Assembly (NCBI GenBank): GCA_047495785.1
Contig: JBLDXI010000004.1
Coordinates: 1,550,001-1,614,000, forward strand
From: Lepidodermella squamata
Taxonomy: Eukaryota > Animalia > Gastrotricha
Direction of reading: 5' to 3'
DNA: 64,000 bases
Shown here: positions 1 through 64,000 of the stretch, one piece after another
Numbering within the stretch: the stretch's first letter is position 1
Layout: every line of letters begins with the position of its first letter
Position numbers and translations under genes: made by a program
Notes under the pieces: generated by a model
What the model was told of the DNA's origin: nothing
Databases searched by the model: none
The model's input: only the letters and a program-made list of their open reading frames with translations

Positions 1-2460
1 CAAATTACCATCTGAAGGAATTTTCGTTCAAATATATGCCTTAAGGGGTGTATTTGCACATGGTTGAGTCGAACAGCTACTGCTACAGCTTCCACTGTAA
101 CGACACGAGTCCTTGAAACTGAAATACTGCCTGTTGTAGTAGGGCAGATCGGCCATAGTTCCATCCGATAGCAATAAGCCATTTGTCGGTAACAACTCGT
201 TGATTTCTTCGACGAAAATCTGAGAAGGCTGGCCGTTGCCAAGGTTTACTTCGATGTATGAAGCATTGTCGACGCCGTAAGAAATGCAGTTCTGATCGAC
301 CATGATGTTGATGTCGTATTTGCCAACTGGAAGATTCCTGCAAACTCCGTCAACTTGGATCGAAAAATAAAAGACAGTAATTGAGAGTAGGGATCAAATT
401 TTCATTGCGAGGTTGAGGGTTCAATTATTTTTTCGATCGGGATAGGGGGGTGGGGGGGGGGGGTTCAGTTTTGAAATGTTCAAAACACTGCGCGAAGTAG
501 AATCCTGGAACTAGGGGGTATTTTCGGGCACCCTTTTTCGGTTTTCCAATTCAATTCGAGCTGATTTTGATTTTAAATCTTTAATTGCCGCTTACGATTG
601 AAAGTTGTCGCGCCAACCGCCATTCGCCCAGCCGTGTAGTTGGCATCTTGAGCCTGGTACAGCGTGTGCTCAATCGGAAACGGATCCGCGCATTGGCGGC
701 CGTTGATGAGCGCGAAAAATCGAATGCATCGCTTGTAGACATCGAACATCACCTTGGCGTGCCAGTAGATGCGCAACAACGAAGTAGCACTTCGCTTCTT
801 ATATTTCAGAATTTGCTGAAAGAAACATTTCAAAATGGAATTAGGGCGATGTGGGTTTGTCTTACGTAGGGAAGTTGCCTTTCTCCTGTTGTATACGGCA
901 CCGACTCTTGAAATTGATCTGAAACAGTATTGAATACTGTCGAAGATCGACAAATCGCAGCATCATCTGACGGTGAAATGGGAGCATTGTGCAAACAATA
1001 AATATAAATTGAAAGGCATTGTTCAAACCTGTTTTGAAAAGATAACTAGCAGGTATGAATTCTTCGAAGTAAATGAAGCTCGGTGTAGGGTAGGAATTCA
1101 TGACAACTCCAATCGAGACGGCCATGCGCTGAACGAGCTCCCGCCGCAAGGACACGCCGTACGAACGATCACCACGCGGCACCTCGTTAAATGTACACAG
1201 CATTTCGCCTATATGCCATAGCGTAAAAGTGTGTTCTAATATCGGGCTTTGACTTACCCCCCACGGCAACGCCAGCATCTGCGCTGTAGCCAGGATTTTT
1301 CATATCGCGACCGATGTGGTGTGTGAGGCTGATATTAAGCCAATATCGAAACTGGGTTCGATGTTAGGTAATGTGTTCCTACCCTTTCTCGCCCATGCAC
1401 AAATTGCCGTTTAGAGTCACGTCAACGTAAGCCACTTCTTTTCCGCAACAACTCTGTTCCCATATATACCTTTCGATTAATGAAGGCTCAATCATTCTAT
1501 CAGAACGATATCAAGCACTTACCATGTGAAGCTCATTGATACTCGAACGTGAGTGAAATCGTGAAGCTTTTTCCAAGTTCCTTGCTGTTTTTAAGTAAAT
1601 ATCCAGCAATTTTATGAGCTGCCGAATAATTTTCTTTATCGTTCACTTTTTATTCCAGCACGGAAAATGGAAAATCATAAAAATCATAAAAATTGGACGC
1701 GCAATATTGGAAATTGAAAAATTGAGGGAAATTGAGGGAGAAGGGATACCTCAGCGAATGATTGCATGACCTTGATAATATTGATTAAGCGACGATCTCA
1801 CCTTGAAGTTCGGTATGGCTGTATAACCGCTGATATTTCGCGAGAACTGCGTGAAATGAACCCTGCGCGGATATTCAACACAGCCGTTTTCTTCGCCTGT
1901 AAATCGAATACATGTTATGCTTGTTTGGAAAATATCTCGGTTTCCTCCGTACCAGCGCAATACGACTTTGACCCTACGCAGTCCTGAACACAAACTGGAG
2001 TGATCGCATTGGGGTCATTCGACGTTGGGATTGGGCAGAAATTATCGCAATCTTGCACGCCATTTCGCCGATCGGTCACTCCTTCGTCGAAATTCATCGC
2101 CGAGATGAGAACGCCCCGCATCATCAGGGCAGAAGTGCTGCTCCAATGCTCTGACCTGTCGAAATCTCGTGCTTGGACCTTGGTGGCTCGCATCAGGATG
2201 CAGGTGCGGTTGTACGGCTCGAAGAAGGCTGTTCGACACGGCGGGTTGGCCGAGGACAGGCATCGCGTGGCACAGCTCGATTGGTCCTTAGTCGTGAGTT
2301 GAGGCTGGATAATGTAACGCCCGAGAGCAATGTCCATCATATCGAGGGTGATGAAAGATTCCGAGGTCTGTATCATGCGCGTGCATTTGCCTCGGAATAT
2401 CATCTCGCCCACAGCTGGAATTGTCCATAGTGCAAAGACAAAAGCTAGGTTTGCAATCAT
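1..2460 (-). CDS. Secreted PAN/apple + CTHRC1-C-terminal-like repeat protein, copy A (multi-exon; 3' end runs off the window)
   Basis: ATG at 2460 with signal peptide MIANLAFVFALWTIPAVG; PAN-type Cys pattern CATRC..CRTAFF..CILM. Later exons LRIYWH..CIRFFALINGRQCADPFPIE..CRNLP.G..SQIFVEEI resemble the CTHRC1 C-terminal domain. Exons are colinear with copies B and C and bounded by GT-AG. Confidence 0.8.
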
Positions 2461-3399
2461 TTTTTCGTGTCAAATTTTGTGATACTGCCCGTAACGAAAA
2501 TGTAACATCGGCGCGTAGATAAATCAAAAACCGGCGCTATTGACGAGGGCGCGATAAATTATTGAGAACACGTAGCGTCGCGCTGTCAAAAACACACTAT
2601 CTCTTTTTTGTGTTTTGAATTGATAACCCAAGTACTGCAATCAAGAATTCTCATTCCGCCGTAATCCGACTTGTTAATAAAACATTCAGCCTAGACATCT
2701 CAAGCTTGTCTGAAGCTCAGACGTTCAAAGTGGCAAATGACCTGGACATCTACAATTGTCTCGCGGCAGTTCGACCGGTAAGGTCGATTTAGCTCTTCCA
2801 TCTCTTTCATTCCTTCGCCTTGTAAACACTCTCTCATTATAAAAGAATTCGGGGGGCGAGCGCGGCGGTTCGGTCAGGGTTATGGCACGACTTGAGAAAC
2901 GCAATCTTAAATATGAAACGATAATCAATTTCTACCAGGGATATGAACGCTAAAACGTCAGATCAAATCGAAGATCGAAAGAATACTACTTTCTAGTGGC
3001 GCCTCTTTTGATCCTGGATCAAATTTTTCGCATTAATTATTTACAGGGTATGTACTCGAGCGGAAATATATGGAAAACAAGCATCCGATTGTCTCATCGG
3101 AGATCGGCCGGTAAGCTTATTGATTAATCAATCAATGTTTAATGTTTCAATGTTGCTTGGGGTTCATCCCCACCAGGCAGTCGAAGTTGCAGGAAGCAAC
3201 GCGTTCAGGCTGGTAACAGCTGGCTCTCATACTCTCCAAACTGCAGGAAAGATTCAACAGGTCAACGCTTGTCTAGCATTACATCTCTGGCTAAGATTTA
3301 TTATTCAGTAAGATTGAACTCGTGTTCTTTACTGAAATCCTTTTTCGCTTCCTGACAGTAATAACTAGATCGAATCGCTTGGTGGGGAAGTAAGTGATT

Positions 3400-6300
3400 T
3401 CAACATTTGGACGACTTTGCCCTAATTGCACCTCGCGATACCAGCAGATCGATGGCAACTAGTCTGTCGAGACAAATCGCAAGATCCAGAGCTGTCCGGC
3501 CACTGTCATCTTTGAAATCCATATCTGCCCCCGCATCCAGCAGAAACGGAACAGCGCTGACCTGACCAACGAAAACCGCTTGCATCACTGCCGTCCTGCC
3601 ATTGTTGTTCGTGGCGTCGATGGCCGCGTTGCGATCCAGCAACAGCCGTATTTTTTCTATGTCCCCAAGCATAGTAGCTTGCATCAATGCGGTCGAACCG
3701 TCGTTATCCTTCGCCTCTATCGAAGCGTTTCGATCTAGTAAAAGGCGTAAAGCGTCGATATTTCCGTACGAAGCCGCATGTATCAAAGCCGTGTATCCTT
3801 TGTTGTCTCTTGCCTCCTTGGCGGCGTTTCGATCCAGTAGAAGTCTTACAGCGCCGGTTTTTCCTTTACTAGCCCCACGCATCAATGCCGTGATTCCGTT
3901 GTTGTCCTTAGCTTCGATAGCAGCGTTGCGATCCAGTAACAGTCGAACTGTCTCGATGTCTCCATTTCCAACCGCATGAATCAACGGCGTGGAGCCTTCC
4001 GCATCCTTAGCCTCGATCGAAGCGTTTCGATCTAGCAACAGGCGAGCTACTCTGACTTGCCCATTCTCAGCTGCGTGAATTAGCGCTGTGCAGCCACTCG
4101 CATCTTTGCCTTCGATAGCAGCGTTGCGATCTAGCAACAGTCGAGCTGCTTCGACATCCCCATTAATAGCCGCTGCCATCAACGGCGTCCTGCCATAGGT
4201 ACCCTCCTTGGCATTCACATCAGCCCCGCGATCCAACAACAGCCTAGCAATTTCCAGCTGCACGTCCGACTTTCGACTAGTGCATAGCCAGACACTGTAT
4301 AACAGGGTGCTATTTTTTGTAGTCGACCTATCGCAGTACGATACTTTTGGGTTGCGCCAGTTAGGGTCGAAGCCGCCAGTGAAATCGCCAATGTCCGAAA
4401 CTAGTTGCCGAACTTGCGCCACGTCGCTCGTGTTCGATGTGACATTCCACAAACGCTCGTACAATTCTTGGATCTGGAGAAAGGCATTACAAGCTTTAGA
4501 TTTCTCGACTGTGGGTTAGGATAACGTAGTGATCTCTGTGAAAATTTTGTAGTTTAAAGTAGAAAGCATCAGAAGTTAGGGGGCTCAACATTGGGCGAAG
4601 TAAGGGGGAATGGGCGGTATCGTACCAAAGGGGAGACACTCCTTAGATAGAGCAAAAAATAAACAAGATTATAGCATTTTTCTCGGAATTTTCGGCGTAA
4701 AATAACATTTTTCCGCCATGAAAGACTCTTAAAATGGTTTCGTAAAAGTGACCAACTTTGAGAAAATTGAAAAAGTTGAAATAACCATCTCATTCGATAG
4801 AGAAGCGCTTTTAGTATTTCGGAATAAAATTTTGATTTAGTGAGAAATGGAAGTTTTTCTCTGGGAATTTTAGAAAGTGATACGTTAAATAATATCTAGC
4901 TTTTAGCTCTGAAACGCTGAAACGCGTGCCAAAAAGTAGCAAAGCTATTTATAACTATTATACCTATTATTTATTGAACACCCTGGAAAAATTCGGAAAA
5001 ATTACCATTGGCGAATAGGGAGATGAGTGAATTAAAATGGAGGTCGCAAGCCCACTTTTTAACGTTTTGGTGTGAATTTATTTACTATAGGTAAATCGCT
5101 AGTTTCAGATCTGTATGGAGCTGTCATAATTCTGGGCCCGAAAATACCCCCTACATAGTTCGAGCATCCTACTTCGCGCACTGGTGCAGACGGAAATCAT
5201 CTGGGCCGATAGGGAGATTTTCAATTTTTTTCCCTAAATAGCTTAAAACCAAAGCGACACAAGAGGGTTCGTTGTCGGAAGCTGAAATAAAAAAAAAAAC
5301 TTACAGGCAGCCTTGTCTCGCAGGAACCAGGTTGGGACCAAGTGAAGTTCGAGAGGCACACTATGGAAGCATTCCCTCGAATCACAAATTCCTGGTTGCA
5401 GGATATATTTCGGGTAGCTCCAACGCTCGACAGACCAGGAGATATGTTGCCATTTTGTATCGGGCCAACAGCACCACACCCTTGACTGAATGCTAGGGGA
5501 TAAGGCGAGGGAACAAAAAATTTACCTACTTGTAGGGTTACACTTCCCATTTATCACTGGACTGAAGGGAGGCAAGCAAGAGGCAGTCGTCACTGAGGCA
5601 GAGTAGGCAAAACCTGGGTTGCACTTAAGACTCACCACGCCTCCTCTTTCCACCACTGATCCTGGCTTCAGAACTACGCCGGTATCTTCCAAAGTTTCTG
5701 GGTCCACCTGGGTAACGAACCCCGCTGTTACGTTTGGTACAAGACAAGAAGTCGTCTGGCTGCGAACATCCGTGTTGTTCGAAATCCAATCGAGAACTTT
5801 GCAGACTCTGCTGTAGATGCCAGGAGTGTATCCATTGCACGAATCATCACCATTCGAAATTATGCCTAGTAGGTAGGTTTTCCTCGACTTCGAGCACATG
5901 AGAGGACCCCCAGAATCTCCGAAGCAAACGTCGCTGCCATCGGCGGCTAAACACATTTTCGAATCGGTGATGTTGACTGGATCAGAGAGGCCGCGAGAAT
6001 ACTCCATCGAGCAATTTCGGTAAGATCGAACTTGAAGGTCCAGCTTCCTCGGGATCTCAGATATTCTAGCTGAAATGAATAAATGCAATAAAGCTGAAAG
6101 TTTAGGGCCTTGGCCAGAAAGGTTTCTCGTTTTGAAAATGGAGGGGGGAAGCGTTTGCCCTGCTTCTATTTGAGACTAAGCCTCTATTTGAGATAGGAAT
6201 TGTGCATCATCCTATTTCATGTTTCAACAAATACCTACTAATTGCTAACGAACCCACACCGCTAAGGAAAATAATTAGGAATAATTCATATTTGAAGTTT

Positions 6301-7831
6301 AAAACCACATCATGGTCATTAGCACGAACAAAAGCACGAAAATATGATACCACTTTTAATGATGAATATTTTTTTGTGTCTGCCACTGAGCTTGGTCGAG
6401 TGGGCAATAATCGGAACACTGGTTCTGAGTAGCGTTTGTTTTCAGGCGTTTCAAGCTCGGGCTTGACAACAATAGCAGAATCCTGACTGGAGGCGATTTC
6501 AAGGGATTTTATATTTTTAGTAATATTGGCTTCCCGGGACTTCCGTGTATGGAATTTCTCTTCTATGATTTATAGCAAGCACTGCTATGTAATGCATATG
6601 TAAATCCAAGGGATTGACATACTGTATGCGAATTGACCCCAGCCAGCTGCGATCCCCGAATCACATCCGTCGATCGCATTCGCTGTATGTGAGTTCGCTC
6701 GGCACATGGTTCTCGGGTCTGGTAAACAAATTGGCCTGATCTGCTGCGAGAACGCAGGGACTGGGCTCGTCAATCGCAAGAGAGCGAAATCAAAGTCAAA
6801 GAAATTCTGACTTCCCTTGTATAGCGGATGAACCAAAGGTGGCAGAGACACGAGAGATTCGCGAGAAGCTATTTCTGACTGGACACTAATGTTATGGCGC
6901 CCGAGCAACGCTTTAATCCTGTAAGAACACGGAATTGCCTTCATCGGATAGAAAAGTGAAAATCAAAAGCTACGCACGGTCAGGAATTTGTTGAGTTGAA
7001 AATTGAAATATCTCACACGCGCCCGAATTGTTTTTAGCTCCAAGCTTGGGTTAAGCTTAGCTGAAAATAAAAAGTGTAACTCGGAGAGACCAAAAAAATT
7101 TATTAGTCTTAAAAATATGAATATTCATAAGGTGCTAATTAATATTCCGAAGCCCTCAAAGTTGTTAATCTGGTCAGAAAAATTATGGATAAAAAATGTT
7201 TGATTTTTTGTAACCTCACTTTAAGTGCTCTAATTTTTCTGCAATTTTTGGCAATCAACTAAGAATGTCCTAGTTTCATGACATCTCATGAATATATTCA
7301 TATTATTGAACCTATCCCCCTTTCCTTGGAGATATTTTGGAGATCCTGAAAGAGGCGTCATAATGGTCTCTTTTTCTGGGGATAAGCAGCCTCATTTCGC
7401 ACGTGCGAAAAATGTCAACTAGCATCGCCTCAGTTCCACCGTGCGGATCTTTTGACTGTCACTGCTGTAGAAACAGTTGGAAGACTCACAAGATAGGGGT
7501 GGTTCCGGAATTCCAAACACAATGAGCAGCTGTTATCAGCCATTGACTCGAGATTAGGGACGCCCCGCAATTCGAGGCAGACGTATCAAGCCTGTTATAG
7601 ATTTCAAGCAAGACCTTGAACATATTAATGTTTCGGTTGTGTGAAGCAAATTCATATTAGGCTAACCAGCCACGGGTAGGCATGTGCTTCTGCAGGGTGA
7701 CTGCCTGGGCCTCTTGATTTCGCTTCAGTAGGTCCAGCATTCGAGTTGTTCACAGTCCCGCATTCGAAATCCTGAGCAACAGCAACTGCAGAAATCAAAG
7801 CTAGAAGATTGGCAGCTATAAGTAGGCGCAT
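3400..7831 (-). CDS. Predicted secreted trypsin-like protease-CCP-CCP-ankyrin fusion protein, copy 1 (~791 aa, ~9 ankyrin repeats)
   Basis: Exons 7831-7667, 7614-7490, 6918-6623, 6069-5530, 5480-5305 and 4473-3400 all have GT-AG boundaries and sum to 2376 nt in frame. Signal peptide; TAAHC, DFALL and GDSGGPL motifs; two sushi Cys/Trp patterns; 33-aa LLLDRNA ankyrin repeats. Confidence 0.8.
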
Positions 7832-8032
7832 TGCAAGATGTTAGATGAAAGCTGAACTACAGCATGAAGAACACAGATTATCTGTAGTAGAATTATTCTT
7901 CGTGTGAAAAAACTGTCAACACATTTCTATCTGTATCTCATTAATATAATAGAGTAAAAACACTTGAAAACACGTAACACGAAGCATTCATCAATTCATG
8001 TTGCATGTTGAGCTCTCCTTAAGAAATTTGTA
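7832..8032. promoter_or_regulatory. Probable bidirectional promoter between the two protease-ankyrin genes
   Basis: Only ~200 bp of AT-rich DNA separates the divergent ATGs at 7831(-) and 8033(+). Confidence 0.5.
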
Positions 8033-11000
8033 ATGCGTCTACTTATAATAGCCGCCAATCTTCTCGTGCTAATTTCCGGAGTTGCTATTGTTGCTCAGGA
8101 TCTTGGCTGCGGAACTGTGGTACCGATGATAATGCCTAAAATAAGTGGCCCTGGCAGTCACCCGACAGGACCGAATGAATACCCTTGGCTGGTTTGTTCA
8201 GTTCAAATTGTTTTCACCTAACCTAGAACGGAAGCTTGTTCAAGGTTATGCTGGAGATTTACTTCAGCCAGTCAGTCTCCTACTGCGGAGCAACTCTCAT
8301 CTCGAGGCAATGGCTGGTAACTGCTGCTCGTTGCGTTTCGACTGCCGAAGGCACCCCTGTTTTGTATTTTTCTTCGCTATTTCTCTCTAATAAGATAGTT
8401 GAAAGTTGTTTTGATGTGTACAGAATCAAAGCGATGCTAGGGCGCTATAACATTAGCGTTCGTTCAGAGAAAGCCTCTCGCGAATTACTCGTGGCTGTGC
8501 CGCCTTTGGTTCATCCGCTATACAACGGCAGTCAGAATGATTACGACTTCGCTCTCTTGCAATTAATAAGCCCTCTTCTGAAATTCTCGCAGGAGATCAA
8601 ACCGATTTGCTTACCAGACGCAGTTACCATGTGCCGAGCGAACTCATTTACAGCAAATACGATCGACGGATGCGATTCGGCAGTAGCAGTTGGCTGGCGG
8701 CATATTGCGCAAAGTAGGTCATTCTCTTGCTAATAAGGGCCCGTTCTCAGGGTGCGATCACGGAGTTGCCAGGGATGGACAGGGATTTTTGTCCATCTCT
8801 GGCTTCAAGAACACAATATCGTCTTAACGCGAATATCCTATTTTTGGTTGTGTTCTGAGAGCTCAAACAAATCTTTCAGCGATTATGAGCTGGCGTGCGC
8901 CAATTTAGGGTGTGAACTTTCACCCGAATTTATCCACTTCGATCATAAATTGCTAGATATTGCAAGCTTAGACTCAAAATCTATTGCGGTGATTCTGAAA
9001 AATCTCAAATAAATGGAAAAAGTTCAAAAATTATTGCTATTCTCAAAAACTGCTGGAGGAGGTACTCGCCTTGATCGGCGAAGTTTCTCTTGCCTTTTCG
9101 AGATAAAAAGACGAGAGGGTCAAATTTCCTGGGCGAAATTAAATAACAAGATAAATAAAAATTGAATAAGATTATATCTTATATCACTGGGCATTTATTC
9201 ATTTCAGCTAGAATATCCGAAATTCCGAGGAAGCTGGACCTTCAAGTACGATCTTACCAAAATTGCTCGATGGAGTATTCTCGCGGCCTCTCTGATCCAG
9301 TCAACATCACAGATTCGAAAATGTGTTTAGCCGCCGATGGCAGCGATGTTTGCTTCGGAGATTCTGGGGGTCCTCTCATGTGCTCGAAGTCGAGGAAAAC
9401 CTTCCTACTAGGCATAATTTCGAATGGTGATGATTCGTGCAACGGATCCACTACCGGGATCTACAGCAGAGTCTGCAAGGTTCTCGATTGGATCACAGAA
9501 AACACAGATGTTGGCGGGCAGACGACTACTTGTATTGTCCCAACCGTAACAGCAGGATTTGTAACACGAGTGGACCAGGAAACTTCGGAAGATACCGGCG
9601 TAGTTCTGAAGCCAGGATCAGTGGTGGAAAGAGGCGGGTCCGTGAGCGTCAAATGCAACCCTGGTTATGCCTACTCTGCCTTTGTGTCAACCGCCTCTTG
9701 CTTGCCTCCATTCCGCCCAGCGATAGCTGGCAGGTGCAACCCTACAAGTAAGTGAATGTTGTATTTAAGGCAAGCATCCAATGCTTGCGGTTAAGGCTGC
9801 GATGCTGTTGGCACAATACAAAATGGCAACGTATCTCATGGTCTCTCGAGCGTCGGAGCTACCCGAAACATATCCTGCAATCAGGAATTTGTGATTCGTG
9901 GAAATGCTTCCATAGTGTGCCTCTCAAACTTCACTTGGTCCCGACCTGGTTCCTGCGTGGCTAGGCTACCTGTAAGTTTTTTTATTTCAAGCTTTCAACT
10001 ACAAGACCTTATGTATCGATTATTCTATTAGCCATTTGAGATGTTTCATTTAGGGGAATTTATTGAGGGAACTTCTACTACATTTAGATCCGTGAAGTGT
10101 ACGCCGAATTGTGGAATGTAACAGCAGAGACGGACGACGTGGCGCAAGTTCGGCAACTCGTTTCGGAAATCGACGATTCCACTGGTGGCAAGTTCGATCC
10201 GAATTGGCGCAACCCAAATGTATCACATTGCGACAAGTCGACTACAAAGAACAGCACCTTGTTATACAGTGTCTGGCTGTGTTCTGGTCGAGAATCAGAC
10301 GTGCAGCTGGAAATTGCTCGGCTGTTGTTGGATCGCGGAGCTGATGTGAATGCCAAGGAGGGAAGCTACGGCATGACGCCGTTGATTGCAGCGGCTAATA
10401 ACGGGGATCTCGATGGAGCTCGACTGTTGCTGGATCGCAACGCTGCCATCGAGGCCACTAGTAGCGATGGCTTCACTGCGTTGATATATGCCGCTGCATT
10501 TGGGAAAGTCGAGATGGTTCGCCTGTTGCTGGATCGCAACGCATCTACCGAGACCAAGGGAAAGACTGGCATGACGGCTTTGATGTATGCGGCGGTAAAC
10601 GCGAACGGGCGAGTCGATACGGTACAGCTGTTGCTGGATCGCAACGCTGCGATTGATGCCAAGGATAACAATGGCTTCACCGCGCTCGCAATGGCAGCTT
10701 TGAATGGGAATTTCGAGGTGTTTCGCCTTTTGCTGGATCGCAAAGCTTCCACGGGAGTAAAAAATAGCAGAGGCTACACTACGTTGATGACTGTGGCAAC
10801 TGAGAGCGTGCCAGTTGAAATTCTACAACTTTTGCTAGATCACGGCTCAGATATCGAGGCCAAGGACCTAACCGGAATGACAACGTTGATGCATATGGCT
10901 TCGAGCGGGAAAATCGAAGTAGCACGGCTGCTGCTAGATCGGAACGCTAGAACTGAGGCAAAGGATGAAGATGGCTGGACGGCTTTGATCTATGCGGTTA

Positions 11001-12061
11001 TGAGTGGGCAAGTCGCAGCAGTTCGACTATTGCTGGACCGCGGGGCTGATATCGACGCGAAGGATAACGACGGCGCCACAGTGTTGGCAATGATGGCCCA
11101 AGACGGTAAGGTGGAAATGGTACAGCTTTTGCTGGATCGCAACGCCTCCATCGAGGCTCGCGATTCGAAAGGCTCGACTCCGCTGATGTACGCAGCCAGG
11201 ACTGGGCAAGTCGCATCGATCCGACTGTTACTGGATCGCAACGCTGCGATTGAGGCTAAAGATAACAAGGGCAACACGGCGTTGATGCAAGCTGCTATGG
11301 TGGGGAAAATCGAAGCAGCTGGACTTTTGCTGGACCGTAAAGCTGCGATTGAGGCGAAGAATTACAATAACAACACAGCATTGATGCATGCTGTTGCGAA
11401 TGCGCAAATCGGAGTAATTCGCCTGTTACTGGATCGCAACGCATCCACCGAGGCTAAGGACAAGGATGGGTTCACGGCTCTGATGCATGCGGCTATGAGA
11501 GGGCAAGTCGAAACGGTACAACTGCTGCTGAATCGCAACGCTGCGATCGACGCGAAAACTTACTTCGGCTCGACGGCTCTGATGCAAGCGGCTGCGAAGG
11601 GGCATGTCGCAGTAGTTCGACTTTTGCTAGGTCGGAACGCGTCCGTAAATGCTGGTAACAGCGACGGCAACACGGCGCTGATGTACGCAGCTGCGGATGG
11701 GAGGTTCGAAATAGCTCGACTGTTGCTGGATCGCAACGCTAGCACTGAAGCTAAGGATGTCAATGGCTTGACAGCACTGATGTATGCGGCTAGGTACGGG
11801 CAAGTCGCATTTGTCCGACTGCTGCTGGATCGCAAAGCAGCCATCGAGGCTAAAGATAAAGAAGGCAGAACGGCGTTGATGTTTGCGGCTTTTTATGGCT
11901 GGGCCGATGTAGTTCGACTGTTGCTCGATAGAGGTGCAAATAAGGATGTCAGGAATATCTATGGCGAAACACCTCTCGACCAAGCAATTTATGCAAACAA
12001 AACAGAAGCGGCCGACCTGCTGATGTTGCGGGGTGCGAGTCGAGCTTGGTCTTTAGGTTGA
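8033..12061 (+). CDS. Predicted secreted trypsin-like (His-to-Arg pseudo)protease-CCP-CCP-ankyrin fusion protein, copy 2 (~1085 aa, ~18 ankyrin repeats)
   Basis: Exons 8033-8191, 8245-8363, 8424-8713, 9208-9747, 9796-9971 and 10088-12061 sum to 3258 nt in frame, with the same intron positions as copy 1. Motifs TAARC, DYDFALL and GDSGGPL. Confidence 0.8.
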
Positions 12062-12288
12062 AATCGCCTACTACCGCGCACACTAACGCATTGTTAATGA
12101 ATGCTTCCTATGGTCAATTCTAGTATCATCTCATTATGACTATGATCTTCTATTTTACTATCAAGATTCAGCCGGCTTGAATAAGGTTCGAAATTAAAAT
12201 AAAATGGTTCTCTCGCATCGGCTTTCTCGCATCGCGAAGTACAGGGGTGTCGGGGACTATAAACAGAGGAAGGCTAAAACATCTACAG

Positions 12289-12536
12289 CAGTGTGCGATC
12301 TTGGATTCCCGAGCTGCCGGGGATGGAAAAAATTTTTTTGCTGTTTTTGCCAAAATTACTAGTTATTTTGGCGAATAACCGAGCGAAGCGAGAAAATGTT
12401 GAAGATTTTCTACTAAAACACGCTCCAGAACCTTTCAAAATTGACGAAATAGGGAGATAAATTCTCATTTTGTCGTCTGGCCCGGCCGAGCTGGGGGGGA
12501 TGATCCCCCCACCCCCCCCCTGAAAGTCGCACACTG
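12289..12536. mobile_element. hAT-type MITE
   Basis: TIR CAGTGTGCGA...TCGCACACTG and an exact 8-bp TSD ATCTACAG on both sides; a homologous copy lies at 63157-63402. Confidence 0.9.
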
Positions 12537-12549
12537 ATCTACAGGAGGA

Positions 12550-12626
12550 CCCTTTGGTTTCTTCGGCTGGGTGCTAGAAACTGGCTAGAAAACACCTCAG
12601 CCACCGGATCCTACTTCCCACACTGT
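12550..12626. mobile_element. Terminal fragment of a second CAGTGTG-ended (hAT-like) repeat
   Basis: Its reverse complement matches 63663-63722 (CAGTGTGnGAAGTAGGATCCGG..GCTGAGGTGTTTTCTAGCC). Similar ends occur at ~487, ~5170 and ~26340. No TSD pair was identified. Confidence 0.55.
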
Positions 12627-12822
12627 ACGCGACTGGCTGGCTAAAAAATGTACAAGTTTAAGGATATCGTTCAAGTATTATTAGCTTCGATTGGGAACGT
12701 AATAGAATAACTCAGGCGACTCATTCGGAGATCTGTCCCCGATGATTCAAAGGCATTTGGTGAAAGTATTTTCAGGTCGGATAGCTAGGCTCGATCTGCT
12801 TTCGAGCCGCGTTGAAACATTA

Positions 12823-13328
12823 CAGTGGTCCTTTGATATAACGAACCGGTGATATAGCGAACTTTGGCTATAACGAACCAAAATCGGTGGCTCGTACCAA
12901 AATTGGGCATTTTTCATGTAAACAACCTTTGTTATAGCGAACTTTCTATAGCGAACTTTTCCCTATAACGAACGGTTCCAGATGGCTCGTCGCACTGAGC
13001 ACACGTGTTGTTTACCTTACTCATAACGAACCAAAACTTCGCGCGCGCGCTTTCCATCCTGATGACACAGCAACAAAAGAATTTTTCCAAGAATAGATAT
13101 TTATCCCATTCAGTGCTTGTTTAAAATGAGTAAAGAGAAGCAAAAGCTAGAGTTAGAAGAGGACGATGGGTCCTCTGACTATTCTTACGAAGAATCATCA
13201 GCAAAATCTGGGTCATCTAAATTCGAGTCGGATGTCAGTCAAGTTTGAACCTTTGTTGTAGCGAACTTTTCTTATAACGAACTTTTTTGGCTGGCGCGGT
13301 GGTGGTTCGTTATATCAAAGGACCACTG
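12823..13328. mobile_element. Tc1/mariner (pogo/Tigger-like) MITE
   Basis: ~25-bp TIR CAGTGGTCCTTTGATATAACGAACC, TA on both sides, a (TA)n run to the right and internal repeats of TATA(A/G)CGAAC. Confidence 0.9.
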
Positions 13329-13407
13329 TATATATATATATATATATAAGTATGTGAAGTCGAACTATTTGAAGTCTATTAAATGTTCTTTCAATTTCAG
13401 TAAAAAA

Positions 13408-16370
13408 TCAGAGATTGTTTGGGAAAATTTCCTCTACCATGAAGTAGCTCGTTCCTCCCAGTCCAATTCCTGAGAAGAACAATGCGACAAATAATAAATG
13501 TCCGACAATCCGACAAAATCAGACTCACCGCTGTTGTACATCATCCCTGGATAAGAATTCGATTTGACAGCGTATTGAATCGTGAAATTTACTTGGCCCG
13601 AAGCAATTGGCACATTGCATATACCCTCAACTATAATTTGTTGATAGAAGTCGGAAATTTACCCCGAACTATGGAAAAAATGGCATACTGTAACCCGGTC
13701 GACCAATGTGAACCCCAACATCGCTATCCCACATAATCATTGAAGTTTCAATCTGCGTCGGATCAGTGCACTCATTCCCGTTTATGCGAACAAACCTGCG
13801 ACATCTTTATAAACTAATGTAATAATTGGAAAATCTGCTCACCATTTCAGCTGCTCCGCCCAAGACGGGCTGGTCACAAGGGTGCCCATGAACATGCCAG
13901 TATACCATTTCACGTGAATTAAGGATGTATCTTGAAGTTTGGTCCACACAAAGGTCTGGCAAATCAATCAAAACTGACTCCCATATTTACGATGATTATA
14001 TTCACCTTCAGTGGTGTGTTCGCGCATGGTTGATTCGAACAGCCACTGCTGCAGCTGCCACTGTAGCGGCACGAGTCCTTGAAGCTGAAATACTGCCTGT
14101 TGTAGTAGGGCAGATCGGCCATAGTCCCATCCGATAGCAATAAGCCATTTGTCGGTAAAAGCTCGTTGATTTCTTCGACGAAAATTTGAGACGGCTGGCC
14201 GTTGCCAAGATTCACTTCGATGTACGACGCACCGTCAGTGCCGTAAGAAATGCAATTCTGGTCGACCATTATGTTGATATCGTACTTGCCGATGGGAAGA
14301 TTCCTGCACACTCCGTCAACTTGTGAAGGAAAGCAGAATTATAGTGAATTGAAGTCAGGGTTCAATATCAATCATTGATCAATTCAAGAATAATTTCGGC
14401 CATTTCAAAATTCCGTAAAAATACCCACTTTTCAAATGTCAAATATCAAACCCTTCTGATGAAAACCGTTCTAATTATATCTACACTGTGAATCTTACGA
14501 TTGAAAGTTGTAGCGCCAACCGCCATTCGCCAACTCGCGATGGTCGGTGTTTGAGCCTGGTACAGGGTGTGCTCAATCGGAAATGGATCCGTGCATTGGC
14601 GGCCGTTGATGAGGGCGAAAAAGCGGATGCATCGCCTGTAGACATCAAACATTACTTTGGCGTGCCAGTAGATGCGCAGCAACGAAGTAGCACTCCGCTT
14701 CTTATATTTCAGAATTTGCTGAAAAAAGGTTTTAGTAAGCGAGCCGGACAAGTCAGGTTCATCTTACATAAGGCAGTTGCTGTTCTCCTGTTGCATAAGG
14801 CACCGACTCTTGAAATTGATCAGAAACAGTATTGAAAACTGTTGAAGATCGACAAATCGCAGTATCATCTGTTTGAAATAAAAACACGATTTAGCATCAA
14901 TTTTGCTAATTACAAATCATTCGAGCCTGTTTTGAAAAGGTAACTTGCGGGTATGAATTCCTCGAAGTAGATGAAGCTCGGTGTTGAGTAGCCGCCGCTA
15001 AATCCAATCGAGACGTACATGCTCTGAACAGGCTCTCGCCGCAAGGAAACTGCGTATGACCAGTCGCCGTCAGGGACTTCGCTGAAGGTACACAACATCT
15101 CGCCTGTTACCGGTTGAAATAACTGAATATTCGATGTAATAGAGCTCGGACTTACCACCCACGCCAACTCCAGCGTTGGCGCTCATCCCAGGATTTTTCA
15201 TATCGCGACCAATGTGGTGCACGAGCCTAAAATCAGGCTGAAAGTGAAGCGGGCGGTGAGACTGGAAGATGCACCTACCCCTTCTCGCCCATGCACAAAT
15301 TCCCGTTCAGAGCAACGACAGCGTAGGAGTTTTGTTTGTCGCAACACCTCTGCCCCGATATAAACCTTTACAAAAAACAAGGCTTAATTGATATGGTTCG
15401 CGATCTCTAGCACTTACCATGTGAAGCTCATCGACACTCGAACGTGCGTGAAATCGTACAGCTTTTTCCAGGTTCCTTGCTGGTAAAACATAAATTTACG
15501 CAGTCAGATTCTTTGGCCAAAATTATGCTCTTATATGCTCAACATTTCGCGAAATTCAGCTGTTAGCTTTCAGTTGGGAATTTTCCAACCAGTTATTAGC
15601 TAGTTGCTTTCATTTTGAAATGGAAAATTATGCAAATTGGGCAACGCGATTCTCAATACTAGATCTCGATTGCCATGCGTGTTATTAGTGATGAAAGAAC
15701 GCCGATCTCACCTTGAAGTTCGGTAAGGCTGAATTACCGCTGATATCTTGCGAGAACTGTGTGAAATGAACCCTGCGCGGATATTCTACGCAGCCATTTT
15801 CTTCGCCTGTAAATAGAATGCACATGTTGTATGATTTGAAAAATCTTCTTATTTCCCCGTACCAGCACAATAAGATTTTGACCCAACACAGTCCTGAATG
15901 CAAACCGGAGTGATCGCATTCGGGTCATCTGTCGTTGGGATAGGGCAGAAGTTATCGCAATCCTGCACACCATTACTACGATCTGTTACTCCTTCGTCAA
16001 AATTCATCGCAGAGATGAGAACGCCCCGCATAAGAGCCGATTGCCGGTTATTCGACTGCTCAGACCTGTCGAAATCTCGTGCTTGCACCTTGGTAGCTCG
16101 CATCAGTATGCAGGTGCGGTTGTACGGCTCGAAGAAGGCCGTTCGACACGGCGGGTCGGCCGAGGACAGGCATCGCGTGGCACAGCTCGATTGTTCCTTA
16201 GTCGTGAGTTGAGGCTGGATAATGTAACGCCCGAGAGCTACGTCCATCATGTCGAGGGTGATGAAAGATTCCGAGGTCTGTATCATGCGCGTGCATTGGC
16301 CCCGGAATATCATCTCGCCCACGGCAGGGCTTGCCAGTATTACGACAAAAAAAACTGGGTGACAAATCAT
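13408..16370 (-). CDS. Secreted PAN/apple + 3x CTHRC1-C-terminal-like protein, copy B (multi-exon)
   Basis: ATG at 16370, signal peptide and PAN domain nearly identical to copy A; exons colinear with copy C; stop at 13408-13410. Confidence 0.8.
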
Positions 16371-16819
16371 ATTCGTTCAGTCTATCAGTTCTATAAAACA
16401 ATTGTCTCGCACTTCTAGCATGATTTTTCTTCCGCTGTTTTTCGCCCAGTTTTCTCCTTTTTAATATTAAATATGTTTAATATGCTGTTCACAGCGACAA
16501 AAAAACTAGGTGAAAAATTGTATTGTGTCGCGTCAATAGCAGCACAGTTTCTTTATTTTGCACGTAACCAGAAAAAGTAGGGCTTACCTGTGCGCGCCAG
16601 ACAAATCACAAACCGGCGCTTTCGACTAGAACTCTATCAATTATTGAGATCATTTAGCGTTGCGCTTTCAAAATGCATCTCCTTTGTGTGCTTTCAATTA
16701 ATACTCTAGTACTGCTCTACGGTCTAGAATTCTCTCTTTGCCGTAACTAAGTTGTTTAAAAATGATTAAGCGCAGACTGTCGGCAGCACATTATTCTGCG
16801 CGCCAAGATATTTTGGCTA

Positions 16820-16992
16820 CACGAGCAATTTTGGCTCATTCGAACAACTACGAACAATTCGATTTGACCCCTTTGTTCGCCTATTTTAGGATTTGTTCAA
16901 AGTTGTTCGGCCGGAAAATGCTCAAAAACAGGCGAACAAAGGGGTCAAATCGAATTGTTCGTAGTTGTTCGAATGAGCCAAAATTGCTCGTG
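16820..16992. mobile_element. Short palindromic (foldback) MITE with CAC...GTG ends
   Basis: ~60-bp inverted repeats (CACGAGCAATTTTGGCTCATTCGAACAACTACGAACAATTCGATTTGACCCCTTTGTTCGCCT) around a ~45-bp spacer; absent from the matching region upstream of copy A. No TSD seen. Confidence 0.75.
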
Positions 16993-17524
16993 CCGGTCTG
17001 GGCTAGTTCAAATTGTCTCGCATTAATTATTCACAAGGTGTGAACTTGCGTGGAAATCAATGCATCTATGAATACTGCGATTTTCCTGACGGAGAGCGGC
17101 TAGTAAGCTTATTCGGCCATGCTTGCGGGATGCACAGTGGTTCAACCCGCTCTCATCGTGAAGTCATCCCGCACTAACGCGTAGTGCTGGCAGAAGGCAG
17201 AAGGCTACCTATATTTACCTAATTATTTAAATCAATGTTTCCATGTTGATATGCAGTGTTCCCGCGAAATAATACGCAGCTATTTTTAGCTTAGCACTTG
17301 TGTTTTGCACTCTGTATGCTTTTTTCACTTCCGGCTAGGTTATATTGTTTATTTCATACAACCTCGAATCTGATGGCATTTCGTTAGAATGGCAAAACGG
17401 CCAGTCGGCATTTCGTTCGAGCACGTAAATGGCCAACAAGGAACGCCTCCAAATCGGCTGGCGGACGTATAAAGGTCACAAGCTAGAATTGTGGCATTAC
17501 TAGCATTACTAGAACTGGTTAGGA

Positions 17525-17693
17525 TAAGGAAAATCCTGATAGTCATGCTAGAATTGACCATAGGAGTAGGCGAGAGTAGTTGCTTGAGAGTAGGCGATTT
17601 CAACCAGAAGGCAAATCTCGACTCGCACCTCGCAACATCATCAGGTCGGCCGCTTCTGTTCTGTTTGCATTAACTGCTCGGTCGAGAGGTGTT
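17525..17693 (-). pseudogene. Relic of the 3' end and 3' UTR of a protease-ankyrin gene
   Basis: The reverse complement aligns with ~11969-12145 (ACACCTCTCGACC..GCAAACA.AACAGAAGCGGCCGACCTG.TGATGTTGCG.GGTGCGAGTCGAG..GTTGAAATCGCCTAC..CCTATGGTCAATTCTAG). Confidence 0.85.
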
Positions 17694-18162
17694 ATGGATA
17701 GTTTGCGAATGACGAAGAAAAGAAAAATGTCACGGTGAAACAGCTCCGAAATCGCCCTCGATACGTACAATCCCCTATTTGTTGTGTTTATTTGCTAATA
17801 ACTGGAGAGAACTGTATTTTTCTCGTTGTTTTTTATTTGTACGACTTTATTGAAATCGAACAAGCACCGGAACAAAGCTGATTTGTTAGCTGCTGGCTCC
17901 AGAAACGTCCAAACTTTTCGCCCTCTTCGAAGCTTTCGACGCGGTTTATTAAATCGAGCCAGTAATTTTATGTCCGTCCTCGGTAGATTGCCAGGGAGTG
18001 AATATTACGGTTAAAGCACAACGCGCTTTCTAATATCCGGCTTGCCGCGTAAAGCCTGGAAGCACCTGCTGATTCGCAATGCCTTCATATAAGTGTCTCG
18101 ACCGAATGATCAAGTCGCCAGCTAGGCAAAGCTGCGAAACATAATGGAAAACTACCATTAGT

Positions 18163-18514
18163 GCATAGTGGTGAAAACGCACCCTCCCGGTCAGAGGATC
18201 CGCGATCGATCCCTATCACCGCCACATGATTTTTCAGTGGTTCCATTAGTATATATTCGCTGAAGCTTTTCTAATGTTCTACATTTTCGCTTTACCATCA
18301 ACCTATTCTCAGCTTTACTAATCTTCTCGGATTCTTCCGACAGTATTACCATCAACGCTTCTCAGAGCAAGGAACCCAGAAAATCATCGTGGCGCGGTGG
18401 CATAGTGGTGAAAACGCACCCTCCCGGTCAGAGGATCCGCGATCGATCCCTATCACCGCCACATTATTTTTCAGTGGTTCCATTAGTATATATTCGCTGA
18501 AGCTTTTCTAATGT
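18163..18514 (+). repeat. Direct duplication (~115 bp x2) of a tRNA-derived SINE-like sequence
   Basis: 18163-18277 and 18400-18514 are near-identical. The second copy (18389-18462) has GTGGCG...CGCCAC acceptor-like ends, an A-box TGGCATAGTGG and a degenerate B-box GATCGATCC. Confidence 0.7.
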
Positions 18515-18523
18515 AATTAGAGA

Positions 18524-21500
18524 ATGTTAGCTTTCATGCTCTTGTTCATCCACTTGAGGACTAGTTCGGCTACAAACTGGCCGCAGCAAGCCACTAACTT
18601 AGAAGACGCCCTCAGCTTGCTGCCCACACAGGCAGATTTCTACTTTTGGCCGCTGACTGGGGGTGAGACGGGCTTTTTCTCGAAATTCCGCAACGAAAAG
18701 AAATCAGCGACGAGCAGCAATTCGGCCGATGTGGCGCAAGGGCCTTACGCCATGGGGGCAGTAACACTGTCTTCGCCTAGTAACGCTGCAATTCTATCTT
18801 ACGATCTGCCTTTTGAAGTACTCGACTTTACACTGACGTTCTACGTGAAAACGGATTGCAGCAAAGAAACGGGTCTCGTGTTCATGAAGAAACTCCTCTC
18901 AATTTACTGTATCCCTTCTACGAAATCTCTGGCAGCAGTCACCTGGGCTAGCTCCTCTGCAGCAGGCATCACTCAAAGCAAGACTATGGCCCTCAATCAA
19001 AATTCGAAAAATTGGCTTTTCGTCGCACTGACCTACGACTCGAATCAACAGAAGCTCGATTGGTTCAATGTACCCTGGGATTACACAGTCTTCGGGCGGC
19101 AAACAATATCCTCCGTTGTTATGGCGCCATCCTCCAAGTCGATTTCAATCGGAGAAGCTCAGAAGGCTGATGGCACGCCGTATTACTCAACGGCTGGAAG
19201 CGACCAATTCGCGTGCATGGCTTTATACAACAAGCCGTTGGATGATAGCAACATTCTGAAAATCATGTACGCCTGCGGTATGCCTATTGCGCCATCCAGC
19301 AAGTTGCCTGAAACATTCCGGCTGATGCCTCAAATCGACAGTTTAGCCATCCATATGCCGTTGCGAAATTTTGGGGACAATGTTTTCCAGAAATACGGCT
19401 CTGACTCCTATCGACAGGCCACGAGCTCAGCTACTACGGTTTCGCATGATTTATTCGGACCAAATGGCTTCGGATCGATCTCAGTACAGAAGGAAGGCGA
19501 TCGAAGCTACAAAGTTGAAAACTTGCGAGCTAACGGGCCAATCACTCTCGCATTCTATTACAAAGGACCCTGCGAGCTAAACAGCGCAATTTTCGCCCTG
19601 GGTGATGCTGGTTCCGTATACTGCTCGCCCGGTTCTGGTCTTATTTACCAAGGCCCAGCAACTTCAAACGATGAAACCTCGATTGCTGTGCCGTACCTGC
19701 GCCCGAATGACTGGGCCTTCTTCGCATTTGTTTTCGGCACGAATCAGCTCGAGACCTACTACCAGCTGCCTGAAGATGATGCCATGCGGGTTGGCCCTAC
19801 GACTGGCAAAGGATTTACGACGTCGACCGGCGGCTACGTGTCCCTCGAAGCTTTCGGCTCGAAGGTTCATCCAAGCCGTACAACGGATAGTTTAGGCTGC
19901 ACAACGCTCCATGCAACAGCTTTGTCTCAAGTTGACCTTCGAATGTTGACGTACACGTGCGGGAAGAGACCAGCAAGGTCGGAATTCTTACCGGATTCTT
20001 TCGACGAGTTGCCTCAGCTTGGAAAACTCGTCTACCACATGCCATTTGTTCCTAAATCGCCTTATTCGATTTTTGACAAATTTGGATCAACCTTATGGTA
20101 TGGCGAGGCTGAGAAGCGAAATTCGACTACTTCACCGAATGGTCCATTTCAAAATGGAGTTCTCACAGCAAACGGCATCGGTCCGAAGATTTCGGGGGTC
20201 AAAAACCAGGATTCGTTCACCTTCGCGTTCCTGTACAAAGGTGTATGTTCGGAAACTGTCGGCTTTATCTACAGCCTTCGATTTCGGATCACCTGTAAAA
20301 ATGAAAATCTGATTCTGGATGCTGGGCAGAAATCCTCGGATCCAATGGACTTTGACATCGCTCACTGGAACTTGTATGCGTTCACATATTCTAGCAATCC
20401 AGCGAATAATGAATACATTGTGAGAGGTTATAAATGGTCAACCTCTTCATCGCAGCCGAGTAAAGAATTCGAAACAAAAGACGTGAAGATAGACGCGCCA
20501 ATTTTCCCAATTTATGACGATCATAAAATCGGGGATGATGTAACAAATGGCATAGCAGTGCTGAATCCCGAGTCAAAGCGATTTCCTGCATCAGCTATTA
20601 CTCCGCCGCTTTGAGTCTTGATGACATGTCCAAATTCTTCAAGGCCTGCGGGAAAAAAGAGGCAAGAGCAAATAATCTATCTAATCTTTTCGATTATTTG
20701 CCTAAAAGACGCAGTCTTGTTTTCTATGCTCCATTCACTACGCAAAGTGGGCTGTCAGTCTTTGATAAGTGGGGACAGGTTATCACTCCAAAAGAACCCG
20801 GAACAGTCAAAATCGTCCCCAGAGGCCCATTTAGTCTCGGATCGCTTGCAGGGGCGAAAAATCAATCTGGCCCTTCCCTTTCGATCATTCTACCAGCATC
20901 ATTCACAGTTTCCTTCTTCTTCAAATCGAGCGGCACTGGAAAACAGGGCATCATTTTGCCTGGGAAGTTGTCGATTTACTACGAATCAGGCCAGGGCATT
21001 ATTGTAAAATCGAGAGGCGATGACAAGTTGTTTTCCGTTGAAAGAGCTAAGCTATCGTATGAGCCCAATTCGTGGCAATTCCACGCCTATACCTACGACT
21101 GGCCAACACGGACCCTGCGAGGTTTCCATATGAAGGAAAGTGAAGACAAAGTCACAAATGATTTCACAGCCGTGAATTTGACGCTCGAAGCCTCGAATAT
21201 ATTCGGCTATTATGATGTTTGCATTGGCCTAGCTAGAACCCACAACCAAGAGATCAGCTACATGGATCCAGACCAGGAATTATCGTGCGTTGCTTACTAT
21301 TCTACAGCTTTGGCTGATGTTGAAGTCGCGAAACTTCCTTACGCTTGCGGCAAGCCGTACTCAAAACCATCTTATCTAACATCCAAATTCGAATCAATGC
21401 CGAAAAATCAGTCTTTGATTGTGTATTTGCCATTGACCCAGCTTTCGCAGGCGAGTGCGATCGATAAGTTTGGCACCGATCTATGGGATGTTACGCCTGG

Positions 21501-23421
21501 GTTGCCAATTGCGAAAACGGGCGGACCCTACGGCAGTGGCTCTTATTCTGCTGATGAACAGCTTCTGGTCGTCAACAGTTTGCCGATTTTCGATAAATAC
21601 ACCATCGCGTTCTACTACAAGGGCTCTTGTTCCGGACCATCTGGCCTGCTCTCCACGGAGCGCTTCACTGTAAAATGTGAGAACTTTGCCCTTACTTTTG
21701 CTGGTTGGGCAACGGATGGGTATAAAAAGTTATCATTGCCAGTTGCCTATGACCAGCCTCAATCTTGGCGGTTCTTTGCCTTTACACAGGAGAATGCAAC
21801 TTTGCGAGGCTACCGCGGAACTACTGAGTCTAAAAGTTTGGCATTGGCCAATCCACTTGCGGGTTTTCAAACAGATTCCAGGGCTAATCTAGGCTATTTC
21901 AACCTTGAGTTAGGAAACTCCTATTCTGGCTCGGATGTAGTTCCTCTAGCTAGCGGAGATGAATTGGCCTGTGTCAGCCTTCATTCGACTCTTCTCTCAT
22001 TGAATGAATTAGCTATTCTTGCTGATATCTGCAACGATACGCTACAAACTACTTCGACTTCAACAACTTCAACAACCAGTACAACTACTACGACAAGTAC
22101 CACTACAACGACTCTGAGCCTAGTATCTTCCACCACAAATGTTGGTATCACCTCACCAACCAGTGCCAGAAGCACTTCATCTCGAATGCAAGGAATATCA
22201 ACTTCGATCCCGAGCCTGGATCCCGAGCCAAGAAAGCGCACGGATTCGAACGGCGAGTTCAAAATCGGCACGACGATTTCAGCCCAGAGTACTTTACCCC
22301 GCTTAGATCTCAATGGCATCTCACCGCCGGACAAGCCATTCGACACGATTGAAAACGTCCTGAAACGATGCGACCATTTTGAAGCTACGCGATACGCCCC
22401 TCCAAAAATCAAAGGCAATGAACCTATCTACGTGAACATAACTTTCTATGTCCCGGGTTTGAATGAACTATCAAGTGAAGATGACACGATAGCGGTCAGT
22501 GGGATCGTCCTACTTTCGTGGACTGTTTCGACGTGCCCCAAGAACTCAACCGACCCAGTCGCAACCCGACCGAAAGAGCAGATCTATGTTGGAAACCCGA
22601 ATGAACTCTGGCTGCCTCAGCTTCGGTTCATCAACAGTGCCCAGTCGAATATCTACATGAAGAACGTAGGTGTTGGCGATGATTTTCTAATCACAACTGA
22701 CGGAGTTGGTTCTAATGCTAGCCCGAATAAGACCTACAACTTCTACTGGACCCGCGAAGGGTTATTCAAGGCTGATTGCACGCTGGGGATGAAGGAGTTC
22801 CCTTTCGATAAACAATCCTGCGAATTCGTCTTCGGCCTACAACGATCGAATCTTCAGGTTTCTTTCGTGGACCCGCCAACATTTCTTTGGGACATTGATG
22901 CTGCTGATAACTCTGAGTGGTTGGTGACAGATTTTCGAGGATATTTATCGTGGGCATTTTTCAATGGCTACAACGTATCGACTGTTATCTATGAAGTGAC
23001 GTTCAAGCGATTCCCAACCTACTACATTAGTAATTATTATCTGCCAAATGCGATTTTGGCTAGTTTGGACCTCGCAGCTTTCCTCATGGCCCCAGCTATG
23101 CCTGAGCGGTCTGCCTTCACCGTTACGATCCTGCTAGCGATGGCTGTTACCCAGACTGAAATCATAAACCAGGCTCCGAATGCGGATAGCACCCTTCTGA
23201 GTACCTTTATTCAAGGAATGGCGATGTTTTCAGCTGGGGTGACAGTTTACCACTTGTTCTCGCTATGGCTCGCCTGTTCGTATTTCGCGGAGGGCAAGCG
23301 TGACATGAAAACGCTTTTCCATGGACGAATGAGCTTGGTTCGGCTAATTGATATACCAGCTTTTATTTTTGCTCTGGCTTATTTTTCTTATGCGAATTAC
23401 GCTTTTCTTAAAAACTGTTAG
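18524..23421 (+). CDS. LamG-like x5 - Thr stalk - Cys-loop ligand-gated ion channel, copy 1 (single 1-nt frameshift at ~20581; pseudogene or sequence error)
   Basis: ORFs 18524-20614 and 20611-23421 join if one A is restored (CGATTTCCTGC vs paralog CGAATCTCTTGC). Signal peptide, Cys-loop CTLGMKEFPFDKQSC and four TM helices. Confidence 0.85.
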
Positions 23422-24066
23422 TTACAGGTACACAGCTTGAATATCGCGTAGTCTAACACTTCTTTCAATTCATGCTTATCATACTTTATTCAACGAAAAA
23501 TCTAATATTCTTTTAAATGACTGAATTTTTGTTGTAATGAGTCTATTCTCTGACCTCTGACGTATTTTTGATACTTCAAACTTGAAAATATCGGATTTCA
23601 AAAATAAACTATTTACTATGAAAATGTTGTAATCTTTGACGCATTTCCTTAAGTTCGCAGCAACGATTTTCGATCGGTATTGACCCCGGCTTCATCGAAT
23701 GGCTAAGAAGTAGGAGCAGTTGGGCTGCTTCACTCGCCCTGTGTTTCGTTGTTATCTACTTTTAGTAAGGCACGAAATAAACAAAGTTTGAATGTTCAGG
23801 ATTGTAGTTCGGTTTAATAGCTTCGATCATACGAAATGTGAAACCCGGCAAAATCAATAATGTATTAGAAAAACACATGCGACTCGTCCGTTGATCTGTT
23901 ATCGATGATTCAATGAAGACGTTCTAGTCAAAGCGTTTCCTATACAGCATGCTACCTTCAACCGGTAAAAAACCTAGGCTTGAAGTTCCACGGAACGGAG
24001 TAGAAACATCATCACTAGAGTTAATTAAGTTCTTTTTAAGAATGAACAGTCAATTTCTGTTAAAAA

Positions 24067-27000
24067 TCAGAGATCATATGGGAATATTTCCTCGGCCATG
24101 AAGTAGCTCGTTCCTCCCAGTCCAATTCCTGAGAAACAAATTCGAGAAATATTCTTGAAATTGGATATTAGATTCAGGCTAACCGCTGTTGTACATCATC
24201 CCTGGATAAGAAGTCGATTTGACAGCGTATTGAATTGTGAAAGTTACTTGGCCTGAAGCAACTGGCATCTCGCAAATACCCTCAACTGTAATTTCATAAT
24301 GAAAGTCGAGAATAAATGCAAACAAATCCCATACCGTAACCAGGTCGACCCATGTGAACCCCGTGATAGCCATTCCATAACAGCATTGACGTTTCAATCT
24401 GCGTCGGATCAGTGCACTCTTTTCCATTGATGCGAACAAACCTTAGACAAAATTGTAAACTAGGCTATTTCATGGAAAGTCTTCAAGTTCACCATTTTAA
24501 GTTTTCAGAATAATACTGCCAGTAATCCAAGGTTCCAATGAACATGCCAGTGTACCACTTCACATGGATAAACGATGTGTCTTGCAGTTTTGTCCACACG
24601 AAAGTCTAGAAAGTAGAACGAATTACTAGCAGAGGGAATTCTTGTTAAAATATGCCTTCAGGGGTGTATTTGCACATGGTTGATTCGAACAGCCACTGCT
24701 GCAGCTTCCACTGTAGCGGCACGAATCCTTGAAGCTGAAATACTGCCTGTTGAAGTAGGGCAGATCGGCCATGGTTCCATCCGATAACAGTAAGCCATTC
24801 GTTGGTAACAGCTCGTTGATTTCTTCGACGAATATTTGAGACGGCTGAGCGTTTCCCAGATTTACTTCGATGTAGGAAACAGCGTCAGGGCCGAAAGAAA
24901 TGCAGTTCTGATCGACCATGATGTTGATATCGTATTTGCCAATTGGAAGATTTCTGCACACGCCATCAACTTCACGCGACGGAAATCAGCACATTTTGGA
25001 ATTGAATTGGGTGAAATTGACTTTTAATTAAACTCACGATTGAAAGTTGTCGCGCCGACAGCCATTCGCCCGGCCGAATAGGTAGCAGACTGAGCCTGGT
25101 ACAGCGTGTGCTCAATCGGAAATGGATCCGTGCATTGTCGGCCGTTGATGAGAGCGAAAAAGTGGATGCATCGCCTGTAGACATCAAACATAACCTTGGC
25201 ATGCCAGTAGATGCGCAACAGCGAAGTAGCACTGCGCTTTTTGTATTTCAGAATTTGCTACAGGAAAGTTTTTTGCAAGGCAGTTGGATAATTCAAGTTT
25301 ATCTTACATAAGGCAGTTGCTGTTCTCCCGTTGCATAAGGCACCGACTCTTGAAACTGATCGGAAACAGTATTGAAAACTGTTGAAGATCGACAGATTAC
25401 GGTATCGTCTGATGGAACGATGCAAATTATCAAAAAATGCAGAACATGTATAATTCAAACCAGTTTTGAATAGGTAACTCGCAGGTATGAATTCTTCAAA
25501 GTAAACGAAGCTCGGTGCAGAATAGGGGCCCATGGTTACTCCGATTGAGGCGTACATGTCCTGACCCTGTTCACGTCGCAGGGAGACGCTGTACGACCGA
25601 TCACCGCGCGGCACCTCATTGTACGTACACAGCATCTCGCCTATATTATAGTGTAAAATGTATACTTATTCTTATGATATATATTGGTTTTCATTTACCA
25701 CCAACGGCAACGCCAGCATCTGCGCTGTAGCCAGGGTTTTTCATATCGCGACCGACGTGGTGTGTGAGGCTGAAATTGAGACAATTTCACAACTGGGTTT
25801 TATTTTAGCAAATGCGTGCCTACCCTTTCTCGCCTCTGCAGAAGTTACCATTAAGAGTCACATCGACGTAGGCTACTTCTCTTGCGCAACAACGCTGCCC
25901 CCATATGTACCTGTAAAACAATTAAAGGCTCAAAACTCTTATTTTCGAACGATCTCAAGCCCCTACCATGAGAAGCTCATTGATACTCGAACGTGCGTGA
26001 AATCGTGTAGTTTTTTCCAAGTTCCTTGCTGGTAAAATTGAGGTAAAATTAAATTTACCATGCATATTTTGTTGAGAGATTCGACATCATTCAGCTTTCA
26101 GCAAACCCCAAAAGATATGCTCGATAAACTTTCCAAATTGGTATGGAAGCTGAATGATCTCGGATTAGCTTAATTTGTTCCTAGCCATCTGCCTTCTTCA
26201 TAATTATAATTTATTTGGCCTCGAATATTTGGGAAAGTACTTGTAGATTCGAAATACAGGGGCGCTGGAGGTGTACTCAACCACACGAAGGGTGAAAAAA
26301 CCTCTAGAGGGACCCTTTTATTTCTGCGGATTCAAAATCCTACTTCGCAAACCGGCATTAGGCACACCGCTTTCAAAAATATTAGTCCATAATTGATTGG
26401 ATAATTTTCTGGGTCAAAATAAAAACTCAAAACTTACTCTGAAGTTCGTTATTGTGGATCGGCTGTAATAGTACAGCGCGAACTGCGTGAAATGAACCCT
26501 GCGAGGATACTCAACACAGCCGTTCTCCTCACCTTTGTAAAAATGACAGAGATTTTGTATGGGATTCAAAGCATAGATAGATTTATTACCTGCACAATAC
26601 GATTTAGCCCCATCACAGTCTTGAACGCAAACCGGAGTGATCGCATTCGGGTCATTTGTCGTTGGGACCGGGCAGAAGTTATCGCAATCCTGCACGCCAT
26701 TGCGGCGATCGGTCACGCCCTCGTCGAAATTCATCGCCGAGATGAGAACGCCCCGCATCAGGGCAGAAACGCTGCTCGAATGTTCTGACCTATCGAAATC
26801 CCGCGCTTGGACCTTGGTGGCTCGCATCAGGATGCAGGTGCGGTTGTACGGCTCGAAGAAGGCCGTTCGACACGGCGGGTCGGCCGAGGACAGGCATCGC
26901 GTTGCACAGCTCGATTGGTCCTTAGTCGTAAGTTGAGGCTGGATGATGTAACGCCCGAGAGCGATGTCCATCATGTCTAGGGTTATGAAAGACTCCGAGG

Positions 27001-27094
27001 TCTGTATCATGCGCGTGCATTTGCCTCGGAATATCATCTCGCCCACAGCTGGGATTGTCCATAGTGCGAAGATGAAAGCTAGGTCAATAATCAT
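24067..27094 (-). CDS. Secreted PAN/apple + 3x CTHRC1-C-terminal-like protein, copy C (multi-exon, apparently intact)
   Basis: Spliced translation includes GTWKKLHDFTHVRVSMSFSW-YIWGQRCC..NGNFC..SFVYFEEFIP, KKRSATSLLRIYWH..INGRQCTDPFPIE..SQIFVEEI and FVWTKLQDTSFIHVKWY..WFVRINGKECTDPTQIE..VEGIC..SYFMAEEIFPYDL*. Confidence 0.8.
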
Positions 27095-27993
27095 TATTGT
27101 TTTTTTCCTATCGGTAAGATTGCTTCATCGTTTTAGGTATTAGGAGGACTGAGGCGCGTTGCTGTTTTTCTAACGCTTAATAACCGACATATCTAGGGGT
27201 AGCCTCTGCGCATTGGTAAATCACGCAACGGGATAGAAAAACCGGTGTTTAATAATTCAGAACTACAATCTAAGCGCTGCGCCTTTAAAAAGGGACAATA
27301 GCGAGTGTTTAACCTTGCCCGTACTTTGCATTATTAATACGATCGATTAATTGCTTTTTTCTGCTGTAACCGTTTACAAATAATTGAGTGTGATAATTAG
27401 AAAAGCGAACTATCTTTTTATTTTTTATTGCGGCACAAAAAACTATGAAATGTCTCGGAACACCTGAACCTGTGATGGATGATAATTTTTGAAATCCCTG
27501 AATCAATATCATCAAAGGAACTGATAAAATGTATATTTTCGAATATAATTCATTTTATTTTTCGAGGATTTTAAATGCAGGGTGATTGAGAAGGATGGCT
27601 TGAATTTTTAAGTGCAAAGTCAGTTTTCGCCTGAACTGGGAACGGTGGGGACTTGCTGGGATCTACACCAACTAAGCCATCCAAATCGATTTAACTATCG
27701 GGCTCGTTCGTACGGGCTGCTACTGGCGATCTTCCACGTGTATGATTAAATCATGACCAGCCTTACAATCGGAAATTCGGCAATTGAGTGCACTTTCGCA
27801 ATTATACTAAACAATATAATTTCGATCATATTCATACATGTTCATTGTTTCCTACTGTAAGCCGGCTTTGGGTTTGATAAGAGCCTCTTTCTAATAGCAA
27901 TCTGGTCACGAACTCGAAGTTAATCCTCCGTCTGCAGAGGTTGGGAAATGGGCATTCACATGAAATGCGAACATTTTCAACAACAGCAAACAA

Positions 27994-28701
27994 ATGAAAA
28001 TTTGCCTCGGTCTTCTACTTGCTCTCGCGATTTTGAAATGCAACGCGGGACGGACTCGTTATGGCCGGCAAGGTCGGTTTGGCGGTAGGGCTGTCTTTCC
28101 GGTGGAAACTGACGAGCTCAAACCATTCGTTCGCTGTAAGCACCCGCACGACACGCGAATTCGCTGCTCAGAAAGCGAATGCGACTCTTCTAGGCTCATG
28201 GTATGACTATGGATTTTCTCAGAATTTCGAGTCCCAATTGCTTTCAACTAGGGATTGGCCCCGAAAATCCTGAGAATTGAAACGCCTGATTACTACTTCT
28301 GCAATGCCCTAGTGGTACGTCCGCTCATCTCGGTTCAGATTTTTGCAAGATGAATTATTCACACCAGGGCGTTTACTTGTGCGGCAATGAATGCATCGAG
28401 GATCAACACGATTGTCCTAAAGGAAAGGAACCGGTATTTAGATTGCTTATCGATTATTCCATATCGATATTGCACTGTCATTTTTCCGCCTATACAGACA
28501 GGCTATTGGTTATCTGATTCAAACACGCATGCGATGATGATGTGCGAGAATCGCAGAAAGTACGGCCAGGCGAATGTGCTGAGAGCAACACGTTCCAGCA
28601 GGTTCACGGCCAACAACGAGCGGCTTAATATCGATTGCTCGGCTGGCGGCAGCGGCAGAGTTAGAGCGGAATGCCAAGTCTCAAAGCACGCAATTATATA
28701 A
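27994..28701 (+). CDS. Small secreted 10-Cys protein, paralog 1 (4 exons, ~180 aa)
   Basis: Signal peptide MKICLGLLLALAILKCNA. Three phase-0 GT-AG introns give ...DSSRLM|GLAPKILRIETPDYYFCNALV|GVYLCGNECIEDQHDCPKGKEP|TGYWLSDSNTHAMMMC... Confidence 0.75.
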
Positions 28702-29136
28702 TTTCGAGATACTTGAATCATTGATGAAAACGAAATAAAGTTCAAGGCTTAACATTGCTATATTCCTTTTTGTTTTCATGGAGTCAGCATTCATCTGAAT
28801 GTAAAATTGCCCGAAACTATTAAAAGGCAAAATGCGAAGGTCATCTTTCATCATTCGGCCGAATGTAAAATTGAGCACCTTGGTTCAAATTCGATGATGA
28901 TTTTTCATAACAACTCATGATTGCTGAAATTCTAACCTTCCGGCGCTTTTCAGTTCTGCGCAGGATTATTTTAATTTTAAATATTAAATTCTAATTTTAT
29001 TCTGATCACATGTTCTCCGTCTAGCCAGCATCGAATTGAAATATCTGTACAGAAAAACATACAAATTTGCTTGAGAACCCAACGCAGTGCGCTCGGTTTT
29101 ATTTCCGCTGATCTTTCGTATTATCTCCGGTATCGA

Positions 29137-29854
29137 ATGGCGATTTCAACTGCTGCTCTTGCCGTTGCCTTCGCTTGCATTGTCGCTCATTCATCGCTGG
29201 CATGTGCGCAACGCAGTAGGTTCAAATTTCCGGCTCCGTACTTCAAATGCAAACACGCAACCTCGTCGAAAGCTTTCTGCTCGGACATGCCTTGTGATCC
29301 TATGAAAGCTCAGGTAATCTCAAAGATAGCCAAGGACAGCGTAGGATAAGGATTTTTATGTCATTATTTAGAAAAGCGTCCCTGATGGTGCGGTTATAGT
29401 CAAGTACAAAACTCGAGCAGTTTGCGAAGGATCGTCTGTAAGTTTTCAAAATTAGAGATTCCACGATTCATGGAGCTTGGTTTCAGGGCGTCGTAAGATG
29501 CAACGATGGCAGGTGCGTGGATGAAGGAATTGGATGCCCAGACAACACTTTCCCGGTAAGTTCAAATCTGATGTTATCAAACCTACCAGTTTTAGAATCT
29601 GTATCTTTTTTGCTAACTTTTTCCATTCTGCTTTACAGCAAGCTTATTTTTTGTCCGGTATTGCAAATGAAGCTATGCATCACTGCCGGGCCATCGAGCA
29701 GTATTCTTTCGCGAATATAATCACGATGGGCTATCAACAGGAGTGGAGAGTTCCATCGGCGCAGTACGACATTGCCTGCCGGCGGAAGTACGCAACCATT
29801 CTCTGCTACGTCGACCAACGCGAATCGGCGTATGAGCCAAGGGTGGATGAATAA
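29137..29854 (+). CDS. Small secreted 10-Cys protein, paralog 2 (4 exons)
   Basis: Signal peptide MAISTAALAVAFACIVAHSSLACA and the same three phase-0 introns: ...CDPMKAQ|KSVPDGAVIVKYKTRAVCEGSS|GVVRCNDGRCVDEGIGCPDNTFP|QAYFLSGIANEAMHHC... Confidence 0.75.
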
Positions 29855-30161
29855 AATATGATGAAAAAGTGTACGTGGTGTTTGTTGCATAATGCATATG
29901 CTAGCCAGGGTAAACGCAACAATGGCAACGCCTGTGAGCATTGAGCTTGATTTATTCACCATTCATCGACCTAATAACCGAGAAAACTAATAGTTGAACC
30001 TTAGTTTGGACTCTCTAAGAACTTTCAGCTATCATAAAAAATACGAGTTGTTAGAAAATACCTAAACTCACATCAGGAAAATCCAGGTCGAATTCAAATT
30101 TCTAATTCATTGTTTTTTTTTATTTACCAAGAATGTTCGGCCACATCACAATTTTTAATAT

Positions 30162-30560
30162 TTAAAGACTTAGGCCTAGAGCGTTCATCTTCTGTATGAA
30201 GAAGGGAATGTTGAATTTCGGAGGAAGGCACTTAATTTGTAAGTTGTTCCAGGTTGTAACAATATTTTGTAATCTTGAGAATATTTCGGTGTCGCGGCCA
30301 GTTGCTCTAGGATGATGCGCGTTGACAGGCGAGCGAAGTTTGACTTGAAAACGATGTTGTTTCGCCGATTCTCGAGATTTTGTGCGTCGCTTGGGTGTGA
30401 GCTGGAAGCGGTCGCGGATTTGTTTTGTGCCCCTTCTGCCGACGATGATCTTGTATAGGTAGCACATTACGCCGACGAATCTCCTTTCGCCCAGAGACAT
30501 TAGCTTGACCCCTGTTTGGCGAGTGAAGCGGTCTTGGACGGCTTGAAGGCGGTCTAGTGT
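30162..30560 (-). mobile_element. 5'-truncated CR1/L2-type LINE relic (ORF2 C-terminus)
   Basis: LDRLQAVQDRFTR..SLGERR....YLYKI...IFSRLQNIVTTWNNL resembles the conserved post-RT tail of CR1-group LINEs (LE.VQRRFT..L..RR...YKI..R.V..WN.L). Confidence 0.7.
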
Positions 30561-32759
30561 TCTTTTCGACGCGTGGGCGTAGCGTGGGCGTTCTTTTCGA
30601 CGCGAAGATTGTGGAACTAGCTATTCATTCCAAACATCGTAGAGTCAGCTCAAGGATATCTTCCAATTTGTTCCGAACTGGGAAGAGAAAGCTGAAAAGA
30701 TTGAACGAACGCAAACTCACAGTTCTCACAGTTCACCACTAGAAAACAAATTTTAGCTTTTTAGCCAAATAAAAAGCCATCGCCTCAAGAGTGCTAATAA
30801 TGCTTCCTACGTACCCTTATTTAGCTTTTTTCGCTATTCAACCAACAGCTATTTAGGTTTTTGGTTATTTAGCTTCTTGCATGTCGTGTCTCAGCTTGCT
30901 TGCGTAACAATGGGGCCGCAATCGACCGCAGCTGCTCACTTTCTCCTTCCTTCAACCCAAAATTTAAAAGATAAAAATCCATGTCTCTTTTCGGCTTGAG
31001 ATTTTATTTATTTTTTTCTTCATTTCACAATTTTTCATCACAGGTATCACAGAATGAGGTACACATTTTAAACGTAATTTCAATTGACTTGACAAAGCTG
31101 TGAAATATGAAATATTTTCTGCTCGATTTTCGAATTTTCAAATTTTCCATCCGCTTGCACTTGATTGAAGCAAACTACAAAACTATTTAAGGAATGGCAA
31201 CTACCCAAACAGCTACTAACCGATATAACAAAATCGATGTTAAAGGTCTCGATCCACATATACTTCAATCATAAAAAACAAAAATAATATCTTATAATCA
31301 CTGTGTCGCAAGGCAACCAAATTATCTTTTAAATTAGGCAGTCCACATTTTTTCAATAAATGTTTATCTCTCTCACTATTTGAACGCCGAAATTTGCTCC
31401 TGAAATTTGAAAAATTGCTTATTTTGAAATCTAGAATCACGAATATACCTTCGATTTATTTTTCGGATAGCCAAGCCAGATAAGCCGATTTCCATTTTGC
31501 CGTCGTCCAAGGTGACCATGTCCGTTTCGCAACGCTGCCTTCAAATTGCCTCGGGATTTCATTTGAAATTAGCGTCATTCGGCCTTGAAACGAAAAAGTC
31601 ACCGATATTTACGTGAAAGATTCCATGGGTAGAATTGCGAAAAGCGAGTACCGTATTTGCTCCTATAATAACTCGGTCAATTAAAATTTCAACCTCAACA
31701 TTTTTAAAAAATTGTACTACAAATCAGCGAAATTTTCGGGAATTTGAAATTTCACAAATTTTCCTAAAAAATTGAAAATACCTGAATAAATTATCTTAAA
31801 AAATTGAAAAATACCTGAGTATTTTGGTTATTCATACTTGGCTCTGTAGAGATAATTTCACCTGAATGTTGTTGATTTTTCAAGGAAAATAACGAATGTG
31901 ACAATCTACTTCAAAAATTAATAATTAAAAGAAAAATCAACATTTTTAAATTCTAATATTTTAAATAAGGATGAAACTCAATTTTAATTCGGTTGAAAAT
32001 TTTCGGTGTGACAAAAGTCTCATTTTCTAGAAAATACTGGAGTTTTCCTCACCTTGCAGCAACGAATTTCACACGCGATGGTCTTGAACTGAGGTCACCA
32101 AAATTCTTCTGAAAATTCAGAATAATTTTCAAATTTTAATCAAGTAAATTGATGAAATTATTATTTGTGATATTTACCGAAATTTCCGCTCCAATGCATT
32201 TTTAGGAATGATTTAAGCTCAACACACAAGACTTACAATTTTGACAAAATTAATGGAATTTCAATGAAAGATTCCCGCAAAAATGAACATAGCAGTCATA
32301 ATAAAACCTCTAGCTAACACGAGCCTCATCAGGTTAATGTGTTAATTGAATTGTTATTTTTCGCGCTACATTAGGAGTTAGGCAAGATGTTTAAGCTCGT
32401 GCTAGCTGAAGGAAATTATTCTAATTTTTCCCTCAATTTTTGTCAAATTTTAAAAATCTTTTGATAAAAATTAACAATAATCATGGATTGAATCGATGGC
32501 AGATCTTACCTGGCGTCAACTCGATTTGAAATGATTTCGTTGAAAACTGCTTGGGGTCTTTTCGCTGCAACTGACAGGGTCGTAGTATATTTTGAAAACT
32601 AAGTTGCAAAAAAACTATTTTTCGCTTCTGTGTGTATGGATGAAAAACGAATGAAATGGAGCTTCGAGTAGTCACAAGGGTCACATCCATTGTTGTGCAA
32701 CTTTATTACGCCGCATGCTTCCATTCGCAATTCATCGAAGGTTATTTAGCTATGGCTTT

Positions 32760-33275
32760 TTAGCTGATATTAAGCTGGGGCATAGCCTAGGCTTTTTTGC
32801 TACCTTTGGCTAAATGGAAATAGCTGATTAGCTTCACATTTTTCCTAGTGACGAGGTTACTGGCAAGATTGAAAACGAAATCATCGTGGCGGGTCGGGTC
32901 AGTTTCAAAGTCATGACGATTTACTTGGCCGCGCATATTGCCTTTCTTGCTACGTGGCTGGTTGTAGTTCCATTTAAATGCAGGCTGAAGCATTTTTCGA
33001 TTGATGAATACAACGAGGAAACTGATACGAAGCTAGAACATTCAGTTATTGAATGCATGTCAGGCAATCACGTTGTTTGGGCTCTTTCGTTTCTTATATT
33101 CCATGCAATTCTACTCATCGCTTTAGGATTTCTAGCCGTCCTACTGCGGTCGTCGAAAAGGAATCGATTATGCCCTGAGTTCAATCATAATTTTTTGCAT
33201 AATTGATAATGCAATGGGTATAGCGATTTATATCATCGGTATATTTGCTCAGCTATCGTTTATATTCCGCTGATG
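32760..33275 (+). pseudogene. Degraded class C GPCR (GABA-B receptor-like) 7TM fragment
   Basis: IAFLATWLVVVPF...YNEETDTKLEHSVIECMSGNHVVWALSFLIFHAILLIALGFLA resembles TM4-ECL2-TM5 of GABA-B-type receptors; the flanking TM-like segments are broken by stops and frameshifts. Confidence 0.5.
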
Positions 33276-33667
33276 CGGCTCGAAGTTGTAGCCGGACTGA
33301 GTTTGGTATATTCAGGCCTTTCTACAACTGCAACTTGGATCGAGCCAACTATCGCTATGTACCAGTCGAGCAGAGCCGAGAAACCACGCGAGGAGGCTCG
33401 CTAACGTTGAAAGGGAAATATGAACTGAAATAAAAGACATCAATTAACAAATGCACACCGTGACCATAAGGGTAAGGTTATGCCATAAATCTGCATAAAA
33501 ACTTCATTTCTGTACCTGAACTGCATGCTCGCTCAATTTGCGTCCTATTGAGTCCAGACTTTGTGGATTTATAAATTTAAGCATGCTTAACAAGTTGGAA
33601 CATTTCAAATAATCATACAGCAAAATGCACATCAAAATAAAATGGCTGAAAAAGTAACGAGGTATAA

Positions 33668-34481
33668 TGGTGCCTTCACAAATGCGTCCGACAAGCGTCC
33701 GACGTTTTCGGCGCCCGAAGTTTCGTAATAGGCACCCGAAGTAGCGTAATAGTTGTCCGACGTTTAGATTTCCTTTCACAAACGCGCGCACTTCGGCCCG
33801 CGCGCCCGAAGTTTAAACAATAGCGCGTCCGACGCGACGCGCGCACGCACAACAAAGAACGTCGGATCGGAGGCCCCCAAAACTACCGTCCGAAGTGCGT
33901 CCGAACCGAAGTTTGTAGCGCGCACTATTATGGACGCGCACCAATAGACATGAGCGCGCGCGGCCATTTGACTGCTTGACTACACTTGACTACGCTTGAC
34001 TAGCTGTAAAACACTCAAACCGTCTTGAATTACGATGAGTGGTGAAATTTAGTTCGAAATTTACCAATTTTTCAATTTTTTTAAAGCCGCGCACACCGAA
34101 AAACGAAGCTCGGCGCGGCAAGAAAAATTGATGATATGCAAATCATGCGCGTCTTAATCACATTATTTTTCGATGAAATGTATATTTTTATGATCCGCTT
34201 CGCATTTCACGTCTCATTATTTAGTTGAATTAAGCATTTACGCTGAAATAAAAAAAAATTGCCCGACCCCGGTACCTTGCCTGCGACTCGCATGCATGCG
34301 CGCTCAAGTGCGTGACATTCAGCAACTTCGACGACTAAACAATAGAGACTTCGGGCGCCCGACCTCGCGCGCGTGTCCGAAGTGCCACTGATAACGCTCT
34401 CCGACGTTTCGCCTTACACTGCCGAAGTTTACGAGTTGCTAGCGGAAGTTTTCAACGTCGGACGCATTTGTGAAAGCACCA
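33668..34481. mobile_element. PIF/Harbinger-type MITE
   Basis: TIR TGGTGC(C/T)TTCACAAATGCGTCCGAC, 3-bp TSD TAA on both sides, and many subterminal TCCGAC/CCGAAG motifs. Confidence 0.85.
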
Positions 34482-35421
34482 TAATACATAATAGACATTG
34501 CCAAACTCGAGCCATACTTCTCCTTGACAAACCTTCTACAATCCCCAACTAACAAGTTTCTTGCTTCAGATTTGCGATTCATATCGGTTATCTTGTTTGT
34601 TGTCAATTTGTCATCTTCTTTGCTTGAATCTTCCTCCTGTTTCCTGCTCATAGGTTTCTTCCTCCTCACACTCTTTTTTTTCAAATGCTACTTCTTCGTA
34701 CGGTTTTTATAAGTTTGATAAGTGATAAGAGTGATAAGTTGCATACATAGTTGTGAACGATTATATTAATGGAAAGCAACATTCACTTTGGTTATTCATC
34801 TTAGGCCGGATTTTGCGGAGTCAAAGTCCAACTACGTGTTGCTGTGATGGTCGATATGATAGCATCATTGGGATCAACGGGGCTTGGCAGCACGCGATTC
34901 TATCAATTGATTAACATAGTGTGAAAAAAATCACACCCACCAACCCGACCAGCCCCACTATCGCGACCGACCCAGCAACAAGTAGTTGGACTTTGACACT
35001 GCATATCCAGACTAAGATGTTGCTACTGCCTGCGACAGCTCAACTCAATATTGCAAACTTGTCATACGTATTTCTCAATCCGTTAGTTGCAGGCATTATT
35101 TTATTTTTCGCGCTTTCTTATTTTTTCGTTCTTTGCTTGGTCTGTACCTAATGTCACGTTTTTATCTGCTCTATAGCACGTTTAAAAACAGATAAGAGGC
35201 TTTCGTTGCAAACTTCTAGAGAAAACAATTCGTTCTGGGTCCTTATCGACCCTCATTCTCACACTTTTCGACTCCCCTATGCAGCGAATTAACTCAATAT
35301 TATCTAAAAAAAATTGTTTCTTACAACTATCTGGTTTTCTATTTTTGTTGTAGGGTTTCGGACTAGTTAAGGTTTCTATTTCTGCGCTTTCAAAAATGCC
35401 GTCTGCTATCTGTTCATAAAA

Positions 35422-36294
35422 ATGACATCGTTGGAACAGGTTGTTGAAGGAGTAAAAAATGGTTGGATCATTGGCTCACATGTTGAGACCATTTACGGTA
35501 CTTCAAAAGTAGGACAACGATTTGCGATTCTTATTACAAAGAGCATATGGTATGCACTACGTCTTATTATGGATGAGGATTACCGACAATATGAGATATA
35601 TAGGCACTTGCTGTATTCATCGAATAAAGATGAGTGGATATATTCTGAACAAGCCTGGACAAAAGACGACATTCTGGTGACAGCGCGACGTTTGAAGGCA
35701 CGACTTGAAAGTGGCAACTTTATCGAGTTTTGGACTAATCAATTTATCGAAAGACGTGTTATTCAACGATTCAATTCTGATCAAAGAGCGCGTGTTATGC
35801 CGCGCGACTGTGCGCAAAATCCAGACAAATACTTACAGCCGGGGGACACAATTGACACTGAATTCGCATTTGTCGCAATGCATCAGGGGATCTACATCGG
35901 TAACGGAGAAGTTGTCCATGTTTCCGGGCATGGAGGAGGAAAAACCGATTCCTGCGTGCGCATCGGCAAGTTGCTCGGAAATTTTGTTCATGAGGCGAAT
36001 GCTCCTATCCGAGTCATAGCCTATCGGTTACGTCTTCATAAAAGAGAGGATATCGTACGTATTGCTAAAGACCTGGCGAACAAGAGGAGTCTTGCAGGGG
36101 AGTACAATGTGTTTGACAGCAGCTGCATTGATTTTGTCCAAATGTTTTACAAACCTGAATTTCTGCTTTCTTTTTGGTCATTTTTGAAAAGAGGAGAATA
36201 TACCCCCTCATTGAAAAGCGTACGTGAATGGAATGGAGCGTTATGGGAATGGGAAAGATACACTCTAAAGATACACGGGTATCGTCTATATTAA
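35422..36294 (+). CDS. LRAT/NC-domain (HRASLS/PLAAT-like, permuted NlpC/P60) protein
   Basis: 290-aa ORF with LQPGD..HQGIYIGNGEVVH and YNVFDSSCIDFV (NCEHF equivalent); the His-His-Cys catalytic residues are retained. Confidence 0.85.
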   Translation: MTSLEQVVEGVKNGWIIGSHVETIYGTSKVGQRFAILITKSIWYALRLIMDEDYRQYEIYRHLLYSSNKDEWIYSEQAWTKDDILVTARRLKARLESGNFIEFWTNQFIERRVIQRFNSDQRARVMPRDCAQNPDKYLQPGDTIDTEFAFVAMHQGIYIGNGEVVHVSGHGGGKTDSCVRIGKLLGNFVHEANAPIRVIAYRLRLHKREDIVRIAKDLANKRSLAGEYNVFDSSCIDFVQMFYKPEFLLSFWSFLKRGEYTPSLKSVREWNGALWEWERYTLKIHGYRLY

Positions 36295-36907
36295 AAACCT
36301 AGTCCGTAACCCGTTGCCGTAACCTGGTTCACCGTTGCGAGACCCGATACTACTGGCGTAAAGATTCGAGGACTAGGTTTTTTAACATTGTCCCGGGCTT
36401 CGCCCGGCTTTCGTAAAAACGAAAACCGTGTGAAGTTTTAGAGTGTAACACCGTGACTTAATATCAAAAATGAACAAGAAACATAATTAAATCATTAAAT
36501 ATTGGATAAAAATGATTAAAAATATCAACATACTGTAATAATTATTTGTCATTCATTTAAGAAATCATATTCATATATTATATTATTTATACCACTATTG
36601 CGCATATCGTAATTTCTTTTCGTCCTATGTATCTGAGCAGTTTCTGACATATACGTGACCTCGCTGTGGACCACTCGTGTATGAACGATCCCAGCCATTT
36701 AGCTAGGATATGCCATATACCCAGAACTTGAACTTGGAAAATTAATTCCAAGTTTTTTGTTTATGTGACGTGAGCGGGCGTTGAACCCGATGCTCGCTAT
36801 CTTTTAGCACAGGGCTAAACAACTAGACAACGAAGACACGCACAAATGTTTATCCTAAAAGGGGCATATAAGCCTAACAACGTTTTCAAAGTTTCAAACA
36901 AAAAAGA

Positions 36908-36968
36908 GCTGGCACCAGGCATCGAACCTGTCACCTAAGCAGCATTCTAACCACTAGACTAAGAGGGC
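36908..36968 (-). repeat. tRNA-derived fragment (not a functional tRNA)
   Basis: The minus strand has A-box TAGTCTAGTGG and B-box GGTTCGATGCC but is too short and has no proper anticodon arm; similar relics at ~36775-36830 (-) and ~37037-37110 (+). Confidence 0.6.
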
Positions 36969-37124
36969 TGGATAAATCAAGATGCTCAATTTGACTATTT
37001 TAGTGGATTAAGAAAACCTATTAATGATAGTTTTGTGGTCACCTGAGTGGCTTGTGGATGATAGTTGATGCTTCTAACATTTTAGCGTCACTTGTTCGAA
37101 TTCTGGTGGTACGTTTTGTTTTTG

Positions 37125-37175
37125 TTTTTAATTTTAATTTAATTTTAATTTAATTTTAATTTAATTTAATTCTAA
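37125..37175. repeat. (TTTAA/TTTTAA)n microsatellite
   Basis: Seen directly in the sequence. Confidence 0.85.
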
Positions 37176-37699
37176 TTTTTTTTAATTTCTATTTTTTCTA
37201 CATTTTTAATTTTTAATTTTTTCTTCAGGTTTAATTCATCACTGAAATAGACCTAAAAAGTCGGATTACCTAGGCGAAAACAATCAGGACATGAGCAACA
37301 ACGTGGAATAAATACACAGGGTGTATATTTTTTCATCGGCTAATTCCACGTTTTGTCAGCTAAATCCAGTTTTCGTCTGCAATACCATTTTCTGTCAGCA
37401 ACGACACTTTTTTACAGCTAAACTACTTGTTAACTACTTGCTAAACTACTGAGCGCGCGCAGAGCCGTAACGTAGGCGGGCCAGAAAATGGGCCAACGAG
37501 AAACTGGTGAGAAACTTTGCTTTTGATTCTCGATCAATGAATCGCATTTAGATGCCGCCCCCATTGCAAATATCGGCAGTCAGCGGAGAATTGTATCTTT
37601 GAGTTGTTATCGACACTTTTATTTAAATCTAAGAATAGTCTAGCAGCAGTTGCTATGCGATTTCTGATCGAGCCATTGCATACCTTCTCGAATTTTCGA

Positions 37700-37736
37700 A
37701 TTTAAGCCACGGTTTAAGCCACGGTTTAAGCCATGG
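37700..37736. repeat. 12-bp tandem repeat TTTAAGCCACGG x3
   Basis: Seen directly, upstream of LGIC copy 2. Confidence 0.85.
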
Positions 37737-38123
37737 CACCGAGTCAATGGATGGCAATGCTCGGGTACGGATTGGTAGCTGTGAATATTGCGAAAATGCA
37801 ATACTTTCGTTCGAATATCCGGCTTGTCACTTACTACCTGGGAGTAGCTGTGGTGAGACCAATTTTCAATTATTTTATAGCGGCTTGCGGTTATAGAAGC
37901 TATAGGTCGCATAACGAACGCTGAAAAAGGTTAAATATTAGCGTGAATATATTTCGAAAGCATTGGAAAGCATTGGAATCCTTGATCCAAAGCATCAGTG
38001 ACCAGTATTTTTCTCGAGGAAGTCTGAAATTCAAACTTTCATGCTTTCTAGTTGTAAATAATCTTTGGCTTGATGCTATTTTTGACTATTTTCCCAATTT
38101 TCCAATTTAGGAATTGTTTCAGC

Positions 38124-41100
38124 ATGTTACAATTCATTCTTGTGGTCAGCTTATTGGGATCAAGTTCGGCTAAATACTGGCCCTGGCAAGCCACATCATG
38201 GGACGACGCCCTCAGTTTGCTGCCTAGTCAAGGAAATTTCTACTTCTGGATGTTGGCCAATGGCGATACAAGGTACTACTCGTCGGCTAGTAACACGATG
38301 AAAGAGGCCACGAGCGGCGATTCGGCCGCTGTAGCTAACGGGCCCTGCGGCTTGGGGGCCGTAACCGCGGCAAGCACAGCAACTGGACAGCCTATTCTCA
38401 CCTACGGCAACCTGGAAAAGCCAGTAACCGATTTCACACTCACCTTCTTCGTGAAAACAGACTGCGTAGATAAGGGCATTATCACTTTGAAGAATTTCTT
38501 CTCGCTGTACTGCCAAAGCTCGAGGCTGATGGCGGTGACTTGGAACTCGAATGGAGTCGGAAGCACCCTCAGTCAGAACCTGCCTCTCACCACGGAGTCA
38601 CCATGGGCGTTTGTTGCTGTGACCTACGATTCTAAACAACAACAGCTGCAATGGGGAAGTGTAGCTTATGATAGATCAACAATCACACTGACTTCAGTTG
38701 CGTCGGTTATCATGGGTCCTACTTTCCAAGTTGTTTCTATAGGCGAAGGTTTCAAAGCGAATGGCCAAGCTTTGTACACTTCAAACACAATCGATCAATT
38801 CGCGTGCATGACCCTGTACGTGCAGCCGATTTCAGCAATTCAAAAAATTATGTACGCATGCGGCCGGGGAATCTCTCCGTCAAAGGAGTTGCCTGAAACG
38901 TTTCGATTGATGCCACAAATTGACAGTTTGGCGATCTATATGCCGATGAGAAGCGTTGGAGATAGGGTTTTCCAGAAATATGGCTCGGACCACTATCGAC
39001 AGGCAACGAGCTCTGGAACGGCTATTGCGGCTGATTTGTACGGGCATCATGGCTTTGGATCGCTTTCTGTACAGAACGAGGGCGATCGGATCTACAAGGT
39101 CGAAAATTTGCGAGCTAATGGGTCAATCACAATCGCCTTCTATTACAAGGGAACTTGTTCGAACACCAGCGCCATTCTCGCCCTGAATGGCGACGGCTTC
39201 ATTTATTGCCTGCCCAATACTGGGGTTTTATACCAAGGTCCAACAGGTGAGGTTTCTAGTGCCGTGACGCACCCACGAAGTGACTGGACATTTTATGCGT
39301 TTGTTTTTCGGCCGAGTCTTGTTGAAACCTACTTACAAACAAGAATAGGGGGCGAAGATATAAGCAAAGGACCTGCAACTAGCAAAAGTTTCAAGACCTC
39401 AAATGGGGGTTACATCTCGCTGGAAGCTTTCGGGTGGAAGAGCGCCCTGAGTCGAACCACTGATAGCCTTGCCTGTGTTACTCTTCACAGCACTGCATTG
39501 ACAATTGCTGAAATACAAATGCTGACGTACACGTGCGGAAAGAGGCCTCCGAGATCCGAATACTTATCCGATACTTTCGATGAGTTGCCCCAACTTGGTA
39601 AACTTGTATATCATATGCCATTTGCATGGAAATCGCCTTACTCAGTTTTCGACAAATTCGGGTCGACTTTGTGGTACGGCGAGGCTGCGAAGCAAAATTC
39701 GACCACGTCAACCAATGGGCCGTTTCAAAATGGGGTTCTCACGGCGAACGGCCTTGGCCCGCAGATTTCGGGAGTAAAAAACCAGGATTCCTTCACCTTC
39801 GCCTTCCTGTACAAAGGGCCGTGCTCCGAAACTGTCGGGTTCTTCTACAGCCTTCGCTTTAATATTACATGTGCTTATGGAAATATGGTTCTGAAAGCCG
39901 GCGAGAAATCCTCGGATCCGATTAAATTCGACACCGCTCACTGGAACATGTATGCGTTCACCTATGACAGCAATTCATCGGCTGGTGAATACATTGTGAG
40001 AGGTTACAAATGGAGAGCGTCGCCTACGTCGCCAGAGGTTGAAACAAAAGGCATGAAAATAGACGCGCCTATTTTCCCAATCTACGACGATCATCAACTT
40101 GGGGATTCTGTAACAGACGGCGGGGCAGTCCCGAATGTTGATTCGAGGCGAATCTCTTGCATTATCTATTATTCCGATGCTCTGAGTCTGGACGACATGT
40201 CGAAATTCTTCAAGGCCTGCGGAAAAAAAGAAGGAAGGGCAAATAATCTGCCGTATTTTTTCGATTTCCTGCCTCAAAGAGATAACCTAATTTTCTACGC
40301 CCCATTCACTACTCAAACTGGGCTATCGATCTTCGATAAATTTGGCCAGGTGATTAGCCAAGCAGAATCTGGAAGTGCCAAGGTTGTACCGCGAGGTCCA
40401 TATGGTCTCGGATGTATCGAGGGGGCCACGGGTCAAATCGGCCCCTCTATCTCGATTTTCCCACCAACATCTTTCACAGTCGCATTTTATTTTAAAACGA
40501 ATAGTTCCAGTTTACAGGGCATCATGCTTCCGGGGAAGTTGTCCATCTATTACGGATCAGCCATCAGCATGTTATCAAAGACGATTGGCAAATTGTGGTC
40601 AAATAAAATCCCGAAAAAATTCACGTATGCCAGCAATTCGTGGCTCTTCGTCGCCATTAATTACGACTTCTCCTCGCTTGTCATGCAGGGTTTCAGAATG
40701 AATGAAACTGAGACGGATGCCTATTATTGTTTCGGTCAAGGTGACGGTAGCCTGGAGGCTGAGGATGTGCTAGGCAACTACAACGTAACAATCGGCTATG
40801 CCAAAATTTCCGAACAAGTTGCTGCGACGATGGTTCCCGGCCAGGAGCTAGCTTGCTTTACCTACTATTCAACAGCGTTGTCTGGTCCTGAAGTCGTGAA
40901 ACTTCCGTATGCTTGCGGTAAGCCTTACTCGAAATCACCGGCTGTGCCAGCAAAATTCGAAACCATGCCGAAAAATCAGTCCCTCGCTGTTTATTTACCC
41001 CTGAGATCGAATTCCACGTTGGTGGCGATCGATCGATTTGGCACGGATATGATGGATGTAACGCCAGGTAAGCCGATCGCCAAGTCTCCCGGGCCCTTTG

Positions 41101-43037
41101 GCAAGGGGTCTTACTCGGCCGATAAGCAGCTCCTTGTTGTCAACTATTTGCCTGTTTTCGACCGATACACAATCGCATTCTACTACAGCGGCTCTTGCTC
41201 GGCCCGATCTGGTCTCTTATCCACGGATCAATTCGCTATCAAATGCGAAAATTCTGCTGTAACTCTGTCCGGCTGGTTCAAAGATGGGAATAAAAAGTTC
41301 TCCTCACCAATTACGTATGACCAGCCCAAATCGTGGCGGTTTTTCGCCTTCACCCTGGCTAACAACACCCTGCAAGGCTACCGAGGCACAACTGACTTCA
41401 ACAGCGTCGCGCTAGCCAGTACGACATCAGACTTCACGCTTGAGCTGAGATTCCACCTTGGCTATTCGAGCCTTGAATTAGGCACGTATTATTCGATATC
41501 GCAAGTTATCAACCTAGCTAAAGGCGATGAGTTAGCGTGTGTCAGTCTTCATACAGAAGCTCTCACCATCGAAGAGCTGATAGTTCTAGCTGACATCTGC
41601 AACGATATGCAGCCCACCACTTCAACTTCAACCACAACAACAACAACAACAACAGAAACAGAAGCTACTACTGATGAGGCTACGTCAACTCGAGAGCTTG
41701 AAACTGCCTCTACAATCTTTACCACCATCAGCATTGCTACGCAGACCACTACTGAAAGCAGTTCAACTCGAACGAGAGCCGCATCGACCACAAAATCGAG
41801 CGATATCCTGCAAACCTCGAATTTGAGCCCAGAACCCGAGCCAAGTTACAGGAAGTACAAAGATCCGAACTGGCAATCAAAAATCGGCACGAATATTTCT
41901 ATTCAGAGTACTCTGCCGCGCTTGGACCGCAATGGCTTCACACAGCCGGATAAGCCTTTCGAAACCATTGAGAATATTCTGAAAAAATGTGACCATTTTG
42001 AAGCTGCACGATACGCCCCGCCTAAAATCAAAGCTAATGAACCTAATTACGTGAATATAACTTTCTATGTCCCAGGTTTGAATGAATTATCAAGCGGGGA
42101 TGATACGATCTCAGTCAGTGGGGTCGTTCTTTTATCTTGGTCCGTTTCAACATGCCCGAAGAATTCTACAGACCCGATCGCTACGAGACCTAAAGAGCAA
42201 ATCTACGTGGCTAACCCTAACCAGATGTGGCTGCCTCAGCTTCGGTTCATCAACAGTGCCCAGTCGAATGTCTACATGAAGAACGTGGCTGTAGGGGACG
42301 ATTTCCTAGTCACTATGGATGGAGTTGGGGCTGTGGAAAGTCCGAATAAGACCTACAACTTCTACTGGACTCGGGAGGGGCTATTCAAAGCCGACTGCAC
42401 TTTGGTGATGCGGGATTTTCCGTTCGACAAACAAACCTGCGCGTTTGTTTTCGGCCTTCAACGATCGAATACTTTGCTTTCTTTTGTAGATCCGCCTACA
42501 TTTCTTTGGGACATTGATGCTGTTGACAATTCTGAGTGGTTGGTGACGGAATTTAGTAGTCACATTTCCTGGGCTTACTTTAATGGTTACAACGTATCGA
42601 TTGTTGTGTATGAAGTGACGTTGAAACGATACCCAACTTACTACATCAACAATTTGTACCTACCAACTGCAATTTTGGCTAGTTTGGACCTGGCAGCTTT
42701 TCTAATGGCTCCGGCTATGCCGGAGCGGGCTGCTTTTACGGTGACTATCCTACTGGCGATGGCTGTTAGCCAAACGGAAATCATAAGCCAGGCTCCGAAT
42801 TCGGACAGTACGATTCTCAGCACGTACATTCAGTGGATGGCTTGGTTCTCAGCCGGCGTCACAGTTTACCATCTGGTCTCGCTATGGCTGGCCTGTTCGT
42901 ATTTCGTGGAGGGCAAGCGCAATATGAAAACGCTCTTCAATGGACGAATGAACTGTGTGCGACTCTTTGATATACTCGCCTTTATTGCCGCTGTGGCTTT
43001 TTTCGCTTATGCAAATTACTTTGTTATCAAAAATTAG
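38124..43037 (+). CDS. LamG-like x5 - Thr stalk - Cys-loop ligand-gated ion channel, copy 2 (intact, intronless, ~1637 aa)
   Basis: ATG at 38124 starts signal peptide MLQFILVVSLLGSSSA. Five ~230-aa repeats (FT..F..K..W.F.A.TY..IG..AC...Y...L...E...L...CG); poly-Thr; WLPQL; Cys-loop CTLVMRDFPFDKQTC; NSEW; LKRYP; M2 ERAAFTVTILLAMAV; M4. Confidence 0.92.
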   Translation: MLQFILVVSLLGSSSAKYWPWQATSWDDALSLLPSQGNFYFWMLANGDTRYYSSASNTMKEATSGDSAAVANGPCGLGAVTAASTATGQPILTYGNLEKPVTDFTLTFFVKTDCVDKGIITLKNFFSLYCQSSRLMAVTWNSNGVGSTLSQNLPLTTESPWAFVAVTYDSKQQQLQWGSVAYDRSTITLTSVASVIMGPTFQVVSIGEGFKANGQALYTSNTIDQFACMTLYVQPISAIQKIMYACGRGISPSKELPETFRLMPQIDSLAIYMPMRSVGDRVFQKYGSDHYRQATSSGTAIAADLYGHHGFGSLSVQNEGDRIYKVENLRANGSITIAFYYKGTCSNTSAILALNGDGFIYCLPNTGVLYQGPTGEVSSAVTHPRSDWTFYAFVFRPSLVETYLQTRIGGEDISKGPATSKSFKTSNGGYISLEAFGWKSALSRTTDSLACVTLHSTALTIAEIQMLTYTCGKRPPRSEYLSDTFDELPQLGKLVYHMPFAWKSPYSVFDKFGSTLWYGEAAKQNSTTSTNGPFQNGVLTANGLGPQISGVKNQDSFTFAFLYKGPCSETVGFFYSLRFNITCAYGNMVLKAGEKSSDPIKFDTAHWNMYAFTYDSNSSAGEYIVRGYKWRASPTSPEVETKGMKIDAPIFPIYDDHQLGDSVTDGGAVPNVDSRRISCIIYYSDALSLDDMSKFFKACGKKEGRANNLPYFFDFLPQRDNLIFYAPFTTQTGLSIFDKFGQVISQAESGSAKVVPRGPYGLGCIEGATGQIGPSISIFPPTSFTVAFYFKTNSSSLQGIMLPGKLSIYYGSAISMLSKTIGKLWSNKIPKKFTYASNSWLFVAINYDFSSLVMQGFRMNETETDAYYCFGQGDGSLEAEDVLGNYNVTIGYAKISEQVAATMVPGQELACFTYYSTALSGPEVVKLPYACGKPYSKSPAVPAKFETMPKNQSLAVYLPLRSNSTLVAIDRFGTDMMDVTPGKPIAKSPGPFGKGSYSADKQLLVVNYLPVFDRYTIAFYYSGSCSARSGLLSTDQFAIKCENSAVTLSGWFKDGNKKFSSPITYDQPKSWRFFAFTLANNTLQGYRGTTDFNSVALASTTSDFTLELRFHLGYSSLELGTYYSISQVINLAKGDELACVSLHTEALTIEELIVLADICNDMQPTTSTSTTTTTTTTETEATTDEATSTRELETASTIFTTISIATQTTTESSSTRTRAASTTKSSDILQTSNLSPEPEPSYRKYKDPNWQSKIGTNISIQSTLPRLDRNGFTQPDKPFETIENILKKCDHFEAARYAPPKIKANEPNYVNITFYVPGLNELSSGDDTISVSGVVLLSWSVSTCPKNSTDPIATRPKEQIYVANPNQMWLPQLRFINSAQSNVYMKNVAVGDDFLVTMDGVGAVESPNKTYNFYWTREGLFKADCTLVMRDFPFDKQTCAFVFGLQRSNTLLSFVDPPTFLWDIDAVDNSEWLVTEFSSHISWAYFNGYNVSIVVYEVTLKRYPTYYINNLYLPTAILASLDLAAFLMAPAMPERAAFTVTILLAMAVSQTEIISQAPNSDSTILSTYIQWMAWFSAGVTVYHLVSLWLACSYFVEGKRNMKTLFNGRMNCVRLFDILAFIAAVAFFAYANYFVIKN

Positions 43038-43949
43038 TCCTACTTACTTTAAAAATGTGGAAGATAAGCTCTTCAAATGTAAGGATTCTAGAAGTATTAG
43101 TTCTCTGTTCTAAATTGTGATTCTTATTCTGCTGTATAGCCCTCTCTGATTAATTTTATGAATCACCGCAATTTCGTAATAAACCGATTTCTTCGAAATT
43201 ACAACCTGGTGTTGAAAGTACTGAGAAAGCCACGACCACATCATGCCCCTGAGTGGGTGATGTAATTAGAACTGTCGCTAAATATGTCTCTGAATTGTGA
43301 GGCTGAGGAATTGGAAAAAGACGTGATATCCCAAGCAGTGCTCCGTGGTCGGAAGGGGGTAAACAAACCCCCCCGCCCCCTCCCTTCCCCAGGCGTTCAA
43401 AAATGTCTGAAAAACGTAAGGGTATGTGAAAACCGTCGATTTGGAAATTTCGATCTCAAAAAAGCTCGATTAACCCCTCTCATAGCTGGACCTAGTCGGA
43501 TGACCTTTCCCAAGAAAGCAACCTGAAACTTGCTTCTGCATGAAAAGACCAGTTTTAAATTTATTTCGATATAGCATTTACTATATGTGACTTGGTTCGC
43601 AATTTTTCACGGTTGCCTCTTGCTCGTGACGTAGTCGCGGATATGGGATTTCTGAATCATCAAGTGCAGTAGAATTAGTGCACTCGCCAGCGGACAAAAA
43701 GCGGACTGTGCGATATGTGTTGTTTTTCTCAGTTCGAACAAGTTGAACATCTCCTCGCCCTTTGTTATTGCGGATTTTGTCCATTCCAGCGAGTTTATGT
43801 ACACAAATTCAGCAATATTCCTTGTTTTTCACCGATCTTACATCCTGTTTTCAACGCATCGCCAAGTTCTAATTGAATTTTCGTGCTTATATTCGACATA
43901 TTCACATTTTTGTCCACATGATAGCTGGACTGAATCATTTTTATTCGCT

Positions 43950-46900
43950 ATGCGAACTCTCCTCTTTTTTCTGCTTTTCACTCAAAAATGCGTAGCTCAA
44001 AGCTCGCCAACCCGAGCAGCGTCTTGGGACGATGCCCTAAGCCTACTGCCTGTTCATTCCGATTTCTACTTCTGGTTCCTCGCAAATGGCGATTCGAGGT
44101 ACTACTCGTCTGCCAGCAACACGATGAAAGAGGCAACGAGCACAAACTCCGCTGCTATGGCTGACGGGCCTTACGGCTTGGGAGCTGTAACCGTGGAGAA
44201 CACAGCGACTGGAAACGCTGTGCTCACCTACGATGACCTCGAGAAGCCAGTAACCGATTTCACACTCACCTTCTTCGTGAAAACAGACTGCGTGGATAAG
44301 GGCATTATCAGCTTGAAGCCTTTTTTCTCGATGTACTGCCAGGACTTAAACCTGGTGGTGGCCACATGGAACTCGAACAGAGAAGGAATGACACTCGGCG
44401 AGACGCTGCCCCTCACCACAGAGTCGCCCTGGGCCTTCGTAGCCGTGACTTATGATTCTACTCTACAGCAGGTGCAATGGGCGAATGTCGCTCACTATTC
44501 ATCGGCAATTGAGTTGACTACAATCACGTCAGTTGTTATGGGCTCTTCGTCGCAGACGGTTGCGATTGGCGAGGGCTCTAAAACGGATGCCGGTCAGGAT
44601 TTGCACACTGCAAACACGGTAGATCAATTCGCCTGCATGGCTCTGTACAACAGGCCGTTGGAAAGCGACGAAATCTTTAAAATAATGTTCGCGTGTGGCC
44701 GAGTAATTTCTCCGTCTAACGAGTTGCCTGAGACATTTCGATTGATGCCTCAGATCGACAGTTTAGCCATTCATATGCCGATGAGAAAGGTTGGAGATAA
44801 GGTGTTCCAGAAGTACGGCTCGGACTACTTCCGCCAGGCTTCGAACAGCGGAAATGCTGCTGCGAAAGATTTATTCGGGCCAAATGGTTTCGGATCGATT
44901 TCAGTGCAGAAGGAGGGCCATCGAATTTTCAAGGTCGAAAATCTAAGAACCAACTGGCCAATGACCGTTTCCTTCTACTACAGAGGAACTTGCGAACAGA
45001 ACAGTGCGATTCTCTCCTTGAATGGCAAGGGATTCATATTTTGCAAGCCTAATTCCGGGCTCGTCTACAATGGGCCGACTGATATCGATAATGAATTGAC
45101 GAATGCTGTTCCATATCTACGTCCGAATGACTGGATCTTTTTCGCATTTGTCTTCCGGGACGGCGGGGTTGAGACCTACTACCAACTGCCAGAAAACGAT
45201 TTCATGAGTGTTGGGCCGACTACTAGCAAGGCCTTCACAGCGTTCAGTGGAGGCTATTTCTCGATTGAAGCATTCAGTGGAATGCAGGACCCGAGCCGAA
45301 CATCGGATAGCTTGGCCTGTGTGACTGTTCACAACACAGCTTTGTCGCAGGTGGACCTTCGAATGTTGACGTACACGTGCGGGAAGAGGCCGGCAAGGTC
45401 GGAATTCCTTCCGGATTCTTTCGACGAGTTGCCTCAGCTTGGAAAACTCGTCTACCACATGCCATTTGTCCAGAAGTCGCCGTATTCGGTTTTCGACAAA
45501 TTCGGCTCGACTTTGTGGTACGGTGAGGCTGAGAAGCGATCTTCGACCACATCCCTAGGAGGACCCTTTCAAAGCGGTTATCTCATGGCGAACGGCCTTG
45601 GTCCGAAGATATCCGGGGTAAAAAATCAGGATTCTTTCACTTTTGCTTTCTTCTACTTTGGACCTTGTGCTGAAGCTGTCGGTATCGTCTCCACCCTTCG
45701 TTATCAAATCATCTGTGAAAATGGTAAAATGATTCTAAAAGCTGGGGAGAAATCGTCGGATTCGATAGCATGCGACAGCTCTATATGGAACCTATTCGCA
45801 TTCACCTACTCTTCAGAAATTGTGAGAGGTTTTCGATATGCCCCTTCTCCCTCACCGCCAGTTCAGGCTTTTGAAACTAAAGGCATGAAGATAGACTCAC
45901 CAATGTTCCCAGTATACGACAGTCATCTAATCGGAGATTCTGTAACAAATGCCGCGATTATTGCTAACCCTGAGACGAGGCGAATCTCCTGCGTTAGCTA
46001 TTATTCCGAAGCACTGAGTCTGAGTGATATGTCGAAAATCGTCAAGGGCTGTGGGAAGAAGGAAGGAAGACCGAAAAATCTACCGGATTTCTTCGATTAT
46101 CTGCCTCAGAGACGGAGCTTGGTTTTCTGCGCTCCATTCACTACGCAAACTGGATTATCGCTTTTCGATAAATGGGGGCAGGAAATTACTCTCACAGACC
46201 CTGGGAAGGTCAACATTGTCCCGAAAGGTCCGTATGGTCTCGGATCACTTGGGGGCGCAAAAAATCAATCCGGCCCTTCACTTTCGATCATTCTACCAGC
46301 TTCGTTCACGGTTTCCTTCTTCTTCAAATCGAGCGGTACTGGAAAACAAGGAATCCTTCTAACTGGAAAACTGTCGATCTACTACGATTCGGAAAAGGGT
46401 ATTGTAGCTAAATCGAGGGGTGATGACAAATTGTTTTCCGTTGAAAGAGCTAAGCTTTCCTACGAGCCCAATTCATGGCAATTCCACGCCTATACCTACG
46501 ACTGGCAAACCCGGACCCTGCGAGGCTTCTACATGAGGGAAAGTGATGATAAAGTCAAAGATCAATTTACAACCGTGAATTTGACCCTTGAAGCCTCGGA
46601 TATATTCGGCTATTTTTATGTCCGAATCGGCCTAGCTAGATGCCAAAATCAAGAAACCTGCTACATGGATCCGGGCCAGGAACTTTCGTGTATCGCTTAC
46701 TATTCTTCAGCTTTGACTGATGCCGAAGTCGCGAAACTTCCGTACGCTTGTGGCAAGCCGTACCCGAAACAAGCTTTTCTGCCGTCGAAATTCGGATCCA
46801 TGGCGAAAAATCAGTCTTTAATCACGTATTTGCCTTTGACTTCGAGTTCGAAACTCAGCGCTATCGACAAGTTTGGGACTGATCTGTGGGATGTTACGCC

Positions 46901-48791
46901 GGGTAAACCGATAGCTACGTCAGGTGGACCCTTTGGAATTGGATCTTATTCTGCCGATAAACAACTTCTGGTAGTCAATAATTTGCCAATTTTTGAAAAA
47001 TACACAATCGCCTTCTACTATAAGGGATCCTGTTCCGGGCCATCCGGATTACTGTCCACGGACCGCTTCACAGTGAAATGCGATAACTCCGCCCTTACCT
47101 ATGCTGGTTGGTCAATCGATGGGTATAAAAAGTTCTCGTCGGCAGTTGCCTACGACCAGCCGCAATCTTGGCGATTCTTCGCCTACACTTTCGATAACGG
47201 AACTTTGCTGGGATACCGAGGAACTACTGAATCTAAAAGCGTGGCGCTGGTCAACACAACTAAAAAATTTCCGACTGAGGCGAGGTTTCATTTGGGATAT
47301 TTTAAACTTGAACTGGGAACTTTCTATTATGGATCGACTACCCCTCTAGCCAGTGGGGATGAGTTGGCATGTGTCAGCCTCCATTCAGCTGTCCTTTCGT
47401 TGGATGAATTGGCTCTTCTGGCTGATATTTGCAACGACATACCCTTAAGTACTTCGACTTCGACTACTTCCAGTACAACAACAACATCACTTCCTGCACC
47501 GACTACTACCGTAACGAATGCCAGACTGACCTATTCTACTACGTATTTCAGGCCCATCTCTCAAGCTCCGGCTTCAAGCTTAGAGCCAGAGCCAAGTCAT
47601 CGAAAAACTAAAGATTCAGATGGCGTGACGAAGATTGGAACTACAGTGTCTGCCCAGAGCTTACTGTCCCGGATGGATGCAGGGGACGTAAAACCTCCTT
47701 ACACGCCTTTCGACACTATCGAAAATGTCCTGGGAAATTGCGACCACTTTGAATCGTCGCGATACGCCCCTCCGAATATCGACGAATCGCAACCACTTCC
47801 GGTCAACATAACCTTCTATGTTCCCGGATTGAATGAGCTATCGAGTGCGGATGACACAATTTCGGTGAGCGGGGTCGTCCTGCTATCTTGGTCTGTTCTG
47901 ACTTGCCCCAAGAACTCTACTGACCCGGTCGCGACTCGACCAAAAGAGCAGATCTACGTGGCGAGCCCCGACGAAATCTGGCTCCCCCAGCTTCGGTTCA
48001 TCAACAGCGCCCAGTCGAATGTCTACATGAAGGACGTAGCTGTTGGAGATGATTTCCTAGTCACAATGGACGGAGCTGGGGCTATGGAAAGCCCGAATAA
48101 GACCTACAACTTCTATTGGACTCGAGAGGGGCTATTTAAGGCGGACTGCGCTTTAATGATGGAAAACTTCCCGTTCGACCAACAGACATGCACCTTCATT
48201 TTCGGCCTGCAACGATCGAACAAGCTAGTCACGTTCCAAGACCCGCCAACATTTCTATGGGACATCGGCGCTGTTGATAACTCGGAATGGTTGGTCACAG
48301 ATTTTCGCAGTTACCTATCTTGGGCTTACTTCAATGGGTACAACGTATCGACTGTTGTGTATGAAGTGACGTTAAAGCGATACCCGACTTACTACATGAC
48401 CAATTTGTACCTACCCACTGCGATTTTGGGCAGTTTAGACGTGGCAGCGTTCCTAATGGCTCCATCGATGCCTGAGCGGTCTGCTTTTACGGTGACTATT
48501 CTACTAGCGATGGCTGTTACACAAACCGAGATCATCAGCGAGGCTCCGAATACGGATAGAACTGTTTTGAGTTCCTACATCCAATTGATGGCTTGGTTCT
48601 CGGCTGGAGTAACCATTTACAATTTACTGACGCTATGGCTGGCCTGTTCCTATTTCGTGGAGGGCAAACGTGATATGAAAATAAGGTGTAAGGGACGGAT
48701 TAGCATAGTTAGACTTTTCGATATACCAGCTTTCATCGCAGCATCTGTTTGTTTCGCCATAGCTAACTTCTACATTCTCAGAAAATTGTAA
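43950..48791 (+). CDS. LamG-like x5 - Thr stalk - Cys-loop ligand-gated ion channel, copy 3 (intact, intronless, ~1613 aa)
   Basis: ATG at 43950 starts signal peptide MRTLLFFLLFTQKCVA; same architecture as copy 2; Cys-loop CALMMENFPFDQQTC. Confidence 0.92.
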   Translation: MRTLLFFLLFTQKCVAQSSPTRAASWDDALSLLPVHSDFYFWFLANGDSRYYSSASNTMKEATSTNSAAMADGPYGLGAVTVENTATGNAVLTYDDLEKPVTDFTLTFFVKTDCVDKGIISLKPFFSMYCQDLNLVVATWNSNREGMTLGETLPLTTESPWAFVAVTYDSTLQQVQWANVAHYSSAIELTTITSVVMGSSSQTVAIGEGSKTDAGQDLHTANTVDQFACMALYNRPLESDEIFKIMFACGRVISPSNELPETFRLMPQIDSLAIHMPMRKVGDKVFQKYGSDYFRQASNSGNAAAKDLFGPNGFGSISVQKEGHRIFKVENLRTNWPMTVSFYYRGTCEQNSAILSLNGKGFIFCKPNSGLVYNGPTDIDNELTNAVPYLRPNDWIFFAFVFRDGGVETYYQLPENDFMSVGPTTSKAFTAFSGGYFSIEAFSGMQDPSRTSDSLACVTVHNTALSQVDLRMLTYTCGKRPARSEFLPDSFDELPQLGKLVYHMPFVQKSPYSVFDKFGSTLWYGEAEKRSSTTSLGGPFQSGYLMANGLGPKISGVKNQDSFTFAFFYFGPCAEAVGIVSTLRYQIICENGKMILKAGEKSSDSIACDSSIWNLFAFTYSSEIVRGFRYAPSPSPPVQAFETKGMKIDSPMFPVYDSHLIGDSVTNAAIIANPETRRISCVSYYSEALSLSDMSKIVKGCGKKEGRPKNLPDFFDYLPQRRSLVFCAPFTTQTGLSLFDKWGQEITLTDPGKVNIVPKGPYGLGSLGGAKNQSGPSLSIILPASFTVSFFFKSSGTGKQGILLTGKLSIYYDSEKGIVAKSRGDDKLFSVERAKLSYEPNSWQFHAYTYDWQTRTLRGFYMRESDDKVKDQFTTVNLTLEASDIFGYFYVRIGLARCQNQETCYMDPGQELSCIAYYSSALTDAEVAKLPYACGKPYPKQAFLPSKFGSMAKNQSLITYLPLTSSSKLSAIDKFGTDLWDVTPGKPIATSGGPFGIGSYSADKQLLVVNNLPIFEKYTIAFYYKGSCSGPSGLLSTDRFTVKCDNSALTYAGWSIDGYKKFSSAVAYDQPQSWRFFAYTFDNGTLLGYRGTTESKSVALVNTTKKFPTEARFHLGYFKLELGTFYYGSTTPLASGDELACVSLHSAVLSLDELALLADICNDIPLSTSTSTTSSTTTTSLPAPTTTVTNARLTYSTTYFRPISQAPASSLEPEPSHRKTKDSDGVTKIGTTVSAQSLLSRMDAGDVKPPYTPFDTIENVLGNCDHFESSRYAPPNIDESQPLPVNITFYVPGLNELSSADDTISVSGVVLLSWSVLTCPKNSTDPVATRPKEQIYVASPDEIWLPQLRFINSAQSNVYMKDVAVGDDFLVTMDGAGAMESPNKTYNFYWTREGLFKADCALMMENFPFDQQTCTFIFGLQRSNKLVTFQDPPTFLWDIGAVDNSEWLVTDFRSYLSWAYFNGYNVSTVVYEVTLKRYPTYYMTNLYLPTAILGSLDVAAFLMAPSMPERSAFTVTILLAMAVTQTEIISEAPNTDRTVLSSYIQLMAWFSAGVTIYNLLTLWLACSYFVEGKRDMKIRCKGRISIVRLFDIPAFIAASVCFAIANFYILRKL

Positions 48792-49378
48792 ATGTACACA
48801 AACAACGCGCTGTAGTCGATGCCCAATTTTCTCAGTCAACATGTATTCGCATTATTTCTGTAGTTCTGGAACTGCTGAACAGTTATTTCCTACAGAACTT
48901 TGTACTCAATCAACCTGCTCTTCAATGAAACTTCTTCACTATGTATTTGGACTACATTGATGATTCAATAAAGTAACAAACTTGTCTAGAAGCACATCCG
49001 TGCTCCATTTTGTCAAGAAAATTCACAACAGTAATTCCTCTCATTAATTTGAGGTGTTACTATAGCTATAGGTCACGTTCAGGATACCCCAAGTCATTTG
49101 TTGCGTCTTCATCCTCCACGAATGCAAAGAGGAAGCTTCCATTTCGATCATTGAAGATTGAAAAAAGCGAACACGTTTTATGCTTTATGCAGATTTAGGT
49201 AAACTTACCCTATCACATGGAGATCTTGCAATTTGCAATTTATTAAACAAGCACTAATCTACTATATACAAAACTGCATGTATTCGAATAGACAGTAGAA
49301 TGTTCAACCAATTGAACCAATTGAACTACAAGGCATATATAGAATGAGCTTTATTTGATACAATCGCATACATTGTTT

Positions 49379-49885
49379 TCAACTTGTCTTTTTTGATGGA
49401 ACTTCCGAGCCTGATAATAAATTGAGTAATGGAAAATGAGTCTTGAGATATTGGAAACCAGCTGCTAGTCTACTAACACCACTGGGCTTTACCATTTGTT
49501 GAGCCCGCTGAACATCTTCGAGGCGGCAGCTTTCGCGCAAGCGTTCAGCGTAATCTTTCAGTTTTCGAATTTGCTGCTCGTTGCTCTTCAATCTGAGCCC
49601 ACTGTCGCTCATTTCATTGATCACAAGGTTTGCAGCGAAAAGCAGCGACGTGAATTGTTCTATTCGTTCAAATCCGTCTCGAGACATGCCAGCCTTCCGT
49701 TGTTCGTTTGTACAGGCATCTCGAAGCATTTTATATTTTTCCCGCCACTGATCCAACAACAGACTTCTCTCTATATCTAAGTCACTGACCGCAAACTTGA
49801 CTGCTATGTCTATCGCCTCGTGCCAAAGTGTTCCGCCTAACCGATCAGTCACCGGCGGAGAGGCCACTTGTGTATCATCTGCCAT
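49379..49885 (-). CDS. Uncharacterised helical protein (168 aa), paralog 1
   Basis: Clean ATG-to-stop ORF in AT-rich flanks with a downstream AATAAA; shares motifs with the adjacent gene. Confidence 0.65.
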   Translation of the reverse strand: MADDTQVASPPVTDRLGGTLWHEAIDIAVKFAVSDLDIERSLLLDQWREKYKMLRDACTNEQRKAGMSRDGFERIEQFTSLLFAANLVINEMSDSGLRLKSNEQQIRKLKDYAERLRESCRLEDVQRAQQMVKPSGVSRLAAGFQYLKTHFPLLNLLSGSEVPSKKTS

Positions 49886-50145
49886 TCAAGAAGAACGTTT
49901 AAAAAAAAACTAAAATATGAAGACAAAATAAATATAATATGTACAAAATTTTAGAAAAATCAATTTAAAATCAAAATATTAAAGTACATATATTTTTGAT
50001 AAGCACACATTGCTAGACACATCAAACCAAAGATACGTTTTTTACAGCGGTTAAAAAGTAAAAGTTGAACGAATCATGAGCTGTATTATAAACGATTTTG
50101 ATATAAAATTTACTGTTTTCAAAATGCGACTGACTGCTTGATTAT

Positions 50146-50858
50146 TTAGGAATCATCGGGCCCTTCCAAGTGCCTCACCTTTGCACTTTGAAGAGCTTCG
50201 AAAGCCTGTTGCATTGAAGAAGTATGTTCACCTGCCGTTTCGATGTATCGAAAATTGCTGACTTGTGTATCTCCAATTTTTCTTTGAAACAGATAGTCGA
50301 AAAAAGATTTAAAGCCAGCAGTCTCTGCCCAGAGTAACTTTCGATCCATGCCATTTATTTTGCTGAGTTCAAAGGAAAATTGCTGTTTCAGGTATTGTCT
50401 AACAATCGTAACCTTGAACGCGTCAACTTCATAAAATTTTTTAGATTCCTTGAAGTCCAGCATCAACATATTATAAGTCGAAAGCACTCCATCCATATTC
50501 TCGAAGAAAGCAAACACTCTCTGATGAAGAAGACGCGTCCTTTTTATCCTTCTGATAATTGCTCGCGCGTTCGAGAACATTTCGCTCCATTTAAGCAATA
50601 GGTCTTGCCTTCTGTCAACATTTGCACAGAAAACAAAATCCACTAAAAAGTCTGGTGCTTCGTCCCAATAATCTTTGAGTTTGTCAACGATGCTTTGAGG
50701 AACCCAATAATCACCCTAATGAAATTCATAGGAGAATTTATGCGTGTTAATGGTTTCATCATTCAACTTACAACAGACTCTTGAGTCCCCAGTATTTCAT
50801 TGATTGACATCTGACGAAAAATGCCGATCATATTGTTCTGCTGTTCTGTTTCTGGCAT
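50146..50858 (-). CDS. Uncharacterised helical protein (~218 aa, 2 exons), paralog 2
   Basis: Exons 50858-50772 and 50715-50146 join through a 56-nt phase-0 GT-AG intron: MPETEQQ..QESV|GDYWVPQ..YWDEAPDFLVDF.. Confidence 0.65.
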
Positions 50859-51155
50859 GATAGTTAGCGGACTGCAATCGCCTTGCACTGCGAAGGTTGA
50901 TAAAACTCTTTAGTGCAGGAGAATAGTTTTATATAATATTAGGATTATGTGATGATCAGCGTGAAAAGTTAAGGCCCAGTGTAAATTTGAGCGCGATCAT
51001 ATTGAGATTGCGGAGTTTTGATCTGGTCTTTTATAGGTATAATACACATTACGATTTACTTTATTCACATTTTTGGGAATAAATTATAAACGGATCCACT
51101 CACCACGCTCGAATAATTTTTAAATCGTGTCATAAATGTTTAATATCTGTCTATT

Positions 51156-51541
51156 CATGAGACGTACTATAGGACGCCGCGGCTTCGAAGCTCCCGTTAC
51201 ACGGGCCCCTGGAAGGCCGCGGACTGTGCATATCGGAAAGTGCATATGAATTAAATTTTAGTCCAGTAATTTCGAAATTAAAAAAAATTTAATTTATGAA
51301 ATTTTAATTTTTTAATGTCAATAATTAAAAACCGCTGAGAATTAATTTACAGCAAAAGATCGGCGTGGCGCTGTGTAAAGATGTGTTGATCTCGTTGATC
51401 TTAAGCAAAAAAGAGGCTTGAGATGACTGCAAAAAGTGTAATGAGATGATTCATAGGTCGAGTTGGACTTTGGACCTCATTAAAAAAATCACGCTTTTTC
51501 TGATTCTCATCAAGCCGCGGCGTCCTATAGTACGTCTCATG
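51156..51541. mobile_element. MITE with 8-bp TSD (P-element-like or hAT)
   Basis: ~30-bp TIR CATGAGACGTACTATAGGACGCCGCGGCTT and an exact TSD TGTCTATT on both sides; the CATGA start resembles P-family termini. Confidence 0.9.
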
Positions 51542-52905
51542 TGTCTATTTACTTTTATTGCTAGGGGCGAATCCGGACGGTTTGTTTTGGACTGATTTTG
51601 GCTATTTTCACGGAAATTCTAGCGGAAAATCGGAATTTTAAAATGTATTGCTCAAAAATTTCAGAATCGCAAATTCAATGACCGGAGACACAGTTTTAAA
51701 GCCTTGCTATGAATCGTATTTGAATGCAATTGGAGTGAAAATGATGGCGGGAGGTAGCTGTGCTCGCTACTAACTATGAATAACATTATAATATTGCATT
51801 TATTCAAAATTGGAAGTAGAAAGCATCGCTTTGATCCTCTAAAGGCGTACAACACACATTACAACTTCCCAGAAATTGCGGGTTAAATACCAATGAGAAA
51901 AACTATAAGAAAAGCAAAACGAGACGATTTGATAACGCAATGGCAAATTTCAAATTCCAAATGAAGAAGAAATAGAGAAAAGAAAATTGCGATTTGTGTG
52001 AGCGCCGTCGCAAAAAGACCAAAACTCCGTGTGTGCGGGCGGGCTTACGCGCACAGCAAACGCGCACGCCCACACACACAAACACACGCTCATGCCTTAT
52101 CATGGCTTACCTCATTTATATCATTCAAAACTCCAAGATTTATATATCAAAACGCTGGTTTCCCATTATAGCATGGACGCATGCATACTCTTGAACCTTA
52201 AGTGATACCTATACACATTAATCTTTCTTAACGCTGTGCGTCACCTCTTATATATCAGCAAAGTAAAGAATGGTTTGATAAATTAATGGGATAAAATAGC
52301 GTTAAAACTGTAAACAATTAGGCTGTAAACAATAAACAATCATGCGTCACGCCTGTAAACAAGCTTCCGGTTTGCAGCAACAAAGTCCAAATACAAAAAT
52401 AGCGCGCGAAATTCAAATGTTCTGCTATTCATGTCAATGCGACTTTGATAAATGTCGAGTCAAACTGATGCATTCATACTGTTCAAACTCGAAAGCAATT
52501 CTATCATATTGACCGAGGTCTTGTAAGCGCTAATCGAAAGGAAAAATGAAGTTTGATTGTTTGAAATTCATCAAAACTGGGAGAAAATTAGACGGGAAAC
52601 AAGGAAATAACAGGAAAATTGAATAATCTAAGCAGCGTTTTCCAAGCGATTGAGATCGAATGCTAAAAATTAATGGGAAATTTGAGGACAAATAAAATGG
52701 TTTTCGTTTCTGTTTTCGCTAGATCGCCAACCAACTGGTGCGTCGAACTTTTGCTTTGACCAGTCTTGAATTTTTTGAAAAACTTCGATTAATTTGTACC
52801 AGCGTTAATAAGCAGCTCATCAGTTACCACTGCAATCTGCAAATTTATTTTATTGAAAAATTTTCAGATCCAATTTCAAATTTCCTCACCTGACTTGTCG
52901 ACGTT

Positions 52906-53643
52906 TCATGCCAAGTTGAAAAGGTAATCTTTGATTGGGAGTGGACGACCGCGTCTGTTCGGAGCTTCACAAGGCGGATCCATAGCAGCTGGCAGCTTGC
53001 AACACCTCATCTGTACGTAGTTGAGCCCTGTATCATCACCTAGGAAATCTCAAATGCCAAAACTTCATAAATATCGAAATCGGAGTTTACTTATCAGCCC
53101 CTGGAATTCCTCGACGCGAGTCTGAAGGCCGCACAAAGCGTGGCGAAGCGGGCATCTGAGCACCCACGACCATTGACCGAACGGCCCAGTACCAGGCGCT
53201 TCAATCTGCTTGCCGTCATCGCACAACAGCCGCACGCCGTTCGCAGCCGTGTCATCGCCCGCCCACTGGCGAGGTTCGGTTTTCAGCGCGAACCCAACCG
53301 CCCAGCCGTCGCACATCACGTCGCCATGCCATACGCCGAACTGACCAACACTGGACATGATTTCGTGCCAGTTTGAAGAACACTCCCAGCCGCGTCTCCG
53401 GCTGCTGCAGTGCAGCATCACGCCATTCATCGCTGTGTCGTCGCCTTGAAAGTCGTAAGGTTCCACCTTTTGGCTGTAGCCGACGACGTAAGTGCCTGGG
53501 CGGCAGAACTCCCATTCGCCAGTGCTGCCCCAAGGCGTAACCGAAGGAGGCCCCAGTTCTAGTGGACTAACATCAGTACGGCAGTTAGCAATATCAGATC
53601 CTATGAGTATGAGAACTGAGGTAATCAAATTCAGCTTCATCAT
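52906..53643 (-). CDS. VMO1: Vitelline membrane outer layer protein 1-like secreted beta-prism protein (2 exons)
   Basis: Signal peptide; three repeats with GDDTAMNGV, GDDTAANGV and SDDTGLNYV; WG.W and CGLQTRVE motifs; intron 53040-53090 in phase. Confidence 0.9.
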
Positions 53644-54156
53644 GCAAATTAGGAATTAGGCTGGAAAAGAAAAGTAGCAGACATCTCATCTCATCTCATA
53701 TTCAAAAACAAAAAACGTCTGCTGCATTTCCCGCACGAAAATTCCGGTTGTTTTGCCATTAATTTGAAATATATCCCAGCAGAAATATCTGAACTAGATC
53801 GGCAAAAATCCTTGAAAAATAACTAGAAACCCTAAACAATGCCCTGAACTTTGACATCGAAAGCCTCTGACATTTGTAAGCTTAAGATAATGGCTATTTG
53901 TTTTAAGAGATTACTCAGGGATTTGGGGATTTTTCCAATTAGGCAATGGGAAAACCAGCTGGAGAATAATGTATGATTTTCAATAGAGTTAATCATTCAG
54001 CTCTCAGCCTGGCATGCGTTGAATCTGTATCGGAAAATGGAGCCGAGAAGCTTAATGTAAACGATGCATTAGCATTTTTCGATTTTCAGACCGCGAACAA
54101 TTTTACAAAGAATTCAGCTGGAAAACATTAAAATAAAGCTGAAATCATAACTCAGC

Positions 54157-54900
54157 TTAAGGATAGGCTAAATTCAGCATTCTCTTACGCCTATCGAGTG
54201 GGTTTAGTCCTAACTTGTGAACCTCTGAACAAATCATTGGTACGTTAGGAGCAAAGTGGATCAATCTTGGCGTGAACCTTTCCTGTTTTTTTTCTCCGAG
54301 TTCTGAACTGGTCAGCTTATATAAGTCGTGCAATTGGTGCCGCTTTTTTGGCGTTGTCGAGCGTTGTTTGCGCTGACCGCTTATGCCCAGCCGATGCATG
54401 CTCGTTGATCAGTTGCCGCTGCTCCTCACGTGAAACGGCTCGAGAAAAGGAAATACTGGCAGCTCCGCTCACGGGGCCACTGGTGGCGACAGAGGATGAC
54501 TCGTCGTCGCTCACGGCAACCGGTGGGACGTTTTCTTCCTCCGTTTTTTCTTCAGCATCATCTTCAATGAAAGGAATGTTCAAGTCGGGAACGTCCTCTT
54601 CCAAAATCACCGCGTTTCTTAACTGCTGAGGAACGATCTCCATAGGACAGCCACGGCGAGGTTCCGCCGCAAACAGGACTTGAAACGGCGTTTTTTGCCA
54701 CCCAAGGTCCGATGTGGTCAGGAATTTGTTTGACAATTGAACGAAAGGTAAAGAAGCCGGCCAATTTTGTGTTCGATTGGAGATACAACAAGCTGAAATC
54801 ATAGGCTTCGTATCCTCGTTTGACCGCTCCACTGAACCCTGAGACTGAGGATGCCGGGCTTGACCGTTGATTACGACTAGACCCTCCCAAAGCACAGCGA
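54157..54900 (-). mobile_element. Degenerate retroviral-type (rve) integrase fragment, KRBA2/SCAND3- or Ginger-like
   Basis: LWEGLVVINGQARHPQSQGSVERSN..W...LPFVQ...TPFQVLF matches the integrase core C-terminal half; the N-terminal half is missing. Confidence 0.7.
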
Positions 54901-55054
54901 ATTCGGATATGACCGACGGCCTCCAACATTGACCACTTCATACTTCTTAAGCAATCTGAATTCATTAAGGTCAATAATAATTAGAAATTTAGGTAATAGT
55001 AAGCAATTACTTACTTGTAGTCACGAGATTGTCTAGATGACTTGCCGCTTTGAC

Positions 55055-55270
55055 CTGTACTGGAGGCAATTTCAACCCCAACTGAGACGATCCTTGTCAT
55101 CATACTGTTCCCAGTTCTCAGGATCATGTGATCCTATTTTGTTCCTGTCCAGCAGAAATACTACGTTGCTTCATCGCTTGACGGCGTGTAATTCAGCGGG
55201 GCAGCAAGCGGGTGAGCGGCCAGAAATCGCTCGGCTGTTTGTAGATCGTGGTGCTGACATCAATGCAATG
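55055..55270 (+). pseudogene. Relic of the start of an ankyrin exon related to the protease-ankyrin genes
   Basis: TGGNFNPN* / CD...NTTLL / EIARLFVDRGADINA compared with TGGKFDPNW / CDKSTTKNSTLL / EIARLLLDRGADVNA. Confidence 0.65.
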
Positions 55271-56076
55271 GCGCAATACCAAACAGCTCGCGTCCGTCAG
55301 TCATCCTGAACTCGTCGTCTCAATCTTTTTTAATAGGTGAAGGCATCAAAGCGGACGGCCAGGCTGTGTACAATTCAAGCAAAATCGATCAATTCACCTG
55401 TATGACAATCCAATACAATGGTGGGATATCTATGAAATAATGTTCGCTTGTGGTCGAGGAATCTCTCCGTCTAACGTATTGCCTGAAACATTCCGACTGA
55501 TGCCCCAAATCGAAAATCTAGCTATCCATATGCCAATGAGAAAGGTTGGGGACAAGGTATTCCAGAAATACGGATCTGACGACTACCGACAAGCTACGCA
55601 TAACGGAACAGCCGTTGCGAATGACTTATTCGGGCCACATGGTTTTGGATCGCTTTCAATCGCAAACGAAGGCGATCGAATCTACAAGGTTGAAAACTTG
55701 CGAGCCAATTGGTCAATCACAATTGCCTTCTACTACAAAGGACCTTGCTCGAACACCAGCGCAATCCTCGCCCTGAATGGCGAAGGGTTCATTTATTGCA
55801 AGCCCAAAAGCGGGGTGTTATACCAAAGTTCGACAGGTGTGATTTCCAGTTCTGTTTCGCATCCTAGCGGGGATTGGATATTCTACATTATAGGGCGACT
55901 TTGCAGTCACGTGACTAAGAGCAAAGTCCACCTATTTTTTTCTGGTCTGATCGGCCGGTCGGTCGGTCGGGCGGTCGAGCGGTCGCACAGTTGCTCACTC
56001 TTCACGATTTCCATAACGAATTATTGTCAAGCGATCGCTTATCGTTTTCAATCTATAAATAAGTCTTAATTCTGAA

Positions 56077-56869
56077 ATGGCTTCTAATCAGTTAACAGCT
56101 AAGGAGCTTGCAAAGCAGCAGAAGAAGGCTGCCGATAAAGCGAAAGAGAAGGCAGAAAAAGAAGCTCAGCGCCAGCTTCAACGCAAAGATCATCTGGACG
56201 CTCAACGCAACGAAAACGCCACAGAACAAGGGCAAGAAGATGAAGCTGAAAGTTCAGACGATGCGAGTTCATCAAGTCTTCAGAACAACAGTCATGGTAC
56301 TGGCAACTCAAAGCGGTCGGGAGCTAAAAGTCGGCGAAAGAACAATTCTTTCGATGATACCTTCTCGACAGAACATGTTTTGGATTTTTTGAGCATCAGC
56401 ACTAGCACGGTTATTCCGCCACTTTCGGATTCAGCCTTCGTCCCGAGGTCGTGGGAGCATCTTAGCTCCGTCGCGAAGAGTTACAAAAACTGTAAGGGCT
56501 CATTTATTTATTATTTTGTTGCCATGATCTATTGAACGTCCCTATATAGCTTTGTCCGCGAGATTCCGGTCGGAATGGACGTACGATGAGCGTAATCGGC
56601 TTCGCCATATATTCGCCTACGCAGCGATGCTTGGGAAAATTCTCAGTTTTCCAGACAGAGCGGTAACGCACTGGATGGCAAAAACACCAGCTGACAAGGA
56701 GCTGGACAAGGAGCTGGGGCGGACTGTGGGTGGGATCGCGCGTCAAATTAAGAACATTCACCTGCTTATTCGGGTCGGGAAATTTGAGTTCACTTGGGAG
56801 CCAGGAGACAAAACCGAGCATTTGTACGACTCAGACAAGGATGGCTATCATGTGATTGCTAGGAAATAA
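56077..56869 (+). CDS. Transposon accessory protein (244 aa, 2 exons): K/E-rich N-terminus and Myb/SANT-like C-terminal motif
   Basis: Exons 56077-56491 and 56550-56869 join through a 58-nt phase-1 GT-AG intron. WTYDERNRL...ELGRTVGGIARQIKNI resembles a Myb-like HTH. AATAAA downstream. Confidence 0.7.
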
Positions 56870-57024
56870 ATGAATGTGTTGAAGCGCTGATTCCTTCCAA
56901 TTGTGATGACGAAAAAGCAATGTGTAAAAGTTGAAATGTTGAAATTATCAATCAATAAAATGTATGCATCTTTTCAATAGCAAAGCATTTCATTTATTTA
57001 TGTTTATATGATATTCAAATTTTC

Positions 57025-58958
57025 TTACATATTTTCAATCTTCAAAATTTGAACAGATTTCGAGTATTTGTTCGATGTTTCACAATCCATGGACCTGCGT
57101 CTTTTCTTGTTGATGACCTCGATGCTCTCAGTGCAAAGCTTGCCAATGTTTATTCCTCGTGCCAGCAGTTCATAAACGTGGCTCCCGAGCAGGTGCGCAT
57201 AAGAAGTCCGACGACCAACGCAGCGATGCCAAATTTTTTCAAAGCAGCCTGCCATTACTTGGGTCGCAGGCGTTATTTCGTTATTTCTTATGTCTTTGAA
57301 AACGAGATATGACGTGAGGCATAATTTCCGAAGGTCTTTGAAATTAGCGAGCAGCAGTTTACGACGCTTATCCGGAGATGGGATCGCGCCACTCTGAGTT
57401 TGACGGACCTGGCTTTCATTGGTTTTGAAGGTCATAGATGGAAGGAAGAACGACTCCGTCAACGATTTCCCAATCATTCGCTTCGCAAGTTTGCAGAAAG
57501 CCTAAGAAGGAAGCACGAAAGTCAGAATGATCTAAGATGATATTTTACGCACATCACTCACCTTCGAAACGCCGTAATGATTCGAGTTTTCACGAAGACG
57601 TTGATTAATCCGCTTTTCCTCGATGTTGTAGTTTCAACAGAGAATTTCGAAGATTTGGAATGACTTTTCAAAAACGCAACCAAAGCTTTTAGGGGAGCTT
57701 TGAATCCATTGCCTTTTAGCAATCTAATAATCTGCAAGGAATAACATTAGATTTAGATTGGTATCATATTGAGATATTTTTATACCTTTGATATCAGCTG
57801 TCGGGCTATGTTCACCTTCATATGGAAAAAATCCGGGATAATGATGAATTTCCTGGGCCCAAGGCGAATCATGGGGCTGAAATCTTTCGACCACCCAAGC
57901 GTTTCTTTCTTTGAATCAGAATACTTGTCAAACCTGCGCTTCCTGGGTATTTTCTTCATGTCATTAACATTCATTTCGCAAATGAAACATCGATATTCTG
58001 CACCTTGATGACCGCAACCCAGCAGCTTTGCAGTTGCTGGGTAGTCGCAGCACAGAAGTAATCGAAAATTGTATTGAACGTTTTCAATTTTCAGCCCATT
58101 TTTCACGACACTTGTCAGTTCGCTGATTGTTGGCTCCAGGAACTTCCTGAACATCTCGCTGCTCTCAGTACCTTGATACATCGATAATTGGTACTCGCCT
58201 GAGACACTAATTTTGTTTTTAGAATCAGAAGCGCAAATGAACGAATTGATCATCCCTTCGGACATGCTTGTTCTCGCTGCCATACCATCGAGCTGATTTT
58301 TGAAGATACTGAGTAATTCGAGTTTCAATTTAAAAAACATCATACTTGGAATCTGATGTCATTCAATACATCCTGTTTTATTTCGCCGCGGCGTACCATA
58401 GCACCAATAATCGAATTTACCGAACGAGAAGCGCCCAGCCCGTCGTATACAGAAGTAATCGGATGCAGAGAACCAAGCTGTTTTCGCACTGAGTAAAATA
58501 GCTTTTTACCCACTGATTGATAGCCAAGGCCATTTTTCAATGCCAGCAGATTTTTAGCATTAATTCCATTCTTCAAACCAATGCCAATCAACCTAAGAGA
58601 TGAATAAATTTGCTCAGCGGAATCTCGGAGCGTGACTGGAATATTACTGTTTAGCTTTTTCCTCAGCTTGCTCTCTTTTTGGACGAACTTCACCAGCAGA
58701 AGGCCATTCTGCCTCAACCGTTCCCAGATCTTCGTATTCAACCGTAAGCTTCGCCTTTTTGATAACCGCGCCGTCCATGATGTCGGAGTATGGCGCTGTG
58801 TGGGTCATCAATTGTAAAACTGCTGTTTGTGCAACGCTAGCTCGGTGCTGTCCAGATCGACAAGCAACGGAACTTATAGGGCCTCTGATGCGAGACAAAC
58901 TCAGCCTGATAGATTCTGAAATACCCCCGCCGGGTGCAGAACAGTAATTTGCTGGCAT
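57025..58958 (-). CDS. RAG1/Transib-like DDE transposase (intron-containing; at least one 1-nt indel; 5' end unresolved)
   Basis: Introns 58293-58345, 57732-57785 and 57502-57561. Motifs IRFQ|LDGM (D1), LCCDYP..LLG....YRCFIC (D2 + CxxC), PDFFH, SYAHLLGSHV (HxxxxH) and IGKLCTESIEVINKKRRR (E) parallel RAG1 CDGM, GYDEK..CTLC, IDALH, NYFHKTLAHV and IGAWASEGNESGNKLFRR. Confidence 0.85.
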
Positions 58959-61703
58959 AAGGGGATTTTAATAAAATTGACGTCTTCAACTACAATGACG
59001 AATAATGCTCTCTTATTGCCTCTTTCTCGATTATTAATTCACTCCTTATAGTGATTTCGCAGCATATAATTCTTGTTATAGTTCTTTTTTTCTTGCAGCA
59101 GATTACGCTGAAGTCATAATTGTCAATGAAAAATAAATGGTGATATGGCGAAGGAAAAAAATCGTTTTTTTTACGGCAGCGACCGCGCGACCGCCCCACC
59201 ACCCGACCGACCGACAGGCCGATCAGACCAGAAAAAATAGGTGGACTTTGCTCTTAGTCACGTGACTGCAAAGTCGCCCTATAATGTATGCGTTCGTTTT
59301 CCGGCCGAGTCACATCGAGACCTACTACCAATTACCAGCAGCAGTTGATGTTATCAGCACAGGACCTACTATTAAGAAAGAGTTCAAGACTTCGAATGGA
59401 GGCTATATTTCATTGGAAGCTTTCGGATGGAAGAACTACCCAAGTCGAACTTCAGATGCCCTCGCCTGTGTAACTCTTCATAGCACTGCGCTGACGATGG
59501 ATGAACTTCGAATGCTGACGTACACGTGCGGGAAGAGACCGCCGAGGTCCGAATTCGTACCAGATACTTTCGACGAGTTGCCTCAGCTTGGAAAACTTGT
59601 ATACCACATGCCTTTCGTTTCGAAATCGCCATACTCAGTTTTTGACAAATTTGGGTCAACTTTGTGGTACGGTGAGGCTAAGCAGCGAAATTCGAGTACT
59701 TCGCAAAGTGGCCCGTTTCAAAACGGCGTTCTCACGGCGAACGGCCTTGGTCCGCAGGTTTCAGGCGTCGAAAGCCAGGATTCCTTCACATTCGCCTTTT
59801 TGTACAAAGGACTGTGCGTACATACAGAGGGGATCGTCTCTATACAATAAATTTTCAGATTACCTGTAAGTCGGATAGTATGATTCTGAAAGCCGGCGAA
59901 TTGTCCTCGGAGCCAATGAAATACAACGTAACTGATGTGTGGATCTTTTACGCATTCACTTATTCTAGCAACCCATCGGCCAAAGAATACATCTTAACGG
60001 GTTATAAATGGTTGATTTCTTCATCAGAGCCGAGTAAAGAATTCGAGACCAAAGACATGAAGATAAACATCACTGCTAACCCAATTTTTGAAGATCATCA
60101 AATCGGAGATGATGTAACAAATGGTGCGACCGTTCGCTATCCTGAATCAAACAAAATATCTTGTGTCAGCTATTATTCCGTAGCTTTGAGTCTCGATGAC
60201 ATGTCGAAATTCTTCAAAGCTTGCGGGAAGAAGGAAGGACGACCGAAAAATCTGCCTGATTTCTTCGATTTCCTGCCGCAGAGACGTAGCCTGGTTTTCT
60301 ATGCTCCATTCACTACGCAAAGTGGGCTGTCGCTTTTCGATAAATTTGGCCAGGTAATGAATTCTACAGACCCTGGAACTGTGAAAATCGTCCCGAGAGA
60401 TCTTGAGCAACGAACCTGAGCCGAGTTACCAAAATCGCAAAGATTCGAACTGGCAATCGAAAATTGGTACGACGATATCAGCCCAGAGTACCCTACCTCG
60501 CCTAGATCGTAATGGTATCTCACCGCCGGACAAGCCATTCGACACGATCGAAAATGTCCTGAGAAGATGTGACCACTTTGAAGCCGCACGATACGCTCCT
60601 CCTAAAATCAAGGCGAATGAACCGAACTACGTGAACATTACTTTCTATGTACCTGGTTTGAACGAGCTATCGATCGGGGATGATACGATCTCAGTTAGTG
60701 GAGTAGTTCTTTTATTTTGGTCCGTGTCAACATGCCCGAAAAATTCGACGGACCCGATCGCAACGAGACCTAAAGAGCAAATCTACGTAGGTAACCCCAA
60801 TCTTATGTGGCTTCCCCAGCTTCGGTTCATCAACAGTGCCCAGTCGAATGTCTACATGAAGAACGTTGCTGTAGGCGATGATTTCCTAGTCACAATGGAT
60901 GGAGTTGGGGCTAAGGAGAGCCCTAATAATACCTACAATTTCTATTGGACTCGGGAGGGTCTATTCAAAGCTGACTGCACGTTGGTGATGAAGGATTTCC
61001 CATTCGATAAACAAACCTGCGTCTTTGTTTTCGGCCTACAACGATCGAATCTTCAGGTTTCTTTTGTGGACCCACCAACATTTCTTTGGGACATCGATGC
61101 TGTTGCCAATTCTGAGTAGTTAGTGACTGATTTTGGTGGCCAAATTTCATGGGCTTACTTCAATGGCTACAACGTATCAATTGTTGTTTATGAAGTAACT
61201 TTGAAACGATACCCAACTTACTACATCAACAATGTGTACCTACCCACTGCGATTCTGGGCAGTTTGGACCTTGCAGCTTTTCTGACGACCCCGGCTATGC
61301 CAGAGCGATCTGCTTTTACGGTGACTATCCTGCTGGCGATGGCTGTTAGCCAGACTCAGATCATAAGCCAGGCTCCGAATACGGATAGCACCATTTTGAG
61401 CACGTACATCCAATGGATGGCTTGGTTCTCGGCGGGAGTGACAGTTTACCACCTGTTCTCCCTATGGCTAGCCTGTTCCTGTTTCGTGAAGGGTAAGTGG
61501 GAAATGAAAATGTTCTTCAACGGACGAATGAGCTTGGTTCGACTTATCGATATACTCGCTTTTCTTGCTGCTGTGGTTTTCTTCGCTTATGCCAACTACA
61601 TTCTTCTTAAAAACTAGTTTAATCCCCATCTCATTTAAATTATTTTTTTTAATTTTAATTTTACATTAAATTATCTTTACTTTTTTTAATACGTCAGACG
61701 TCA

Positions 61704-61745
61704 CCTCCGACATGTTTCGGCATTATTGGGCCATCTTCAGGATCT
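61704..61745 (-). ncRNA. Candidate minimal hammerhead ribozyme motif (Penelope-like element type)
   Basis: Minus strand CUGAAGA-U-GGC(ccaauaau)GCC-GAAA-CAUG-UC: core boxes, stem II, palindromic ACAUGU stem III and GUC cleavage triplet; stem I is weak. Confidence 0.5.
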
Positions 61746-62197
61746 AACAACAAACTAGTTCTCTAAATATACTGTTTAAATACAAGCGTCAAATATTGAC
61801 GTCTGGCGTATAGAAGAAGATCTAATCAAATGATTTCGCTTTACTATCAAACCGTACGCTTTAAATTAAATCAACTATTTTATTTATATGTACATTTGAA
61901 TTTAATTAAAATGTAAACTTAATTTAATTTAATTCGTGGGGCACCAACTCATTCGCATTCCGCATTCAACGTATCAAAAATTAAATAAATATTTTCTTAT
62001 AACTCATTCTAAACTTACCAAAGAAAAATTTGAATTCGAAGTCGTCCGAGAATTAAACAAATTATAAAGAAATAATGATTAAATTGTTAAATGTTGCGAT
62101 TATTGCAACTTATTTGCGCCAATTCAGCGAGGCCGGACGAGTTTTAACTAAAATTTAAAATCATTTCAATATTTCTTATACGGCGAGTCCAAACAAC

Positions 62198-62627
62198 TTG
62201 AAAGAAAGAATTGAAAAAATTCATGTTTAAAAAAACAACGACTCCGCTTTTCGATATCGCCAATAATATCGTTTCCCTTGTTCCACAGCCGCAATCATAA
62301 AAAATATTGATTTTGATGTTGGGAAATTGCTGAATAAACTTAAGAAAGCCAATTTGCCTGCTCGAGCAAGTTCGGATATTTCCGAAACGCTCCGCACCCT
62401 GGAATCGAGTGAAATGTTCGGATTACCATCGCATTTCTCGCGCTGTTTTCAGTTTTTGATTCTGAAAATCGTCGGTTTCGATGGGGAACATGTGCCTGTA
62501 ATCAAATTGATCATAATTATTGACCATAACTTTGGAAAAACCCACTATTCGCTGCAAAATTGCATTCAAGTAATAATGCAATAAGCTGTTTTTTTTAACA
62601 TGAATTTTTTCAATTCTTTCTTTCAAT
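62198..62627. repeat. ~40-bp inverted repeat pair in an AT-rich, probably mobile-element-derived region
   Basis: TTGAAAGAAAGAATTGAAAAAATTCATGTT at 62198 and its reverse complement at ~62597-62627. Confidence 0.7.
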
Positions 62628-63156
62628 TCACCGTCATTTTGCGAGTTATGTCTAAATCCTTTTAACCACAAAAACTCGGCGAATCATTTTCAAACACGGG
62701 AAAATTCGTCAAAATGAGCGAATGGCATCAATTTATAATGTTGCAAAGTTTTTTGGACACACTGTAGTTCGGGTGATTTGGTGCTGGAAGAATTGCTGCG
62801 GTCAAATTGACATTTCACTATCGAATTGTGTACTCAATTTTATTATTTTTCATAATTTCTATAAAAAACGTACTCTCTAGTATGTATTCTCTGATAACTT
62901 CTCAGTAACGCGATTTCAGAATAAACCTTCGAAAATGTTGTTAATGTTGGAAATATTTGCTAAAGGCGCAGCCAGAAGTCAGAGTGTTCCTTGTTTAGAT
63001 TAGCCAGCTTCAATAAAATTAGGGTATAATTTCTAGTAAAATACTCTGTTAGCGCAACCGATCGGAACGAGAACCGCTGTGGGGTCATTCAGCCCTAGCA
63101 AAATGCTTCACCATGCTGTAAAGATGCAACGGATAGTACGACGCGGTACAAACATG

Positions 63157-63402
63157 CAGGGTGCGACTTTCAGGGGGGGATGGGGGGATCATCTCGGCTA
63201 GCTCGGCCGGGACAGACAACAAAATGAGAATTTATCCCACTGTTTTGTTAATTTTGGAAGGTTCTGGGGCGTGTTTTAGTGGAAAATCTCCAGAATGTTC
63301 TCGCTTCGCTCGGTTATTAGCCCAAATGACTCGTCATTTTGGCAAAAACAGCAAAAAAAATGTTCCATCCCCGGGAGCTCGGGGATCGAAGATCGCACCC
63401 TG
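63157..63402. mobile_element. hAT-type MITE (same family as 12289-12536, opposite orientation)
   Basis: TIR CAGGGTGCGA...TCGCACCCTG and an exact 8-bp TSD CAAACATG. Confidence 0.9.
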
Positions 63403-63859
63403 CAAACATGATCATACAAAAGCATAGCAATACTGTAAACTACGTACCTACAAGTCATCATACACACGTGACCATTTGGCATAATTTATTTCATTTATTT
63501 AGGGTTTGAAACTGGATTACTGGACTTGAGAATTACAGTAAATCACATAACTTCCGAGAAAGCGGTCTCAAAAAATCATGTCGAATGGAGGGGCGAAATG
63601 TTGAAAGAATGTTGCTATCGTTTCTACCCATGCATACTTGTTAGCAAATTGTTGTTCTCTGATCAGTGTGCGAAGTAGGATCCGGGAGCTGAGGTGTTTT
63701 CTAGCCCTCAGTTGAAGAAACCAACTGTGGATTTTTCAGCCCTCATCTGGTTGGAATCCCGAAGTGTCCACCCCTGTCTGTGATCGCACTGAACAACGTT
63801 TGCTCATGACGTAGTTGAACACCATGTCTTAATCATCAAGCGCGAAACAGTTGTGCACC

Positions 63860-64000
63860 TATCAGCGGACAAAAAGCGGACTGTGTTGTTTTTCAGTTTG
63901 ACAAAATTGAACAGGTTCTCGCCCTTTGTTATTGCGACTTTTGTCCATTCCAGCGGGTTTATGTACACAGATGCAGCAATAATCCTTGTTTTTCACCGAT
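63860..64000 (+). promoter_or_regulatory. Duplicated upstream region of LGIC copy 3; a fifth copy probably starts beyond the window
   Basis: Aligns with ~43688-43836 (CAGCGGACAAAAAGCGGACTGTG...CTCGCCCTTTGTTATTGCG...TGTCCATTCCAGCG.GTTTATGTACACA...CCTTGTTTTTCACCGAT). Confidence 0.8.

Follow-up and report, generated by a model that had tools for sequence, protein, structure and literature searches.

A two-gene transposon, probably of the CMCT clade, inserted in a host exon of the gastrotrich Lepidodermella squamata

How transposases came to cooperate with a second subunit is one of the questions for which enzymes with the RAG1 fold are studied. Transib and ProtoRAG elements begin with CAC and make 5-bp target-site duplications; Transib has a single gene, and ProtoRAG carries a RAG1-like gene in convergent orientation with a kelch-type RAG2-like gene. 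The CMC elements EnSpm, Mirage and Chapaev share CxxC and HxxxH motifs and duplicate 2–4 bp of target, the duplications of Mirage being 2 bp. Plant En/Spm has short subterminal repeats together with a second gene (TNPA/TNPD), and the pairing of a transposase with a Myb/SANT protein is typical of PIF/Harbinger. Both TNPA and the Myb/MADF protein of PIF/Harbinger have an accessory DNA-binding role and help in the assembly or import of their transposases. Across the CACTA/EnSpm-Mirage-Chapaev-Transib (CMCT) clade the common traits are C(2)C and H(3-4)H motifs, 5′-CA..TG-3′ ends and duplications of 2–5 bp (Kojima 2025, PMC12730594). ESTA of Puccinia was recognised by its HHpred similarity to RAG1 (PMC12730594), and CNEST of Cryptococcus groups with unclassified animal transposases (10.1101/2025.05.19.654958).

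The element described here lies at positions 55886–59286 of the window, by which we mean the whole 64-kb stretch of DNA that was analysed. It is complete, 3401 bp in length, and has the long terminal inverted repeats that a sequence-only reading of this DNA had reported. The repeats are perfect over 55 nt (55886–55940 on the + strand and 59232–59286 on the − strand), or 57 nt with the flanking TA included (55884–55940 against 59232–59288). Comparison of the repeats shows that the left one starts with CATTATAGGG and includes the motif CAAAGTCCAC, which is common to the sister families, while the right one terminates in CCCTATAATG. Copies of the dinucleotide TA flank the element at 55884–55885 and 59287–59288. 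A single TA is found at the empty site of a paralogous locus (L052) that is 88% identical and lies on another contig, and in a short-read contig from run X1 position 55883 is followed directly by 59287, the two sides overlapping by 2 nt. The host reading frame is continuous once the element and one TA are taken out. We rejected the reading of the empty-site contig as an allele: at 88% identity its match is a paralogous or homoeologous locus (contig C64), and the sequencing depth of the element equals that of its unique flanks. The element is a real cut-and-paste DNA transposon, the exon that it interrupts belongs to a multi-copy host gene family, and the copy in the window is young. No Pfam family was found for either half of the host gene. 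For genome annotation, the insertion accounts for the disrupted host exon.

How general is the TA duplication? It holds for the window copy, as the empty site demonstrates, but the family is not TA-specific, which corrects the sequence-only reading. A MITE family of roughly 500 bp, whose members are 94–100% alike, bears the same ends and repeats as the element. In the annotation of the genome the element also accounts for this family. The MITEs have 2-bp duplications in 11 of 12 cases, and these are AT, GA, CA, GT or AA; those of five sister elements are AA, TC, AT, TG and GT. Duplications of 2 bp of any sequence are a trait of the family. The interior of the MITE looked like a tRNA, and ARAGORN finds none there. 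The termini are CATTATAG in the window element, and CATCTTAG or CATTATG in the sister families. Inside them are clusters of the word GGTCG, 70–105 nt from each terminus. The left cluster (55957–55985, + strand) contains five repeats, against an expectation of about 0.03 per 40 nt, and is a candidate protein-binding array; the right cluster lies at 59180–59212 on the − strand (CGACC on the + strand). Within the window such clusters occur only at the two ends of the element and inside another MITE, and they are present too in the MITEs and in a sister family. Three sister copies that are 99.7% alike and have different flanks retain an intact transposase reading frame of 575 aa, which speaks for activity of the lineage.

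The larger of the two genes runs on the − strand in five exons and encodes a DDE transposase (about 570 aa) whose RNase H core is interrupted by a CxxC/HxxxxH zinc module. Exon 1 (58648–58958) has its start codon at 58958, in a frame conserved in a sister family, and exon 2 (58346–58592), assigned by comparison with relatives, precedes the core. Exon 3 (57786–58292) contains LDGM and CCDYP, each providing a D, followed by GCGH, CxxC and PDFFH, and by alignment, fold and profile it constitutes the RNase H and ZnC2-like core. Exon 4 (57562–57731) is 170 nt long and shifts the frame, compared with 168 nt in four relatives. Alignment places TSYAHLLGSH (HxxxxH), TESIE..NK with the catalytic E, and the stop codon in exon 5 (57025–57501). 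The intron model rests on four GT..AG introns and their conservation in relatives; a search of RNA runs found none that contains the stretch, and thus no RNA evidence for either gene. The motifs run in the order LDGM, CCDYP, CxxC, PDFFH, HLLGSH, TESIE..NK, as had been claimed, all of them in conserved columns. Across the alignments of relatives the columns of both D, both C, both H, E and K are conserved; the invariant residues are D83, C102 and C105 (exon 3) together with H103, H108 and E128 (exon 5).

The gene is thus spliced and correctly ordered, but it is not intact. The spliced coding sequence runs to 1712 nt, a length not divisible by three, and relative to four related sequences exon 4 has gained 3 nt and lost 1 nt near 57586–57594. 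Exon 5 is out of frame with exon 3 here, and the frame as it stands stops shortly inside exon 5, ahead of the HxxxxH motif and the catalytic E. This is unlikely to be an assembly error, since an independent Logan contig from run X1 spans 55911–59261 with zero differences, and no alternative splicing within the conserved exon 4 could restore the frame. Because of the 1-nt loss, the window copy is predicted to lack the capacity for a full enzyme, the part with HxxxxH and E being cut off.

Where does the element belong? We consider it probable that it is a young two-gene transposon of the CMCT clade, nearest the CMC side, lodged in a host exon. The invariant D, C, C, H, H and E residues provide the C(2)C and H(3-4)H motifs of the clade, and the CAT..ATG termini and 2-bp duplications (at the empty site, in the 11 of 12 MITEs and in the five sister elements) agree with its ends and duplications. 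The window transposase matches the Pfam model Transposase_21 at E 0.006 with 16 bits (cut-off 28.6), as do 9 of 15 relatives weakly (best E 3.2e-5), with RAG1 matching over that region in 0 of 15; all Pfam matches of the lineage fall under the curated cut-offs. In a scan of the genome the Transposase_21 model detects two relatives. Profile alignment by hhalign matches the D..D..CxxC half to Transposase_21-like proteins at 98.9% (E 3.6e-17, 154 columns). The C-terminal half, exon 5, is not alignable with that set, and distant hits give only faint DUF1258/DUF1280 signals. The earlier suggestion that the element fits no named family cleanly is upheld: among 1.84 billion representative proteins the transposase has only 19 matches, the close ones all being from metagenome contigs. 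The whole clade shares the RAG1-like fold, so that the lineage, though new and unusual, is probably of a known kind and not itself a special ancestor of RAG. What is unusual about the lineage is its linked partner gene.

The strength of that N-terminal match to the Transposase_21-like set (E 3.6e-17) argues against a lineage that split off deep within the CMCT clade and would lie outside CMC and Transib, comparable with the recently named ESTA, Plavaka, Lanisha and CNEST, and be defined by an obligatory partner. Moreover, because Mirage makes 2-bp duplications the lineage may simply be Mirage-like, Mirage being compared by description. We judge a separate branch to be unlikely, albeit the best of the alternatives. 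It is favoured by the small number of relatives (just five proteins of the 1.84 billion at E up to 1e-10, all metagenomic), by the sub-threshold level of every Pfam match, by the mixed signals from the two halves of the transposase, by ends that are CAT rather than CAC, and by the continuing appearance of new CMCT lineages with 2-bp duplications (PMC12730594; 10.1101/2025.05.19.654958). At the same low probability, this RAG1-fold branch would rely on a small DNA-binding subunit of its own that reads the GGTCG arrays. If true, a RAG1-type fold would have gained an obligatory partner twice independently, here and in RAG1–RAG2, and the presence of intact sister copies and matching MITEs in one genome would open such a system to experiment.

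The partner gene is on the + strand, and encodes a protein of 244 aa in two exons split by a 58-nt GT..AG intron. Exon 1 (56077–56491; 138 codons plus 1 nt) is, as read from its composition, lysine-rich, then acidic and serine-rich, then basic. It gave no tblastn match in the relatives, and its sequence is not kept between families. Exon 2 (56550–56869) encodes a C-terminal domain of 105 aa that is conserved in the alignment of relatives, and then the stop codon. This domain is modelled as four to five helices and one β-hairpin (pLDDT 87). The two genes are tail-to-tail as originally described, with 155 bp between their stops (56870–57024) and AATAAA signals on both strands, at 56954 (+) and 56993–56998 (−). 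Searches with the partner found no known domain in Pfam, no significant match in the PDB by Foldseek, none in the ESM Atlas by shape (TM at most 0.41) and nothing significant by feature search. There was also no kelch or β-propeller match in Pfam, in Foldseek against the PDB or in the fold comparison, and we found no description of a comparable partner gene in the literature. Its resemblance to homeodomain and Myb-like chains is weak (Z 3.5–4.4), and with Pfam, the PDB and the ESM Atlas giving no support the description of the partner as Myb-like is not borne out. It is an orphan helical domain, similar to no named family.

The constant linkage of the two genes is confirmed, and other copies do not as a rule lack the second one: a convergent partner is present at 18 of 20 related loci, where transposase identity is 35–67%, and it is likewise linked to the transposase on a metagenome contig (L057). 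Since the same gene is kept in the same convergent position across families, down to about 35% transposase identity, and on the contig of another organism, its function appears tied to the element. This weighs against the alternative in which the second gene, instead of serving the transposase as a subunit or helper, is carried along as cargo or has a regulatory role such as repressing transposition. Such a role seems to us improbable, despite being consistent with a partner that matches no known domain and whose N-terminal half is not conserved. Conservation of linkage cannot in itself tell a helper from a regulator.

The proposal of a two-gene element is supported, and the comparison of folds bears out an enzyme that combines RNase H with a zinc (ZnC2) module in the manner of RAG1. 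The core superimposes on RAG1 with Z 5.2–6.2 and on BbRAGL with Z 5.7, over 154–162 of its 169 residues and beginning at RAG1 residue 599–600, where the next unrelated chain reaches Z 2.9. These RAG1 and amphioxus RAGL chains are the only solved structures that were matched. Exon 5 alone gives a faint match to the Pfam RAG1 model over HxxxxH..E (E 0.055), and the spacing there, H-x4-H with 20 residues to E and then E-x3-K, is that of H937, H942 and E962 in mouse RAG1. All of this could place the lineage on the Transib/RAG side, as a RAG1-like transposase that had shortened its duplication to 2 bp and gained a non-kelch partner. Duplication length alone cannot exclude Transib: according to a 2026 preprint, there are elements of the Transib lineage that duplicate 3 bp or TA (10.64898/2026.08.26.747230). 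However, no CMC structure has been solved, so that RAG1 is the default best structural match for any member of the clade, and among predicted models in the ESM Atlas the Transposase_21, DUF1280, Plavaka and RAG1 clusters match equally well (TM 0.60–0.70). HzTransib itself reaches only Z 2.2. Profiles of both halves found no RAG1 or Transib chain among the sequences of solved structures at E up to 10, and the Pfam RAG1 model matched nothing anywhere in the genome scan. With an N-terminal core homologous to Transposase_21-like proteins and termini that are not CACWRTG, a place on the Transib/RAG side is very doubtful, and the special tie to RAG1 and Transib suggested at the outset is not sustained.

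For a transposon nearest the CMC side, the following mechanism may be envisaged. The transposase would cut at the CA..TG ends and rejoin them into target DNA with a 2-nt stagger. By analogy with known accessory proteins, the partner could bind DNA at the subterminal repeats, and it might help to assemble or import the transposase. The window copy would now be movable only with enzyme supplied from elsewhere. Because this copy is broken, the experimental interest lies in the lineage rather than in the locus. The repeat arrays at the ends and the recently amplified MITEs are possible test substrates. The RAG1 fold is here tied to an unrelated small partner in at least eight families of one animal genome and on one metagenome contig. 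Should the partner prove necessary, the lineage would offer a compact natural model of partner-dependent transposition in the CMCT clade, and the classification of that clade would gain a lineage.

The element can be set against known systems as follows. It differs from Tc1/mariner in that its family has no obligatory TA and its enzyme carries the CxxC/HxxxxH insertion. With PIF/Harbinger it shares a transposase accompanied by a small, putatively DNA-binding helper, but the transposase is of another superfamily with no DDE_Tnp_4-type Pfam match, insertion duplicates 2 bp of any sequence and not 3 bp, and the partner has no demonstrable Myb/SANT or MADF domain. With the group of RAG1, ProtoRAG and Transib it shares the order D, D, CxxC, HxxxxH, E and the RNase H and ZnC2 fold, the fold as compared with RAG1 and BbRAGL. 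The element departs from these in its 2-bp rather than 5-bp duplication, in CATTATA ends without the CACWRTG heptamer and in having no sequence match at the profile level, and from Transib also in the poor fit of its core to the HzTransib structure. The ProtoRAG-like layout that had been noted stands for the convergent arrangement of two genes; the likeness is one of gene orientation only, because the partner is small and helical, unlike the kelch-type RAG2.

ESTA and CNEST are EnSpm-like elements that have a CMCT-clade transposase and 2-bp duplications in common with it. Compared by description, they are fungal and TA-specific and their ends begin with CAC, whereas the present lineage accepts any dinucleotide and has ends that begin with CAT; their additional genes, TET/JBP in ESTA, are different too. 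From the CMC elements there are differences in the ends (CAT, where CMC has CAC and EnSpm CACTA), in H-x4-H where the typical CMC proteins examined have H-x3-H, in a C-terminal half that is not alignable and Pfam scores below cut-off, and in the orphan 244-aa partner. Shared with CMC are a DDE enzyme in which C(2)C and H(3-4)H separate the second D from the E, 5′-CA..TG-3′ ends and a duplication within 2–4 bp. The similarity to Transposase_21 is weak but consistent, with homology by profile at 98.9% for the D..D..CxxC half. As is established for En/Spm, the element combines short subterminal repeats with a second gene.

The region 55886–59286 is a bounded mobile element of 3401 bp, with perfect 55-nt terminal inverted repeats (TIRs) starting CATTATAGGG and a TA duplication. 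The inverted-repeat search of the window finds a perfect 57-nt repeat (55884–55940 against 59232–59288) followed by ~60 nt at 88%, and since the outermost TA is palindromic at both ends, the repeat alone leaves it ambiguous whether TA is part of the end or of the duplication. We assign it to the duplication because the host reading frame is continuous (...GDWIFYAFVFRPSH...) once 55885 is joined to 59289 with one TA kept, because a paralogous locus (L052) on contig C64, 88% identical, is an exact empty site with a single TA (...GGATATTC-TA-TGCGTTCG...), and because a contig from a public short-read run passes directly from 55883 to 59287, leaving out 3403 nt, with 2 nt of overlap. The TA duplication proposed for this copy from sequence alone is therefore upheld. 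We rejected an allelic empty site: the short-read contig carries the C64 variants and read depth over the element (57) equals that of the unique flanks (60), so that the empty site is a paralogue or homoeologue. The element is young. The interrupted host gene (55440–55883 and 59289–59850) belongs to a tandemly repeated family (L052–L056) for which no Pfam match was found. Its arrays on contigs C4 and C64 are collinear with exons differing by ~12%, pointing to a large duplication, segmental or homoeologous.

TA is just the target of the window copy. The 121-Mb genome has about 40 occurrences of the element's 28-nt terminus, and of twelve short elements (296–507 bp) that were paired, 11 had the same dinucleotide on both sides (four AT, three GA, two GT, one CA and one AA), so a family-wide TA duplication does not hold. 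The short elements of 493–507 bp have a mutual identity of 94–100%. The duplications of sister autonomous families are AA, TC, AT, TG and GT, and a 223-bp MITE with sister-family ends at 34797–35019 has TT; thus the enzyme duplicates 2 bp of any sequence. This MITE's ends read CATCTTAGG...CTAAGATG, and it carries CGACC repeats and, further in, the motif CAAAGTCC. A MITE family of ~506 bp (L004–L029, e.g. L006:1502–2007) has the 28-nt terminus and GGTCG arrays in common with the element. Its members are 94–100% alike and almost fully palindromic; despite a tRNA-like T-arm string inside, ARAGORN calls no tRNA in the interior.

The transposase gene lies on the reverse strand, its exons placed by reading frames conserved in the sister family: 58958–58648, 58592–58346, 58292–57786, 57731–57562 and 57501–57025. 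The four GT..AG introns measure 55, 53, 54 and 60 nt, and occupy the same positions in a sister-family element (L033) that has an intact product of 575 aa. The window copy is structurally complete, as the sequence-only reading held, but carries a broken enzyme gene. The coding sequence of 1712 nt is no multiple of 3, and exon 4 switches between two conserved frames, opening with IIRLLKGNGF... and closing with ...NSNHYGVSK; aligned at the DNA level with four relatives, it shows 3 extra nucleotides and 1 missing nucleotide at CGT-GAAAAC. Read unaltered, the protein stops soon after exon 4, before reaching HxxxxH or the catalytic E. A 3351-nt short-read contig is identical to the window over 55911–59261, so the frameshift is probably a real mutation.

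The convergent second gene described earlier is borne out: two predicted forward-strand exons (56077–56491 and 56550–56869, separated by a 58-nt intron) encode 244 aa, and a 155-bp spacer with AATAAA on each strand lies between the genes. Its linkage to the transposase is a strong result. The partner is found downstream on the opposite strand in 18 of the 20 genome loci whose transposase is 35–67% identical, and in the same arrangement in an unrelated metagenome contig (L057, GC 37%). A more distant lineage of the same genome (31–37% identical) is without it. One 7.5-kb element (L048:860–8396, contig C32) has 219-nt TIRs, a transposase core 37% identical and no partner. On contig C31, a 4.4-kb sister-family copy (L031) has A, not C, as its left terminal base and an exon 5 split by an internal insertion; an isolated second partner-gene copy lies ~15 kb from it (C31:404625–404927).

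The C-terminal 105 aa of the partner are 32–55% identical across families and are predicted to form helices followed by a beta-hairpin (pLDDT 87). The N-terminal half runs from Lys-rich through acidic to basic, with no sequence conservation found among relatives. The partner has no family match in Pfam, no significant match in Foldseek and no match in the Atlas searches. The best folds in an exhaustive structural search are homeodomains and Myb/GARP/trihelix domains at Z 3.5–4.4, no more than background for a small helical domain. The Myb-like label given to it before is thus a plausible fold class and no finding.

Each family carries short, inward-pointing direct repeats 60–105 nt from both ends. 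The window copy has GGTCG (five left, four right), the sister family GGTCGGAGC and a further family GGTGACTT. GGTCG clusters in the 64-kb window occur only at the ends of the element and in the MITE at 34797–35019, and the element's own MITEs keep four GGTCG per end. In En/Spm, TNPA binds subterminal repeats, which the arrays here may recall. The TIR core CAAAGTCCAC is shared across families. We infer that the transposase would recognise this core and cut at CA..TG, and that the partner may bind the subterminal arrays, aiding assembly or nuclear import.

How close is the enzyme to RAG1? The ordered D, D, CxxC, H, HxxxxH and E motifs first noticed from the sequence match columns with little or no variation across families (exon 3 D2, D83, C102, C105 and H157; exon 5 H103, H108, E128 and K132). 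All Pfam matches of the enzyme are sub-threshold: in 9 of the 15 relatives exon 3 hits Transposase_21 (CACTA tnp2 family), at best with E 3.2e-5, and RAG1 matches exon 5 in the window copy alone (E 0.055). In a whole-genome scan with the Pfam models, Transposase_21 detects two relatives of the element and RAG1 has zero matches. Two loci in the genome (C42:58506–58910 and C42:1366028–1366432), whose open frames span 578 and 495 aa, exceed the Transposase_21 cut-off, so besides this lineage the genome also has separate, genuine CACTA-type transposases. Exhaustive HMMER against 1.84 billion representative proteins gave 19 matches, the five best of which lie on short metagenome contigs. Distant matches show DxPA..GHxG..CxxC with weak Transposase_21 or DUF1258 signals. 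Against those Transposase_21-like proteins the exon 3 profile aligns over 154 columns (98.9% probability, E 3.6e-17), and the exon 5 profile gives no alignment. Among PDB chains at E up to 10, profiles of the two halves retrieved neither RAG1 nor Transib.

Exon 3 as modelled by AlphaFold (pLDDT 82) matches RAG1 at Z 5.2–6.2 and amphioxus RAGL at Z 5.7, covering 154–162 of 169 residues from RAG1 residue 599–600; the next unrelated chain scores Z 2.9 and HzTransib Z 2.2. The top 27 Foldseek matches are all RAG1 or RAGL, with weak E-values. Among predicted structures, Transposase_21, DUF1280, Plavaka and RAG1 clusters match alike (TM 0.60–0.70), and the enzyme's language-model neighbours are the same mix. 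The modelled enzyme does have a RAG1-type fold, but so does the rest of the clade; the RAG1 likeness originally proposed stands as a fold and falls as an exclusive relationship.

Most members of the CACTA/EnSpm-Mirage-Chapaev-Transib clade have 5′-CA..TG-3′ ends and 2–5-bp duplications, and its ESTA lineage, recognised through HHpred similarity to RAG1, has TA duplications (Kojima 2025, PMC12730594). CNEST of Cryptococcus, a mobile CMC (EnSpm, Mirage, Chapaev) element, also has TA duplications, and clusters with unclassified animal transposases (10.1101/2025.05.19.654958). Within a Transib lineage, 3-bp and TA duplications are reported by a 2026 preprint (10.64898/2026.08.26.747230), so that duplication length alone is indecisive for placement. 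On balance the sequence matches of the D..D..CxxC half of the enzyme place the lineage nearer CMC. It resists clean filing because of its CAT ends, its H-x4-H spacing and a C-terminal half that does not align, and the lineage is apparently an undescribed, rare two-gene variant inside a known clade.
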